Assembly (NCBI RefSeq): GCF_000150275.1
Contig: NW_002060946.1
Coordinates: forward strand, 5,742,597 to 5,806,596
Reading direction: 5' to 3'
Length of the DNA: 64,000 nt
Origin: Trichoplax adhaerens
Lineage: Eukaryota > Animalia > Placozoa
A model generated the notes under the pieces. That model ran no database searches, was not told where the DNA came from, and worked only from the letters and a program-made list of their open reading frames with translations. Every line of letters starts with the position of its first letter. The first letter of the stretch is position 1. Shown here one piece after another: positions 1 through 64,000 of the stretch. The position numbers and the translations under genes were made by a program.

Positions 1-731
1 GTGATTATACTTTCTAACTATATAACTACGGTAATTAGCTGAAGTCTATTAAAATCATATAAACTTTATTGCAGTACTTGTATAGTCTCATATTAAAGAA
101 CCATTCATGAAAGTAAGTATATAATGTTATCATGAGTTGTGTCTGCCCATTAATATTATGATTCTTTGTAAGTAGGTACAACTGTCATAAAACTTTTGCT
201 GAGTTTAATAGTAACTTCTAGAGCTTAACTAAAATAGTATAGCAATTATGATGTTATATTCTGCATCCAAGTTGTTACTGTCTGCCACCATCAGATTCAA
301 TACTTTATTCTGAATCACTAGTAATTTAATTCAATTGGCCTACTCTTTATTTGCTAAAGAACAGAATGTCTAATTCCATCGCATGGATATTTTTTTTACA
401 CATGACTTAATAACTAGTACAATCTATTGAAACTCCTTTATTAAATATTTCTATGGAACATCGTTAACTTTCAAATACTTGACAGCAAAAAAATCTATTT
501 AGTAGCCAGTAAAAATGTAGAGCAACGGTATTGACAGTTCGAAGTACAGGAAGTTTTATTTTGCTATCCATATTGATTGGTTATTGTTCTACCACAATGC
601 TTACAACTTCACGTTGCAATGCCGCTATAAAAACCTTTGGATGATTCATTACTATAATGCAGAGTTTGGTATTAGATACTAATGATCTCAATCCCTGATG
701 ACTTGTTTTTATGCAATTATACGATTTGGGC

Positions 732-881
732 AAATATTTTCGTCTTACTAATCGCTATTTGGACGAGCAAAGTTTATCAGGAGTCAATTCAGTGGAGTAA
801 AATCACAAGGCTTATTGAGTAAACATTTTCGTTTACTAATGGCTATTTTGGTGAGCAAGAACTAACAGGAATCAATTCAGT
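732..881. repeat. ~89-bp diverged tandem duplication
   Basis: ttttcgt.ttactaat.gctattt...gagcaa...cagga.tcaattcagt occurs twice. Confidence 0.7.
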
Positions 882-1604
882 AAAGAAGTTAATTTATTGA
901 GAATTCCTAACATTAGAGAAATTTAAAAATCTGCACAATGAAAAGAAAATATTAAGATTGCCTATAGTCCTTTCATATGAATTAAATTTATAAGGTAATG
1001 GCAAGACGTGGTATTTCCTTTTAATCTTTCAATTTTTTCCACAATACCGTGAACAATATCGTCATTTATTGTCATTAAAACCTATTTGGCTATTGAAATA
1101 ACAAAACTGCTAAGGCTATTCTTAAGTGTATATTCCAATTTCTATTCAAAGCATTTAAATCGTCTTTATTCTTACAGCCGTTAACCAATAAAGTAGGATA
1201 TTGAAACAAAGTCATCTTTAAAATAACTATCTCAAAATAATTAAATTGGAGAATTTAATTTCCTTTTAAGTAACATATAGCTTAATTCGAGTAAATTTAT
1301 AAAGACTGCTTTTACAAGTACAAATCTTGCATCATTATCACTGAGGTGTTTTTCATAGAATTGAAGTTTGATTGAATTATGTATTCATTGAATTAGAATT
1401 GTATTGGTCCGCGACTGGTATAATTGTAAGGCATCACAAAGTAATTGCTATTTCACGATGATATATAACAAGATAGACGCTTAGATACCAATATCCACGT
1501 GTGCTTCTATTCTAAAAACAACTGGTCTTAAATTGACTTTGTTTAAGCAGATTTGGGGATAATTTATCACAATCTATCAATTCCTTTACCATACTACGTG
1601 CTAA

Positions 1605-3530
1605 TTATATGCCATGAAATGAATTACTACTTCCTAATTCTTAAAATCGATATGTTGTTGAGCCGAAACGAAAGGATAATGAATATATATATATTGCTAT
1701 AAGAGTTCTAGCTCAGGCAAGTAAACATCATCATCTGCTACGGTACTTACTCTACTAATTGGATATAAACCTTTCATTATTAAGGCAATAGCAGCAATAA
1801 GTCAATAGTAAATGAAATTACAGGACTAATTCAGTGTAATAATTATAATTATTTATTATATGCGTAAATGTTGGCGTTATTGGAGGATATCAGATAATCT
1901 ACCGATATTACGGTTGCTTGCTTTCAGCGATTCGAGTTCCATTAATCAGTAACTAATGTCCTCTTCTTTTTAAGTTATGAAACACAAACAATATTTATAA
2001 TTTCGATTATTTGTTATCTTCAAGTATCTATCTATCTTTAATTTGCATTCAACTCGTAAACACTCGTTCCTGAACTCATGTTTTATATGACGACTTTAAA
2101 TATTAATTACCGCAATTCATCACGGAAATACTTCTTCATATAAGGACAATTTTTTGGTATGCATTCATCCTTATGTTCAAGAAGTAATGTGTATCATAAT
2201 AATATAGATATGCTAGTCTAGCACATTACTTTGCTGCAAACTGTAAAAACTATAAAATTCTAACGTCAAATTTTGATGTAACTTACCAAGTACATTGCCG
2301 CAATATTATAGTACATATATAGAGTCAAATCGCTACATTGACTATTAATTATGATAATTCTCCTTACACCAAGTGCCTTACTACGTCTGAAACAGCTAAC
2401 ATAAAAATCTTCCTTAACTTATTATTGACAAATCCGTTCTAATTAAATAGACGGATGAGTCTAATATACTGTAAATGATTAGTTACGCCATGTGTATTGT
2501 TAAAGAAAATCAAAGCGAAGCAAATTTATTTCATGCTAGCTAAAGCAACAATACATAATCAACAAGCATAGCAGTATTAATTTGCTGCAACATCTTTCAT
2601 TATCAAATCTACTAAACATACATTTAAAAAGGAAAATTCGTCATAGCAAAGCAAACAAAGAGGACAAGTCAATATTGTTCTACATTACATACCGGTATAT
2701 TGTTGTACTTTAAAGATTAAATAGGAAGTTCTAAGTCTGGTCACGTTGCGATGATGAACTACAGATTGCAGATTACAATTACGGGAAAACTACTATATAG
2801 AGAGGATTGAAATATTTTGTTTATGTCGTAAAAAGCTTGACAAAAATTAATTAGATGCACTGTAACTTGCAATAGGAAATTTGTAAATCTGATCATGTTG
2901 CGACAATAAACGGCGGATATATCAGAAAAAGTTTAACAGAATGCCAAAATATTTTATTTATACTAGAAAGAATTCGAGAGAGAGAAAAAATTCTTTATTG
3001 TCGATTTTTATTTAATCCAGCAAGATCTTCCTACAGTTATACTTAACAGAATTGTTACAACGGATATGCAGGCAACAACCAGCCTTTATATGATTATTGC
3101 ATGAAAATGATGAAAACAATTCTTCACAGATAGAGTCTTTCTGTAACGTTGCATTTATCTTTTGTACAATTTTTTATGAGTCAGTTATAGTGTCGAGAAA
3201 CTTTTAGTGTACATTCAGCTCGATAACGAATCATATATAGCAATATATACAGTAGACAAACTCTTTATCAATTATCTTATCTTGTCATTAAAGCATACAA
3301 TCCAGACACAATGTGCAAGTAGTACCTTATCCTAACAAATTTTTAATACAAATATCTATTATGGCATTGATTGCTAGTCCTTATTCTATTTCTTAATCAT
3401 TAAGAAAGATTTAAGCACGAAAGAAAGACTTTTGTGATCAAGAGCTTATGTTTGCTTAGTCTATTTTTTACATGTTTACATTTTATATCACGGATTGTGC
3501 AAGTTTTCTATCATTTGATGATGAATCTTC
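1605..3530 (+). pseudogene. Possible decayed class C GPCR (mGluR/CaSR-like Venus flytrap plus Cys-rich) ectodomain remnant
   Basis: Collinear fragments LYAMK*I / LLPN (1605-1638), in-frame VGVIGGYQIIYRYYGCLLSAIRVPLISN* (1870-1956) and PDTMCK* (3302). Many stops and frameshifts; recognised by eye only. Confidence 0.4.
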
Positions 3531-3732
3531 CATTATTATATATATGACGCTAGAACGGAAGATTTTTGTTAGTAATACTGCCATAAGAATAATTTTGCAT
3601 TCCTATTCTATTTTGAATTAGCAGATTGAAAACTCCATTTTTCACTAATAACCGAGCGGATACAGTAAAATAGCTCGGAGTAAATTCGTATCTGTTAACG
3701 CCATGAAACCAAGTTGGTACCAGTACATAGCA

Positions 3733-3921
3733 ATAGTATGTCTCTAAAGTTAAAATTGAAACCTATATTAACTCAATGTAAGCGATAAAGAGCATAATAA
3801 CTTGAAGCTCTGTTGACCCATTTGCCGACATAGTATGTCTCTAAAGTTAAAATTGAAAACCTTACTAACTCAATATAAGCGATAAAGTACAGGATAACCT
3901 GAAGATATGCTGACCCATATT
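3733..3921. repeat. ~97-bp tandem duplication
   Basis: atagtatgtctctaaagttaaaattgaaa at 3733 and 3830. Confidence 0.85.
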
Positions 3922-4215
3922 ACATATGTTGATTGACTTCAACAGATACATGATTAGCGCGCTGTTCATTTAATCAAAACAAGGTGTCATTTTTTTATCA
4001 TAGTAATGTCATTCTCCTTGAACTCACTATGATACTTTAAGGAAAAATACTGATTTGAGTTAAATTTGAAATGTTTATTCGTTTTCATAACCGAATGGTT
4101 TCGATCATGTTCATGGTTACTAGAGGATTGTGCACTAGTAAGTTTAATATCGAATTGTACCAGTACCGAAATGATCATGTTCATATTATGGATCCATGAC
4201 GAAATGCTTTCGCTT

Positions 4216-4520
4216 TCGGATATCTTGTAAAATTTATTAGTTGATTTTTTAACCGTGTAGTAGGATTTATTCATGAGCATTTTTAGAGTTGTTGAGTTTA
4301 ATCGATAGCTAGGCGTAAGGGCGATATTTCTTTTCCTGAATAAGATATTCGAAATAATAGAGGTTTGCATTTAGTTTTCAGATATCTTGTAGGATTTATT
4401 GGTTGATTTTTCGAGCATGTGGCAGGATTTGTTCATAAATATTATTTAGTGTTGTTGAGTTTAACAGATAGCTAGTCGTAAGGCCGATGTTTTCGTTCCT
4501 GAAATAGGTATTCGCACTAA
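4216..4520. repeat. ~160-bp diverged tandem duplication covering the last codons, stop and 3' flank of GPCR1
   Basis: gatatcttgta...gttgttgagtttaa..gatagctag.cgtaagg.cgat occurs at ~4219-4356 and ~4381-4520. Confidence 0.85.
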
Positions 4521-5525
4521 TGGGCGTTTGCACATTTCAATAATTTCACTACGGATATCACGGCTAAGCCAGATATATAATAGAGGATTTAAAGCAGGAT
4601 ACGCAAAAGCTAATTCTCGTAGGCCATACTCGGATGCTCTTAAACAATTTACAATTAATCTGATGAACCGTAGTCTTAGCTTTAGTGGTGATGATCCCAA
4701 AATGAGGGCTATCATGGAACAAATGATGTACGGCAAAGTCAATAATATAAAAGTACCGGTGATAATAATTAATGGTACAGCGGCTTTAAATTGCTTGGTT
4801 ATAAGTTGACTTTTTCTTCGTTGAACAGGATCAAATGAAGGATACTGTTCGTTATTCATCTGTTTTAAATGGCGTAGAGCAATAATAAAGATATAACCAT
4901 GACAAATGAGCATGATCTTCAACGGACATAAATAGCAAAACGAATAAAAGAAAATGTTGTAAATTAATTCGTCGCCAGCGTCGCCACTGGTAGTGCAAGG
5001 ATTTTTATCATCTCTTTTAACAGTGCGAAATGTTAAAACAGGATAAAATGATCCAATTAGGGCCATCACCCACACTAGCGTTAGATAAATCCAAGTAGTC
5101 CGACGATTAACGAAGTTACTAAAATGAAAGGGCATGCCTACTGTGATTGCCCTATCGATCGCGATTAAAGCTAAATGCAAGCACATACACGACATTAGAA
5201 AATTACGTAAAGAAGTCTTGAGATAGCATAAAATATTTGTTGGATCCATTACGACAAGCGGATAAGGAAGGCAAAAGAGTATTGCAAATAAAATGCCACT
5301 CATTGACATACTGCATAATTTAACGTTTTGAATTTTCCATAACCTTTTCCGTGTTAATATTAGATAAACTAGGAAACCATTAGTTAATAGGGCTGTAAAA
5401 CCAATTATTTCATAGTAGATAATTTGAGGTAATTCTCTCATCACATTATCGCTGTTGGTCGTATTGCTAAGGCTAAGCAACGATCCAGTCGAACGATTGT
5501 CCACTTCAGAGTGATTCTCCATCAT
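4461..5525 (-). CDS. Intronless rhodopsin-like (class A) GPCR, orphan, 354 aa
   Basis: Seven hydrophobic segments; N-terminal N-glycosylation sequon (NTT); TM1 Asn (LLTNG); TM3 Cys (NILCY); DRY-like IDRA; TM4 Trp (LVWV); ECL2 Cys (KNPCT); TM6 FxLLxLP; TM7 NPLLY followed by helix 8. Confidence 0.92.
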   Translation of the reverse strand: MMENHSEVDNRSTGSLLSLSNTTNSDNVMRELPQIIYYEIIGFTALLTNGFLVYLILTRKRLWKIQNVKLCSMSMSGILFAILFCLPYPLVVMDPTNILCYLKTSLRNFLMSCMCLHLALIAIDRAITVGMPFHFSNFVNRRTTWIYLTLVWVMALIGSFYPVLTFRTVKRDDKNPCTTSGDAGDELIYNIFFYSFCYLCPLKIMLICHGYIFIIALRHLKQMNNEQYPSFDPVQRRKSQLITKQFKAAVPLIIITGTFILLTLPYIICSMIALILGSSPLKLRLRFIRLIVNCLRASEYGLRELAFAYPALNPLLYIWLSRDIRSEIIEMCKRPLVRIPISGTKTSALRLAIC

Positions 5526-6649
5526 CTTGGGCCAGTTTCAACGCGAGAAATTGCAATAGTCGGTGAAGCTGATATTGATAAGATATAAATAAGGATAATT
5601 GTACAGAAAATATCCACCACTACCTATTCTACAGTATCTACTACTAAATATAGATCGATGGAATGGAGATCAAGAAGACAATAGCAAGTACGTTGGAGAT
5701 AAATAAATTAATTGTAATTATTGAACATTCAATTAATATTTGTCAAAACACGTTCACGTTAATTTCTCTTTCCTCGTTGAAATAATGAATATAGTAAGAT
5801 TATTCATGATTTACTATTTCTAACGTCTACTTGAACAATACACGGTGATGCTTTTAATGGTGATGAGCATTAATTTATTCAAGATTAGAAAATTGATAAA
5901 ATACTGCTTTGATTCTATCTCCTAAGGTGCGCAATAGGTTGAAAATGACGAAGTCTCTACACATGAAAATGCTGTCATTAATTAATTTTGAAAATTGATT
6001 TTTATTGACTAGACTATTGTCTTTGCTTACTTAAAGTTTTCAATCTTAAATTAGAATTAGAAATGGCGGTAATGGAAGTAGTTTAGATATTATGGTGAGA
6101 AAGTCTTTTCCAAGTCAACACAGTAACGTAGCAGTAGTCCTTGACCATACGGTATTATTATTAATCAATAATTGAATTAAACCAAAATGCGTTTGTAAAA
6201 TTAATGGATTCAATTTTTTTCGTTTATGAATCCTGTTCTATAGGATATGCAAAGTTATTACAACACTCGTATACACTATACATAGAAAGGAAAAATAGAA
6301 ATCTCTGATTTTGTTGATGTCTGAAATCGCAACATTGCCAATTTATCATGCTTTTATCGTTCAATGGCCAGTTAGCAACGGAACATTTTCATAATTCTAT
6401 GAATAGGATTAAGTTATTTCCTGTATACTCTTTCGAAATAGTGTTCTACCATTGGTTGAAAAATGTACGGACATTTCAATATCCTGTTATTTTAACATGG
6501 GCTCAAAATTAATTCCGATGGCTTTCAAATTTCTATCGTACATTCTAAGTACTAGCGACGACGCCTTAAAATACAATCATTTATACTTTCATCCTGTCGG
6601 TTGTGATATACAATAGAGATCATTTCTAAGCGCTGATCTAATTGCTTTG

Positions 6650-9000
6650 GCAACATTATGCTACCAAACAGAAAGTATCCGTTATCTTGACGAATATCAT
6701 CGTTAATGAGATTTATTGCTGTATGATTTCTACTTCTTGAGCTATACATTTTTTTAAAATAAATATAGCTCATGGCTTACAAATCCATATCCTCCATCTA
6801 TTAAAATAAAGTACTCCAGTGCCACTTTTCCCTTTAATATTGATCATTTAATGTGTTGTCATTAATTCAAGTGCTTCATTCCATAATGATAGCCAACGCA
6901 ATGTATCCGTTGACTTAACTATTATCATCGTTGATACCATTTATTAATGTACGATTCTACATCTTGAGCTATAATCTTTATTTCAAAACAGATATAGTTT
7001 ATGGCTCTCAGTTGATTATTATACTAATCCAATCCATGTCGTCCATATACATAAATACAATTCACTGCTCATCTTCGCTTATTAATTATTGACTGCGGTA
7101 TTAACTTGACTAATATCATCGTTAATAAGATTTATTACTTTACGATTCTACTTCTCGAGCTATATAATCTTTATTTTAAAATCAAATATAGTTTATGGCT
7201 TTTTATACTAATCAAATCTATACGCCAAAAAATATAGTACTGTTTCACTATTCCCTTTAATAAATATTGATTTCGGTATTAACTCGACTAATATCATTGT
7301 TAATAAGATTTATTCCTGTATGATTCTACTTCTTGAGCTATAAATTTTATTTCAAAAGCCTAACAGAGTTTATGGCTTTTTATACTAATCAAATCCATAC
7401 ACCTAAAAATACAGTACAGTTTAACTTTTCCCTTTACTAAACATCGACTACGGTATTAGCTTGACCAATATCATCGTTAGTATGATTCTGCTTCTTGAAC
7501 TATAATCTTTATTTATAGTTAAAGAGTCAATATAGTTTATGGCTTTTAGCTGCTTTCTATACTATTCAAATTTATATCATCTATGGGCAAAAAAATATCG
7601 TGCAGTGCAAACTTTTTCCCTTATAAACTATTAGTAGACCCTTCGCTCGTTACACTGCGCGTAGTGTATTAACTTGACTACTATCATCATGAATAAGATT
7701 TATTTCTGTATTATTCTACTTTTTGAGCTATAATCTTTATTTTAAAAAAATATAGTTTCTGGCTTTTTATACTATTTAAATTCATATCGTCCATTGATAA
7801 ACGCAGTAAGTGCTGTCGTTCCATGATGCTACTAAACGGAATGCATGCGTTTTTAAGTTGAATATCATCGTTAATAAGATTTATTACTGTACTGTATAAT
7901 TCTAGTTGTTGCGCCACTAGCCTTATTTAAAAGAAATCGAGAATATTATTGCATTTCGCTGCTTTTTATGCTATTGAAGTCTATTTTCGAGTATAGGTAA
8001 AATGTACGACTCCTATAGTACAGTGCAACGTTTTTCTTTATTATAATTATTGGTTATTTAATACGTTGTGAACTTTATTTTAGAATACTGTAAGTCAGAA
8101 TATATGAGATACCGACTTCATTTACAAGAGTTTATGGCTTTTATAGTAGTTGCTTATCATGCAGTTCAAGTTGATATCATCCATCTACAAAATCCAGTAA
8201 AGTGCAACATTATCCTTAAACGGAATGGGATGCATCCGTTTTTAACTTGAACAATATCATCGTTAACAAGATTTATGAGTGTACTGTATGATTCTAGTTG
8301 TTGCGCCATGAACCTTATTTTTAGAAGAAATAAGAGTATATTATAGCATTTCGCTGCTTTTTATGCTGTTGAAGTCTATTTTCGTGCTTAGGCAAAATGT
8401 CTAGAATAGCGCAATGTTTTTCTTCATTACATCTATTGATCATTTAATTCGTTGTGAACTTCATTTTAGAATACCGTAAGTCAGGATACACAAGATATCG
8501 ACTTCATTTACAAGAGTTTATGGCTTGTACAGTAGTTGTTTCATCATGCTGTTCAAGTTGATATCATCCATCTACAAAATCCAGTAAGGTGCAATTTTAT
8601 CCTACGGAATGCATCCGTTTTTAACTTGAACAATATCATCGTTAACAAGATTTATGACTGTACTGTCTGATTCTAGTTGTTGCACCATTAACCTTATTTT
8701 TAGAAGAAATAAGAGTATATTATAGTATTTCGCAGCTTTTTTATGCTGTTGAAGTCTATTTTCGTACTTAGGCAAAATGTATAGTGTAACGTTTTTCTTT
8801 ATTACAACTATTGATCATTTAATGCGTTGTGAACTTCATTTTAGAATACCGTAAGTCAGGATACACGAGATATCGACTCCATTTACAAAAATTGATGGCT
8901 TTTACAGTAGTTGCTTTATCATGTTGTTTACGTTGATATCATCTATCTACAAAATTGAGTAAAAGTGCAATTTTATCCTTATTATTATCGATCGTTCAAT
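6650..9000. repeat. Degenerate tandem array, ~180-225 bp units grading into ~380-390 bp units
   Basis: Anchor aatatcatcgttaa..agattta recurs at ~6693, 6920, 7112, 7291, 7467, 7682, 7861, 8253, 8632. Confidence 0.85.
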
Positions 9001-9849
9001 CTGTGGCAAATCTTACCTGTTTCATAGGAAGTCAAGATATCCTAACTTGCTGAGCGCTAACTGGCAGTAACTTATTCTCTCTATATGGCAGATGTCTAAT
9101 CCAGGTATCTACTAAACTGCGGTGTGTAAATGTCTACTATTAACTACGAATGCATTTGCATTTTCTTGATGGTGTCTTGCGCACTTTCCTTCTTACAGTG
9201 AATCATCTAGACGTCCAATAAGGTACTATTAGCCTATTGAACGCCCTTATGTTATGTTATCATCAACACAGCAGCAATCCTCCCAACAAGGGGAATCTGG
9301 GAAATTAAAGTTGATTTTATTTCCTTACTGATTGAAAGAATTGGATGAAACAAAATTAAACAGGAAAATGTCGACGTACATTGAATGGTATAGGTACGAT
9401 TGCTATCAACAGAATAGCGTTTGCGGTTATTAAAATTGACAGTAATTGGATTGTACATGGGTTGGATGAATAACAATAAGATTGCAAACTTTGAATCATT
9501 TGCTCAACACATGCGATCTAAATCGTCCTTTAATGTGAGCAATTGATTTCCATCTAACCCAAGTCATACTGTATTACGAAGAATAAGTGGAAGCCAATAT
9601 CCGCCATTGACAGTGACGATAACTGGCATTTTTGCTACTTTTGCTACATTAATAATAAAAGTTTCAATTGGCTAGCGCTAGATTGCTTACTATAGGGTAT
9701 TGTTATATAAATTACTATGTTCCTTAATTGATTCTTTTGGATTTTCTATTAATTCGGTAATGGATTGCCTTACGAAATAGATACCATTTACAATACCATC
9801 AGACTAGCAAGAATTATATACCATATGATTGTAGCTGTATAATAAGCGT

Positions 9850-12058
9850 TTAGGACATTGGAAATTGGTAAAGAGCTGCATACCTTCCAGTTTGGAAATG
9901 ATACAACTGTCTCTCAATATCACCTAACAAAGAACTTGCTCCAATACGGAATAGATTGGGTTGTGTCCATTCGTCTCCTAGCTCTTCCTTCATCAGAGCA
10001 AGCCAACTTAAGCAATCTTTAGCGCTTCTAATCCCTCCGGCTGGCTTAAATCCGACCTTGTATCCAGTACGTTGGTAAAAATCACGTATTGCCCTGATCA
10101 TGACAAGAGCAACTGGGAATGTGGCATTCACTGCTTCTTTGCCTGTCGATGTTTTAATAAAAGTTGAGCCAGCCATCATACTGACAAGGCTTGCTTTATA
10201 CACATTGGTCAACGTTCCTAAGTGTCCCGTAGCAATAATCGTTTTTAACAGGGCATTACCACACGCTTTTTTGCAGGCAGCTACTTCATCATATAAAGCT
10301 TGCCAATTGCCTGATAATACATAGCATCGAGTGATGACAATATCGATTTCACTTGCACCAGCTTCGACTGCGTATTTGATTTCATCTAGGCGTTGAGGAA
10401 GAGGTGTTTGACCATCAGGAAATCCAGCTGCTACAGAAGCAATGGGCACTTGTGAGTGATTATTCTTATTAGCGGTAACAGCATCCTTGACTCGAGACGA
10501 GTAGACACATACCGCTCCGGTAGTAATTTCTGAAAAGTAGAACATAGTTTTGAGTTTCATTAATTCATTTTGATCAACACAAGTTATATGCTAATGATCA
10601 AATATGCATGATAAACATTCATGATGAAATTGGCAGCATGTTGATGTAAAAAATGCAATTCTTCAAGTCGCTATGATAGCAAAATTTCTTAGTTACAACA
10701 CAATTCGTCAAATGATAGCCAGCATTAACAAACAACCAATTACAGTGCCGAAGGGAATGAGTAGAAAGAGTCTAAAAATGCAAATCTTGAAATAATAAGA
10801 GTTAAGGCAAGCATTACCAAGTTGATTGAACCGAGTGGCACTTTTCAAATGATTGTAAAACAATAAAACTACTGAAGGAGATGCTGTAAGTAGAATGAGT
10901 CTAAAAAAGTAATTGATGAAATGATGATAGTTCAGGCAAGGATTGCAAAGTTGAATCGATCGCCACTCTTCAATCATTTAACAGCAAAACAAACGAAGAA
11001 AATGAGTCGAGTGAGTTTCAAAATGCAATTCTTGAAACGATGCGAGTAAAGTAAAGAATGGCAAAGTTGAACCGATCGCTACTCTTCTTTCAACTACGCC
11101 ATAATAAGCTAGCGAAGAAAATGAGCGATTTTCAAAATTCACTGGTTGAAATGATGAGAGCAAGGCAAGCATTGCAAAGTTGGCAAGCTACCGAAGAAAA
11201 CGAGCGATTTTCAAAATGCAATAGCTAAAATGATGAGAGCAAGGCAAGCATTGCAAAGTGGGCAAACTACCGAAGAAAACGAGTGATTTTCAAAATGCAA
11301 TGGTTGAAATGATGAGAGCAAGGCTTGCATTGCAAAGTTGGCAAACTACCGAAGAAAACGAGCGATTTTCAAAATGCAATAGCTAAAATGATGAGAGCAA
11401 GGCAAGCATTGCAAAGTGGGCAAACTACCGAAGAAAACGAGCGATTTTCAAAATGCAATGGTTGAAATGATGAGAGCAAGGCTTGCATTGCAAAGTTGGC
11501 AAACTACCGAAGAAAATGAGCGATTTTCAAAATGCAATAGCTAAAATGATGAGAGCAAGGCAAGCATTGCAAAGTGGGCAAACCACCGAAGAAAACGAGC
11601 GATTTTCAAAATGCAATAGCTGAAATGATGAGAGCAAGGCAAAGTTCACTGGCATCCTATCAAGGACTGCAATGTTGAACCCATCGCCACTCTTCAACTG
11701 CGCGATGTTTGAAATGATGAAAATAAGGGAAGAATAACAGAGATTTCGAATCTATTTATCCGATAGAAATCTTACTCAAGTCTTTTAATTGGAGGCTTTC
11801 AAGAACGTCTTGACGGATAGGATTATTGGCCTTGAAACAGAGACGTGATACATTCGTTTCCGTATCATCACCAGACAAGGTGGTTAAATCTAAGCAAGTA
11901 ACAGCTCTTAAAAACCAAGCTGCTTGCCAATCTTTCTTGACAGATCGTCGCTTGAGATGGGTTGCTGCTCTCCTCTGCACTGCTGGTAAGTTAACACGCG
12001 ACGATTCAACCCATGCCAGATCCAGAGGTTGGATTACATTCCGTTGGCTGTCTACCAT
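9850..12058 (-). CDS. DERA: Deoxyribose-phosphate aldolase (DERA/DeoC), copy 1; 2 exons, 12058-11776 and 10529-9850, 320 aa; probably an allelic or assembly duplicate of copy 2
   Basis: Motifs DLTTLSGDDT, GAVCVY, AAGFPDGQ, GASEIDIVI, FIKTSTGK (Schiff-base Lys), FKPAGGIR, FRIGASSLL. Phase-1 GT-AG intron (donor gtaaga, acceptor ttttcag) gives 283+680=963 nt. Confidence 0.85.
11114..11645. repeat. 79-bp minisatellite (~7 units, alternating A/B variants) in the DERA copy 1 intron
   Basis: gaagaaaa(c/t)gag anchors at 11114, 11193, 11272, 11351, 11430, 11509, 11588. Confidence 0.95.
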
Positions 12059-12194
12059 CGTTCAATTTGGTTATTGTAGCTAGAAATTCATTCAAATCCA
12101 ATCGATCAAGATTGCCTAAAGCAAGGAATAGCAGCAATGGCGGACAGCAAATGGGCTCCAACGGGTTCCAGTACGGTACCAGTGGACTGAAGAG

Positions 12195-12244
12195 NNNNNN
12201 NNNNNNNNNNNNNNNNNNNNNNNNNNNNNNNNNNNNNNNNNNNN
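12195..12244. other. Assembly gap (50 N)
   Basis: Run of N. Confidence 1.
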
Positions 12245-14011
12245 AGATACTGTAAGTCAGAATATATGAGATACCGACTTCATTTACAAGAGTTTATGGC
12301 TTTTATAGTAGTTGCTTATCATGCAGTTCAAGTTGATATCATCCATCTACAAAATCCAGTAAAGTGCAACATTATCCTTAAACGGAATGGGATGCATCCG
12401 TTTTTAACTTGAACAATATCATCGTTAACAAGATTTATGAGTGTACTGTATGATTCTAGTTGTTGCGCCATGAACCTTATTTTTAGAAGAAATAAGAGTA
12501 TATTATAGCATTTCGCTGCTTTTTATGCTGTTGAAGTCTATTTTCGTGCTTAGGCAAAATGTCTAGAATAGCGCAATGTTTTTCTTCATTACATCTATTG
12601 ATCATTTAATTCGTTGTGAACTTCATTTTAGAATACCGTAAGTCAAGATACACAAGATATCGACTTCATTTACAAGAGTTTATGGCTTGTACAGTAGTTG
12701 TTTCATCATGCTGTTCAAGTTGATATCATCCACCTACAAAATCCAATAAGGTGCAATTTTATCCTACGGAATGCATCCGTTTTTAACTTGAACAATATCA
12801 TCGTTAACAAGATTTATGACTGTACTGTATGATTCTAGTTGTTGCGCCATTAACCTTATTTTTAGAAGAAATAAGAGTATATTATAGCATTTCGCAGCTT
12901 TTTTATGCTGTTGAAGTCTATTTTCGTACTTAGGCAAAATGTATAGTGTAACGTTTTTCTTTATTACAACTATTGATCATTTAATGCGTTGTGAACTTCA
13001 TTTTAGAATACCGTAAGTCAGGATACACGAGATATCGACTCCATTTACAAAAATTGATGGCTTTTACAGTAGTTGCTTTATCATGTTGTTTACGTTGATA
13101 TCATCTATCTACAAAATTGAGTAAAAGTGCAATTTTATCCTTATTATTATCGATCGTTCAATCTGTGGCAAATCTTACCTGTTTCATAGGAAGTCAAGAT
13201 ATCCTAACTTGCTGAGCGCTAACTGGCAGTAACTTATTCTCTCTATATGGCAGATGTCTAATCCAGGTATCTACTAAACTGCGGTGTGTAAATGTCTACT
13301 ATTAACTACGAATGCATTTGCATTTTCTTGATGGTGTCTTGCGCACTTTCCTTCTTACAGTGAATCATCTAGACGTCCAATAAGGTACTATTAGCCTATT
13401 GAACGCCCTTATGTTATGTTATCATCAACACAGCAGCAATCCTCCCAACAAGGGGAATCTGGGAAATTAAAGTTGATTTTATTTCCTTACTGATTGAAAG
13501 AATTGGATGAAACAAAATTAAACAGGAAAATGTCGACGTACATTGAATGGTATAGGTACGATTGCTATCAACAGAATAGCGTTTGCGGTTATTAAAATTG
13601 ACAGTAATTGGATTGTACATGGGTTGGATGAATAACAATAAGATTGCAAACTTTGAATCATTTGCTCAACACATGCGATCTAAATCGTCCTTTAATGTGA
13701 GCAATTGATTTCCTTTTAACCCAAGTCATACTGTATTACGAAGAATAAGTGGAAGCCAATATCCGCCATTGACAGTGACGATAACTGGCATTTTTGCTAC
13801 TTTTGCTACATTAATAATAAAAGTTTCAATTGGCTAGCGCTAGATTGCTTACTATAGGGTATTGTTATATAAATTACTATGTTCCTTAATTGATTCTTTT
13901 GGATTTTCTATTAATTCGGTAATGGATTGCCTTACGAAATAGATACCATTTACAATACCATCAGACTAGCAAGAATTATATACCATATGATTGTAGCTGT
14001 ATAATAAGCGT

Positions 14012-16334
14012 TTAGGACATTGGAAATTGGTAAAGAGCTGCATACCTTCCAGTTTGGAAATGATACAACTGTCTCTCAATATCACCTAACAAAGAACTTG
14101 CTCCAATACGGAATAGATTGGGTTGTGTCCATTCGTCTCCTAGCTCTTCCTTCATCAGAGCAAGCCAACTTAAGCAATCTTTAGCGCTTCTAATCCCTCC
14201 GGCTGGCTTAAATCCGACCTTGTATCCAGTACGTTGGTAAAAATCACGTATTGCCCTGATCATGACAAGAGCAACTGGGAATGTGGCATTCACTGCTTCT
14301 TTGCCTGTCGATGTTTTAATAAAAGTTGAGCCAGCCATCATACTGACAAGGCTTGCTTTATACACATTGGTCAACGTTCCTAAGTGTCCCGTAGCAATAA
14401 TCGTTTTTAACAGGGCATTACCACACGCTTTTTTGCAGGCAGCTACTTCATCATATAAAGCTTGCCAATTGCCTGATAATACATAGGATCGAGTGATGAC
14501 AATATCGATTTCACTTGCACCAGCTTCGACTGCGTATTTGATTTCATCTAGGCGTTGAGGAAGAGGTGTTTGACCATCAGGAAATCCAGCTGCTACAGAA
14601 GCAATGGGCACTTGTGAGTGATTATTCTTATTAGCGGTAACAGCATCCTTGACTCGAGACGAGTAGACACATACCGCTCCGGTAGTAATTTCTGAAAAGT
14701 AGAACATAGTTTTGAGTTTCATTAATTTATTTTGATCAACACAAGTTATATGCTAATGATCAAATATGCATGATAAACATTCATGATGAAATTGGTAGCA
14801 TGTTGATGTAAAAAATGCAATTCTTCAAGTCGCTATGATAGCAAAATTTCTTAGTTACAACACAATTCGTCAAATGATAGCCAGCATTAACAAACAACCA
14901 ATTACAGTGCCGAAGGGAATGAGTAGAAAGAGTCTAAAAATGCAAATCTTGAAATAATAAGAGTTAAAGCAAGCATTACCAAGTTGATTGAACCGAGTGG
15001 CACTTTTCAAATGATTGTAAAACAATAAAACTACTGAAGGAGATGCTGTAAGTAGAATGAGTCTAAAAATGTAATTGATGAAATGATAATAGTTCAGGCA
15101 AGGATTGCAAAGTTGAATCGATCGCCACTCTTCAATCATTTAACAGCAAAACAAACGAAGAAAATGAGTCGAGTGAGTTTCAAAATGCAATTCTTGAAAC
15201 GATGCGAGTAAAGTAAAGAATGGCAAAGTTGAACCGATCGCTACTCTTCAACCACGTAACAACAAACTAGCGAAGAAAATGAATCAAGTGAGTTTCAAAA
15301 TTGCAATTTTTGAAACGATGAAAGTAAGGCAGAGCATTACAAAGTTAACCCCGATTGCCACTCTTCAACTACGCCATAATAAGCTAGCGAAGAAAATGAG
15401 CGATTTTCAAAATGCAATGGTTGAAATGATGAGAGCAAGGCAAGCATTGCAAAGTTGGCAAACTACCGAAGAAAACGAGCGATTTTCAAAATGCAATAGC
15501 TAAAATGATGAGAGCAAGGCAAGCATTGCAAAGTGGGCAAACTACCGAAGAAAACGAGCGATTTTCAAAATGCAATGGTTGAAATGATGAGAGCAAGGCT
15601 TGCATTGCAAAGTTGGCAAACTACCGAAGAAAACGAGCGATTTTCAAAATGCAATAGCTAAAATGATGAGAGCAAGGCAAGCATTGCAAAGTGGGCAAAC
15701 TACCGAAGAAAACGAGCGATTTTCAAAATGCAATGGTTGAAATGATGAGAGCAAGGCTTGCATTGCAAAGTTGGCAAACTACCGAAGAAAATGAGCGATT
15801 TTCAAAATGCAATAGCTAAAATGATGAGAGCAAGGCAAGCATTGCAAAGTGGGCAAACCACCGAAGAAAACGAGCGATTTTCAAAATGCAATAGCTGAAA
15901 TGATGAGAGCAAGGCAAAGTTCACTGGCATCCTATCAAGGACTGCAATGTTGAACCCATCGCCACTCTTCAACTGCGCGATGTTTGAAATGATGAAAATA
16001 AGGGAAGAATAACAGAGATTTCGAATCTATTTATCCGATAGACAATCTTACTCAAGTCTTTTAATTGGAGGCTTTCAAGAACGTCTTGACGGATAGGATT
16101 ATTGGCCTTGAAACAGAGACGTGATACATTCGTTTCCGTATCATCACCAGACAAGGTGGTTAAATCTAAGCAAGTAACAGCTCTTAAAAACCAAGCTGCT
16201 TGCCAATCTTTCTTGACAGATCGTCGCTTGAGATGGGTTGCTGCTCTCCTCTGCACTGCTGGTAAGTTAACACGCGACGATTCAACCCATGCCAGATCCA
16301 GAGGTTGGATTACATTCCGTTGGCTGTCTACCAT
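14012..16334 (-). CDS. DERA: Deoxyribose-phosphate aldolase (DERA/DeoC), copy 2; 2 exons, 16334-16052 and 14691-14012, 320 aa
   Basis: Same motifs as copy 1. The spliced junction reads LKDL-K-ITTGAVCVY. Animal-type N-terminus (LDLAWV...RRSVKKDWQAAW) and C-terminus (TGRYAA...PMS). This copy has intact upstream sequence. Confidence 0.95.
15389..15920. repeat. 79-bp minisatellite (~7 units) in the DERA copy 2 intron
   Basis: Anchors at 15389, 15468, 15547, 15626, 15705, 15784, 15863. Confidence 0.95.
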
Positions 16335-18046
16335 CGTTCAATTTGGTTATTGTAGCTAGAAATTCATTCAAATCCAATCGATCAAGATTGCCTAAAGCAA
16401 GGAATAGCAGCAATGCCGGACAGCAAATGGGCTCCAACGGGTTCCAGTACGGTACCAGTTGGGACTGAAGAGTGACAAATGATGCAAAAGTGACGCAAAC
16501 CCGACACTCGTGGCTATACACGCTTCATACGCCTACTGTGTCACTGTCGCTTTAGGCTTGACGTGGTGCAATGGTGGGTAGGTCAGTGAAAGGAGAGCGT
16601 ACCGCGCCGGCGCAGTATCGATGGCATGACGGCCAATGGGCCACGACGATCCTCGCGTGTTGCTTCTTTTACTGCGACATCAATTTTGCTCGGTGTAGAA
16701 CTTCATGGCTCGCATTCACCGTATCGTGTTCTTTACTGTACTGTAGAAGGAAATACAACATGGCGATTGAAGTATCGATGGATAGATGACATGATGGTCA
16801 ATGGACAACGACGATCATCGCGTCTTGCTTCCTTTATTGCGACATCGATTTTGCTCGTATCGCTTGCAGTCACCGTATCGTGTTCTTGCTGTACTGTAGA
16901 AGGGAATACAACATGGCGATTTAAGCGTGATATTGGACGTACACTACATCAGTTCAGTTTTGCACTTCTGCAGGTGTCTCCCATTTCTTACTGAATTCAA
17001 CAACAAAATGGCAGACATCGAGTACAAGACTGAACTGATTGAGTAGTCCAGTTTGGTGTACAGTGTAGACTGTACATGATGATATCGTTGTCCGTTGACT
17101 CAAAAGCACTTTCCATCCACCAGCATGTTGCAACAAGGGCGTCGGAGCCATGCAAAATTCATGTCACCAGCGCATCTGCCAACACCACCAACACGCCCAC
17201 GTGTCGTACCGTATCGAATACGGTACGACTGATAGGCAGATTGCACATACAGTACTGCACGCACGGTACTGTACACGGAGTACAGAGATCAACTACACGC
17301 ACACTACGTACGAAATCATGTGTTCACCGATAAACAGCATGCAAGCCAATAGAAACAGGCGGACGACTGAAGCGTGCGTCCACGTGGAAAAATACAAATA
17401 ATAACCAGGTGGTCAAGATGGTCAGCGATAACCGACACCTTGTTGTGCTTAGTAATAATAAATAAAAAAACAGTTTATTTCCCATCAATTTTCCATCGGC
17501 AAGGCGAATACGCAATGCAATAGTGACCACTATGATTGATTAAGTGGACAGTCGATGAGAAAATAGTAAGCAAGAATCAATCGTCTGCTAGTCATCACGT
17601 ACAGACACAGACTTGTGGTGTTTCCTCCGTCACGTCAACATGACAATAGAGGATATTATAGGCCACGGGCGATGCTTTCCGTATCATTACAACGCTCATG
17701 CTGAGTTGGGGTAATCACCCGACATAAACCAACAGTCTACAGTATAGAAAATACTTTGCCCATGGGCTGTAGCCATGGCCCACCACCAGTCAAGGTCACG
17801 GCGGGACGTAGTAGGGCTCTACCACTGCGCATGTCTAGTGGTGTGGCCACCACAGTTCTTATTGTGTACATAGGCTCGACTCCGTCAGCAGCTTGATGCG
17901 GATCCTTCAGACGTACAGACGTCGGACTTCCAGCCTGCAACGTTGGAGGTAGAATCGCTTTGGCAAGCTTGCCATACTTCCATCGAAGTCTCCAGGTTGC
18001 AACTGGATCATCGCTCTATTTCTCTTTAATTCATTATCATTGCAGT
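16335..18046. promoter_or_regulatory. Putative shared bidirectional promoter and 5' UTRs of DERA and ALDH16
   Basis: Visibly GC- and CpG-richer than the surrounding DNA and located between divergent start codons. Contains YY1-like AAnATGGC (16757, 16910, 17005), TGACGTGG (16559), CACGTG E-boxes (~17198, 17381) and CCAAT boxes (~16633, ~17346). Confidence 0.65.
16615..16924. repeat. Diverged ~155-bp direct repeat, 2 copies, in the DERA/ALDH16 intergenic region
   Basis: Units start gtatcgatgg at 16615 and 16772; both end with ctgtactgtagaagg.aatacaacatggcgat. Confidence 0.9.
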
Positions 18047-21000
18047 ATGGCTTCTACGGCAGCTTCCGTTGTTCAAACGGTAACTTCTAAAACCGAGGAG
18101 AATAATACAACCAAAGAATCACTCAAGCCAAGTAAACCGACTGTTAGTCAAATCTTCAAGACGTTAGAGTATGGCCCTGCTCCAGAATCGCCCGATGTAG
18201 CCTACGCTTGGTTAGATGATCATCACAGATCTTTTGGTCATTTTATTGATGGAAAATGGCTTAATCCCGAAGATCGGAAACGTTACGATTCACGATGCCC
18301 TGCTACAGGTGATATTATCCAGCTTAATATTAACCATCAAACGATGACATTTTCAACTGGATACCCCATTATTAGTTGGAGTCTATCATAACATGTACTG
18401 CTGTAGGAATGGCACAAAAGGGTTCGGCTTGCCAAGGGATTTAGTCCATGGCGATATGCAGATATCCTGATGCTATCTTGACATGACACTGTACCTAAAT
18501 ATCCAAACATGACATCGCCACAGTGCTATACAAACACCATGAGGTAAATCATGCATGATACAGTTATGAATCACAACGGTAAGAGAAATTCTTATAGCTA
18601 CTTGAGGCAATAATTTGCTACGAGCAAGCCGTGATCAAATTTCATCCAAGAAGCTCCAGTAGACGCAAGCAATCCATCATACAGTGGCAACCGATGACTC
18701 GACTGATTTCTCTCTAAACTAAAACGTACAGTGTACATTGAACCAAATTGCGAAATAGACGTTTCTACTGCATAGATAATTCAAGATGCCTACATTGTCC
18801 TACACTATCGTCACTATACGAATAGACATTGTATCTCATAATTATACTAATCGTGCCGTAGTAGACACTCTACTACAGGACGAAAAAGAAATAGTTGGCA
18901 ACAATCTCTTGACTAGATTCAGGTCTTTCATCAAAGAAAGGAAAGGAAAAGTTACTTTGCACGCACAATCCATCGCATAGGATAGACTGCATACATACAC
19001 TCTTATAGAAGAAATGTATCAAACTGTAGAAAGCGATTAAATTTATAAAGGCCGTCAAATCAATCGACTGCTTTGCTTGAATTTAATTTTATTCAGTAGT
19101 CCCTGGCTATACTAGTCGATGAGTAGAGCTACCCATAGAGTTAAGTAAGTTTCTTAACTCTATGGATTAACCCTATGAATGCAGCATTTACACATCGATA
19201 GTACAGTACTGTTGCATCAATGGATGTCTACTTGAGAAACAAGCCTCGGGTGTACAGTATATGTACAGTAAACTACAGATCAATCTGTAGTTTAGTATCC
19301 AGACAACTCAGCTATTAGCAAACTTTCAATAAGTATATGTGGTCCTAGATCAATTTTTTTTTTTCGGCAATTTCCATTAATTGATACCAATAGAACTATG
19401 TGACCTTAGAGGAAGCTATTATAATGAGTAAAAGTTGAAAAGTACTACAAATACGATGCAATCTTGGTTGATCATTTCTAGATCTGTCAATGTACAAATA
19501 ATAGTCACTCGACGTTACTAATTCATGGTCAACTTACCATAATAGTTGTCATTCCATTCATTATTATCCACACTATCTTCGTTTTAATGACTGTATTCAA
19601 CGAGCGCTAAATTGATTGTATTTTAGAATTAATATAATTATGTATGTTAACTTGAAATAGGAGAAAAGTTGGCATCAACTGTGCAAGGTAACCAAGAAGA
19701 TGTTGAAGTAGCTGTTTCTGCTGCTCGAAAAGCGTTCGTGAAATGGAGTGCTTTACCTGCACACGTCCGGGCGCGCCATTTATACTCGGTTGCAAGGCAT
19801 GTTCAAAAGCATATGAGATTGTTCGCCGTTATTGAGAGTCTCGATAACGGTAAACCGATCAGAGAGACTCGCGATTGCGATATACCAATCGTAATTCGCC
19901 ATATTTACCATCATGCTGGTTGGGCACAATTAGCAGATACCGAAATGAGAGGATGGAAACCTGTCGGCGTTGTTGGAGCTATCACGCCATGGAATTTTCC
20001 TTTAATGTTGTTGATCTGGAAGGTATGCAATAGTGGATTGGACCAATATACTTTCAAGTCAATGTCAACATATTTAAATTGAAGATTTGCTTTAATCTAC
20101 AATTCTTCACGTATCCATAGGTTTGTCCGGCGCTAGCTATGGGAAATACTGTGGTTTTAAAACCTGCTACCTATACTCGATTATCTGCCCTTTTATTAGC
20201 TGAAGTATGTGCTGAAGCCGGGCTACCACCAGGGGTATTTAACGTAGTAACTGGTAATGGTGCATTTGGCCACAATCTTGCAACCCATCCAGATGTAGAT
20301 AAAGTTGGCTTTACTGGTTCTACAGAAGTTAGTAGATATCTTCTCGTCACAATTATCGATGAAATGATTCTCTATAAAATGAATTTTTACTTTCCACATG
20401 ATCACCCATTCTATTAGCAAGAGATACTTGAAAGTGATTGCTTACTAATTGGATTAGGTAGGGAGAATTTTACGTCAAGCAACTGCTGGAAGTGGCAAGA
20501 AGATATCGTTAGAATTAGGAGGAAAATCCCCATTCGTTGTTTTCGATTCGGCAGACCTTGATAGCGCTGTAGAAGGCGTTGTAGATGCGATATACTTTAA
20601 TCAAGGCCAAGTTAGTTCTATAAATGTCCAGAAATGATAGGCATTATCCATTGTGCAATATATTAAGCTAGAACGGTTGCTGTTATTGGTAGCTCTTGTT
20701 GTATTAAACGAAATTTCGAAATGAGTACTGATTAATTATTTTTGGTAGGTTTGTAGTGCAGGATCCAGATTAATTGTACAAGAGTCTTGTGCCGAACTTC
20801 TGATAAAGAAGATCAAGGAAAGAATGACCCACTTACGTCTGGGTGATTCATTAGACAAGGCTATCGATATGGGGGCCATTGTGGATCCATCGCAGAGAAA
20901 AAGTGTTGACATGATGGTGCAAGAAGCCAAGGCGGATGGAGCTCATGTAAACTAGTGCATGTATTTTGATATAGTATTATACATTAGAGTACTATACTTT

Positions 21001-23299
21001 CGCACACCTAGTCTTAGAAAGTGTTTTAACTGAATAGGTTTATCAAGCCTGTGCATGTATGCCTTCAACCGGGTGCTATTATCCTCCTACTCTTATAACC
21101 AATGTACAAACAGTTTCAAAAATTGTCCAAGAAGAAGTAAGCATTGAATTTTTTACCAAATATGATCCTTTGTCAGTGGAAGCACTTACGCTATTCATAA
21201 TGAATCCTCTGTTATAGGTTTTTGGCCCTGTACTTGTTGTCCTTACCTTTAGAACTCCAAAGGAGGCTATCGCATTATCAAACAATACTGTATTCGGCTT
21301 AGGCGCAAGTGTTTGGACGGAAAACTTGTCTTTAGCTTTAGAAGTAGCATTAAGTATCCGAGCTGGAAGCGTGTGGGTCAATGGTCACAATTTATTTGAT
21401 GCCGCGGCTGGATTTGGTGGTATGCGTGAAAGTGGTTTTGGTAGAGATGGAGGCAAAGAGGTTATTGCTAACTTTCATTATTCAATTTAGCATATTTCGT
21501 ACCCTCGTTATTACTTCACCTCTACTGTACTCGCACTTTATTCAATGTCATTTTCAGTGCAATAGAAAGTAGGCCAATATGCATGATGTGGTATTTAGTA
21601 GAATTTTGATCGATTAGCATGTTTCCAGATCAATTGGATCACCATTTCTGAAGAACAATATCCTTCAACCAAACAAACTGAATTCATTTTCGCTTTTAAA
21701 TTAATTAAGCATTGTCCACTTGTATCTTGCTAGGGTCTTTACGAATATTCCGTGCCAGCATGGCTGACAAGGCCTCGTCCTGTGGCATTAAAAGATTTCG
21801 ATGCAAAAGCTTTTGGTAAAAATGTTGCTCCAAGACCTCTAAATCCTAGCAATAGCGAAAGCCATGTTTACAATAACACAACCAAATTGAATGGGCAGGA
21901 TGTACCCAGGTTATTTATCGCGGTGTTCTCTTTGTCAACCAGTGTTGCAATAGCCTCTTATTTATGTTATGGCAAACAGAAACTGTACGCAGAATTGATT
22001 TCATATTACTTCCATCTTTCTCAAAAATATTTAGCATTGACCGAACTTGCAAAATGTACATCGGAGGTGCTCAAAAGCGACCTGATGCTCCATACGCTCG
22101 AGCAGTGGTAAACCCTGATAACAAAACAATTGGTCAAGTTGGCGAAGGAAGTCGTAAAGATATCCGTGATGCTGTTGAAGCGGCTCATAAGGCTTTCCCT
22201 GGGTATAAACTATTTTACTACTAATAAACAATTGTAATATTAGATTACAATAATTGCAATACTTAAGTAAATAGCTTTCCAAGTTTCAATTTCTCTCTCA
22301 ATTAATACACCGCTGTATCTATTTCAGATGGGGAAAACGAGCTGCTCATAATCGTGCCCAAATTGTATACTTTGTTGCTGAAAATCTGGAATTGCGACGT
22401 GAAGAAGTTGCTTCACGCATGTCAGAAATGACGGGAAAGAGTTTAGAAGATTCAAAGTTAGAAGTGGATTTGTCCATTCAACGATTATTCTACTGGGGAG
22501 CATATGCTGATAAATATGGTGGAACTGTGCAGGTAAAAATTTTAGATATTATTTTTACTTTATCTTTCTGCTAGGTTGTCAATTTATTTCTTGATTTTGT
22601 TTCCTGAAATATATTTTCATTAAATGCAATTTGATAATCATAACTATTAGGAAACCAATCTCTATGGAGCAACTGTTAAGGTACATGAACCCGTTGGTGT
22701 TATTGGTATTGCTTGTCCCGATAATTGGCCTCTTCTTGGATTTGTATCATTATTTGCACCGGCAGTTATTCGCGGTAACACCATAGTCATAGTTCCAAGT
22801 GAAAAATATCCATTGAGTGCAGTAGATTTGTATCAGGTAAAGAAAAGATTTGCTCAATTCTTCTGATCTGTAATTAAATTCGTGCAATGTAAAAGTACGT
22901 ATGTGCTTCATTTTTGGTACAATTCACCTGTCATTGAATGTATGATATAATTTTATACGTTGTAAAGTCTTATTTCATTCCTGATCTGGGTCATACTAGG
23001 TTTTTGATACATCTGACTTGCCTGGTGGCGTTGTTAACATTGTCACTGGCAGCCGAGATCATTTAACCAAGTACTTGGTAGATCATCAAGATGTAGAAGC
23101 ATTTTGGTATTTTGGATCAAATGAAGGAAGCAGATATGTCGAGCACGCTTCTGCTGTGAATATTAAACGTACTTGGGTAAATTACGGCTTTGAGCGGGAT
23201 TGGGCAGACCCAGCACAAGGACAAGGAGAAGAATTTTTATATCACGCTGTTGAATGTAAAAATATTTGGATGCCCATGGGCGAAATTTTTGCTAACTAG
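18047..23299 (+). CDS. ALDH16A1: ALDH16-family aldehyde dehydrogenase (full ALDH plus extra C-terminal Rossmann-like domain), 12 exons, 852 aa, catalytic Cys retained
   Basis: Exons 18047-18308, 19661-20022, 20121-20327, 20458-20610, 20749-20946, 21038-21136, 21218-21460, 21734-21909, 22035-22202, 22328-22532, 22651-22836, 23000-23299. All introns are GT-AG and phase-compatible, totalling 2559 nt. Motifs: [60 protein letters not shown]; second half [31 protein letters not shown], ending KNIWMPMGE. Confidence 0.93.
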
Positions 23300-23426
23300 A
23301 TTTGGATATTAGTAAATTCAGTTGTTAAAACTGTTCGTTTCAATGGACTGCATCTTCGAACATTTACATCGGTTGAAATAGAAGCACTCTAGGTCTTGTT
23401 CGTCAAATTTCTGTCTGCAATTGATT

Positions 23427-23432
23427 AATAAA
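23427..23432 (+). terminator. Candidate polyadenylation signal of ALDH16
   Basis: First AATAAA after the stop codon, ~130 nt downstream. Confidence 0.4.
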
Positions 23433-26400
23433 TTAAGAAAGTAGTAATCTTAAAATTATTAATTGTTATTGGGTCAGCTTATACCGCATTAAAGATGCTG
23501 CTGGGGCATTTTCAGAGCTACCCTTCGGATACATTTTGATTCGATAAAGCTATACACTGAGATAGTTTACAATGCGGTCACAAAAGTTAATATTTCTATG
23601 GTGAAATCGTATCAATATCCGTAATCCTATGCAAAACAGGCTATGTTATCACAGTTTTAGTTACGATTACAATAAAAAATTCAATTTTGAAATCAGCTGA
23701 CTTTACTATTATTTACATTGTTAGACGAAATTGTTATGCCATTCGCATAGTCAACGAAATTTTTAGCAATATATACTTGCCATTGCCCAAGTATCGATTT
23801 GGTTATTAATGGAATGAATCGATTAGCATACCAGATTAAATTTGGAAATAGGATAAATTTTATCATATACGTGGTATGTAATAAATAGTGTTATTTAAAT
23901 CAGATATAGACTACGATCATGAAATTAGCCATCCAATGATTCCCAATGTTCAGCTATGATAAAGAGAAATTTTAAGTTTATTGTAGTTCTCAGATACTTA
24001 GCTCGATATTATTCTCCACAATCAGCAAAACTAGACAGAATTAATCTAGTGGCACTACCTACTGAGCTCATTTGGTAGGAGTAATAAATCACCCCAACTC
24101 AGAAGCTTTCACAGAAATTTTAACGATAAATTTACACTTCAGCTCCTAACTAATATAGCACTATTTACTGACATACGTATCTGATAGCTAATTCTAGATA
24201 GTCAATTTATAACATATTCATTCACGGAATCATTTATAGCGTAAGGCAAAAGCTACTAGCAGTTAAAATTACAATCACTACTGCAATCAATTCATCTTAA
24301 TCATATAGCGTATTTGAATTGAAGCAAACTTTAAACTCATCAAATTTAGTAATCTACTATTCTTGGTATTTTGTGCAGTAGTAATGCGAAAATAGGATTA
24401 CTCTTGTTAAGATCGCTAGCCCTAAAGAGAATCATAAAAAAATGCCATTCGTCATCGACAATTAGCTTTTCTTATTTATATCCTTGTTATATGGAAATAT
24501 ATTATCTACTATACTACGGTAAGAAAATTCATTTCTTTTTAAAAGTATCTACGTCTTTAGAACGATTATGAATAGGAAAATAATAAAAGAAAAATGACTG
24601 GAAGTGCCCGTTTGTTAAAGGGAGTTTTACAGGAAAATAATTTAATTTAACGCATCACAAAAATTATTAAACTAGATTCTGCTAATGTCCACTCTTAGAA
24701 CGAAGTTTAATGCCAGTAAAAATATATTTTTAAAGCCAGTTAGAATACTGACAACAATAGCATGTATAAAACGTAGGCTATCAAGAAAGAAGGGATTGAT
24801 TTGGAGGCAGTAAGGCTATCTCTAGATAACCCGCTGTAATCGGATAAAAACTAGATGTTATTCTTTATTGTGGCGTGCAAGCATCGACAATTATAAAGGA
24901 CAGGAAAAGAATATCAGAAGTGTAAAAATACAGCGCATAAATAAATTAATCACAATTAATTGAGATTTAAATAGTAGAGTATATCTATGTCTACACACGC
25001 TATGCTATACTAAAGATAGAAATCTTGCTCCTAAAATTTTAGGCTCAACACTTGGTTATAATTGAAAGTCCGACAAGAAAGATCTATTACACAATCTACT
25101 CAATCACGCAATTTATTTATTTGGATATTTTCTCACGTTGGTATTTAAAGAATCACAGCAATAACGTGTATGTAGAATAACTTAATGGATAAATTATATA
25201 GTATATAGTTAATTTAAATTTGATCCTGCAATTGAAAAAGATTACGTTCCAAGAATAACAGCAGTAAAATAATAAAGCGTATGACAATTCGTACGGAAAT
25301 TTTCCATTCCTAGCTGTAGGAAATATTGATAAATAGCTTTCTTTACGATAAAGATATGTATGTAGATAGTAACTTTTTGTACTAGTCTACATTGTAGATA
25401 TTATCGAATGAAGGACTGCATTCAGTAAAAGCATCCATTGATTAGTTTACACAGATGATTTTAGCTGCTAAACTAATTAATTGATAAATATGAATATTAA
25501 TTGTATAAAAACTTCTAACCTTAGGTCTTGTCTATGATATAACAATCAGCCTTTCTAGCAATGATAATAATATTAACTAACTTAATTACTTCTTACCATT
25601 GTTAAATATTTCCTAGAAATCCAAAGTTTCATGCAACCTAAGGAAGTGGATACAAAATTAATCCATTATGTTAACTATATTACCTATTTATCTGCAATTA
25701 AAATGATACAAAGGCTTAGAAGAAGGACATTAATCAATATCTAAATCTCTTACGAAAAGCTTTAAATTGCTGAAACTTAATCTTTTGATTGGATGTAATC
25801 ATCTTACATTAACAGATTATGGCTATCAATATCTAGGTTTCATTCATTACAGTTAATGAACTTTTAAAAATATCTTAATGGTCTTCTTTAACAATTTATT
25901 CATGAATTATGCTAAGCCATTCCCAAAATGTCAAACTTTTATAACACCTAAGTATCTCTATTTAGCTTTGATATGAAAATATCAATTTCAATAGTCGTAC
26001 ATTGAAGTAATAATGTTAGTGTAATACTACACAGTGTACCATTGATAAATTACTATTGCCCTTACGTTTTAATTTCGGGAGAGCCAAATATAGCCATTCC
26101 AAAGTATAGTATCTATATACATGATATGAAGTAAATAATACCTAATATTAAATGATTTTATAGTAAAGTAATTATTTTTTCGGGTAGACTATCCTATAGA
26201 TGTATACTTCCTGACGGTAATTACGCGGAAAAAAGTGCTATTTTGCTAAGATCAACATCAAACATGACATGACCTAATTCAGTTATTGCCTCTTAGAATG
26301 CAGTATACATCAATTAGAGGCGTTAAAAATAATAATTATAGAACTATGAAGATTAAATTTAACTTAGAAACGAAATTGTTTCCGAGTTAAGACAGCTTAG

Positions 26401-29400
26401 AGTCAAGTTTACTAATTTTAATCATTAATTACCTAACCCTTTTTCTCTTTTGTATTTTATTATCGTTAGACCAAACTAGTGCAATAAATTTTTCAGTACA
26501 AAGGTCACATACGTAATTACATACTATGAATTAGCGATCATAAGAGTAATGGGAAAAACCCTTAATCATTGGTTTTGTAAATTAAACCACTGAAATCTTA
26601 AAAAAGGTAAAGAAATTTTTTCCAATAAATTAAAGAATGGAATTTTATTACTATTATCCGCAAACTCAGATAATTAATAAACAACTTTGTGATTGTTAGT
26701 ATACGATATGAATTGATTTATTAACAGCTTGCAGTGGATTCTATTCACAATATCATAATAGTAATTAAACGAAAATCAATTGTAAAAATTACAGATTTTC
26801 TTACTGACTATTAACAATGAGCAATTTATAAGATTACTCGAAATAGGCATACGTATAGAGCATCTCGAGAGATTTTATATTGTAGCTTCAACTTATATGG
26901 TACTTCATTCTTTAGCTTAGGACAGAATTAGTATTACTCTAAACTGCCAGATTATTAAATTTAATAAGAGTAGTCTTGTGCATTATCACCTTGATAAGGT
27001 TGTGATAATGAAAAGAATATCCTTAAAGTAATAATATTTTATTGATTTAGAATTCAGGTTACTTTATTATTATAGATTGCCATAGCACCAAATGTAATCA
27101 TTAAGAAAGTAAAATATTTAGAAAGTAAGTGAAAGCTTTTAAGTATTCTACTATATTATAGATAATGGATTACTATAACGGAAAATATAAAAATGAAAGC
27201 ATATTCTTATAATCTATTATATAATAATAAAGAATTAGATTTTATTTATTTATACTATGCAGCCGGTTGTAATATGAACTTATTAACGGAAAAGACAATT
27301 ATAAGCTATAAAACTAATTCATTATACTTTTAATCAGAAACGTCATAAAAATATTGATATTGTGAGCTTTGATTTCAGCAAGTATTATTATTATATAGGA
27401 ATTAAAGAAGTTACATATATAATACACCAAAATACTACTCTAATATGCGATAATTTTAGTTATGGTGGGTCATAGTAACGGAAATTGTAAGAAATTGTCT
27501 TACTATAGTAAAAATAGTTAGCGTAGAAATATATTCTCATATATGCGGCGATAATTTTTCGGGTTTATTAAATAGTACGAGTTTAATACATGCATATATA
27601 ATAAAATTTGTTCAGAAACCACGGACTTTACATCTGTATCCAGAATTTCGATTTATGATTCCATAAAGTATGATTTTCTTGCGTTTACTCATTACAAGAT
27701 CAATGCTCGATACTTACAAGAGCAAATATGATACTCAATAATTGAGGAATAGTGCCTGTAATAGAAATAGTCCATGAGCATATTACTTTCACAAAAAAAG
27801 AAAAACAAACAAGAACCAAGGGAAAATTATCTATCTTGTATGTATATTATAAGTTAATGGACAAATTAAATAAAATTGAAAGAAAACCTATCTCCGGATC
27901 GAATTAAAAACGCGAATGTGTTATTTTCTATAGGTTTAGTATTTAGAAGAAACAATATTGATAATCAATTGCTATAATAGTGCATAGAAAATTAGACGTC
28001 ACGCAACGATCATGATTTACTAATGTTAGTAACTATATCAAGTATAGTTTTAAAGGCAAATGATAGTAGCCTTAACATTATAAAGGCGTAACATCATATG
28101 TAATTCACTTTTATTACATACTTAAGCATCATTTAATTAATCGTCGTAAAGCTAAGAAGTAAAGAAAATATTTACGGATATAATTCATAGTCATTTCAGA
28201 ATATGATATTGGATCATCACGATGTGCCTTAATAAACCTAAAATATCACAAATAACAATTTGTCATCTACAAGAATTTAAAGTTTAATTTCTATTATAAA
28301 AATAGTAGATTATAAATTTGAGGTGTGGTAAAATGGTTTCCTGATTACTTTTAACTATGTTACCAATAAACATTTCATAACAAATCATCGAGCATAACAT
28401 CTTGCTTCGGAATCGTCAGCTTATGAAGAATTATCCAATTTAGACATAGTATTTCGATATGACAGTCATTTATATATTATCTTCAGTCCATGTTTAAATA
28501 ACTTTAACTGACTGACATTCTTTATATTAACAGTTTATCAGTCATAATGTCTCAATTAAGAGGCTAAATTAGCGGTAGTTTTAGAAATGATAATTATCTA
28601 TCTTGAATTATTGAACAATTAATAAGCGTACACAAACAAAGATAGCTGGATCGGCCGATAATGGCTTCGGTGAAAGAACATCAATAAAGAAACCGGAAGA
28701 TAGTATTTTTTGGAACTGGTAGTCTATGAATCAGTTCTATCTGAACTTACATTTATCACAATTTGATAAAGACAAAGTAATTAGATGATTGTATTTTACT
28801 CTAGTTTTTCTGAGGAATTTTATTTATACCCTCTTAGCGTTGTTGGATTGAGTCGTTTAATCTTAAATGTAGTTGATAATTTTAATTGAAGAATATTACC
28901 GAATCATATTTCAATTAATTTGATGATAGAAATAGTGCTAGAGATCATATTCAAGAGCTTGGTAATTCAAATCGTTTATTTCCGTAAAAGTAATCAGCTC
29001 TACCATTTGATAAAATGTTAATGAGTTGTAGTACCTTTGTGCTTCGTGATTTAGTTCCAGCTTTTTATTATTTCCTTTAAGGTATCTAGAGCATCCGATC
29101 ATGCCAGCTGATAAAATTGATAATTGAGTATAATATCATAAGATTCGGATTGCATACTGATCTGTTTCAAAATTATGCTACCATATCTAGCAAAAGTAAA
29201 CTATCCCGTCATACGGTCACTAATGCAAAATAAATAGAAGAAAATTACAACTAGAGACTCCTTAACATCGTAAATTGTTTAATTCCCTCGATCCTAGTTA
29301 TGGCAATGTATAATCTTTTAGGTTATACAATAAAGATTTACATAATGTTTTGATGGAAGTTAAAAAAGCCACAGTTGATAGATAATAGTGAAGGGCGATT

Positions 29401-32324
29401 GAAATTTTTTGTAATTAAGTTACTTGAGTAAAATAAAGTATCAAGGCTTAAGAACAGTAAAGAAGATGAATACACATATGAGTTAACTTTAAATTAAGTT
29501 GACTATTTTAATATATCCACATAAATCAACTGCAATCTACGTATTGCAAGAGTAGCCGCTATACCCGTAAAATGCATCAAATCAATATCAAAGATTTATT
29601 TTCCAGACGGGCATATTACAAGCATTAATCAGCCATTTATGAATTAATAATAACGTCATCTTACCCATAATTAATCATTGACAGCTGTAATTTACATTTG
29701 AGTTGGCCAATGAAATAAAGAGTGTAATTCGTTGTTAATACGGTAATTAAACCTATTTGCTAGGTAATTTTCATGCTTTAAAACTATGTGATGTAGCAAT
29801 TATACTTAGTAAGATTCTATGCAACAGAAGCTCTAACTTTGGAATCTGAAAAATCTATAGTACCCTGTACCGCTTCCGATATTAAAGCCTAGCGGTAAAA
29901 AGAGGACTTAGTAGAAGATCACAAGAGTCTTCTATCGTATAATTCTGCAGTGCTTGCAGCCCGAGTGTAATTTCAGTTATAATTTAAAATTTTTCACGAA
30001 CGACCTGCATGTTATGACCTAGTAAACCATACACTATAGTAAGTATAATTTAGTCAAGGTAATAGTTATTAACTCTTATATTTGTGTCCTTACTGGCGAG
30101 TTAATTAATAATTATTTAATTAAAATTTTCGCGTAACTACGTTGACACAGTAACCAATGTAATTGAAAAAAATATAAAATATATAATTTATATATATGTA
30201 AATTTGGCATAATTTAAACGACTTAATACTAGATCGATATAGATAAAAATTTTTGCTTGATTACGTCGATATGGTAGCCAACGTAATTAAGAAAACGCGA
30301 AATTTATAATTAATGCAGACGGAAATTTTGCATGATTTAAACAACTTGATGTTAGACCGATATAGATGTAAAGAATTTCACAACGTCTAAATCATTTTGT
30401 TGTTTTGATATAATAAAAGTTATCACGTAATATGTTTTAATTAATTTATATATTAGATAAGGAATGAGATTCGATATTAATTGATTTCAACCCGTTTAAA
30501 TTAAGATAACCATCTATTTTTCCTTTCTGATCTTTAAATATTTTAAAGTAGACAATATGATCATTTCCTAGTCTCTTCGGAAGGCGATCAATATTTTGAT
30601 TGGGTAATAATCATGGTAAATAATGGATAAGAAATCATTATTAGAAATGCCTGCTAATAGAGACAAGCTCAAATTCTTTCCGAGATGTGTTTCGGCACAT
30701 AAGGCTATCAACTTATTAGATATAGCGAAATTTGCTACTGTTTCACTTTTAAAATCTTTGCGTAAATTTTTTACAAATAGATTGTATTACCAGAAGCAAT
30801 TGATGTATCTAATCACAACCTGAAGGAAGGCATGTTATTTCTTAGGAAGCACGTTTTATATTTTATTGTATTATTAATGAGATTGAAAATGAAAGAATTG
30901 TACGATAAGATATAAATGCTAAATGAAGTATAACAGAAATTTCTAATAAAGACATATTTAATAATTAGAGAATAGATAAATATACTTACATGGATGACGA
31001 TTGAACGCTTACGGGCTGAAATAAATTAATTTCGATTTTTAAAATATCATCTTGCTATTGCAATTGTCTAATATTCTTCGCTCTAATGGCCGATTCTATA
31101 CACATATTAGACTTAGTAATTACACATTATATGTATAGCTAACACCAAAGATTTGATAATACTGAAGTAATAGCAAATGGAGTCTATGAAGCGGATAATG
31201 TAGCAGAATTATTTCAAAGCTATAATCTTACGATACTATTTGCAGAAAAAATTAAGATAAACAATAGCAGTTCAGTATTTTAATAGAATCATTTAGAAGA
31301 AAAAAGAGAAATTTATCTATGGTAATATTTTACGTTGATTTAACCAGGCAACGATAAGTATCTTGGATATCGTTTCAAAGCTATAAATTAATATATTTAA
31401 TTAAACACATGTCATGGATACCTTATTATAAGATAATTATATTTCTGTTGGACTAATAATGATTTAAGCTATTTATTAGTCTCTCTCAAGTATAACAATT
31501 CGAGTATACATATAAAAAATCTTAAAACGTGGGAATATAAGACGTTGAAATTTATGCAAGTATTGAGAAAAAGTTGAAAGATGAAATTAAAACGCAGATT
31601 CAAGATAACTAGCCTAGCTTACGCCATTGTTATGATTAACTGTAGCGAAGTATAAGCGAGGATAAAAATGATATTAACATTCCATTAATTTAAGTCTTGA
31701 AAGGTTATATCTAGTCTACGCCTATCTTTGCGCTAAGCATTTGTAGATAGTCGATAAATTACAGTAGTTATTGTCGCGTTTAAAATGATGCCATCAAGAA
31801 GATTGATTCTTAAAATTGGCATTTATTCCATTTATATTTTATAGAGGGAAATAGACGTTGCATAGCTGTCGAAAGAAGATGATAGCACCTTACATTATAG
31901 GTAGTTTCAAAGCTATCGAGGTATCTTCTATTCACTGATTTAAGAATAGTGGATTGAAATATGACATTTCGGCTGCGTTATTGAATGAATCTCTATAAAA
32001 AGTAGACAAAAACCCTGCAAACTATTCATAGCCATTGCTTAACAATGAAACAGATTATAGCATTAAAAAAAGTAGCTGTTGAAATCTACTGTAACCAAAA
32101 TTGGCCGTTAAATATGCAATCAACAAGCTGCGATTGGAAGTGCATGATTCGGCGATAGTGTTAATTGTGTCAGCCAGCTCTAGCTTAAATCTGTTGCCCA
32201 AATTTCAGCAGAGCCAGGAGATTGCATATATTGCTATATTAACGAACATAAAATGGCTATCTTTTATTGCGAGTGCATTCAGATATATTGACGTAATAGA
32301 GCTAGCCATAACCATTTTCAACTA

Positions 32325-33371
32325 CTATATTAAATGAGTACTTGTCATTCTAGTTGTACTTGCTGATTGTAATAAAGGTTTCTTTCGTGAAATTCGTAAA
32401 AACTCTGCTATTTCTTTTCGTAGATCTTGACTAAAAAGGATAAATATAAATGGATTATAGGCGGGATAGGAGAAAGCAAGTTCACGCAAACCATACGATG
32501 AAGCTTTTAAAGCATTCATTAAAACTCCTAAATGTTTCTTCCGTATCTCCCATGGCAAGTCGCCTAATGAAAACGCAATGAATAAGCAGACGAAGTAGGG
32601 TACGGTAAATATCAGAAATACCACAGAGGTAACAATTAAAGGTCGTGCCGCCCTAAATTTTTTAATAATTCGTTGTCTTCCCCTTTTTAGTTCTTCCATG
32701 GATTTGCTTTGCTGATAATCAATATTTCTAACATGTCGCAATGCAACTACAAAAAGATAACCATGACATAGAATTATGACTGAATAGGGCAGAATAATGC
32801 ATAAGCTATAAAATACGTAATGATAATTAGCTTCTTCTGATATTGATCCCGTTAAATATGTAACATTGCTCTTTCGTCGTAAAGGACTGATGATTGGATA
32901 AAATGACACAAATAAGGAAATTAGCCAGACCAAGGTTAAATTAAGGCCTACAATACTTGGTCTAACGAAACTCTTGTACTGGAATGGAAAAGCGATAATA
33001 ACCACTTTATCCACTGCATCGGATGCTAAATGGAAACAGAATGAAGCCAGTAAGAAATTGCGCAATGGCTTTTGAATTATTTTTAGGACAGAGGTTGGTG
33101 GAGATGAAGAAATCCAAGGATAAGGTAGGCAGTAAAGCAATGCTAAAATGATGGAAGTAAAACACATACTACATAATCGGATGTGAGGAATTTTCCATAA
33201 TGTCCTTCGTGTTATAATAATGTAAGCTAGTGGAGCATTGATAGTTAATGCGATGATGCCAGTGATTCCATTATAAATGGCCGCAATAGTTATACTTAGC
33301 ATCACGCCATTGCCATTAGCATTTCTTGTTGTATTGATTGGCAATGAAGACAAAGTTGTGTTGATACTCAT
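32325..33371 (-). CDS. Intronless rhodopsin-like (class A) GPCR, orphan, 348 aa; paralog of the GPCR at 4461-5525
   Basis: 7TM pattern; two NTT sequons; blocks shared with GPCR1 (R.LWKI, LCSM, LxCLPYP, LRNFL, CHGY, YGLRELAFxYP); DRY site reads VDKV; TM7 NPFIF. Confidence 0.9.
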   Translation of the reverse strand: MSINTTLSSLPINTTRNANGNGVMLSITIAAIYNGITGIIALTINAPLAYIIITRRTLWKIPHIRLCSMCFTSIILALLYCLPYPWISSSPPTSVLKIIQKPLRNFLLASFCFHLASDAVDKVVIIAFPFQYKSFVRPSIVGLNLTLVWLISLFVSFYPIISPLRRKSNVTYLTGSISEEANYHYVFYSLCIILPYSVIILCHGYLFVVALRHVRNIDYQQSKSMEELKRGRQRIIKKFRAARPLIVTSVVFLIFTVPYFVCLFIAFSLGDLPWEIRKKHLGVLMNALKASSYGLRELAFSYPAYNPFIFILFSQDLRKEIAEFLRISRKKPLLQSASTTRMTSTHLI

Positions 33372-36049
33372 GCTGATTTGTTATTGGATATTCAATTGTA
33401 TTGAATATTAGAAAATGAATCGATTCAGCTAGCCAGTAATACCAGTCGATGCAATACTAATTTATTAACCAGACACTCAGGTCGATTGCTGGAGTATTTT
33501 ATCGATTTAGAATAACCTCAACATAAATATTGATGTAGAATTCTAATAGAATTTCTTCCTCCACCATGCGCTATTTTGCTGTTGAAGATCAATTTTTAGA
33601 CCTACTATCTAGATTGATTTCGACTTGGACTTTTGTGATCTCCAATTTTTTTTCTACAACTTGAATGGCTAGTATAAGCAAGCGAAGAGCAAATAAATGA
33701 CCGATCACAAACTTATTATCTATAGCTGAAAAAGATGCAAGACAAGCTGACTGCTAGACGTTGCTTTGAGGAATGATTTATTCAACAACTCGTGGGATAT
33801 ATATATAGCTACTCAAAATGAGATGGATCACAAGTTTTACTTTATAGAAATAGACAAGCATACAAATGCATTGAATGGATAAAACGATAATAAATTCATG
33901 CTTTCAAGAGATAATTTCAATTTATATTATTGATGATATTTTCTTGATTTTGTTTTGTAAGCGTCTTATATCAACAAAGGTAATATTGTTTCCAATTTCT
34001 CAAAATCCTTAACGTCGATAAAATAACAACTATCAAAAGAAAAAATACAAGCTGGCTGTATACCGTAATTTGTTTTTAGTTACTGTAATGCCACAATTCT
34101 ATTTGTTTTATTACATATGCAATTTTCCTTGGCTGTAACACCCCCACATTGTGAAAATCAGCGTACTTCTTTTCACCCCGTCAATATTATTCTTCTATCG
34201 TTTCAAATCATCCATCACCTTAATTAATCTATTCTATAACGTCCTACGTTGACACTATTATAATATACAGAAAGAAACGATCAAGAAAACGCAACTCCTA
34301 TTGAGTGATGGCAAACAAAAAGAATAAGAAATGGAATAATAAATGGATGGCACAATATCCATCTAGAAGAATGGATTGGATATTTCCATACACCGATAGC
34401 CGCTGACGGGGGGGGGGGAAATAGCGGCCATAAATAATTGAATCAAGAACAACTAATCGGTTTGTCTCATAAATTATCAATCGTTTTGAGTGAGGTTCCT
34501 AGTGATGTTGATATCTATCGGTATAAAAAGTAGGATAGCTCTAATGCATTAATACAGAGAAACATCATAAAACATCTAGACTTATTTAAACATCGCACCT
34601 GTACTTTAAATTAACAATTTAACTGTCGTAAGAGGAAATGCCTACTTTTGCAAGGGAAAGAAGACTTGTAATAGTCACGAATAATATCCATCGTCGAGGC
34701 TGATACCGATATCAACAGAGAATGAAAGAAAATAGTGAAAGAAAATAGAAAAGCTGAGATACTACTAAAATGATCTCTAGCTATAGCCATGTTGATTATA
34801 GTCTGGATAGTTACATTTTGCTTCCATTAAAATTGTATTTTCTCTAGCGTACATTAATTCAACAGAATAGAAGCCTTATCCAGATAGGATAACAAATTAT
34901 CTAGAGCCAATCTTATTCAATAGGCTCTATTAAATTATTGTATCAAATCCAATAGCTTCCAATTGTGACTCCATATTCTTTAAATGGGATCAAATAGATC
35001 AAAGGCAATAACAGAGAATGTCGATGTGATAATTAATAAATCAAATGGTCTATTTCACGCATAGATTGGCCTTAAGAATTTGTGTGCTCAGTTCATTTGT
35101 GATTAGGCCGTAAAATTGACTTTGTTGATTATTATTGTTGCCGGTTGCTACTTAAAGTTCGCTTGTGTTTATTCATGTTACTTGGTTGCTTTGAGTTATA
35201 TGTTATTCAGTTGATAATTGCAAGTCGGAAGTTTTACAATTCCTTTTGCTTTCTACTTTAATTTTGGTTAGTACAGCATATCTTTTCAATAAACTGAGCC
35301 TATTAAGTTACCCTAAATTCAACCATTGCGATACAGTATAGCATAAGTTTTTAGTTATAAATTTACTTTATTATTTTTTGTCTTTCTAACATCAATACAA
35401 CTCCGCTATGATATACAATAAATAGAAAGACCAAGGCTTTCGCTCATATGTTCGCACAAGTATATATCAATAAATAGATTATTAACAACCGATATTGGAA
35501 AACATTGACTCGTTGATATGATTTTATAAAATCAATTATGTTACGCTTTATTTTACTTGCTCTATTTTTAATTAAAACCGCACGAATAGTTATTGATATT
35601 AATTCCTGATAAACTTATTGATGAAGTTATTGCTGATTACTTTTCTTATTTTTATATTCTACAAACTCAGATACGGAATAGGTTTCATGGGTTTTTAATG
35701 ACCTATAGTTTATTTACACTTTACTAGCTTAACGTTCAAGATAAATCGGATTATATCCTTGATACTATATTTTCCACGTATTAGTAATATCACATTTAGA
35801 ATCTTCTGCCTTATTCTACATTAAATTAAGCGTATCAATAATCACTAAAATTTCAAAAGTGATAAAAGCCTCTAATCAAATAGATGGCTAAAAAATAGAA
35901 CTATCAAAGCAAGCAGAGTGGAATTATAAGCTTAATTATTTCACACCATGGATATTTTATTATTTCTGGCCTTAAAAATGCATAAAATGGGGGTTAATTT
36001 ACCATGAAATAGATTACAAATTCAAATAGTCTAACCAGCATATTTTAAT

Positions 36050-37340
36050 TTATTCCATTCTAGTGGTTATCAAGTCAAACTGTAAAGCAATACGTTCTCA
36101 TTTAGTCTATTCAGATTGATATATGAAATAGTCATCGATTTTAGCCGACAGTTTATTTTAACTGTTTTTCTACATTTCTTCCTCGAAAAATAACTACTAA
36201 ACTAACTGCAGTTTAGTCAATTTCAGAAGATTGATATTTCTATCTCAAATCGTTTAAGCTGTTTAAGCTGTTTATTGCAATCTATCCCATTTTAGCTGCT
36301 ATTAAGTCATGCTGTAAATCAATATTTCTCTTTAAGTCTAATATAATTAACATATGAACCAGCTTTCAATTTCACGCCGAAAGTTTATTTCAAGCATTAT
36401 TTCTGCTTTCCTTTTATGAAAATGACCACTCAAGTAACTGAAGGTCAATCAATTTCTATAAAAATTATTCAATTTGTTCCGATATCAGTATAAGAATTTC
36501 AACTTTATTTATTGTTTCCGTTAATTACTGCCGTAGTTGTTATCAAATTAATCAATAAATTAAATCCTGTTTAGGTATGTAGCAATCATTTATCAGTATA
36601 AAGTAAACTAAATATCGATGCTAAACAAATCGATGTCAATATATATTCAGCTTGCTGATCATTTTGATTCAATGTCATTAATAATTTAGCATCTGCTGAT
36701 TCTAAAGCCTGATACTCCATCATTTTAGCCTTCCATTATTGTAATAACTCTACTTGTAAAGTATTGTCAACCCTATTCAATTATCCATTCGTTTATATTT
36801 ATTTTAATCTAAATTCGGTAAATATGCAACTATCCTGTAGCGATCTTAGTATTTGTTGTTAAAATTTTTTTACTCTTCCGGTGTTAGTTAAAGGTACTGT
36901 AGCTTACGCTTATCGCAAATCCATCCATCATAGCAAGATCTTGTTCTGTAGAGGAAGAATATAGATCAACTTTGTATTTTTTGAACTCGTATTCAAGAGT
37001 AAAAGCCCCCTGTTCAATTTATTTCTGATAAAATAGATGGAAAAACCGGATTGATCATTCGAAGATGTAATTCCAATCTTTTAAAATAGGGCTTTCCTTT
37101 TAACTTAAAGATATAATTCAAAATTAGCTGGAATAAAAGATAATCTATCATTGCTACCGGTATTGTAAGATATCGATTTTTCTTTTTGATGGTAATTGCG
37201 ATCCAGTATTATTGTCAGATAATACGTCAACGTCCAGTGTAAATTCAATCTATTAGTATCTGGCCATTAAAAATTGAGATATAATAGTCAATGTGTTGAA
37301 TCTGCGTCAAATTGTTATTATAATTAGCTATTGATATTCA
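36050..37340 (-). pseudogene. Possible decayed leucine-rich-repeat gene remnant
   Basis: LRR-like fragments NDRLSFIPANF (37152-37120), KVEILIL/RNKLNN (36506), KLIDLQLLE (~36455), KLVHMLIILDLKRNI (36365-36321), LKLTKLQLV (~36225). Confidence 0.3.
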
Positions 37341-40300
37341 TGATAGAACAATATTGATGTAAGAATGCCCTGCCTTTCTCCTATATAATCGTACTAGCTA
37401 CGAAAACAGATAATAGTCTATTCAAATAATATCCAGGAAGCATGGAGAAGATTGAAAGTTATTAAGACCTGTATTAACTCTCAAGATAGTCTAGGATGGC
37501 TTTGTGACTTTAGGTCAACTTGATAACGAGAAAGGTGGGAAAAATAAGTCCATGAGGATAGCCACTAGCCACTGTTATCATCACTTTCCAATTATTATAT
37601 ATATATATTCCGACATTGGCCGTAATATATATATATATAACAAATTAATAAACAACGTCGATATCACCATGACAATAACTGGCTAAGTATGCAAAATTCA
37701 AGAAATGATCTTTGCATTTCTTTTGGCTACGAACAGCTTGTAACAATCTTGGCATGAAGTAGCTCTATTGAGAATTGAAATTTCTATTCCTACACTATAG
37801 AAATCGTAATTAGATATTGAAAAGCCAACCAATTTATGCCCCCCAAATAATGCAAAATATTGCCTAATATCATTGTGAATGAGTAAAATTTAACCCTTGG
37901 ATGACAGCTGAAAGGATCAATAACTCACGTTACTAGGGCCATAGAAATCAATCTATGCAAAAAATTATTCAACACTTCTGATCTGTTCTATAATCATCTC
38001 TGACATCTTGTCAATAGATGCAAAATATCGTATAGTGTGCATAAGTAAAAAGTGTTACGGAATAAATAACTTATTCTCAGAGTTGTAGACAATCTAATTT
38101 TTCAATAGATAAAAAGCGATTCAACATATAGAATCGAGTAGAAAAATGACTTCTGAAATCCTTTACTATATTATCATCTGCTTGGACTTCCAGGTAGACA
38201 AGAATAGATTGATTCGTGAGTCATATTCTTAATTTTAAAAAATGGATTCAGTATTAAAATAATTGACTTACGAGCGCTGTTTGGGTGTCCAAATTGACCT
38301 TGATATCATTTATAAGGGTTTTAAAATACCGAAAGTCTTAGTACAGAATAATTAATTAAGCAATTTATATCAAGGCCAAAGAATAAAAGAAGTAACAAAA
38401 TAGAAATGTACTATATTGATTATTCAATGGACTAAATATACTAAATAGGATAAATAGCAAACATTCGTTTCCTTGTAGATGAGTAATCATTTTTCTCTCC
38501 AATATCTTACTGTTTATCATCTAAATCGATAGCTTAAATTTTTAAACCATTAATGAATTATTTAACTTCAAGAATTTACACGATGCAAGGAACAGATCGA
38601 TTTCTCAATTAATTTTAAATTGGAAATTGATGATAGCGTGAATCATTAGCCAAGTTATCGTGACCATCTTGGGTATTGGTCTGGAATAATCATAAGTATA
38701 TATGGCCTTGTAAATGCAGAGGATTATTCTTTACATTGATTATTTTCAATGGGAAAGTCAATGAATGATCTATTAATTCAAAGTATAGTGGATGATGATT
38801 ATAACTAAAAATAAATCAAATTACTAGTAGAATACAATAAGGCAAGCTAGAAAATTTATAGTAATCATATTTTAATTTTAAAAACAGCTCACTATTACAA
38901 ATTATTTAATCAACTGTAACTATCGCTCTCATCATTTTTATTTTCTTAAGGGGAATTGATTATCTTTTCCTTTTTTCTTTTTCTATTGGCTTTGGCTTTA
39001 TTCTTGAAAAGTAAGACAGTCATAATTATGAGAAAAAATTTTTTAATTCCCTCTATCCAATTTCTGAAATAAACCTGCAAAAAAAGTATTTATAAATTTC
39101 ATAGCATTGTCCAAACAGGTTAAAATGGCTTTCATAATTGGTAAGAATAGTAATTTTAAATTTTTTCTTGGCTATGGTTGGCAACCCTATTCACTATTAC
39201 AATCCCATTATAAAAAATATGCCGGTACCTGTATAGTGAATAGTTAAGATATTCTTGACTCGCTGAATTGGTTTTCTATAGAAAAAAGATACCGGTAATA
39301 ACTATGCTGAATTTGAATGTTCTGAATGAATAACTTTCATATTAATAAAATGACTAATTAGAATTTCTGCTGATCATTTTGCATTTCTGATATATTGCCA
39401 AGGAAAAAACAATTAGTATTTTTCTAAAAATAGCGATTCTGCACAGAATTAGCATGTATAAACTATTGCCTATTCTACAGTCATTACGATCATTTTTCTA
39501 TTTTAATTCTAAAATTCCAAGAGTTAAATTCGAGTGAATCAATCAACATTAAAATTTCCGAAACGATTGAGGAGTTTATATTTTCAAGATAAACTGACTG
39601 AAATGATAGTTTTAATAAATGAAGGTAAAGAAAATTTAACTTTTCAACTCTGCTAGTAAACTAAAAATGCCCAATATTTTTAGACTTAGGTTGCTATTGA
39701 TCTTTAATCTTCATCTTTCCAATTTCTCTATGCCGGTTTAACAGTATCGAAAGAATTTTACTGGTTTGTCTTAATATCATCTATAATATGAAATAATACT
39801 CCCAAGGCGAATCCATGCACTCAAAGTGCATGGATTGTTAATAAGTGACCTCAATGAAGGTATTAAAATTGTATATTTGGACTCACCTCCAGATGGAGGC
39901 GATTATCTAATACACTATTTTCATGCCGAAAGAAGACTAAACAGCTCAAGCTTGTTTATAAAGAAAAAAGATTGAATACCGATTGATTTAATATATATAT
40001 ATGTACATCAGTAATGTGAAAATAGCAGGTGCATCTTTAGGAAATAAGGCTTATTCTTAAAGATGTGCAATTTAATTCAAGCAGAATAGTCAATTTCGTT
40101 ATAATACTGCACTGTTTTCCTTCACGCGCAACCAAGGTGTTATGTAAATAGATAAGTCCAGCTTAATATTGATTTGAATTTTAAAAGTTAATATTATCTA
40201 AGTATAAAATAATCCTGATAAATATCAAACTATAATATGTAACCTTTCATTCTATAGAAAATATTTCAAATTATAATAAATAAAAGAGTTGAAAAGGCAA

Positions 40301-40546
40301 ACGTAATTACCGTCAAAGATCGAAGAATTGCTGCTACCTATTCTATTATTTTAGTTTTTATTTATAAATATCTATTTTTAGCTTATTGTAGTTATGAAAA
40401 ATTTACTGTATAGATCTATTTATCATTAGTTATATAAATCAATTGAAATCTTACGATAAAAGTATTTCATTTCTTTCAATTAAGACAGCAAATCAGTTTA
40501 TGCTTTATTTCTCGCATCTCATTTAGTATATTACCATTTTCTGTTC

Positions 40547-40596
40547 NNNNNNNNNNNNNNNNNNNNNNNNNNNNNNNNNNNNNNNNNNNNNNNNNN
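40547..40596. other. Assembly gap (50 N)
   Basis: Run of N. Confidence 1.
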
Positions 40597-42006
40597 GCTT
40601 ATAAACAAAAACAACGTTAACGTAAGTTTGAGAAGAAGTGAAACATTGGCGTAAATATTTGTGATCTATATTCTTTTGTGATATCAATTTCAAGTTATCT
40701 ACTACTTTGAATAAATGTAACTATTATATTGCGTCTCTTGGTAACTATGTTGCTGTAATTTTCAAATTTCTCATATTCTTATTCTACCTGTAACTGGGAG
40801 GATATATTAAAATTACATATTCAAAATGCACATTTAATCTAAAACTATATAAGCAATTTTCCAATACTAAGTTGGCCAATTTTTACATGCGTCTTTTACG
40901 CTAATAATAACCACTAGGCTTAACTGCTAAGTTAGTGATGTAAATAATTATATATATACAATATTAAATACATCGAATAGAATTGCCCTGCAATCAGAGT
41001 AAGTGTTACTAAACTCATGCTTTAAGCTATTATGACGAGTATACCAGATCGAAATTTAAATTAATATGAAAAAAATAATAGGTAAGAGTGGTTCTTCAAA
41101 ATGAATTTAATCCTAATTTGTAGCATAAATAAACAATCTCAATTCCCAAGGTCCATACGAGTAAAATTGAAAGTAAACGTTTTAGTCAATGCTAAGGTGA
41201 TGGAAAATTGATTGTCACTTGTTATCTGTTATTTATTGCTATACTAACAAAAGATAAAATAGAAATCTGAAGGTTATAGTTAAAATTTTATCGTTTTACA
41301 AACTAAATAGCCTGAAAAGGATTAACTGTAAAAATTTTTAACTATAGCTCGATGTTCAATTGAATGCTCGTAATTATTAAAAGTTTAAGCTACAATGTAA
41401 ATTTGAATATTTGTCACAATTAATTTTTTAATATTGACTGGATTTATTATTTATAAATGACTATAAGGCAAAAATTTTGTGTTAGGGCTGCTACCTTTCA
41501 CTAATTGCGGCACCGATTTTTAATACGGTAAAAAGATATCAATAAGTTGCATATTGTGTAATTATGACTGCTATGAAGATTATTGGTAAACATACTCAGA
41601 TATTACCGTACATTATCTGATATGCGGCACTTCGATTCATTGTACTATTAGCATTTGGATAAGGAAATTCAGTAAGGTTTATTTTCATCTCAATATCAAG
41701 TTCATGTCACAAGATTATATTTGCGACAATAGTCGCAGACGCACAGTCGGAATATCTCTAATTCCTCAATAATATTCTAGTTAAAAGCTGTAGATTTTAA
41801 ATACTACTATTCAAGATTTCTGATTATATCAGTCGGATGAGATAATTTTTGATTGAAAGTACAGCTATGTTCGATGAAAATCTTATTAGGATAGCATAAT
41901 ATATGCAAGTTTATTGAAATACGATTAGGAATTGATTAATTCAATACCGTTGCAGTAAACTTAATAGGAATGCATTATCATGAACTACTAGACGCACTTA
42001 GTACTT

Positions 42007-42070
42007 NNNNNNNNNNNNNNNNNNNNNNNNNNNNNNNNNNNNNNNNNNNNNNNNNNNNNNNNNNNNNNNN
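42007..42070. other. Assembly gap (64 N)
   Basis: Run of N. Confidence 1.
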
Positions 42071-43279
42071 CTAATTTACATAAGCTGTAGCAGTCTTACT
42101 GACAATTAAAGTCGATTTTTGAGTGCCAGGTTTTACGTGGAAATATCAACTGATTGGTATTCCAATTTACAGTAATGTAGAATGGTCATACAACTTATTA
42201 GAAAATCATTGTATGGCGTGATTTTTAGATTAGAAAATGAAATCCATTCAATCATCATCTAATTGATCATAAAATCTGTATTTATGATTAATAAATATCT
42301 CATTATTTATTTCAATTCAATCAATGTATTAAATCAAATCGTCATCTAATTGAGCATTAACTATGATTTTATGATTAATGAAGCTCGATTCTTGTAATCT
42401 GATCAATCAGTCATCTATACAACTCTTAACCTTTGAAACCTAAGAATTCGTTTTTCTTATTCGGAATTCTCCTTATTTGCATAAAATCAATTTCTTATAA
42501 TTTTGATATGATTTTAATATTGTTATCTAATATCTATATTATAGCTGTTCCTTTTATCTGCAATGGAATGATTTCTATGATATTAAATATCAATATGAAT
42601 CGCTATTAAGCGGTAGTAGATTTCATATAATCCTTTTAATCGTTGTAAGAATAATTATAACGCACCATGTTATGTTCCTAATATAATCTATAGAAAATAC
42701 GTATACTTAATAATTTAGTAATTATCATCATTATATTGATTTACACCATAAATGAATATTTCCTTTTATCAAAATACTATTACGGTAAAATGAGTTGTAG
42801 TGGTCAATATGCGATATTTCTACTTACGGTAAGGATTAATACAGGTTATCTATATTATACCTTTAAATGACTGGTATCTTCATTATTGCTTTCTTATTTT
42901 AAATTAAACATTACATCATTAAATATCTCAATATTTATTGATACACATCTTAAGCAATTGTATGCATAGTTAATAGTCGATAATCGTAACTTCGGCTAAT
43001 GTTCTAGGAAGATCATTAGACGGATATGTAAATTCCATGCTTCAACGATGCCATTTTAGCCATCTGGCCTTTTAAAAATTAAAAATTTCCATTGACAAAG
43101 AAAATGATAAACCTGATTTAATTTACGGAGATTCTGGTTACTTAATGCTTTCTTCCCTATGAGTATAATAAATTGCACAGTTGCTATCCTTTAACATGCC
43201 CTTATTACCTTGATATTAAGGGTTAAATTTATAGCCTACAATATTCATTGATTTAATAGAAATGATAGAATGATGAGGT

Positions 43280-44010
43280 AGTATCAATTGATCATGTATT
43301 AATTATGCAGAAGAAATCATTCTCCAATGATAAACATTTCTGATAAATAAAATTCAATTGTACTGGAGATAAAGTATATCAATAATGAACATGATGGCTT
43401 AAATAATGGATATTGTCAACGTCTAAGCTGTCGCAATTTAGGTCCCTGTCATGAGAGAAAATTAAAGGGAAAGAATATACATATAGTTACATTATTAGAT
43501 ATGATATTGCACATGGGTTAATTTAGTTACAAAGAAACTTATAAAATGCTAAACGGCATCAGTTAAATCAGTCGTGTTTGAAGTTGAATAACCCCTTCGT
43601 TACAAGCAAATAAACTAATGTAGCAATTATACAATGCATGTTATGATATTCTAATTATTTATATTGTTGATCATGGAAAGCTATCAATTTTTCCTATCGC
43701 AAAACAAAATAAATTTACTTATTTCCGGATTTACTAGAATCTAAACAGAAATATAAGTTAGGTTATTATCCATTCTACTATGCTATTACTAATTAATACG
43801 TTAATTCAATTAGATAAGCTACTCACTTTGCACTCATGATAATGGAGTTTCACTCTGTTTCGATCATATTTTGGCTTTGGATTGAGGACAGGATACATTC
43901 AATGTTGAAAATGAACTCAATATTATAAGGATACAAATGATAAGAAGAAAATAGCATGATTTACGATATCATCCCAGGTTTAATACTTATTTTCATGCTT
44001 AGAATCGATC
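43280..44010 (+). pseudogene. Possible decayed protein kinase domain remnant
   Basis: Collinear motif traces IM(E)YC (43403), DIAHGLI*LQ (43503), DILIIYIVDHG (43645), YLFPDLL (43716), YSL/ALMIMEF (43820), LIFMLRID (43986). Confidence 0.35.
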
Positions 44011-44691
44011 TTTTTAGTATCATCATCCTTTAATCTCTGTGCGTCATTTTGGTTCTAGGTCACAGATAAAGTAACGACATCCTAATCATCTTCAATCTAT
44101 CTATTTTCTTTGGGCAATTGTATGTTTCATTTAAATTTACTCTGAAATCTAAGATTTGTATTGCTTTTAATAAAAAATTACTCTTAAATTGAAGAGTACT
44201 TAATAACAGCTTAAAGTACCTCATCATTATAATTATACCATTTTGATAGAAGCCAATTATTACTTGTAGATATTATCAATTAGCTTTGTTCGAGACTCAA
44301 ATAGAAATTTCCAGGAAACTATTCATAAGTACAAGAATGAAAAGCAACTGTCAGGAAGTGAATGAATAGACGTTAGAAGATGGAGAAACTCAATTTTAAA
44401 TCTGTCAGTTTGCAGCAGAGTTTGTACTTGATAATTTTATAAACAAAAAGGATGGAATATAATGATGATTAAGAGGTAGAATACAGGAAATTATTGATCC
44501 AATACATTAGTTTATTGCTATCGATATCGTCACTAAGTAGAGCAGAAACGCAGAATAGTTTTAATTTCCGGTTCCTTTTACAATGACCAGGTGATTCTAA
44601 GTCAAACATAGCACCTCCAGTTTTCTGTTCTAGATATTGTCTCGCTTTCTATGATGGCTTCATTAAAGGATCTTGCACATGTCTGTATTTT

Positions 44692-45300
44692 AATTATACT
44701 CTAGTGTTGTAATCTTTAATATCTTTTAAAGTATTATAGTTTCTGAGCCTTTTAACTATGATATACTTTGCTTGTTATAAGTTTACTATTTTACCTACAA
44801 AGAGATCCTTCCATTATTTGAGACAATGATTAAATAAAATTTAATGATACTCTGATATTGTATACTCTTTCATATTTTTTTAATTTTGGGAATTTCCCCA
44901 GCTCTTTAACCGTGATATGTTTTATTTGCTATAAATTTACTGTTCTGCCGATTTAGAGTACCTTCTATCATTTTAGATGATGATCTAATAAAATCCATTA
45001 AATAGTATTTAATTAGACACTGATGTTGTATAGTTTTTTATATCTTTTAAAGAATTGAAATTTCCACTCTTTGACCATGTTATACTTCATTTGTATAAAT
45101 TTACTATTTTGCTTGTTTAGAGCTTTGTCTATCATTTTAAATGATAACCAAATAAAATTGAATTATACTCTGATGTTGTATAATCTTTTAAATTTTTTAA
45201 AGTATTAGAGTTCCTCAGCTCTTTAATCATGATATATTTTACTTTTTATACAGTTGCTATTTTGCCCATTTAAAGCATCTTCAATCATTTTAGATGCTAT
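44692..45300. repeat. Degenerate tandem array, ~150-168 bp, 4 units
   Basis: aat.atactctgat.ttgta-like anchors at ~44692, 44843, 45011, 45161. Confidence 0.75.
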
Positions 45301-45879
45301 TACGAATATAATCACCTATATCAGCACTGGCCAACATAAATTAGAGGCAACTGTGCTTAACATTATTTCCGAAATTAGTGCATGCTATTTTTTTAATGGT
45401 TTCTCGGAATTTTAGTTGTCTTAAAATAAATATCTGTACGCGTACAATACTATTACTTGCATTGAACGGATACAGTGCTTAATAATGTTTTCAATGTCCA
45501 TTATCTAATGCATGAAAATTGCTGTACCTAGTATATCACAAATTTAATTTTATTTTACCTAGATAAAATGAATTCAGCAGTCTTGTATTCAATCCCTTAA
45601 CCAGCAATATATTATAATCGAACATATTATCATAAGTTTATTTTATTAATTATAGCTATATAGTTACGACTGCTATAAGTGTATATTAGTAGTGAAAATT
45701 TTCTACCGTAAGAACTCCATTACGCTATGTGACTGGAATTAGTCGATATATGGACTTGGGACTGTACAGTACTTAACTTTCGGAATAAAATTAGTTTCTC
45801 TTTAAAAGGCTGGCGTAAATCAATGAAGGACTATTAGGTGATCATGGACGGAATTGGTAGATTTACGTGGCTTAAGACT

Positions 45880-47560
45880 TTCAATTTACTGTAAAACAGA
45901 AACCAGTATTTCTTTGCAAGCCTCACTCACCTCAATGAAGCAAACTTAATAGTCAAGGCAATATGGTTATACGTTGCAATCGCCATCATAATGCTAGCAC
46001 ACTAATACTATCTGACAACTTCTCAAGGTTGACTAGCTTCGAAAAATTGATCTCGCTATCATGATCGAATTTTTAGTGACTTTACGAGCCTAAAACTTGC
46101 ATTAAACTACTTACTATCAAAATCAAAATTAATCTAAAATTGCAAGCTCAGTTTAGTTCAGTGAGGTCAATTCAATAATTATAGCAAAGCTACATGATTA
46201 TGTGCCTAAAATACAAACATGCCAGAAAAGACAGCATTTTCAAAACTTGCATGCTTCAAGATCTCTTTCGTAATATCTCAATCGAATATAGTCAATTGAC
46301 GGACCTGAAACTTTTATTGAACTAAAAAACTTAAAATTAGTTTACTTTTATTAGTCTAGCCTACCTCAATGGTGTCAATTCAATAATCAGGACTAAGTGA
46401 ATATGTATATGTTGTATATAATTAATGCAAACTTGGCAGAAATGACATTATTTCTTAAATTTGAGCGCATTAAGAATTCTTTGACACTATCTTTGATCGA
46501 TTTTATTAGAATTATGGGCCTATGGCTCCTATAAAAGTATAGAAATCAAAGATTAGGTTACTTTGCAAGCTTAGTCTACCTCAATGAAGCCAATTTGATA
46601 ATCAAGGCCCATGGTTACGAGTTGTACGGTATGCCAGCATGCCAATGATGACAGTTTTTCCATGGTTTTCTATCACACTATGGCAAAATCTATTAAATTT
46701 ATGGACCTAAGACTTGTATTAAAGTATAGAAATTAAAATGAAGGTTATTTTGCAAGCTTACAGCAAACTACCCCGATGAGGCTAATATAATAATCAAGGC
46801 TACATGGATACGAGTGGTATGCAAGTATGCCAGGGAAAGATAGTTTTTTCCAAGGTTTGCATACCCGGATAACTATCTCACAACGATGACCAAATTGAGC
46901 ATTTTACGGGGCTGAAGCTTTCGCATTAGAGTATAAAAACCGAATTTAGTGTTTCTTTGCAAGCCTGGTTTACCTCAATGAGGCTAATTTAATAAACTAG
47001 AGCTTCCTGGCTATGCTTGAAACTGCAAGTCTGCCAGAAATGACAGCTTTACACAGGCTTGCGAGCGTTAGCAACTTGATCACGCTATTACGGCCTAAGT
47101 TGCTCGATATAGGAGGGTGCCTAAGACTTGTATGAAACTTTAGAAACGAACTCTAGGGTTCATTAGCACGGTTAATGTAATGAATTAGAGCTCTCCTAGT
47201 TATAAATGAAGCTGTAAACCTGCTAGAAATGACACCTTTTTAAAGGTTTGCAAGCTTTAGGAACTCCATCACGCTATCTCGACTTCAATTGGTTGATATG
47301 GGGTTTGTTAGACTTGTATTTAACTTTAGAAACAAAACCTAGAGTTTGTTAGCAAGGCTGACCTACCTCAATGAAGTTAATTTAATCCACTAGGGCTGCC
47401 ATGATCGACTGACATTGTCTCAAATGCTGGCAAGTTTTAGGAACCCTCCCACGCTTGCGTACCTAATTTAGTGGATTTGCTAGCCTAAAACTTGTTAATT
47501 ACGCCATAGGCACAAAAACATGAGTTTGAATTTGCGAGGTGGCCTACATCAATCATTCTT
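45880..47560. repeat. Degenerate tandem array, ~200-220 bp, ~8 units
   Basis: tttgcaagc...acctcaatga anchors at ~45929, 46363, 46578, 46770, 46972, 47365. Confidence 0.75.
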
Positions 47561-48869
47561 GCAGGAGTGAAGTCGTGACAGTTAGATGAACATATTGGCA
47601 GCATTAAAGTTCTATCAATCTGTTTTGTCCAGCAGATTCTTTCATTTTCATAGTTCTAAACTTTTATATTATCATCTTCCAATTATATCCATTGCGATCT
47701 ATTTTGAAAAAAGCGATGGAATGCAACTTTTATACTGCCTTCAATCGCTAAAAATTAACAATACTTCCTGGTTACGGAATAGAACACTTCTCTGTTGATA
47801 AATTTATTCCCAAAACAGTAATATTGTTTCTTGCAGTTAACAAATCATTATAATAACAAAATACGCTTTGCTATATCAATTCAAATTAAGATGATATCTC
47901 CATTTGCATAAGCGCATGAAACAATATTGATTGAAAAATACCACTAATTGAATATTATTTAGCGTAATAATCATTGTTGACAGGGAAACTAAAATGTTTT
48001 CGAACTATTTACTTAACGACATATTAATAAAGACTTATTTAGAAGTCCGCAAATCATGAAAGGAAAATGGCTCGCTTAATTGATTAAGTTTCTTCTATTT
48101 GACGATAGCTATCATTTATTTATAAAATTTAAAGAATGTTAAAAATTATCATTGATTTCATTTAATAGGCTGATAAAGGTAGTCTATATGAATTAACACT
48201 TTATTATTTGATCCTTTGTAAATGAAATCTTATAGCCAAAAATGAAGCCAAGTATTTACCGTAAGAATTATCCTATAACTGCAACGGTGCTGACACATAA
48301 TATTGGAGCGATGGACTAGACTAATGTATGCATCAATTTGTTCTTAGCTAGCTTTAAATACGGTAAGAATTACGTGCAAAATTTTGTATCATATTCCATA
48401 GCTTTAGAAAAATCTATGCAAATTCATTTGGATATCATACCAGTAAGAATAATTACTTATCAACATTGTGATGTTGAAGAACTTTGAAATCACGATCGCT
48501 ATAACTACGTAAATCCAAGAATATGAATGCCACTTATATTTATGTAATTAGAGTTAGTGCTATTCCAATGCCTTGATCTAACATTAGTCTATCTCGATTA
48601 AATTTTTGACGCAGTAAAAAATACCTTGTAAAGATCATTCTTCGGATGTTGAAGAAATAGGTTGTGGCTTTTGGCAATAATATGTTTTAACTCAGCGAAA
48701 TGCTAGAAAAATAACATTTATTCCATGATTAGCATTGCTTTAAACCATTGCACTTAGTTATCTTCGCTGTATTAATCGCCGTTGTTTATTCAATTCTAGT
48801 TATAAGTGCAAACTCGGATATAGTCAGAACATCAAATTACATCGAATAAATTTGTATACATATTCTTCT

Positions 48870-49960
48870 ACAACCTATCGAAAGGCTATAATTATAAAAA
48901 TATGACGGGTGCCTAAGAATTTTTCCTTTGTAATAAAGGAAATTGGGTTAATAAGCTTAAGTAGAGATTCAAATTATTTGTGTGTATGTATACGCGTAAA
49001 TTCAAAATTAGATTTTATCCTAGATAAGTTCAAGTTTCCGAAATGATATATCATTATTGTGAATACTTAATTAAGGAGCTTTCCTTTGCAATATAAAAAT
49101 TGGCTTAACGAGCTTATTAAGAGTCCAAATGAATTTTGTTTATATTTAAAATTAAGTTTTCGAAACGATATAACCACTATGAATGCTTACAAAATTTTTC
49201 CTTCATAATTAATACAAGAAACCCGCTAATAAAGCTTATCAGAAGTCTAAATTATTTGTGTATATGTTATATATCTAAAGCTAAATTTTATCCTAGTTCA
49301 AGTTTCCGAAACGATATCATTATGACGGACGCTTAAGAAACTTTCCGTTATAATAAAGAAACTGGCTTAATAATAAGTTTACTAGTAGTCCAAATTTTTT
49401 GTGTGTATATTTAAAATAAACTTTATACTATTTCAAGTTTCCGAAACGATATCATTATGGCGAATGCTAAAGAAAATTTTCTTTACAATCAAAGAAATGG
49501 GCTTAATAACCTTAGTTCAAGTTTCCGAAACGATATCATTATTACGTAAGCATTAAGCAACCTTTATAATAATAAAAGAAAGAGGCTTAATAAGCTCAAT
49601 TAAGGATTCGAATTACTTGCAAGTATATTTAAAATTAAATTTTATCCTAGTTGAAGTTTCTAAAACGATATTATTATGACTGATACTTTAGAAACTTTTC
49701 TTTATACTGATAGAAACTAGCTTAATAAGCTTATTAGGAGTCCAAATTGCTTTTATATGGTATATTCAAAATTAAACTTTACCTTACTTCAAGTTTCCGA
49801 AATGATATCATTATTATAGGTGCTTAAGGAACTTTCATAGTAAAAGAAATTGGCTTAATAAGTTTTGTCCAAGTTTCCAAACGATATTATTATAACTTAT
49901 GCTTAAAAATTCTCCATCATAATGAAAGAAATTGACTTATTGAGAAATCTTATTAGGAGT
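48870..49960. repeat. Degenerate tandem array, ~120-145 bp units with two truncated ~80-bp units
   Basis: aagtttccgaaa.gatat-like anchors at ~49032, 49154, 49300, 49435, 49519, 49654, 49791, 49870. Confidence 0.8.
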
Positions 49961-51009
49961 TAAGACTGTGTTTCAAGCCGGTTCAGTTTTTAATTTATTA
50001 TGACCTTCACTCTGATATGGACAGGTAGTTTAGCAGGTCCTTTATCCAAATGTGCCTTCTTATTTTAAGTTTCTAGTGAGACTTTGCAATTGCTAGATAG
50101 CTACTAATATAACTAAACGGTAAAAAAATTGAATCGAATCGAATGTCAATGTTGAACCGCTAGCTATAAAATGAATTTTTCCAAGGAATGAAACAATAAT
50201 AAAGTTAGTATACATCATTCATTCTATTAACGTAACATTAAATTCTTTAAAAAGTCAGCACCTTGGCAATAATAGCAAGTGCTTTAACTTAGCAGCTTCT
50301 AATTAGATTTCGAGTAGAAGTAACCTGGTAACTAAAATCATTATTTTAGGGTTAAAAGGGCGACTATTAACTGCATTAAATGGATCAGTCCAAGACTGAA
50401 TGATAAATGGAAGATATGATTTTCATTTTCATGGTTGCACTTCATTTGGCTATTATTGTGCCCACTTGAAAATAATAGTATTCTAATTTAGACATGTACC
50501 ATTAGGCAAATTTTCGAGTCAAGAATTCTGCTTAATTATGTTCTAAGAATATTTTAAAGCAACTATTTCATGGTGAAGGATTGGACTCGATAACTAAGTG
50601 ACATAACCTTTCCACCTATTCGATACTTAGAATATTGATCAACATCTAACTCCCTAAATTAATTTTGTTACAATCTATTCTATACAGAAACTACTTCTTA
50701 TTTCTAGGGCAATATTTCTAATTACTGTTACGTAGAAGCAGTTAGATCGGCCACTCTACTTAAAGCAACTGAAATTTTGAATAGTTTATAACCATTTGAG
50801 AAATTCTCTTACTCTTTAAAATCCAATAATTCATGTGATGCATTTGATCTCACTCACTCAGCTATAGGATTGTGGTAGCTTATTAAGCAATGTTTTTTTT
50901 TTACTTTTAGCAATCTCGTTAAAACTATTGAATGAGAGGAATTTCTTGTGGTCAGATAAAGCTGATTAGTGTTATTAGCAGTATATGTAGTATTCTGTTT
51001 ATAGTAAGT

Positions 51010-51670
51010 GAGATTGATATTGCAAGATACTGTAGCCAGTCAAATACATAATTTTTACCTATTACTAGCAATTAGATTTAAGCTATTCAGCACAAAGCAT
51101 TTTAGACACTAGTTACAAAGCAGTTCAAGCGTTTTTTCCGAGATACTGTAATCTATTAGAAATCACTTTGCCGATGATCACTTGTAGTGTTTTTTTATAG
51201 CAAACGAGTTCGATATTGCAAGATACTGTAGCCACCCAAATGCATAATTTTCACCGATAGCTTACTATTAGGTTTTTAGCTATTCAGTATGAAGCATTTT
51301 AGACACTAGTTACAGAGTCGTTTAAGTATTTTTTCCTGGATAATCTATTAAAAATCACTTTTCCGACGATCACTTTTTGCCTTCTTTTTACAGCGAACGA
51401 GTTCGATATAGTAAGACACTGTACCCAACCAAACGTATCATTTTACCAATTGCTAGCTACTAGATTTCAGCTAAAATATCTTAGAAACTAGGATTATCCT
51501 TTAGATTCAGCTTTTCGATGATTATAATACATGTGATAATCGTCGATAATTTTACTTATCCCTAGCCACCCAATTTTCAGCTAGTCGACACAAAGCATCT
51601 TAGACACTAATTATAAGGTAATCTAGACGTTTTATCCGAGATCATCCTTCGGATTTCGCTTTTCGATGAT
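51010..51670. repeat. Degenerate tandem array, ~195 bp, ~3 units
   Basis: gatattgcaagatactgtagcc-like anchors at 51017, 51212, 51405; agcattttagacactagtta recurs. Confidence 0.75.
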
Positions 51671-52269
51671 TAGCCAGTCTTAGTGGTGAGATTTATCATG
51701 GTTGATGGCTTCCAAATCACCAGAAAATAAACTCATTTTAAGTAGAGTGATGGCAATGCGAAGAGCATTCGACTGTCAGCTGAAAGAAGATAGCGTACAA
51801 ATTAGTCCAGAAAAGATCGTTTACCGTATTTAGCACAAAATCATATATAGTAGTAAAAGGAACATTAACTTCAGATATAATTAGCTTTAAGCAGTAGTAA
51901 CAGTACTGAAAAGTATAATGGGAGTTAAAACTAATGCTATTCCATTATAGGGTTAGCTAACTTATCTAATACAATTGATTTAAACTTTTCATTAAAAACA
52001 TGAGATAACTTCTTGCAGTTGAAGGAACTTTAGTTATGGACGTATGGTAGGCAAATAGCGTAGGTTGCTTGTGCATTAGGTTAACAATTAATGGAATAGA
52101 AAGAATAAATCTGATGTACTTTCAGTAATAAAAAATACAATAATTCCTGAGTGTTTATCACGACTGTTACTTAGCCAGGCATAAATACGATAAAGTAATT
52201 TATCTCTAGTCAGACCATCTTATCTTTTATAGAACTTATTACTAAAAAGTGGAAACAGCAAGTCCTGCG

Positions 52270-52960
52270 TGGTATGATTACAAAACGTCCGATATATATG
52301 CTAATTGTCATGAATACCAATATAGAGTAATTATCATTAAGACAAATAGGAAATCAGCTAACAAAAAAAGAACCTCTTTATACTGAATATTGCCGTTTTG
52401 TTTCCTAATCGAAGATTATAATTTTCAAATGGTTAGCATAGCAATAACGAAATCAATCTAGTCATCGAAATAGATGAACGAAGTATAACCATTCTTAAAT
52501 ATTAGTTTATGAATGCTTTAGAAAAAGAATTTCTATACATTTTAAGTACTAGCATTTTGCATTTTGTTTTCTAATCAAAGATTATAATTTCAAATGGATA
52601 TACTATAATGTTAGCTAAATCATTCTAGTCACTAAAATAGATAAACAAAACACAGCCGTACTTGAATATTAGTTATAAATATAAATTATTCATTCTTAAA
52701 CAAGAATATTGAACTGTCCTCAAACCAGGATTTTATTTTACAGAACTCATAATTGAGAAAATTATAAATAAATCTTACGTAATATGATTACAAATAATCA
52801 GGTAGATATGTTAATTACCATGAAAGCTAGCTTAAAGTCATTGTCAAGACAAGTAGAGAAGCAGTAAACAAAAAACAGGCCCTTTTACGCAAAAAAGAAG
52901 TGCTTTTTCCTTTTATCTAAGATTATATTTTTCAAATGGCTATCAGGATATTAACGTAAT
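52270..52960. repeat. Degenerate local duplications
   Basis: aagattata.ttttcaaatgg recurs at ~52412, ~52578 and ~52919; tatgattacaaa at ~52273 and ~52783. Confidence 0.6.
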
Positions 52961-55900
52961 TAATTTAATTCGTTACATCTACTTTCTAATCATTTTTCTA
53001 GTTGAAAGTTCTATACAAGTATAATTGTTATATTAAGATCCGGAAAAAAATTTACATGTTCCATAGAGTTATAGCCAAACTACCCTTAAAATATTAATCA
53101 ATAAAAATATCCGTTGATTTTGACTACTGTAAATACATCAGACAACACTTGATTTTGCTATCCCAAAGATTATAGTTACTGTGTAATGAACTAAAATTAG
53201 TCGAGACTGATAGTAATAGGAGTTTACTTAGGGTACAGAACGTTACATCTTATCCAATGAATCTACAGATATTGCCAAGTATTGGTATGTAAGACAAAGA
53301 TTATTATAATATCTCTCCGATTAGAGAAATTTCTACAGTGCCCACCACATAACTCAGTTCTTCATTATATATTGTTATATAATTAATAAATTTACAGGAA
53401 ACTTATCGGTGCCATAGCCTACGATTATATTCATTGTTTAATTTTATAAGAAATAGTTTCATTACGTAACATTAAACGTATGAAAAAATACGTAATAATA
53501 CGTCAATGAAAATTTAAATTTAAGGCGATAGATGCAACATATTATATGCTATGTATCATAACGATAGTCAAACTGTAATATATGTATGTGTTTTTGTGGA
53601 ATACAGCATCATGGAAAAAAACTGAATAAGCGCATGGCTGTTCAAATTTCAGCTTGTTATTGGAATGCAACGGATGATTTGCTAGTTTGAACAGTATCAA
53701 CATTATTAAGACGGCACTCTTTAGATTTAAAGGACTAAATCGATTGCATATCTTAGAAATATGCAGTTATCTCATTTCATATCAGCAATAACATCTTAAT
53801 AGACTAAGGTATTGAATTAGCTCTAGATGCTTTGCTCAGTACACATACGTCGTGAGTAAACAATGATTTCAAGATTGAACTGTAAATTCTCCAAAACAAT
53901 TTATTAGACATTTTCTAACAGCAATCACGCTAAACTGATTTGTGCAGTCAATTTTATGGTTACTTTACACCGGTAAATAACTATTTTAACTCAGAATTAC
54001 ATATCTAGCAAATTAATTTGTAGGATACTTTCTCATCGTTACTACTCTAAATCTATATTTATTATGAAATTAACGGCTTTAGTATGCATCACAGGTCAAC
54101 AGATTCAACTTTGAGTAGCATCGTATATCCAAAAATTAATTTGTCGATTATTTTACTATAGTTACATCCAAACTGATATACACGATAGGCTAATAGTCTT
54201 TTTATGTAGGCAATAATGATTTTCAATTATTTTAAGTCGGAATCCTATCTTCAGTAATAAATTAATTTGCTGCATATTTTCCTATGGTTACTATTCTAAA
54301 ATGATACGATACGAGTCGATCTATAAATTAATAGTTAATATACTCGTATACAAGCAATCAACAATTTTAAGTCTGAAAATACATATATTGTAAAACATTT
54401 TGTTGAATATTTTCCGTAGTTACCATTCTAAACAGTTCCGATGTGCACCTATTTATAAATTAATTTTCAAATTTATACAAGTAAACAGCAGTTTCAAATC
54501 TGAAAATGTATATTTTGTAAACTATTTTGTTAGATATTTTTCCATTGTTACCACTATTTCTATGCCGAATTACATAATTTAACCTATATCAATTGCTACT
54601 ATCTGCACAATGTTGGAATATGTTTATTTCTTAGTGCTTTGCCGTATCCTAAAAATGGTCATTAATATTTAGTGCGATATTCAGTGTATCCGTTCAGAGT
54701 GATAACTACGGAAAAATATTGATCAAAACATTTTTCTGAATATACATTCGGGCTTTAAACCTGTTTAAAATGACTATGAAGTCACACTATAATATTTATC
54801 TACTCAGAGTGGCAACTATGAGAAAATGCGTAACAAATTATTTAGTAAGAAGTACTGTACACTTTAGGATTGAAACTGTTGTTTGTCCCCATAGTTGTGA
54901 CCATCGATTTACACTGCAATTCTGTTTATCAATAATAATAGCAAATGTTTATGAGAAAGCCTTAGTCATTGGCTTGTAGATATTGATTCTGTATTCTGAA
55001 TGACAATAGTTGAGATTAACATAACATCAACAGATCACCAATTCCTATAAAAAATTATATACATCGATCGATATTTATTATAGGAAAGTAAATTTATATA
55101 ACTTGGCATGCAAGATAATATAAAATTCTACGTAAAATAATCGACACCTAGGCTTTATTCCAGCCTGAGCTGTCAGCTGTAGTTAACAATGCCTAAAGTA
55201 TTAATTAATATCGACAATTTTGGATTAAATGAACGAAATTTTTAGGGTGTTAATTTTACTAAAAGTAGATTATAATATGTACTTTGGCCATATTAAAAGT
55301 TACCAATAGGAAAAAATATTTTTTATTGAATTATCGATACTAGATGATTTACACTGACCTTCCACTGTATTGTTTTCTCTTCTAGCCATCCCACATTCCA
55401 AGCTAGTATAATACTAACAATTGAATTGATGATTATGTATCTAGCTAGAATAGGATGGAGATAGGTCAAATATTGCAAGATTGTAGTTCAAGGTGGATAG
55501 ACAATGACATAAAAGATCCTGTAAAAAAATAAAACAACTTAGTTTAATATTGTCTGAATCATGTAGCACGTATTTATCCTCGTTCACGTATTATTATGGC
55601 CATTATTGTTATTATTATTATTATAATATATTATTATTACGGCAGCGTCATTCATTACTTTAAATTTTAGTACACAAGTCCATCACCACCCTGGGTCATC
55701 TTTTTCTTTGATCTTATGCTAGAGTTTAATCGGATTGTGTGGGGGCGGTTGCTATTTCCTAGTATATTATATGATCGAAAATGATAATTCATCACTACTG
55801 GATTCTATCTATTCGCTATTGATTTCTTTAAAGTGTATCTAATAGAAGATGATAATTATGCTATGATATTGACTGAAAGGTAGATGCTGTATATTTTAAT

Positions 55901-56417
55901 GTAGAATTTATTATGAATTAAATACAACTAATGCCAAGGTCAACAAAAACAGCTCGGAAGTGGATTGAGTATGGCATCGTTGATCGATTTTATACTAATT
56001 TTAACGAATAAGAATCTTAAAGAAAGACAGCAATTTATAAGAAAGAATTATTCTATTAATTTCGGTAGGTTGTATAGGAAAGCTATTAACACTTCGTAAT
56101 TTCTATACTGTCAATAACTTGTACCTATTATAGGCTATAGTTCAGTTACTATTTGTAGAATTTTATTTCCGATACCTGTTGATCTAATTTATTGTTTTTA
56201 TAATAACATGGGCAAAAAATGACTTCATATTGCTATACTGCTTCCACCATTGAAATGCAATGTCTAAACATGACTTATAGAAATGTCAAAGCATTGGATA
56301 TTAATTGAATCGATCTAAATAGAGAATATATTTAGATTGCTTAATTGATAAATACAGCATCTATACAATAATGCGGTAATATGATCACACAATAAATTTG
56401 AATAAGCTCGCATATCG

Positions 56418-56560
56418 ACCATATGGATTAATAAAATTCGCGCACGTTTGGGAGGAGTTTCAAGATTCTATTTTCATCTCAATACAAGCGATTGGTCACA
56501 AGTGTTGCCTACTTTTAACTTTGAATCGTTGTTTTAAAATGAGGAACGTGTAGGTATAAA
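56418..56560 (+). promoter_or_regulatory. Putative proximal promoter of the bHLH gene
   Basis: ACCATATGG E-box at 56418-56426, inverted CCAAT (ATTGG) at 56491, TATAAA at 56555-56560, ~335 bp upstream of the ATG. Confidence 0.45.
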
Positions 56561-56892
56561 TTAGTTCTAGTTGGACGCTAAAGATTTATTTTATTTCAAC
56601 GGGGGCCGACAAGTTGTTAGTTCTAGCAGCAACTAAGGGTAGCTAGTATTTTGCGCCTTTAACTTTATTATTACTTCACTACGTATCAGTTAACTTGACA
56701 CACTATTTTAAACTTCGATGTTAGTTTGCACCACTACGTCTTAGAATTTAAAATACTGAATTTTTAGTTTCTATCCTATAGTTTACTTTGAAGTAGGCTC
56801 CTCTCTTATTCTTATTACTTTGACATTGGTTGATTACCATATTTAGTACGAATAGTAGTTCACTCCCTCACCTTTAATATTCAGCAAGAATC

Positions 56893-57597
56893 ATGTCTGA
56901 GGTCTCTAGTTTTGAGGACGAATTCGAAAATCAAGATCTCTTGAATTTATTGGATGATATTGCAAGTTGTGGCGACGAATTTGGCCGATTGGAAAGTCCA
57001 CTAACTCTAGACAGTCCTTTCTATGCCAGTCAACATCCACCATCACTGCAAAATTGGCTACCCTTAAATAAACCTCTTGATATCAAGTCGTTAAAGAAAA
57101 AAGTAGTCTCAACTACTTCTGCTATGAAAAGGAAACGATATGACAAAGATAGCGAAACAAGACAAGATAGGAATCATAGCAAGAAGAAGAAGAAAAATGC
57201 AATCTCAACTGTACGCCGAACAAGAGCTAACGAACGAGAGCGCAATCGAATGCATAACTTGAACGATGCATATGAAGAACTGCGTAAAGTTGTCCCCCAC
57301 TATCCTGCGGATAGAAAATTATCCAAGATTGAAACATTAATATTAGCACAAAATTATATTTTATCTCTATCCGATTTATTATTACAGCGCACATCAGCCG
57401 ATTATCAACAAAAAATTAATAAAGAATTTTGCTCACAACCTTATTCGCCATCATCAACACCTATCGCGACTACGACTAGCAATAGTCGTGACAGTGATGA
57501 CGATTCCTCATTAAGCTCACCGTTAGATTTTAATGATGACCCCGTATCTCCATTTGATAATGGTATAGACATGGAAATGAACGTTGTTGCTTTTTAA
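56893..57597 (+). CDS. Atonal-superfamily bHLH transcription factor (neurogenin/NeuroD/Mist1-like), single exon, 234 aa
   Basis: bHLH domain [56 protein letters not shown], preceded by a basic NLS-like stretch (KRKR...KKKKK); acidic and Ser/Pro-rich termini. Confidence 0.93.
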
Positions 57598-59689
57598 TAT
57601 TCATGCTGTCGGCATGCTTTGCTTTGCTTGGTAAGTATCTGAGACTAAATAACCGATATGCCAATCTTTACTCTATCGTTTTCGTCGTAGCTAATGCTAA
57701 ACTCTTTGTAATTAGTACACTTTAAAATTGAGTTTTGCTACGGTAATTAATTTAGAAATGCTAACAGTTCAGGATATATTTTTAGAGTGGCCATTAATAG
57801 ATCTAAATTATCGAAGTAAAACAGGAAAGTTTGCATTAATTCAGTAGATTGAAGATTACAAGTATTTTCACTCTTTCTATTTACAAGTCTACTATATTAA
57901 ATGGAATGGATCAGGATACCTCTGTATGATAGCAAAATGATTACTTAATAACTTAGGATACGAATAGTTACATTCGTGCATTGCGATAGAAATTTAGTAA
58001 TAACGTGATGAAAATTAAAAATTTGTCGCAAATTATAAATTCTATTTAAAAAATTAAACGAGATGAGTAACCAATTGTATCATTTAATTTTTTTAGATTT
58101 TAGATAGTATTTGCAGAACAGCAAACTAGCAAGATCATAACAAAAAGATGATCCATTAACTGTGGCATGATATAATACAGATAACTAAATAGGCCAATGA
58201 ACAGAAATATCAAATTTAAGATTCGTAAAATGTAGCACCATCCAGCTTAATTTATTGTCGATTACTGTATGCTTAATTATATGACGTACGGCAGGCTTTG
58301 TGTTCTTTAAACTGTCCTAATAATATTTACAAGTCTATACGTGATGTGGAAGATTCCATATCTCGTAATATTCCTTAGTGTAAAATTACTATGGTAAAAT
58401 TAATTATTGACGAATTCTACTGGATCTTATACTTTAGGGTCATAATAACTAGTAGAAATATAACAATTTTAATATGAAAAACTAAATGCTAACAGATAGA
58501 TCATGGTTACCAGTTAACATGACGATAATATAGTTGGAGTGGAATAGAATATTGCAACAAATTTTTAAAAAACTAACTTTCAGTGTGATATCTGATTGTT
58601 TGCCAATTTTATTAGACGTGCTGTATGTGAATAAATAATAATCTCTAAATATTGGCCTAAGATATAATATTGAAGTTTAAGGTGTATTGGACTATCTTTA
58701 CTAGTATGTAACAAGATGTTAAACCTAGCATTTAGTTAACGTAAATCAGTTGACTTTTCTTAGGCGGCACATGCCATACCCAAGGAAATCTCTACTCCAA
58801 TTGTAAATTGTATATGTATTCTTGAAAATAATAAATTAACTATATTGAATTGTTATCATAATGGCGATTGAATTATTTTTGATACAATGCACGGAAAATC
58901 TGTTTAATATTTAACTACGTCAGCAATAGACATGAAATTGTTAATTTGATTAAATTATCTTTGCAGTAATATATTTAGAAATCAAGGAATCGATTGCCTT
59001 TGTTTTCGAAATGTAGGAATATCACGTAATTTTATCTTATCCTATTAATAGCAATGGTATTTCTCAGTAAGATAATATTGAGGCTATTTCTTTCATAACC
59101 AATACCTACACCATTATAAATGAATTGCAAGTGGTGAATTTTATAGTTGATGGAATTGATTTCATAGGATAATACAAGTTGTTAGTGTACTGTAGATTAC
59201 TCTTCGCTCAATTTTATTTCGTGATAGAAAGAATCAATCAAAATTGTGGCTTAATCATGATTTAATTAAACTTTTAGCCACTCTATTGTAAAATTGTCGC
59301 CAACTCGTATTTTGTCATCGCAAAAGTATGTAAAAACTATCCTTGATTTTAGTTAATTGTAACGTCCAGTCTTTCTTATAGTATTTTATTCATTGAAGCT
59401 TATCATTAAAAAATCTATAGCTCAATAAATGAAAAAAGTTGAGCTCTTGAAAATCACTAGAATTCCCTTTTTATTATCATGCATTTATATAAAATTTTTG
59501 TCTTAATAGCATTTTAAGTCAAACATTTACCCTTGAGCAATATTCGCAAATCTATAGTAAATGACCTAATTTTAACATAGTCTTAATATCATTTGCAAAA
59601 TATCCGTAAGAGTCAAGGTGACTCTTCAAGCTAACAAATATTATCAACTTCAATAGTACTAATTTATTTACAAATTTCTGATATTGTCC

Positions 59690-60410
59690 ATTTTCAGGCT
59701 GCGGCGCTAAATGATGCACATGTAGATATTACTCTTTGATGGCATCGATGGTATGATAGTAATACCGACGGGAAATTAGTTATACTACATATAATATGTA
59801 AGAAAGATATTAACGTTCTTCCCTTAGTTTTAATGCAGCTCTTGGGCGGTAAAACTATACTTACGCAAATAATAATCATAATGAATATTTTAAAATCAAT
59901 ATCAACGCATTGCACGCATCCATACCAATGTAAATAAAAGTTCAGATGGTCACACAATTACATCAAAGGAGGAGCAAACTTGAAGCAGTGGCTCAAAAAT
60001 CAAATATTTACGGTGAAATTAAAATCTCCGTATTGCATTATATCTAATGATTGACATTGAACTTCGCATCCTTGAAATGACCGTTATACACAATTGAAGA
60101 GTTGCGACCATAGTCTTACCAGATTACAGTATACCGGCTAAATGTAATATTTTACTTTCTCTGACATTAATGCTTAAGATGGAGCTGCTAGAGAGGATAC
60201 AAATTGAACAGTGAGCCCTATGAGTTGTATATCGTGAATTTGACCTAGTTGTCTGATTATGACATTTACAATGTGCTCATCTTTAATGTTAGAGCTTTAT
60301 TTATTTACTTAATGATATAATGATTAAAAATGAATATAGAAAAGATTTAATATGCCCTATAGTTGAGCACAGCTGCACAATACAACATAATAGTAGAGTT
60401 AGCAATGCAC
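59690..60410 (-). pseudogene. Possible decayed class A GPCR remnant
   Basis: In order: IANSTIML (60406, TM1-like), HDIQLIGLTV (TM2-like), SMSIIRYNAI (60060-60031, TM3 RY), FEPLLQVC (ECL2-like), IFIMIIICVSIV (TM5-like), RTLISFLHIICSITNFPSVL (TM6-like). A TM4 segment is missing. Confidence 0.3.
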
Positions 60411-63400
60411 CGGTAGCATATTTTCCTTTTAAATATCACAGTTTTATATTTGATTACTTTAAGGGTAAAATAGGAATGCATAAGCAATTTCGTACTAGGT
60501 ATTGAATATCTTGATTCTAGTTGCAAACATTACCTGACTTTATTTGTCTGCAATAGGGATCAAGACAAATCTTATCATTGAGTAAGCGGCACTTTCACCA
60601 CATATCCGTGCGCTTCTGTAGTACTTATTAATTCGACCATCAGGTTACTTGGTTATTCATTGCTATATTACTACGTCAATTCACACACTTTTTTATGATA
60701 TTATTTTAACGGAAAGAATTACCAAATGAATGAATGAAATATGTATCTTTTACGTAATATCTATCACCGATTACTACTATGACAAGTTTTGTATGCTATT
60801 TTATCCTTTTGGAAAAATATATTTCATATCAGGTACTTTCATTAATTGATCACAGCTGATCTAAGTGTACCTATACTCGTGCAAGAAGGATGAAGTTCAT
60901 GTTCTCTCATACTTGAGCTCGTTGCGTTTTCTATCTAGAAGGCTTCGTTACATAGCTTAAGAGTAACTTACAACCTTTACACTAAGTAAATCTTCATGAT
61001 ATTTTGCATATTAAAAGTAGCGTTAGCATAAAATGTTAAATTTTCATATTGTTAAGATGCAATTTTATTTCATACATGATTCATTGGATATTCATATCAA
61101 GTCCACACGATTGATTTCTTATATTACCTCGCTAATTACAATGCTTTATAGTTAGGCTGTAATGACTTATATAGAGAATAAATGGCGCAGTATTAGTCAC
61201 TGTACTTGCTAAGTAGTTCAAACCTACCCGTATAGAATGAGCATTAGCAGTTTTTAAATATTTATTTAGTACGGGAACAGCTACTAGGTAGGTATATGAA
61301 TATAGTTAGTACGCTTATATTTTGGCTATTGTTTACTACTGTAAATTACGTAATACGAATGACACAAATATTTCGCATCTGATGTTTACTCCGATAAACT
61401 TTTCACGTTCTAAATGTTATACCTATTAAGTGACCTTAGTCAGGATATTGCAAAATCACATTCGAAATTTAAATATGACTGTGAGATAGCCTCTTGCATA
61501 TATAACGAATGATTTAGTGCACGTTGGCGTACTTAATGTTTGCGTGGTACATAATCTACGGCTTGATTAGATATCAATACCGATGTCAATGGACATGAGT
61601 ATATAGGATCCACTATTTAGGTTTTCTGTATAATTCTGGATGACTTTGGATGCAGTACATATTTCATAAGCTTTTATTTTTCTCTACTGCTACCAACAGC
61701 TATCAAAAATTTCAAAATTTATCAAAATATAAATAGAGAATGCTTCTTTAATTATTAGAGCTAATAATTTTATTATGTTATTAAAATCAGTTAGAGTCAT
61801 AAATCAGCTATGAACCGAGAGTAAGAGTGCAATAACTGCAAATAAAATTATAACCATAAGAGTATATTTTGACAATTTCTACGATGATCCACAATTTATA
61901 GCAAGAATTTACAATTAATTAGCTGTGCTTATTTACCTACTGATTGAACGAACTATAGTATAACTGTAACACATAACTAGCATAATTAGCTAAAATCATT
62001 ACATTAACTTATATTGTACATTTGGAATAACTGTGATAACGTACATAACTTGAACATTTTGAATTATGATTTTCATCATCTAGATCTCTAAAGCAATATA
62101 TTATTGTCACGGTACTTCGTACCGTGAAGAAATAGCTATCTAAATTTGGTTAATATAATATAGTGATAATATATTACAACTAGTTACGTATAATAGGAAT
62201 TACTCTAATTATAAATGTGTTACAGTAAATTTAATGCTGTGCTGCAATGTGCTCTGAAATGATTCTGTGAATGGACATATTGTAGCCCGACTGCGAAAAA
62301 TTAGTTAGTAGATGTTCTCACCAAGTATTTTTATAAGATGACTCGTGAATGTTAGCTGCAGTAGTAGGGTATATAAGCCGTCAGACTGTTGAATAAAATG
62401 GTTCTCAATTGTCTAGTTGAGTTTAACGTAGAATCAAAGGCGTCTAAATTCTTGTGAGGTAGTTAAGGGATACTGAATCCCGGAGACTATAGTAATTTGG
62501 AGATTTGTTTTACGTTATCCTTGTCACGAAGCTGGTTTGTGACAATTATATGTTCTTTAAACCTTCCTGCCCTTCAAAACTCTGGTTCAATACTTTTAAG
62601 TTCCTTGCAGTATCAATGTATAGTATATGCGAGGCAAATTACAGTGGCAGTAAGAAGTCACAGTAGTCATATTTATTACAGTATATTGTGCCAGCTTAGT
62701 GTATTAAATTTGCTCTCTTGATGTCAATAATTTTATAAGCGTTGCATTATCGGATTGCCAGTCATTTTTATCTTATTCAGGGCCAATGGTTATATTTTTA
62801 ATTTTAAATTGCATTTATAAGTGTATAGCGATAGCTGGATCTTGTCTTTATTGCACTACATATTTGATAAAGTAAAAAATTTATGTGCTTGATTTGCAAA
62901 ATTAAATTTGTTTGTCATAGCTTACGATATGAGTAAATAAATACCAATGTATCGCGGACACGTATGAAATACGCACAAATCAATTCTTAAAACTTTTTTA
63001 ATAACAATCCGTTCTAATTAGACGTCATACCCTAAAAATTGAAGATGAACGATATATAATAACGTCGACTAGTTCTTTGATAGTATTTATGGAGGCCTTG
63101 ATGTAGGTGTAAATCCAAAATGATTAGATTTTAATTGCTGTAAGTCACATCATGTTATTCACCAAATATTCATGATAATAAAATTTGTCGCCGAATTGTG
63201 TCAACTATGTATTAGAAGTAATTATTAATAGAGATAGAGTGATATTAGCTGGCTGTTGACTTCAAAAATACCGAAATTATAACTAGACAGTACTGATAGA
63301 ATTAATTTAGTTACTTTAAAATTAAAATGATACGTTAATTAATTTATTATTGTTGAAGATATTGCATTGAAGTGCGTGATTTCATGTTAATTTGATCAAG

Positions 63401-64000
63401 CTATGACTTAGTATTATTTTTATAGGAAATATATAGCAGTAATACTGTATAACACGTGCTTTTGCAAGAAATTCTTGCATTGATTAGTGAGCATTAGATT
63501 CGTATACTACTAGATAAACAAGTTAATGCTGTTGATCTTTATCGGATCATGACGATGACAAAACAAGGGTTTTGAGATCAGAGTGAGAACAATCGAAGTA
63601 GGAAACATAAACGGATTGCATATTGATATCTAGACTAACGATAATATTAATACAACGAAAAATAATTTACTTAGGATCCGGCGATTATGTCAATGTTCAA
63701 TTATTTAGATAAAAGATGACGCTGCTAATCATTCTTGATTATCGCATAAATAATGAAATTGCTTAATGTTAACTCCTTATCGCCTTTACATCTTGTTACT
63801 ACATCAAACTGAAATGTTGCCGTTATAATTTTATTTAATAGTAGAACAGTAATGTCTTACATGTAATCGTTACGAATGCTTGCAAACTAATTATAGCTAT
63901 AGTATCATCTTCAGGGTAGGTACACCCAGTTTGATGGCGTTGGAGGCAGCCTATTCTGTGTGTGTGTGTGTGAATATAGTAGAAATAGCTCGCTATTAGC

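Follow-up and report, generated by a model that had tools for sequence, protein, structure and literature searches.

Why do a deoxyribose-phosphate aldolase (DERA) and a member of aldehyde dehydrogenase family 16 (ALDH16) face each other in an animal genome, and do the two work together? The question arises from a 64,000-nucleotide stretch of the Trichoplax adhaerens genome (NW_002060946.1, positions 5,742,597 to 5,806,596; hereafter the window), in which an earlier note had read the genes as a functionally coupled pair and a possible relic of a bacterial operon. ALDH16 (CDD cd07111; PMC12041015) ranks among the least understood aldehyde dehydrogenase families, without a physiological substrate or partner (PMC12041015, PMC8160307), and one of these two reviews links its human member to gout. 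Our literature search, whose scope stopped short of the text of the Loktanella structure paper, found nothing connecting ALDH16 with DERA; the seven publications naming DERA and ALDH16A1 together were, by their titles, proteomic or expression lists. We consider it probable that a long-type DERA plus ALDH16, an ancient two-enzyme module, is present in the window in its animal form; ALDH16 would oxidise acetaldehyde, and the adjacency of the two genes here would be secondary. This reading would give ALDH16 a concrete, testable role as the partner of one particular DERA subtype.

Both genes were found where the earlier note had placed them, DERA on the minus strand from an ATG at 16334 and ALDH16 on the plus strand from an ATG at 18047. 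The DERA gene that faces ALDH16 (copy B, of two in the window) is composed as follows.

16053 to 16334 (inner end approximate), minus strand: exon 1, ATG at 16334, 72% identical to Nematostella DERA residues 7-94
14698 to 16052, minus strand: intron, boundaries from tblastn and a reading of donor and acceptor sites
14012 to 14697 (inner end at ~14697), minus strand: exon 2, stop at 14012, 78% identical to Nematostella DERA residues 95-321

This copy is intact, and its two exons are together collinear with residues 7-321 of Nematostella DERA. By itself, exon 2 matches Pfam DeoC (PF01791, 8.9e-20) and passes the NCBIfam deoC equivalog model TIGR00126 (138.3 bits against a cut-off of 117.3), and its translation contains lysine-bearing stretches, as distinct from numbered residues, that are conserved with Nematostella and bacterial DERAs. 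Exon 1 encodes the N-terminal extension by which long DERAs are typified, and over 71 residues it shares 58% identity with the DERA of the Aureimonas operon. Tandem Repeats Finder reported two arrays within the intron, one with a 79-bp unit (15384-15917, 6.8 copies) and one with a 116-bp unit (15058-15457).

The ALDH16 gene runs on the plus strand from the ATG at 18047 to a stop at 23299, in about 12 exons encoding two domains, and is collinear with Nematostella ALDH16 residues 2-847.

18047 to 18310 (3' end approximate), plus strand: exon 1, aligning from Nematostella ALDH16 residue 2
19660 to 20949, plus strand: exons 2-5 (~19660-20030, 20121-20345, 20458-20590, 20740-20949), NAD-binding and catalytic core
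21038 to 21460 (approximate), plus strand: exons 6-7, end of the catalytic ALDH domain, Pfam Aldedh positions 407-455, Nematostella residues 393-505
21734 to 23299, plus strand: exons 8-12 (~21734-21913, 22033-22206, 22329-22532, 22651-22839, 22994-23299), the additional ALDH-like domain at the C-terminus by which ALDH16 is defined

Pfam Aldedh (PF00171) was matched twice along the gene, once in the catalytic half, where exons 2-5 (60-76% identical to Nematostella) scored 1.1e-27, 2.1e-24 and 1.2e-06, and again in the C-terminal half, where exons 8-12 (Nematostella residues 506-847) covered profile positions 10-46 and 182-237. This C-terminal part of the gene is single copy in the Trichoplax genome, and its last exon retrieves two-domain ALDH16 proteins of ~800 aa. 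Among solved structures the best relative is Loktanella ALDH16 (6MVR, 7e-45; the next ALDH, 4e-20), the named matches are ALDH16A1 proteins, and the Trichoplax protein falls in the eukaryote ALDH16 clade with a support of 99. Trichoplax DERA and ALDH16 are intact, spliced orthologues of the DERA and ALDH16 of other animals. Exons 2-5 contain the catalytic Asn (PWNFP), Glu (ELGGKS) and Cys (VCSAGSR), and by this sequence criterion the protein would be an enzyme rather than a pseudoenzyme.

Between the two start codons lies a single further feature.

16335 to 18046, no strand, 1,712 bp: divergent DERA/ALDH16 intergenic interval, putative bidirectional promoter

A bacterial-style operon is ruled out for the Trichoplax pair by the opposite strands with facing 5' ends, the ATG-to-ATG spacing of 1,712 bp and the introns in each gene. 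The interval is GC-rich, as previously described (45-49% G+C versus 31-38% in the flanks), occurs once in the genome and contains a degenerate direct repeat of ~160 bp (16617-16925). Searches of the interval against Rfam returned no family, and its 122-aa open reading frame had no Pfam match. From the layout itself we infer one promoter region that would drive both DERA and ALDH16 in Trichoplax, and hence their co-regulation. Bidirectional promoters are classically limited to ≤1 kb, and the distance between the two ATGs exceeds this limit, which counts against our main reading, as does the fact that one animal lineage alone shows the linkage. An interval of 1.7 kb could also contain two separate promoters, and the pair was picked after a scan of many windows. 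Together with the single linked lineage, these points are consistent with chance neighbours that are regulated independently, for whose locus the bacterial link would be uninformative. We nevertheless regard such a coincidence as very unlikely: among the ~11,500 genes that the placozoan genome paper reportedly gives, the chance of two named genes being immediate neighbours is ~1.7e-4, and bacterial operons and fusions independently single out DERA and ALDH16.

The bacterial evidence went far beyond the earlier statement that deoC often neighbours ALDH16-like genes. In our sample of 401 Pseudomonadota genomes, ALDH16 was present in 36, and exactly these 36, with no other, encoded a long eukaryote-like DERA (55-68% identical to Trichoplax DERA), a one-to-one co-occurrence with a Fisher p of 4e-52. 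A further 58 genomes carried only an E. coli-type DeoC (34-45% identical to Trichoplax DERA), and ALDH16 was found in 0 of these 58. The module was likewise detected in 78 of 301 sampled Actinomycetota genomes. DERA lay directly upstream of ALDH16 on the same strand in all 35 testable Pseudomonadota loci and upstream on the same strand in 41 of 41 tested Actinomycetota loci (with an insert of 2-2.6 kb in three), although these locus counts are not independent events because the sampled bacterial genomes overlap in ancestry. Across Aureimonas and Streptomyces, deoC abutted ALDH16 in 46 of 47 loci, the remaining one being cut at a contig end. In Actinobacteria ALDH16 is split in two and forms, with DERA, three translationally coupled genes. 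The Parasedimentitalea pair, its genes separated by 13 nt, is isolated between znuABC and rsmB. Natural fusions of DeoC with ALDH16 number at least six (P0150, P0159, P0160, P0161, P0164 and P0186), and they show only that proximity of the two enzymes is tolerated or favoured. Since co-occurrence is one-to-one among the 401 genomes, adjacency holds at every testable locus in two phyla and fusions arise in several lineages, these results suggest a role for ALDH16 in processing the aldehyde of the DERA reaction. Flanking deo or nucleoside genes were absent from the bacterial modules, whose neighbours are housekeeping genes, and this counts against the main reading.

In the bacterial modules of Parasedimentitalea marina (CP033219), Aureimonas frigidaquae and Streptomyces spp., both genes are orthologous to the Trichoplax pair; a fused form is represented by P0160, from a Rhodospirillales metagenome-assembled genome. 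The Trichoplax DERA exon reaches its 55-68% identity with the proteobacterial module DERAs, and an ALDH16 exon ~58%. DERA is placed 5' of ALDH16 in both settings, and in both the pair stands alone among unrelated genes. The bacterial genes, however, are co-directional and abutting or overlapping, sometimes fused or split into three, whereas those of Trichoplax are divergent, 1.7 kb apart and intron-bearing.

It is important to consider that the DERA of this module is of a particular kind. The long, ALDH16-coupled subtype is defined in this analysis as a clade apart from E. coli-type DeoC that has an N-terminal extension of ~50-65 residues; accordingly, the TIGR00126 match begins at residues 51-66 in module DERAs. 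Trichoplax DERA falls inside the clade of ALDH16-linked DERAs (99) and inside its eukaryote subclade (99), and vertebrate DERA also belongs to the long clade, which a long branch separates from E. coli DeoC. Animal DERA belongs with the ALDH16-coupled DERAs and not with those of the E. coli type. The E. coli deoCABD operon likewise groups a deoxyribose-phosphate aldolase with other catabolic genes, but its DeoC is of another subtype: identity is 34-45%, the N-terminus is ~60 residues shorter, and there is no ALDH16 partner. The DERA and ALDH16 trees, whose congruence the earlier note had proposed to examine, agree at a coarse level, each with a single eukaryote clade within a proteobacterial-type group.

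As far as sequences can tell, ALDH16 is most likely the dedicated aldehyde (acetaldehyde) dehydrogenase of DERA. In this scheme DERA would cleave 2-deoxyribose-5-phosphate to glyceraldehyde-3-phosphate and acetaldehyde, and ALDH16, with its Asn, Glu and Cys kept, would oxidise acetaldehyde to acetate with NAD(P)+. Such oxidation could pull the reversible aldolase reaction forward and stop a reactive aldehyde from escaping. For Loktanella ALDH16, a review describes activity towards hydrophobic aldehydes of medium chain length, hexanal among them (PMC12041015), and makes no mention of acetaldehyde, which counts against the main reading. The two enzymes may instead be coupled through another aldehyde (glyceraldehyde-3-phosphate, open-chain deoxyribose-5-phosphate or a longer aldehyde made or accepted by this DERA subtype), or ALDH16 may be mainly a structural or regulatory partner. 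We hold this alternative to be possible though doubtful. The reported Loktanella activity (PMC12041015) is in its favour, as are the separate clade and long branch of the long DERAs, the missing deo and nucleoside neighbours, and the several animal lineages that retain ALDH16 after losing its catalytic residues. On the other hand, the long DERA scores above the cut-off of the deoC equivalog model, and the full catalytic triad is present in most animal ALDH16 proteins, those of cnidarians and sponges included, in that of a choanoflagellate and in every bacterial ALDH16 aligned. The long DERA furthermore shares its clade with vertebrate DERA, and human DERA is an established deoxyribose-phosphate aldolase. 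We retain acetaldehyde oxidation as the preferred reading.

How the pair came to be adjacent in Trichoplax is a separate matter. The microsynteny survey suggested earlier had a divided outcome: linkage was pervasive in the bacteria tested, and it was absent from nine other holozoans (two sponges, a sponge-like contig, a cnidarian, a mollusc, a horseshoe crab, a brachiopod, a hemichordate and a choanoflagellate). In the cnidarian Nematostella, DERA and ALDH16 lie on different scaffolds. DERA has a navigator-like gene within 10 kb in Amphimedon as well as in Nematostella, and a SAPS gene is found beside it in Amphimedon and in a second sponge-like contig; in Trichoplax the navigator-like and SAPS genes are both on another scaffold (C1412, not C1411). 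Because the nine holozoans are unlinked and a navigator-like gene accompanies DERA in sponge and cnidarian, secondary re-clustering is a likelier origin of the placozoan adjacency than unbroken survival of the operon, and DERA would most likely have moved beside ALDH16 in the placozoan lineage. The Trichoplax pair would then be a rare animal case in which the two enzymes of one pathway were re-adjoined long after their operon had broken up. An unbroken relic would imply that the adjacency has been kept since the joint acquisition of a bacterial deoC-ALDH16 operon, with one inversion of DERA and independent losses of linkage in the other sampled holozoans. DERA does remain 5' of ALDH16, the order found at all bacterial loci, inverting DERA alone converts the operon order into the observed one, and the trees are congruent with one eukaryote clade in each. 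Such a relic is nonetheless unlikely given the nine unlinked holozoans, the separate Nematostella scaffolds and the navigator-like gene near DERA in Amphimedon and Nematostella. That gene suggests that the ancestral neighbourhood in animals was a different one, and in Trichoplax it is on another scaffold. The functional coupling that the earlier note proposed is strengthened by bacterial co-occurrence, adjacency and fusions and by the catalytic Asn, Glu and Cys kept in Trichoplax, and its bacterial neighbourhood stands, whereas the ancient operon relic loses ground to co-directional bacterial genes, unlinked holozoans and other neighbours elsewhere.

Known systems place these observations in context. 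Loktanella sp. ALDH16 (PDB 6MVR-6MVU; Liu and Tanner 2019, as cited in PMC12041015 and PMC8160307) resembles the Trichoplax protein in its two-part build, a catalytic ALDH domain followed by an additional Rossmann-like domain at the C-terminus, and in possessing the catalytic Asn, Glu and Cys; the two reviews give no physiological role or partner for it and leave DERA unmentioned. The pairs DmpG/DmpF and BphI/BphJ of aromatic degradation, in which an acetaldehyde-releasing aldolase and its dedicated aldehyde dehydrogenase are encoded by adjacent genes, are a model for the channelling idea. Their aldolases are metal-dependent class II enzymes, whereas Trichoplax DERA is a class I DeoC-family aldolase; their dehydrogenases are CoA-acylating and of a different fold family, whereas ALDH16 is a member of the ALDH superfamily (PF00171) with a hydrolytic Glu. 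On these two grounds the Trichoplax pair does not share the enzyme classes of the DmpFG/BphIJ type. A physical complex is proven for DmpFG/BphIJ; for DERA and ALDH16 it is hypothetical.

Human DERA and ALDH16A1, the latter a gout-associated pseudoenzyme, are orthologues of the Trichoplax pair and lie on different chromosomes. Mammalian ALDH16A1 shares the eukaryote clade with Trichoplax ALDH16 but has lost the catalytic residues. More speculatively, and with a rather low probability, DERA and ALDH16 could form an ancient obligate machine, inherited as a unit by holozoans from a proteobacterial-type donor, whose parts bind each other and channel acetaldehyde, which re-clustered under one promoter region in placozoans and in which the dead mammalian ALDH16A1 persists as a DERA partner. 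If true, the gout association of ALDH16A1 would be tied to deoxynucleoside breakdown, not aldehyde oxidation.

The surroundings of the pair differ from those first described. A second DERA, 99% identical and 4.16 kb from copy B, had escaped the earlier note.

9850 to 12058, minus strand: DERA copy A, intact, with one amino-acid difference in exon 2
8239 to 12194, no strand: duplicated block A, partner at 12401-16472 (blastn of the window against itself, 98.6% and 93.6% identical)
12195 to 12244, no strand: assembly gap of 50 N, cutting copy A 136 bp upstream of its ATG

Exon 1 of copy A shares 99% identity with copy B, as does the sequence upstream of it, and the 4.16-kb duplication stops at the gap; copy A may be an assembly artefact or a true duplicate, a caveat to the main reading. 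The immediate neighbour on the DERA side is consequently another DERA rather than the GPCR previously named as the flank. Nor does a bHLH gene flank ALDH16, the nearest (56893-57597) being 34 kb past it, with a second 7tm_1 GPCR (32325-33371) in between.

The head-to-head arrangement of DERA and ALDH16 described in the earlier note was confirmed in gene identities, coordinates and collinearity with Nematostella. The assembly carrying the window (contig C1411) comprises 105.6 Mb in 1,414 contigs, and exons were kept separate throughout, every search being run with single exons. The genes considered here are the following:

4461-5525, minus strand: rhodopsin-type GPCR gene, single exon (7tm_1, 4.8e-25)
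9850-12058, minus strand: DERA copy A, intact, with one amino-acid difference in exon 2
About 14697 to stop 14012, minus strand: DERA copy B, exon 2 (Pfam DeoC, 8.9e-20)
ATG 16334 to about 16053, minus strand: DERA copy B, exon 1, collinear with Nematostella DERA
ATG 18047 to end 23299, plus strand: ALDH16, about 12 exons, collinear with Nematostella ALDH16 residues 2-847
32325-33371, minus strand: rhodopsin-type GPCR gene, single exon (7tm_1, 2.7e-11)
56893-57597: bHLH gene

The two DERA exons match Nematostella DERA residues 7-321 in order at 72-78% identity, and exon 2 alone clears the NCBIfam deoC equivalog model (138.3 versus 117.3 bits). For ALDH16, identity to the Nematostella protein is 60-78% in most exons and 40-45% in exons 1 and 8. 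The Pfam ALDH profile is passed through twice along the Trichoplax gene, which indicates the two-domain build of ALDH16, and the gene retains the motifs with the catalytic Asn, Glu and Cys. Its nearest solved structure is the Loktanella ALDH16 (6MVR, 7e-45), other ALDHs scoring 4e-20 or weaker. The 1,712 bp from ATG to ATG have a G+C content of 45-49%, against 31-38% in the surroundings, and the interval occurs once in the Trichoplax genome. A transposon, an RNA gene or a hidden gene within it was considered and rejected, as the sequence is genome-unique, gave no Rfam match and holds a 122-aa ORF without a Pfam match.

The bacterial neighborhood of deoC and ALDH16, brought up in the earlier note, proved to be real. 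Searching species-representative bacterial genomes with the main ALDH16 exon returned 49 loci, 47 of them ALDH16 loci (1 Aureimonas and 46 Streptomyces); the Arenicella and Planctomycetaceae loci were discarded because they carry ordinary ALDHs. In 46/47 loci, the end of a DERA homologue lies about 180 nt ahead of the ALDH match, the 47th being cut off there; thus, DERA abuts the start of ALDH16 on the same strand. Among 401 genomes sampled evenly across Pseudomonadota, identities to the DERA exon of Trichoplax fall into two sharply separated groups, 36 genomes at 55-68% (E ≤ 1e-74) and 58 at 34-45% (E ≥ 1e-41). The 36 high-identity genomes are exactly the 36 that carry ALDH16, an association (Fisher p = 4e-52) inflated by shared ancestry, since these bacterial samples are phylogenetically non-independent. 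DERA lies directly upstream of ALDH16 on the same strand in all 35 Pseudomonadota loci with upstream DNA available; in the 36th genome, ALDH16 begins at the edge of its contig and the DERA of the long subtype is found on a different one. The module was also found in 78/301 Actinomycetota genomes, and all 41 loci tested there agree: 21 have DERA and ALDH contiguous within one read-through match, and the other 20 loci examined all place DERA ahead of ALDH16 in the same orientation, 3 of them with a 2-2.6 kb insert between the genes. In Parasedimentitalea marina, 13 nt separate the two genes, which have a zinc transporter operon on one side and rsmB on the other; no other nucleoside-catabolism gene was found near the pair, and the module is therefore self-contained, as in Trichoplax.

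Gene fusion and fission involve the same parts. A search with the ALDH16-specific last exon uncovered a metagenomic protein of 1,142 aa in which DeoC precedes both ALDH16 domains in a single open frame, and five more full-length fusions belong to separate clusters (P0159, P0160, P0161, P0164 and P0186); P0160 comes from a Rhodospirillales MAG, and P0164 and P0186 are more distant. Conversely, actinobacteria encode the catalytic part of ALDH16 (about 480 aa) and its C-terminal domain (about 280 aa) in separate genes, which overlap by 4 nt downstream of deoC; the three genes follow one another with overlapping stop and start codons (e.g., L128, 1156-4370, minus strand; other actinobacterial loci, L097-L129). 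The occurrence of the same three parts as one, two or three polypeptides is classic evidence that they work together. An apparent animal fusion from Artemia franciscana (P0185, NCBI nr CAG4635559.1), with DeoC and ALDH domains, was rejected because the DERA tree pairs it with a proteobacterial sequence as its sister; contamination from bacteria or a chimeric transcript is its probable source, not a crustacean gene. The metagenomic proteins P0193-P0201 join long-type DeoC to different partners, including a phosphopentomutase-like metalloenzyme domain, phosphoglucomutase-type domains and an MFS transporter.

Quick maximum-likelihood searches placed all ALDH16-linked DERAs in one starred clade, separated by a long branch from E. 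coli-type DeoC. Actinobacterial sequences are basal within it. The proteobacterial sequences and the fusions fall together in a starred group (98) with the eukaryotes, which are themselves monophyletic (99) and include the Trichoplax exon. The ALDH16 tree, with a Trichoplax row that covers only 15% of its alignment columns, resembles the DERA tree in coarse outline. This agreement indicates that DERA and ALDH16 share a history and that a proteobacterial-type module was the source of both genes in eukaryotes. An exclusively alphaproteobacterial donor was discarded: the module is about as frequent in a sample of that class (15/201 genomes) as phylum-wide (36/401), and thus the donor class cannot be named. 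Sponges, cnidarians and a choanoflagellate have ALDH16 as well. Taken together, the bacterial adjacency, co-occurrence, fusions and shared history strongly support, on comparative genomic grounds, the functional coupling of DERA and ALDH16 that had been proposed.

It had also been suggested that the Trichoplax pair could be a relic of a bacterial operon. The shared history and the bacterial adjacency of the two genes would fit such descent, but the holozoan genomes surveyed speak against an unbroken linkage. Called genes and tblastn were used to look for the partner gene within 10 kb on each side of DERA (Nematostella, Amphimedon, Sycon, a sponge-like contig, Lingula and Ptychodera) or ALDH16 (Lymnaea, Limulus and Salpingoeca), and it was absent there in all nine holozoans, although flanks of this size can miss neighbors in large animal genomes. 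Nematostella carries DERA and ALDH16 on separate scaffolds. Furthermore, DERA has other neighbors elsewhere: it has a navigator-like AAA gene no more than 10 kb away in Amphimedon (L056) and Nematostella (L055), and a SAPS gene stands head to head with it in Amphimedon and adjoins it in a second sponge-like contig (L058/L059). Matches 80% identical to Trichoplax DERA on megabase contigs had at first seemed bacterial; for the one inspected (P0216, L058 and L059), the sponge-like neighbors, SAPS fragments as in Amphimedon, led us to take it as animal DNA in a metagenome. The association of navigator-like and SAPS genes with DERA may represent an old animal microsynteny, yet the only matches to these families in the Trichoplax genome are on another scaffold, C1412, and not on C1411. 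An unbroken operon relic is consequently improbable. The simplest reading of these gene neighborhoods is that, in the lineage of placozoans, DERA departed from its older animal surroundings and came to lie next to ALDH16. Since the computed chance of these two particular genes being accidental neighbors is about 1.7e-4, we favor the inference that joint control of DERA and ALDH16 was selected in Trichoplax.

The cleavage of deoxyribose-5-phosphate by DERA is reversible and yields acetaldehyde together with glyceraldehyde-3-phosphate. If a dedicated NAD(P)+-dependent dehydrogenase oxidized the acetaldehyde, the reaction would become effectively irreversible and a reactive product would be removed. 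The pairing logic is that of the aldolase-dehydrogenase pairs DmpFG and BphIJ, although the protein families are unrelated. Two observations argue against a simple acetaldehyde story, however: the bacterial modules lie outside deo operons, and PMC12041015 reports Loktanella ALDH16 as active on medium-chain aldehydes such as hexanal. According to the reviews PMC12041015 and PMC8160307, ALDH16 has no known physiological role. Our literature search, which did not extend to the ALDH16 structure paper, found no link of ALDH16 to DERA or deoC; the few papers naming both are, judged by title, proteomic or expression lists. The catalytic triad is kept in most animal ALDH16 proteins and lost in mammals, chelicerates and Lymnaea, which leaves room for a possible non-catalytic partner role there. 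The notion of Trichoplax as the sole animal with an active ALDH16 came from a first alignment biased by divergent cluster representatives and was abandoned with the broader set.

The earlier note had overlooked that DERA occurs twice in the window. A 4.16-kb block at 8239-12194 duplicates 12401-16472 at 98.6% and 93.6% identity, the lower value being due to an intronic 79-bp tandem array. Copies A and B are 99% identical in exon 1 and for 136 bp upstream of it, the point at which copy A is cut off by a gap of 50 N (12195-12244). The duplicate is either a very young tandem copy or the product of two unmerged haplotypes placed side by side by the assembler. ALDH16 is single copy, and only copy B demonstrably faces it.

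The 79-bp array is found at 11109-11642 and 15384-15917 (6.8 copies, about 91% matches) and a 116-bp array at 15058-15457, both in the DERA intron; their open frames account for the repeated short ORFs in the ORF list. A 375-bp tandem repeat (8018-8979, 2.5 copies, 87% matches) lies immediately downstream of copy A, and related sequence reappears at 12401-13141. Regarding the flanking genes, the two GPCR genes bracket the DERA/ALDH16 region, and the bHLH gene that had been given as a flank is 34 kb away. Beyond ALDH16 come about 9 kb of AT-rich sequence devoid of long ORFs, and further N gaps in the window occupy 40547-40596 (50 bases) and 42007-42070 (64 bases).
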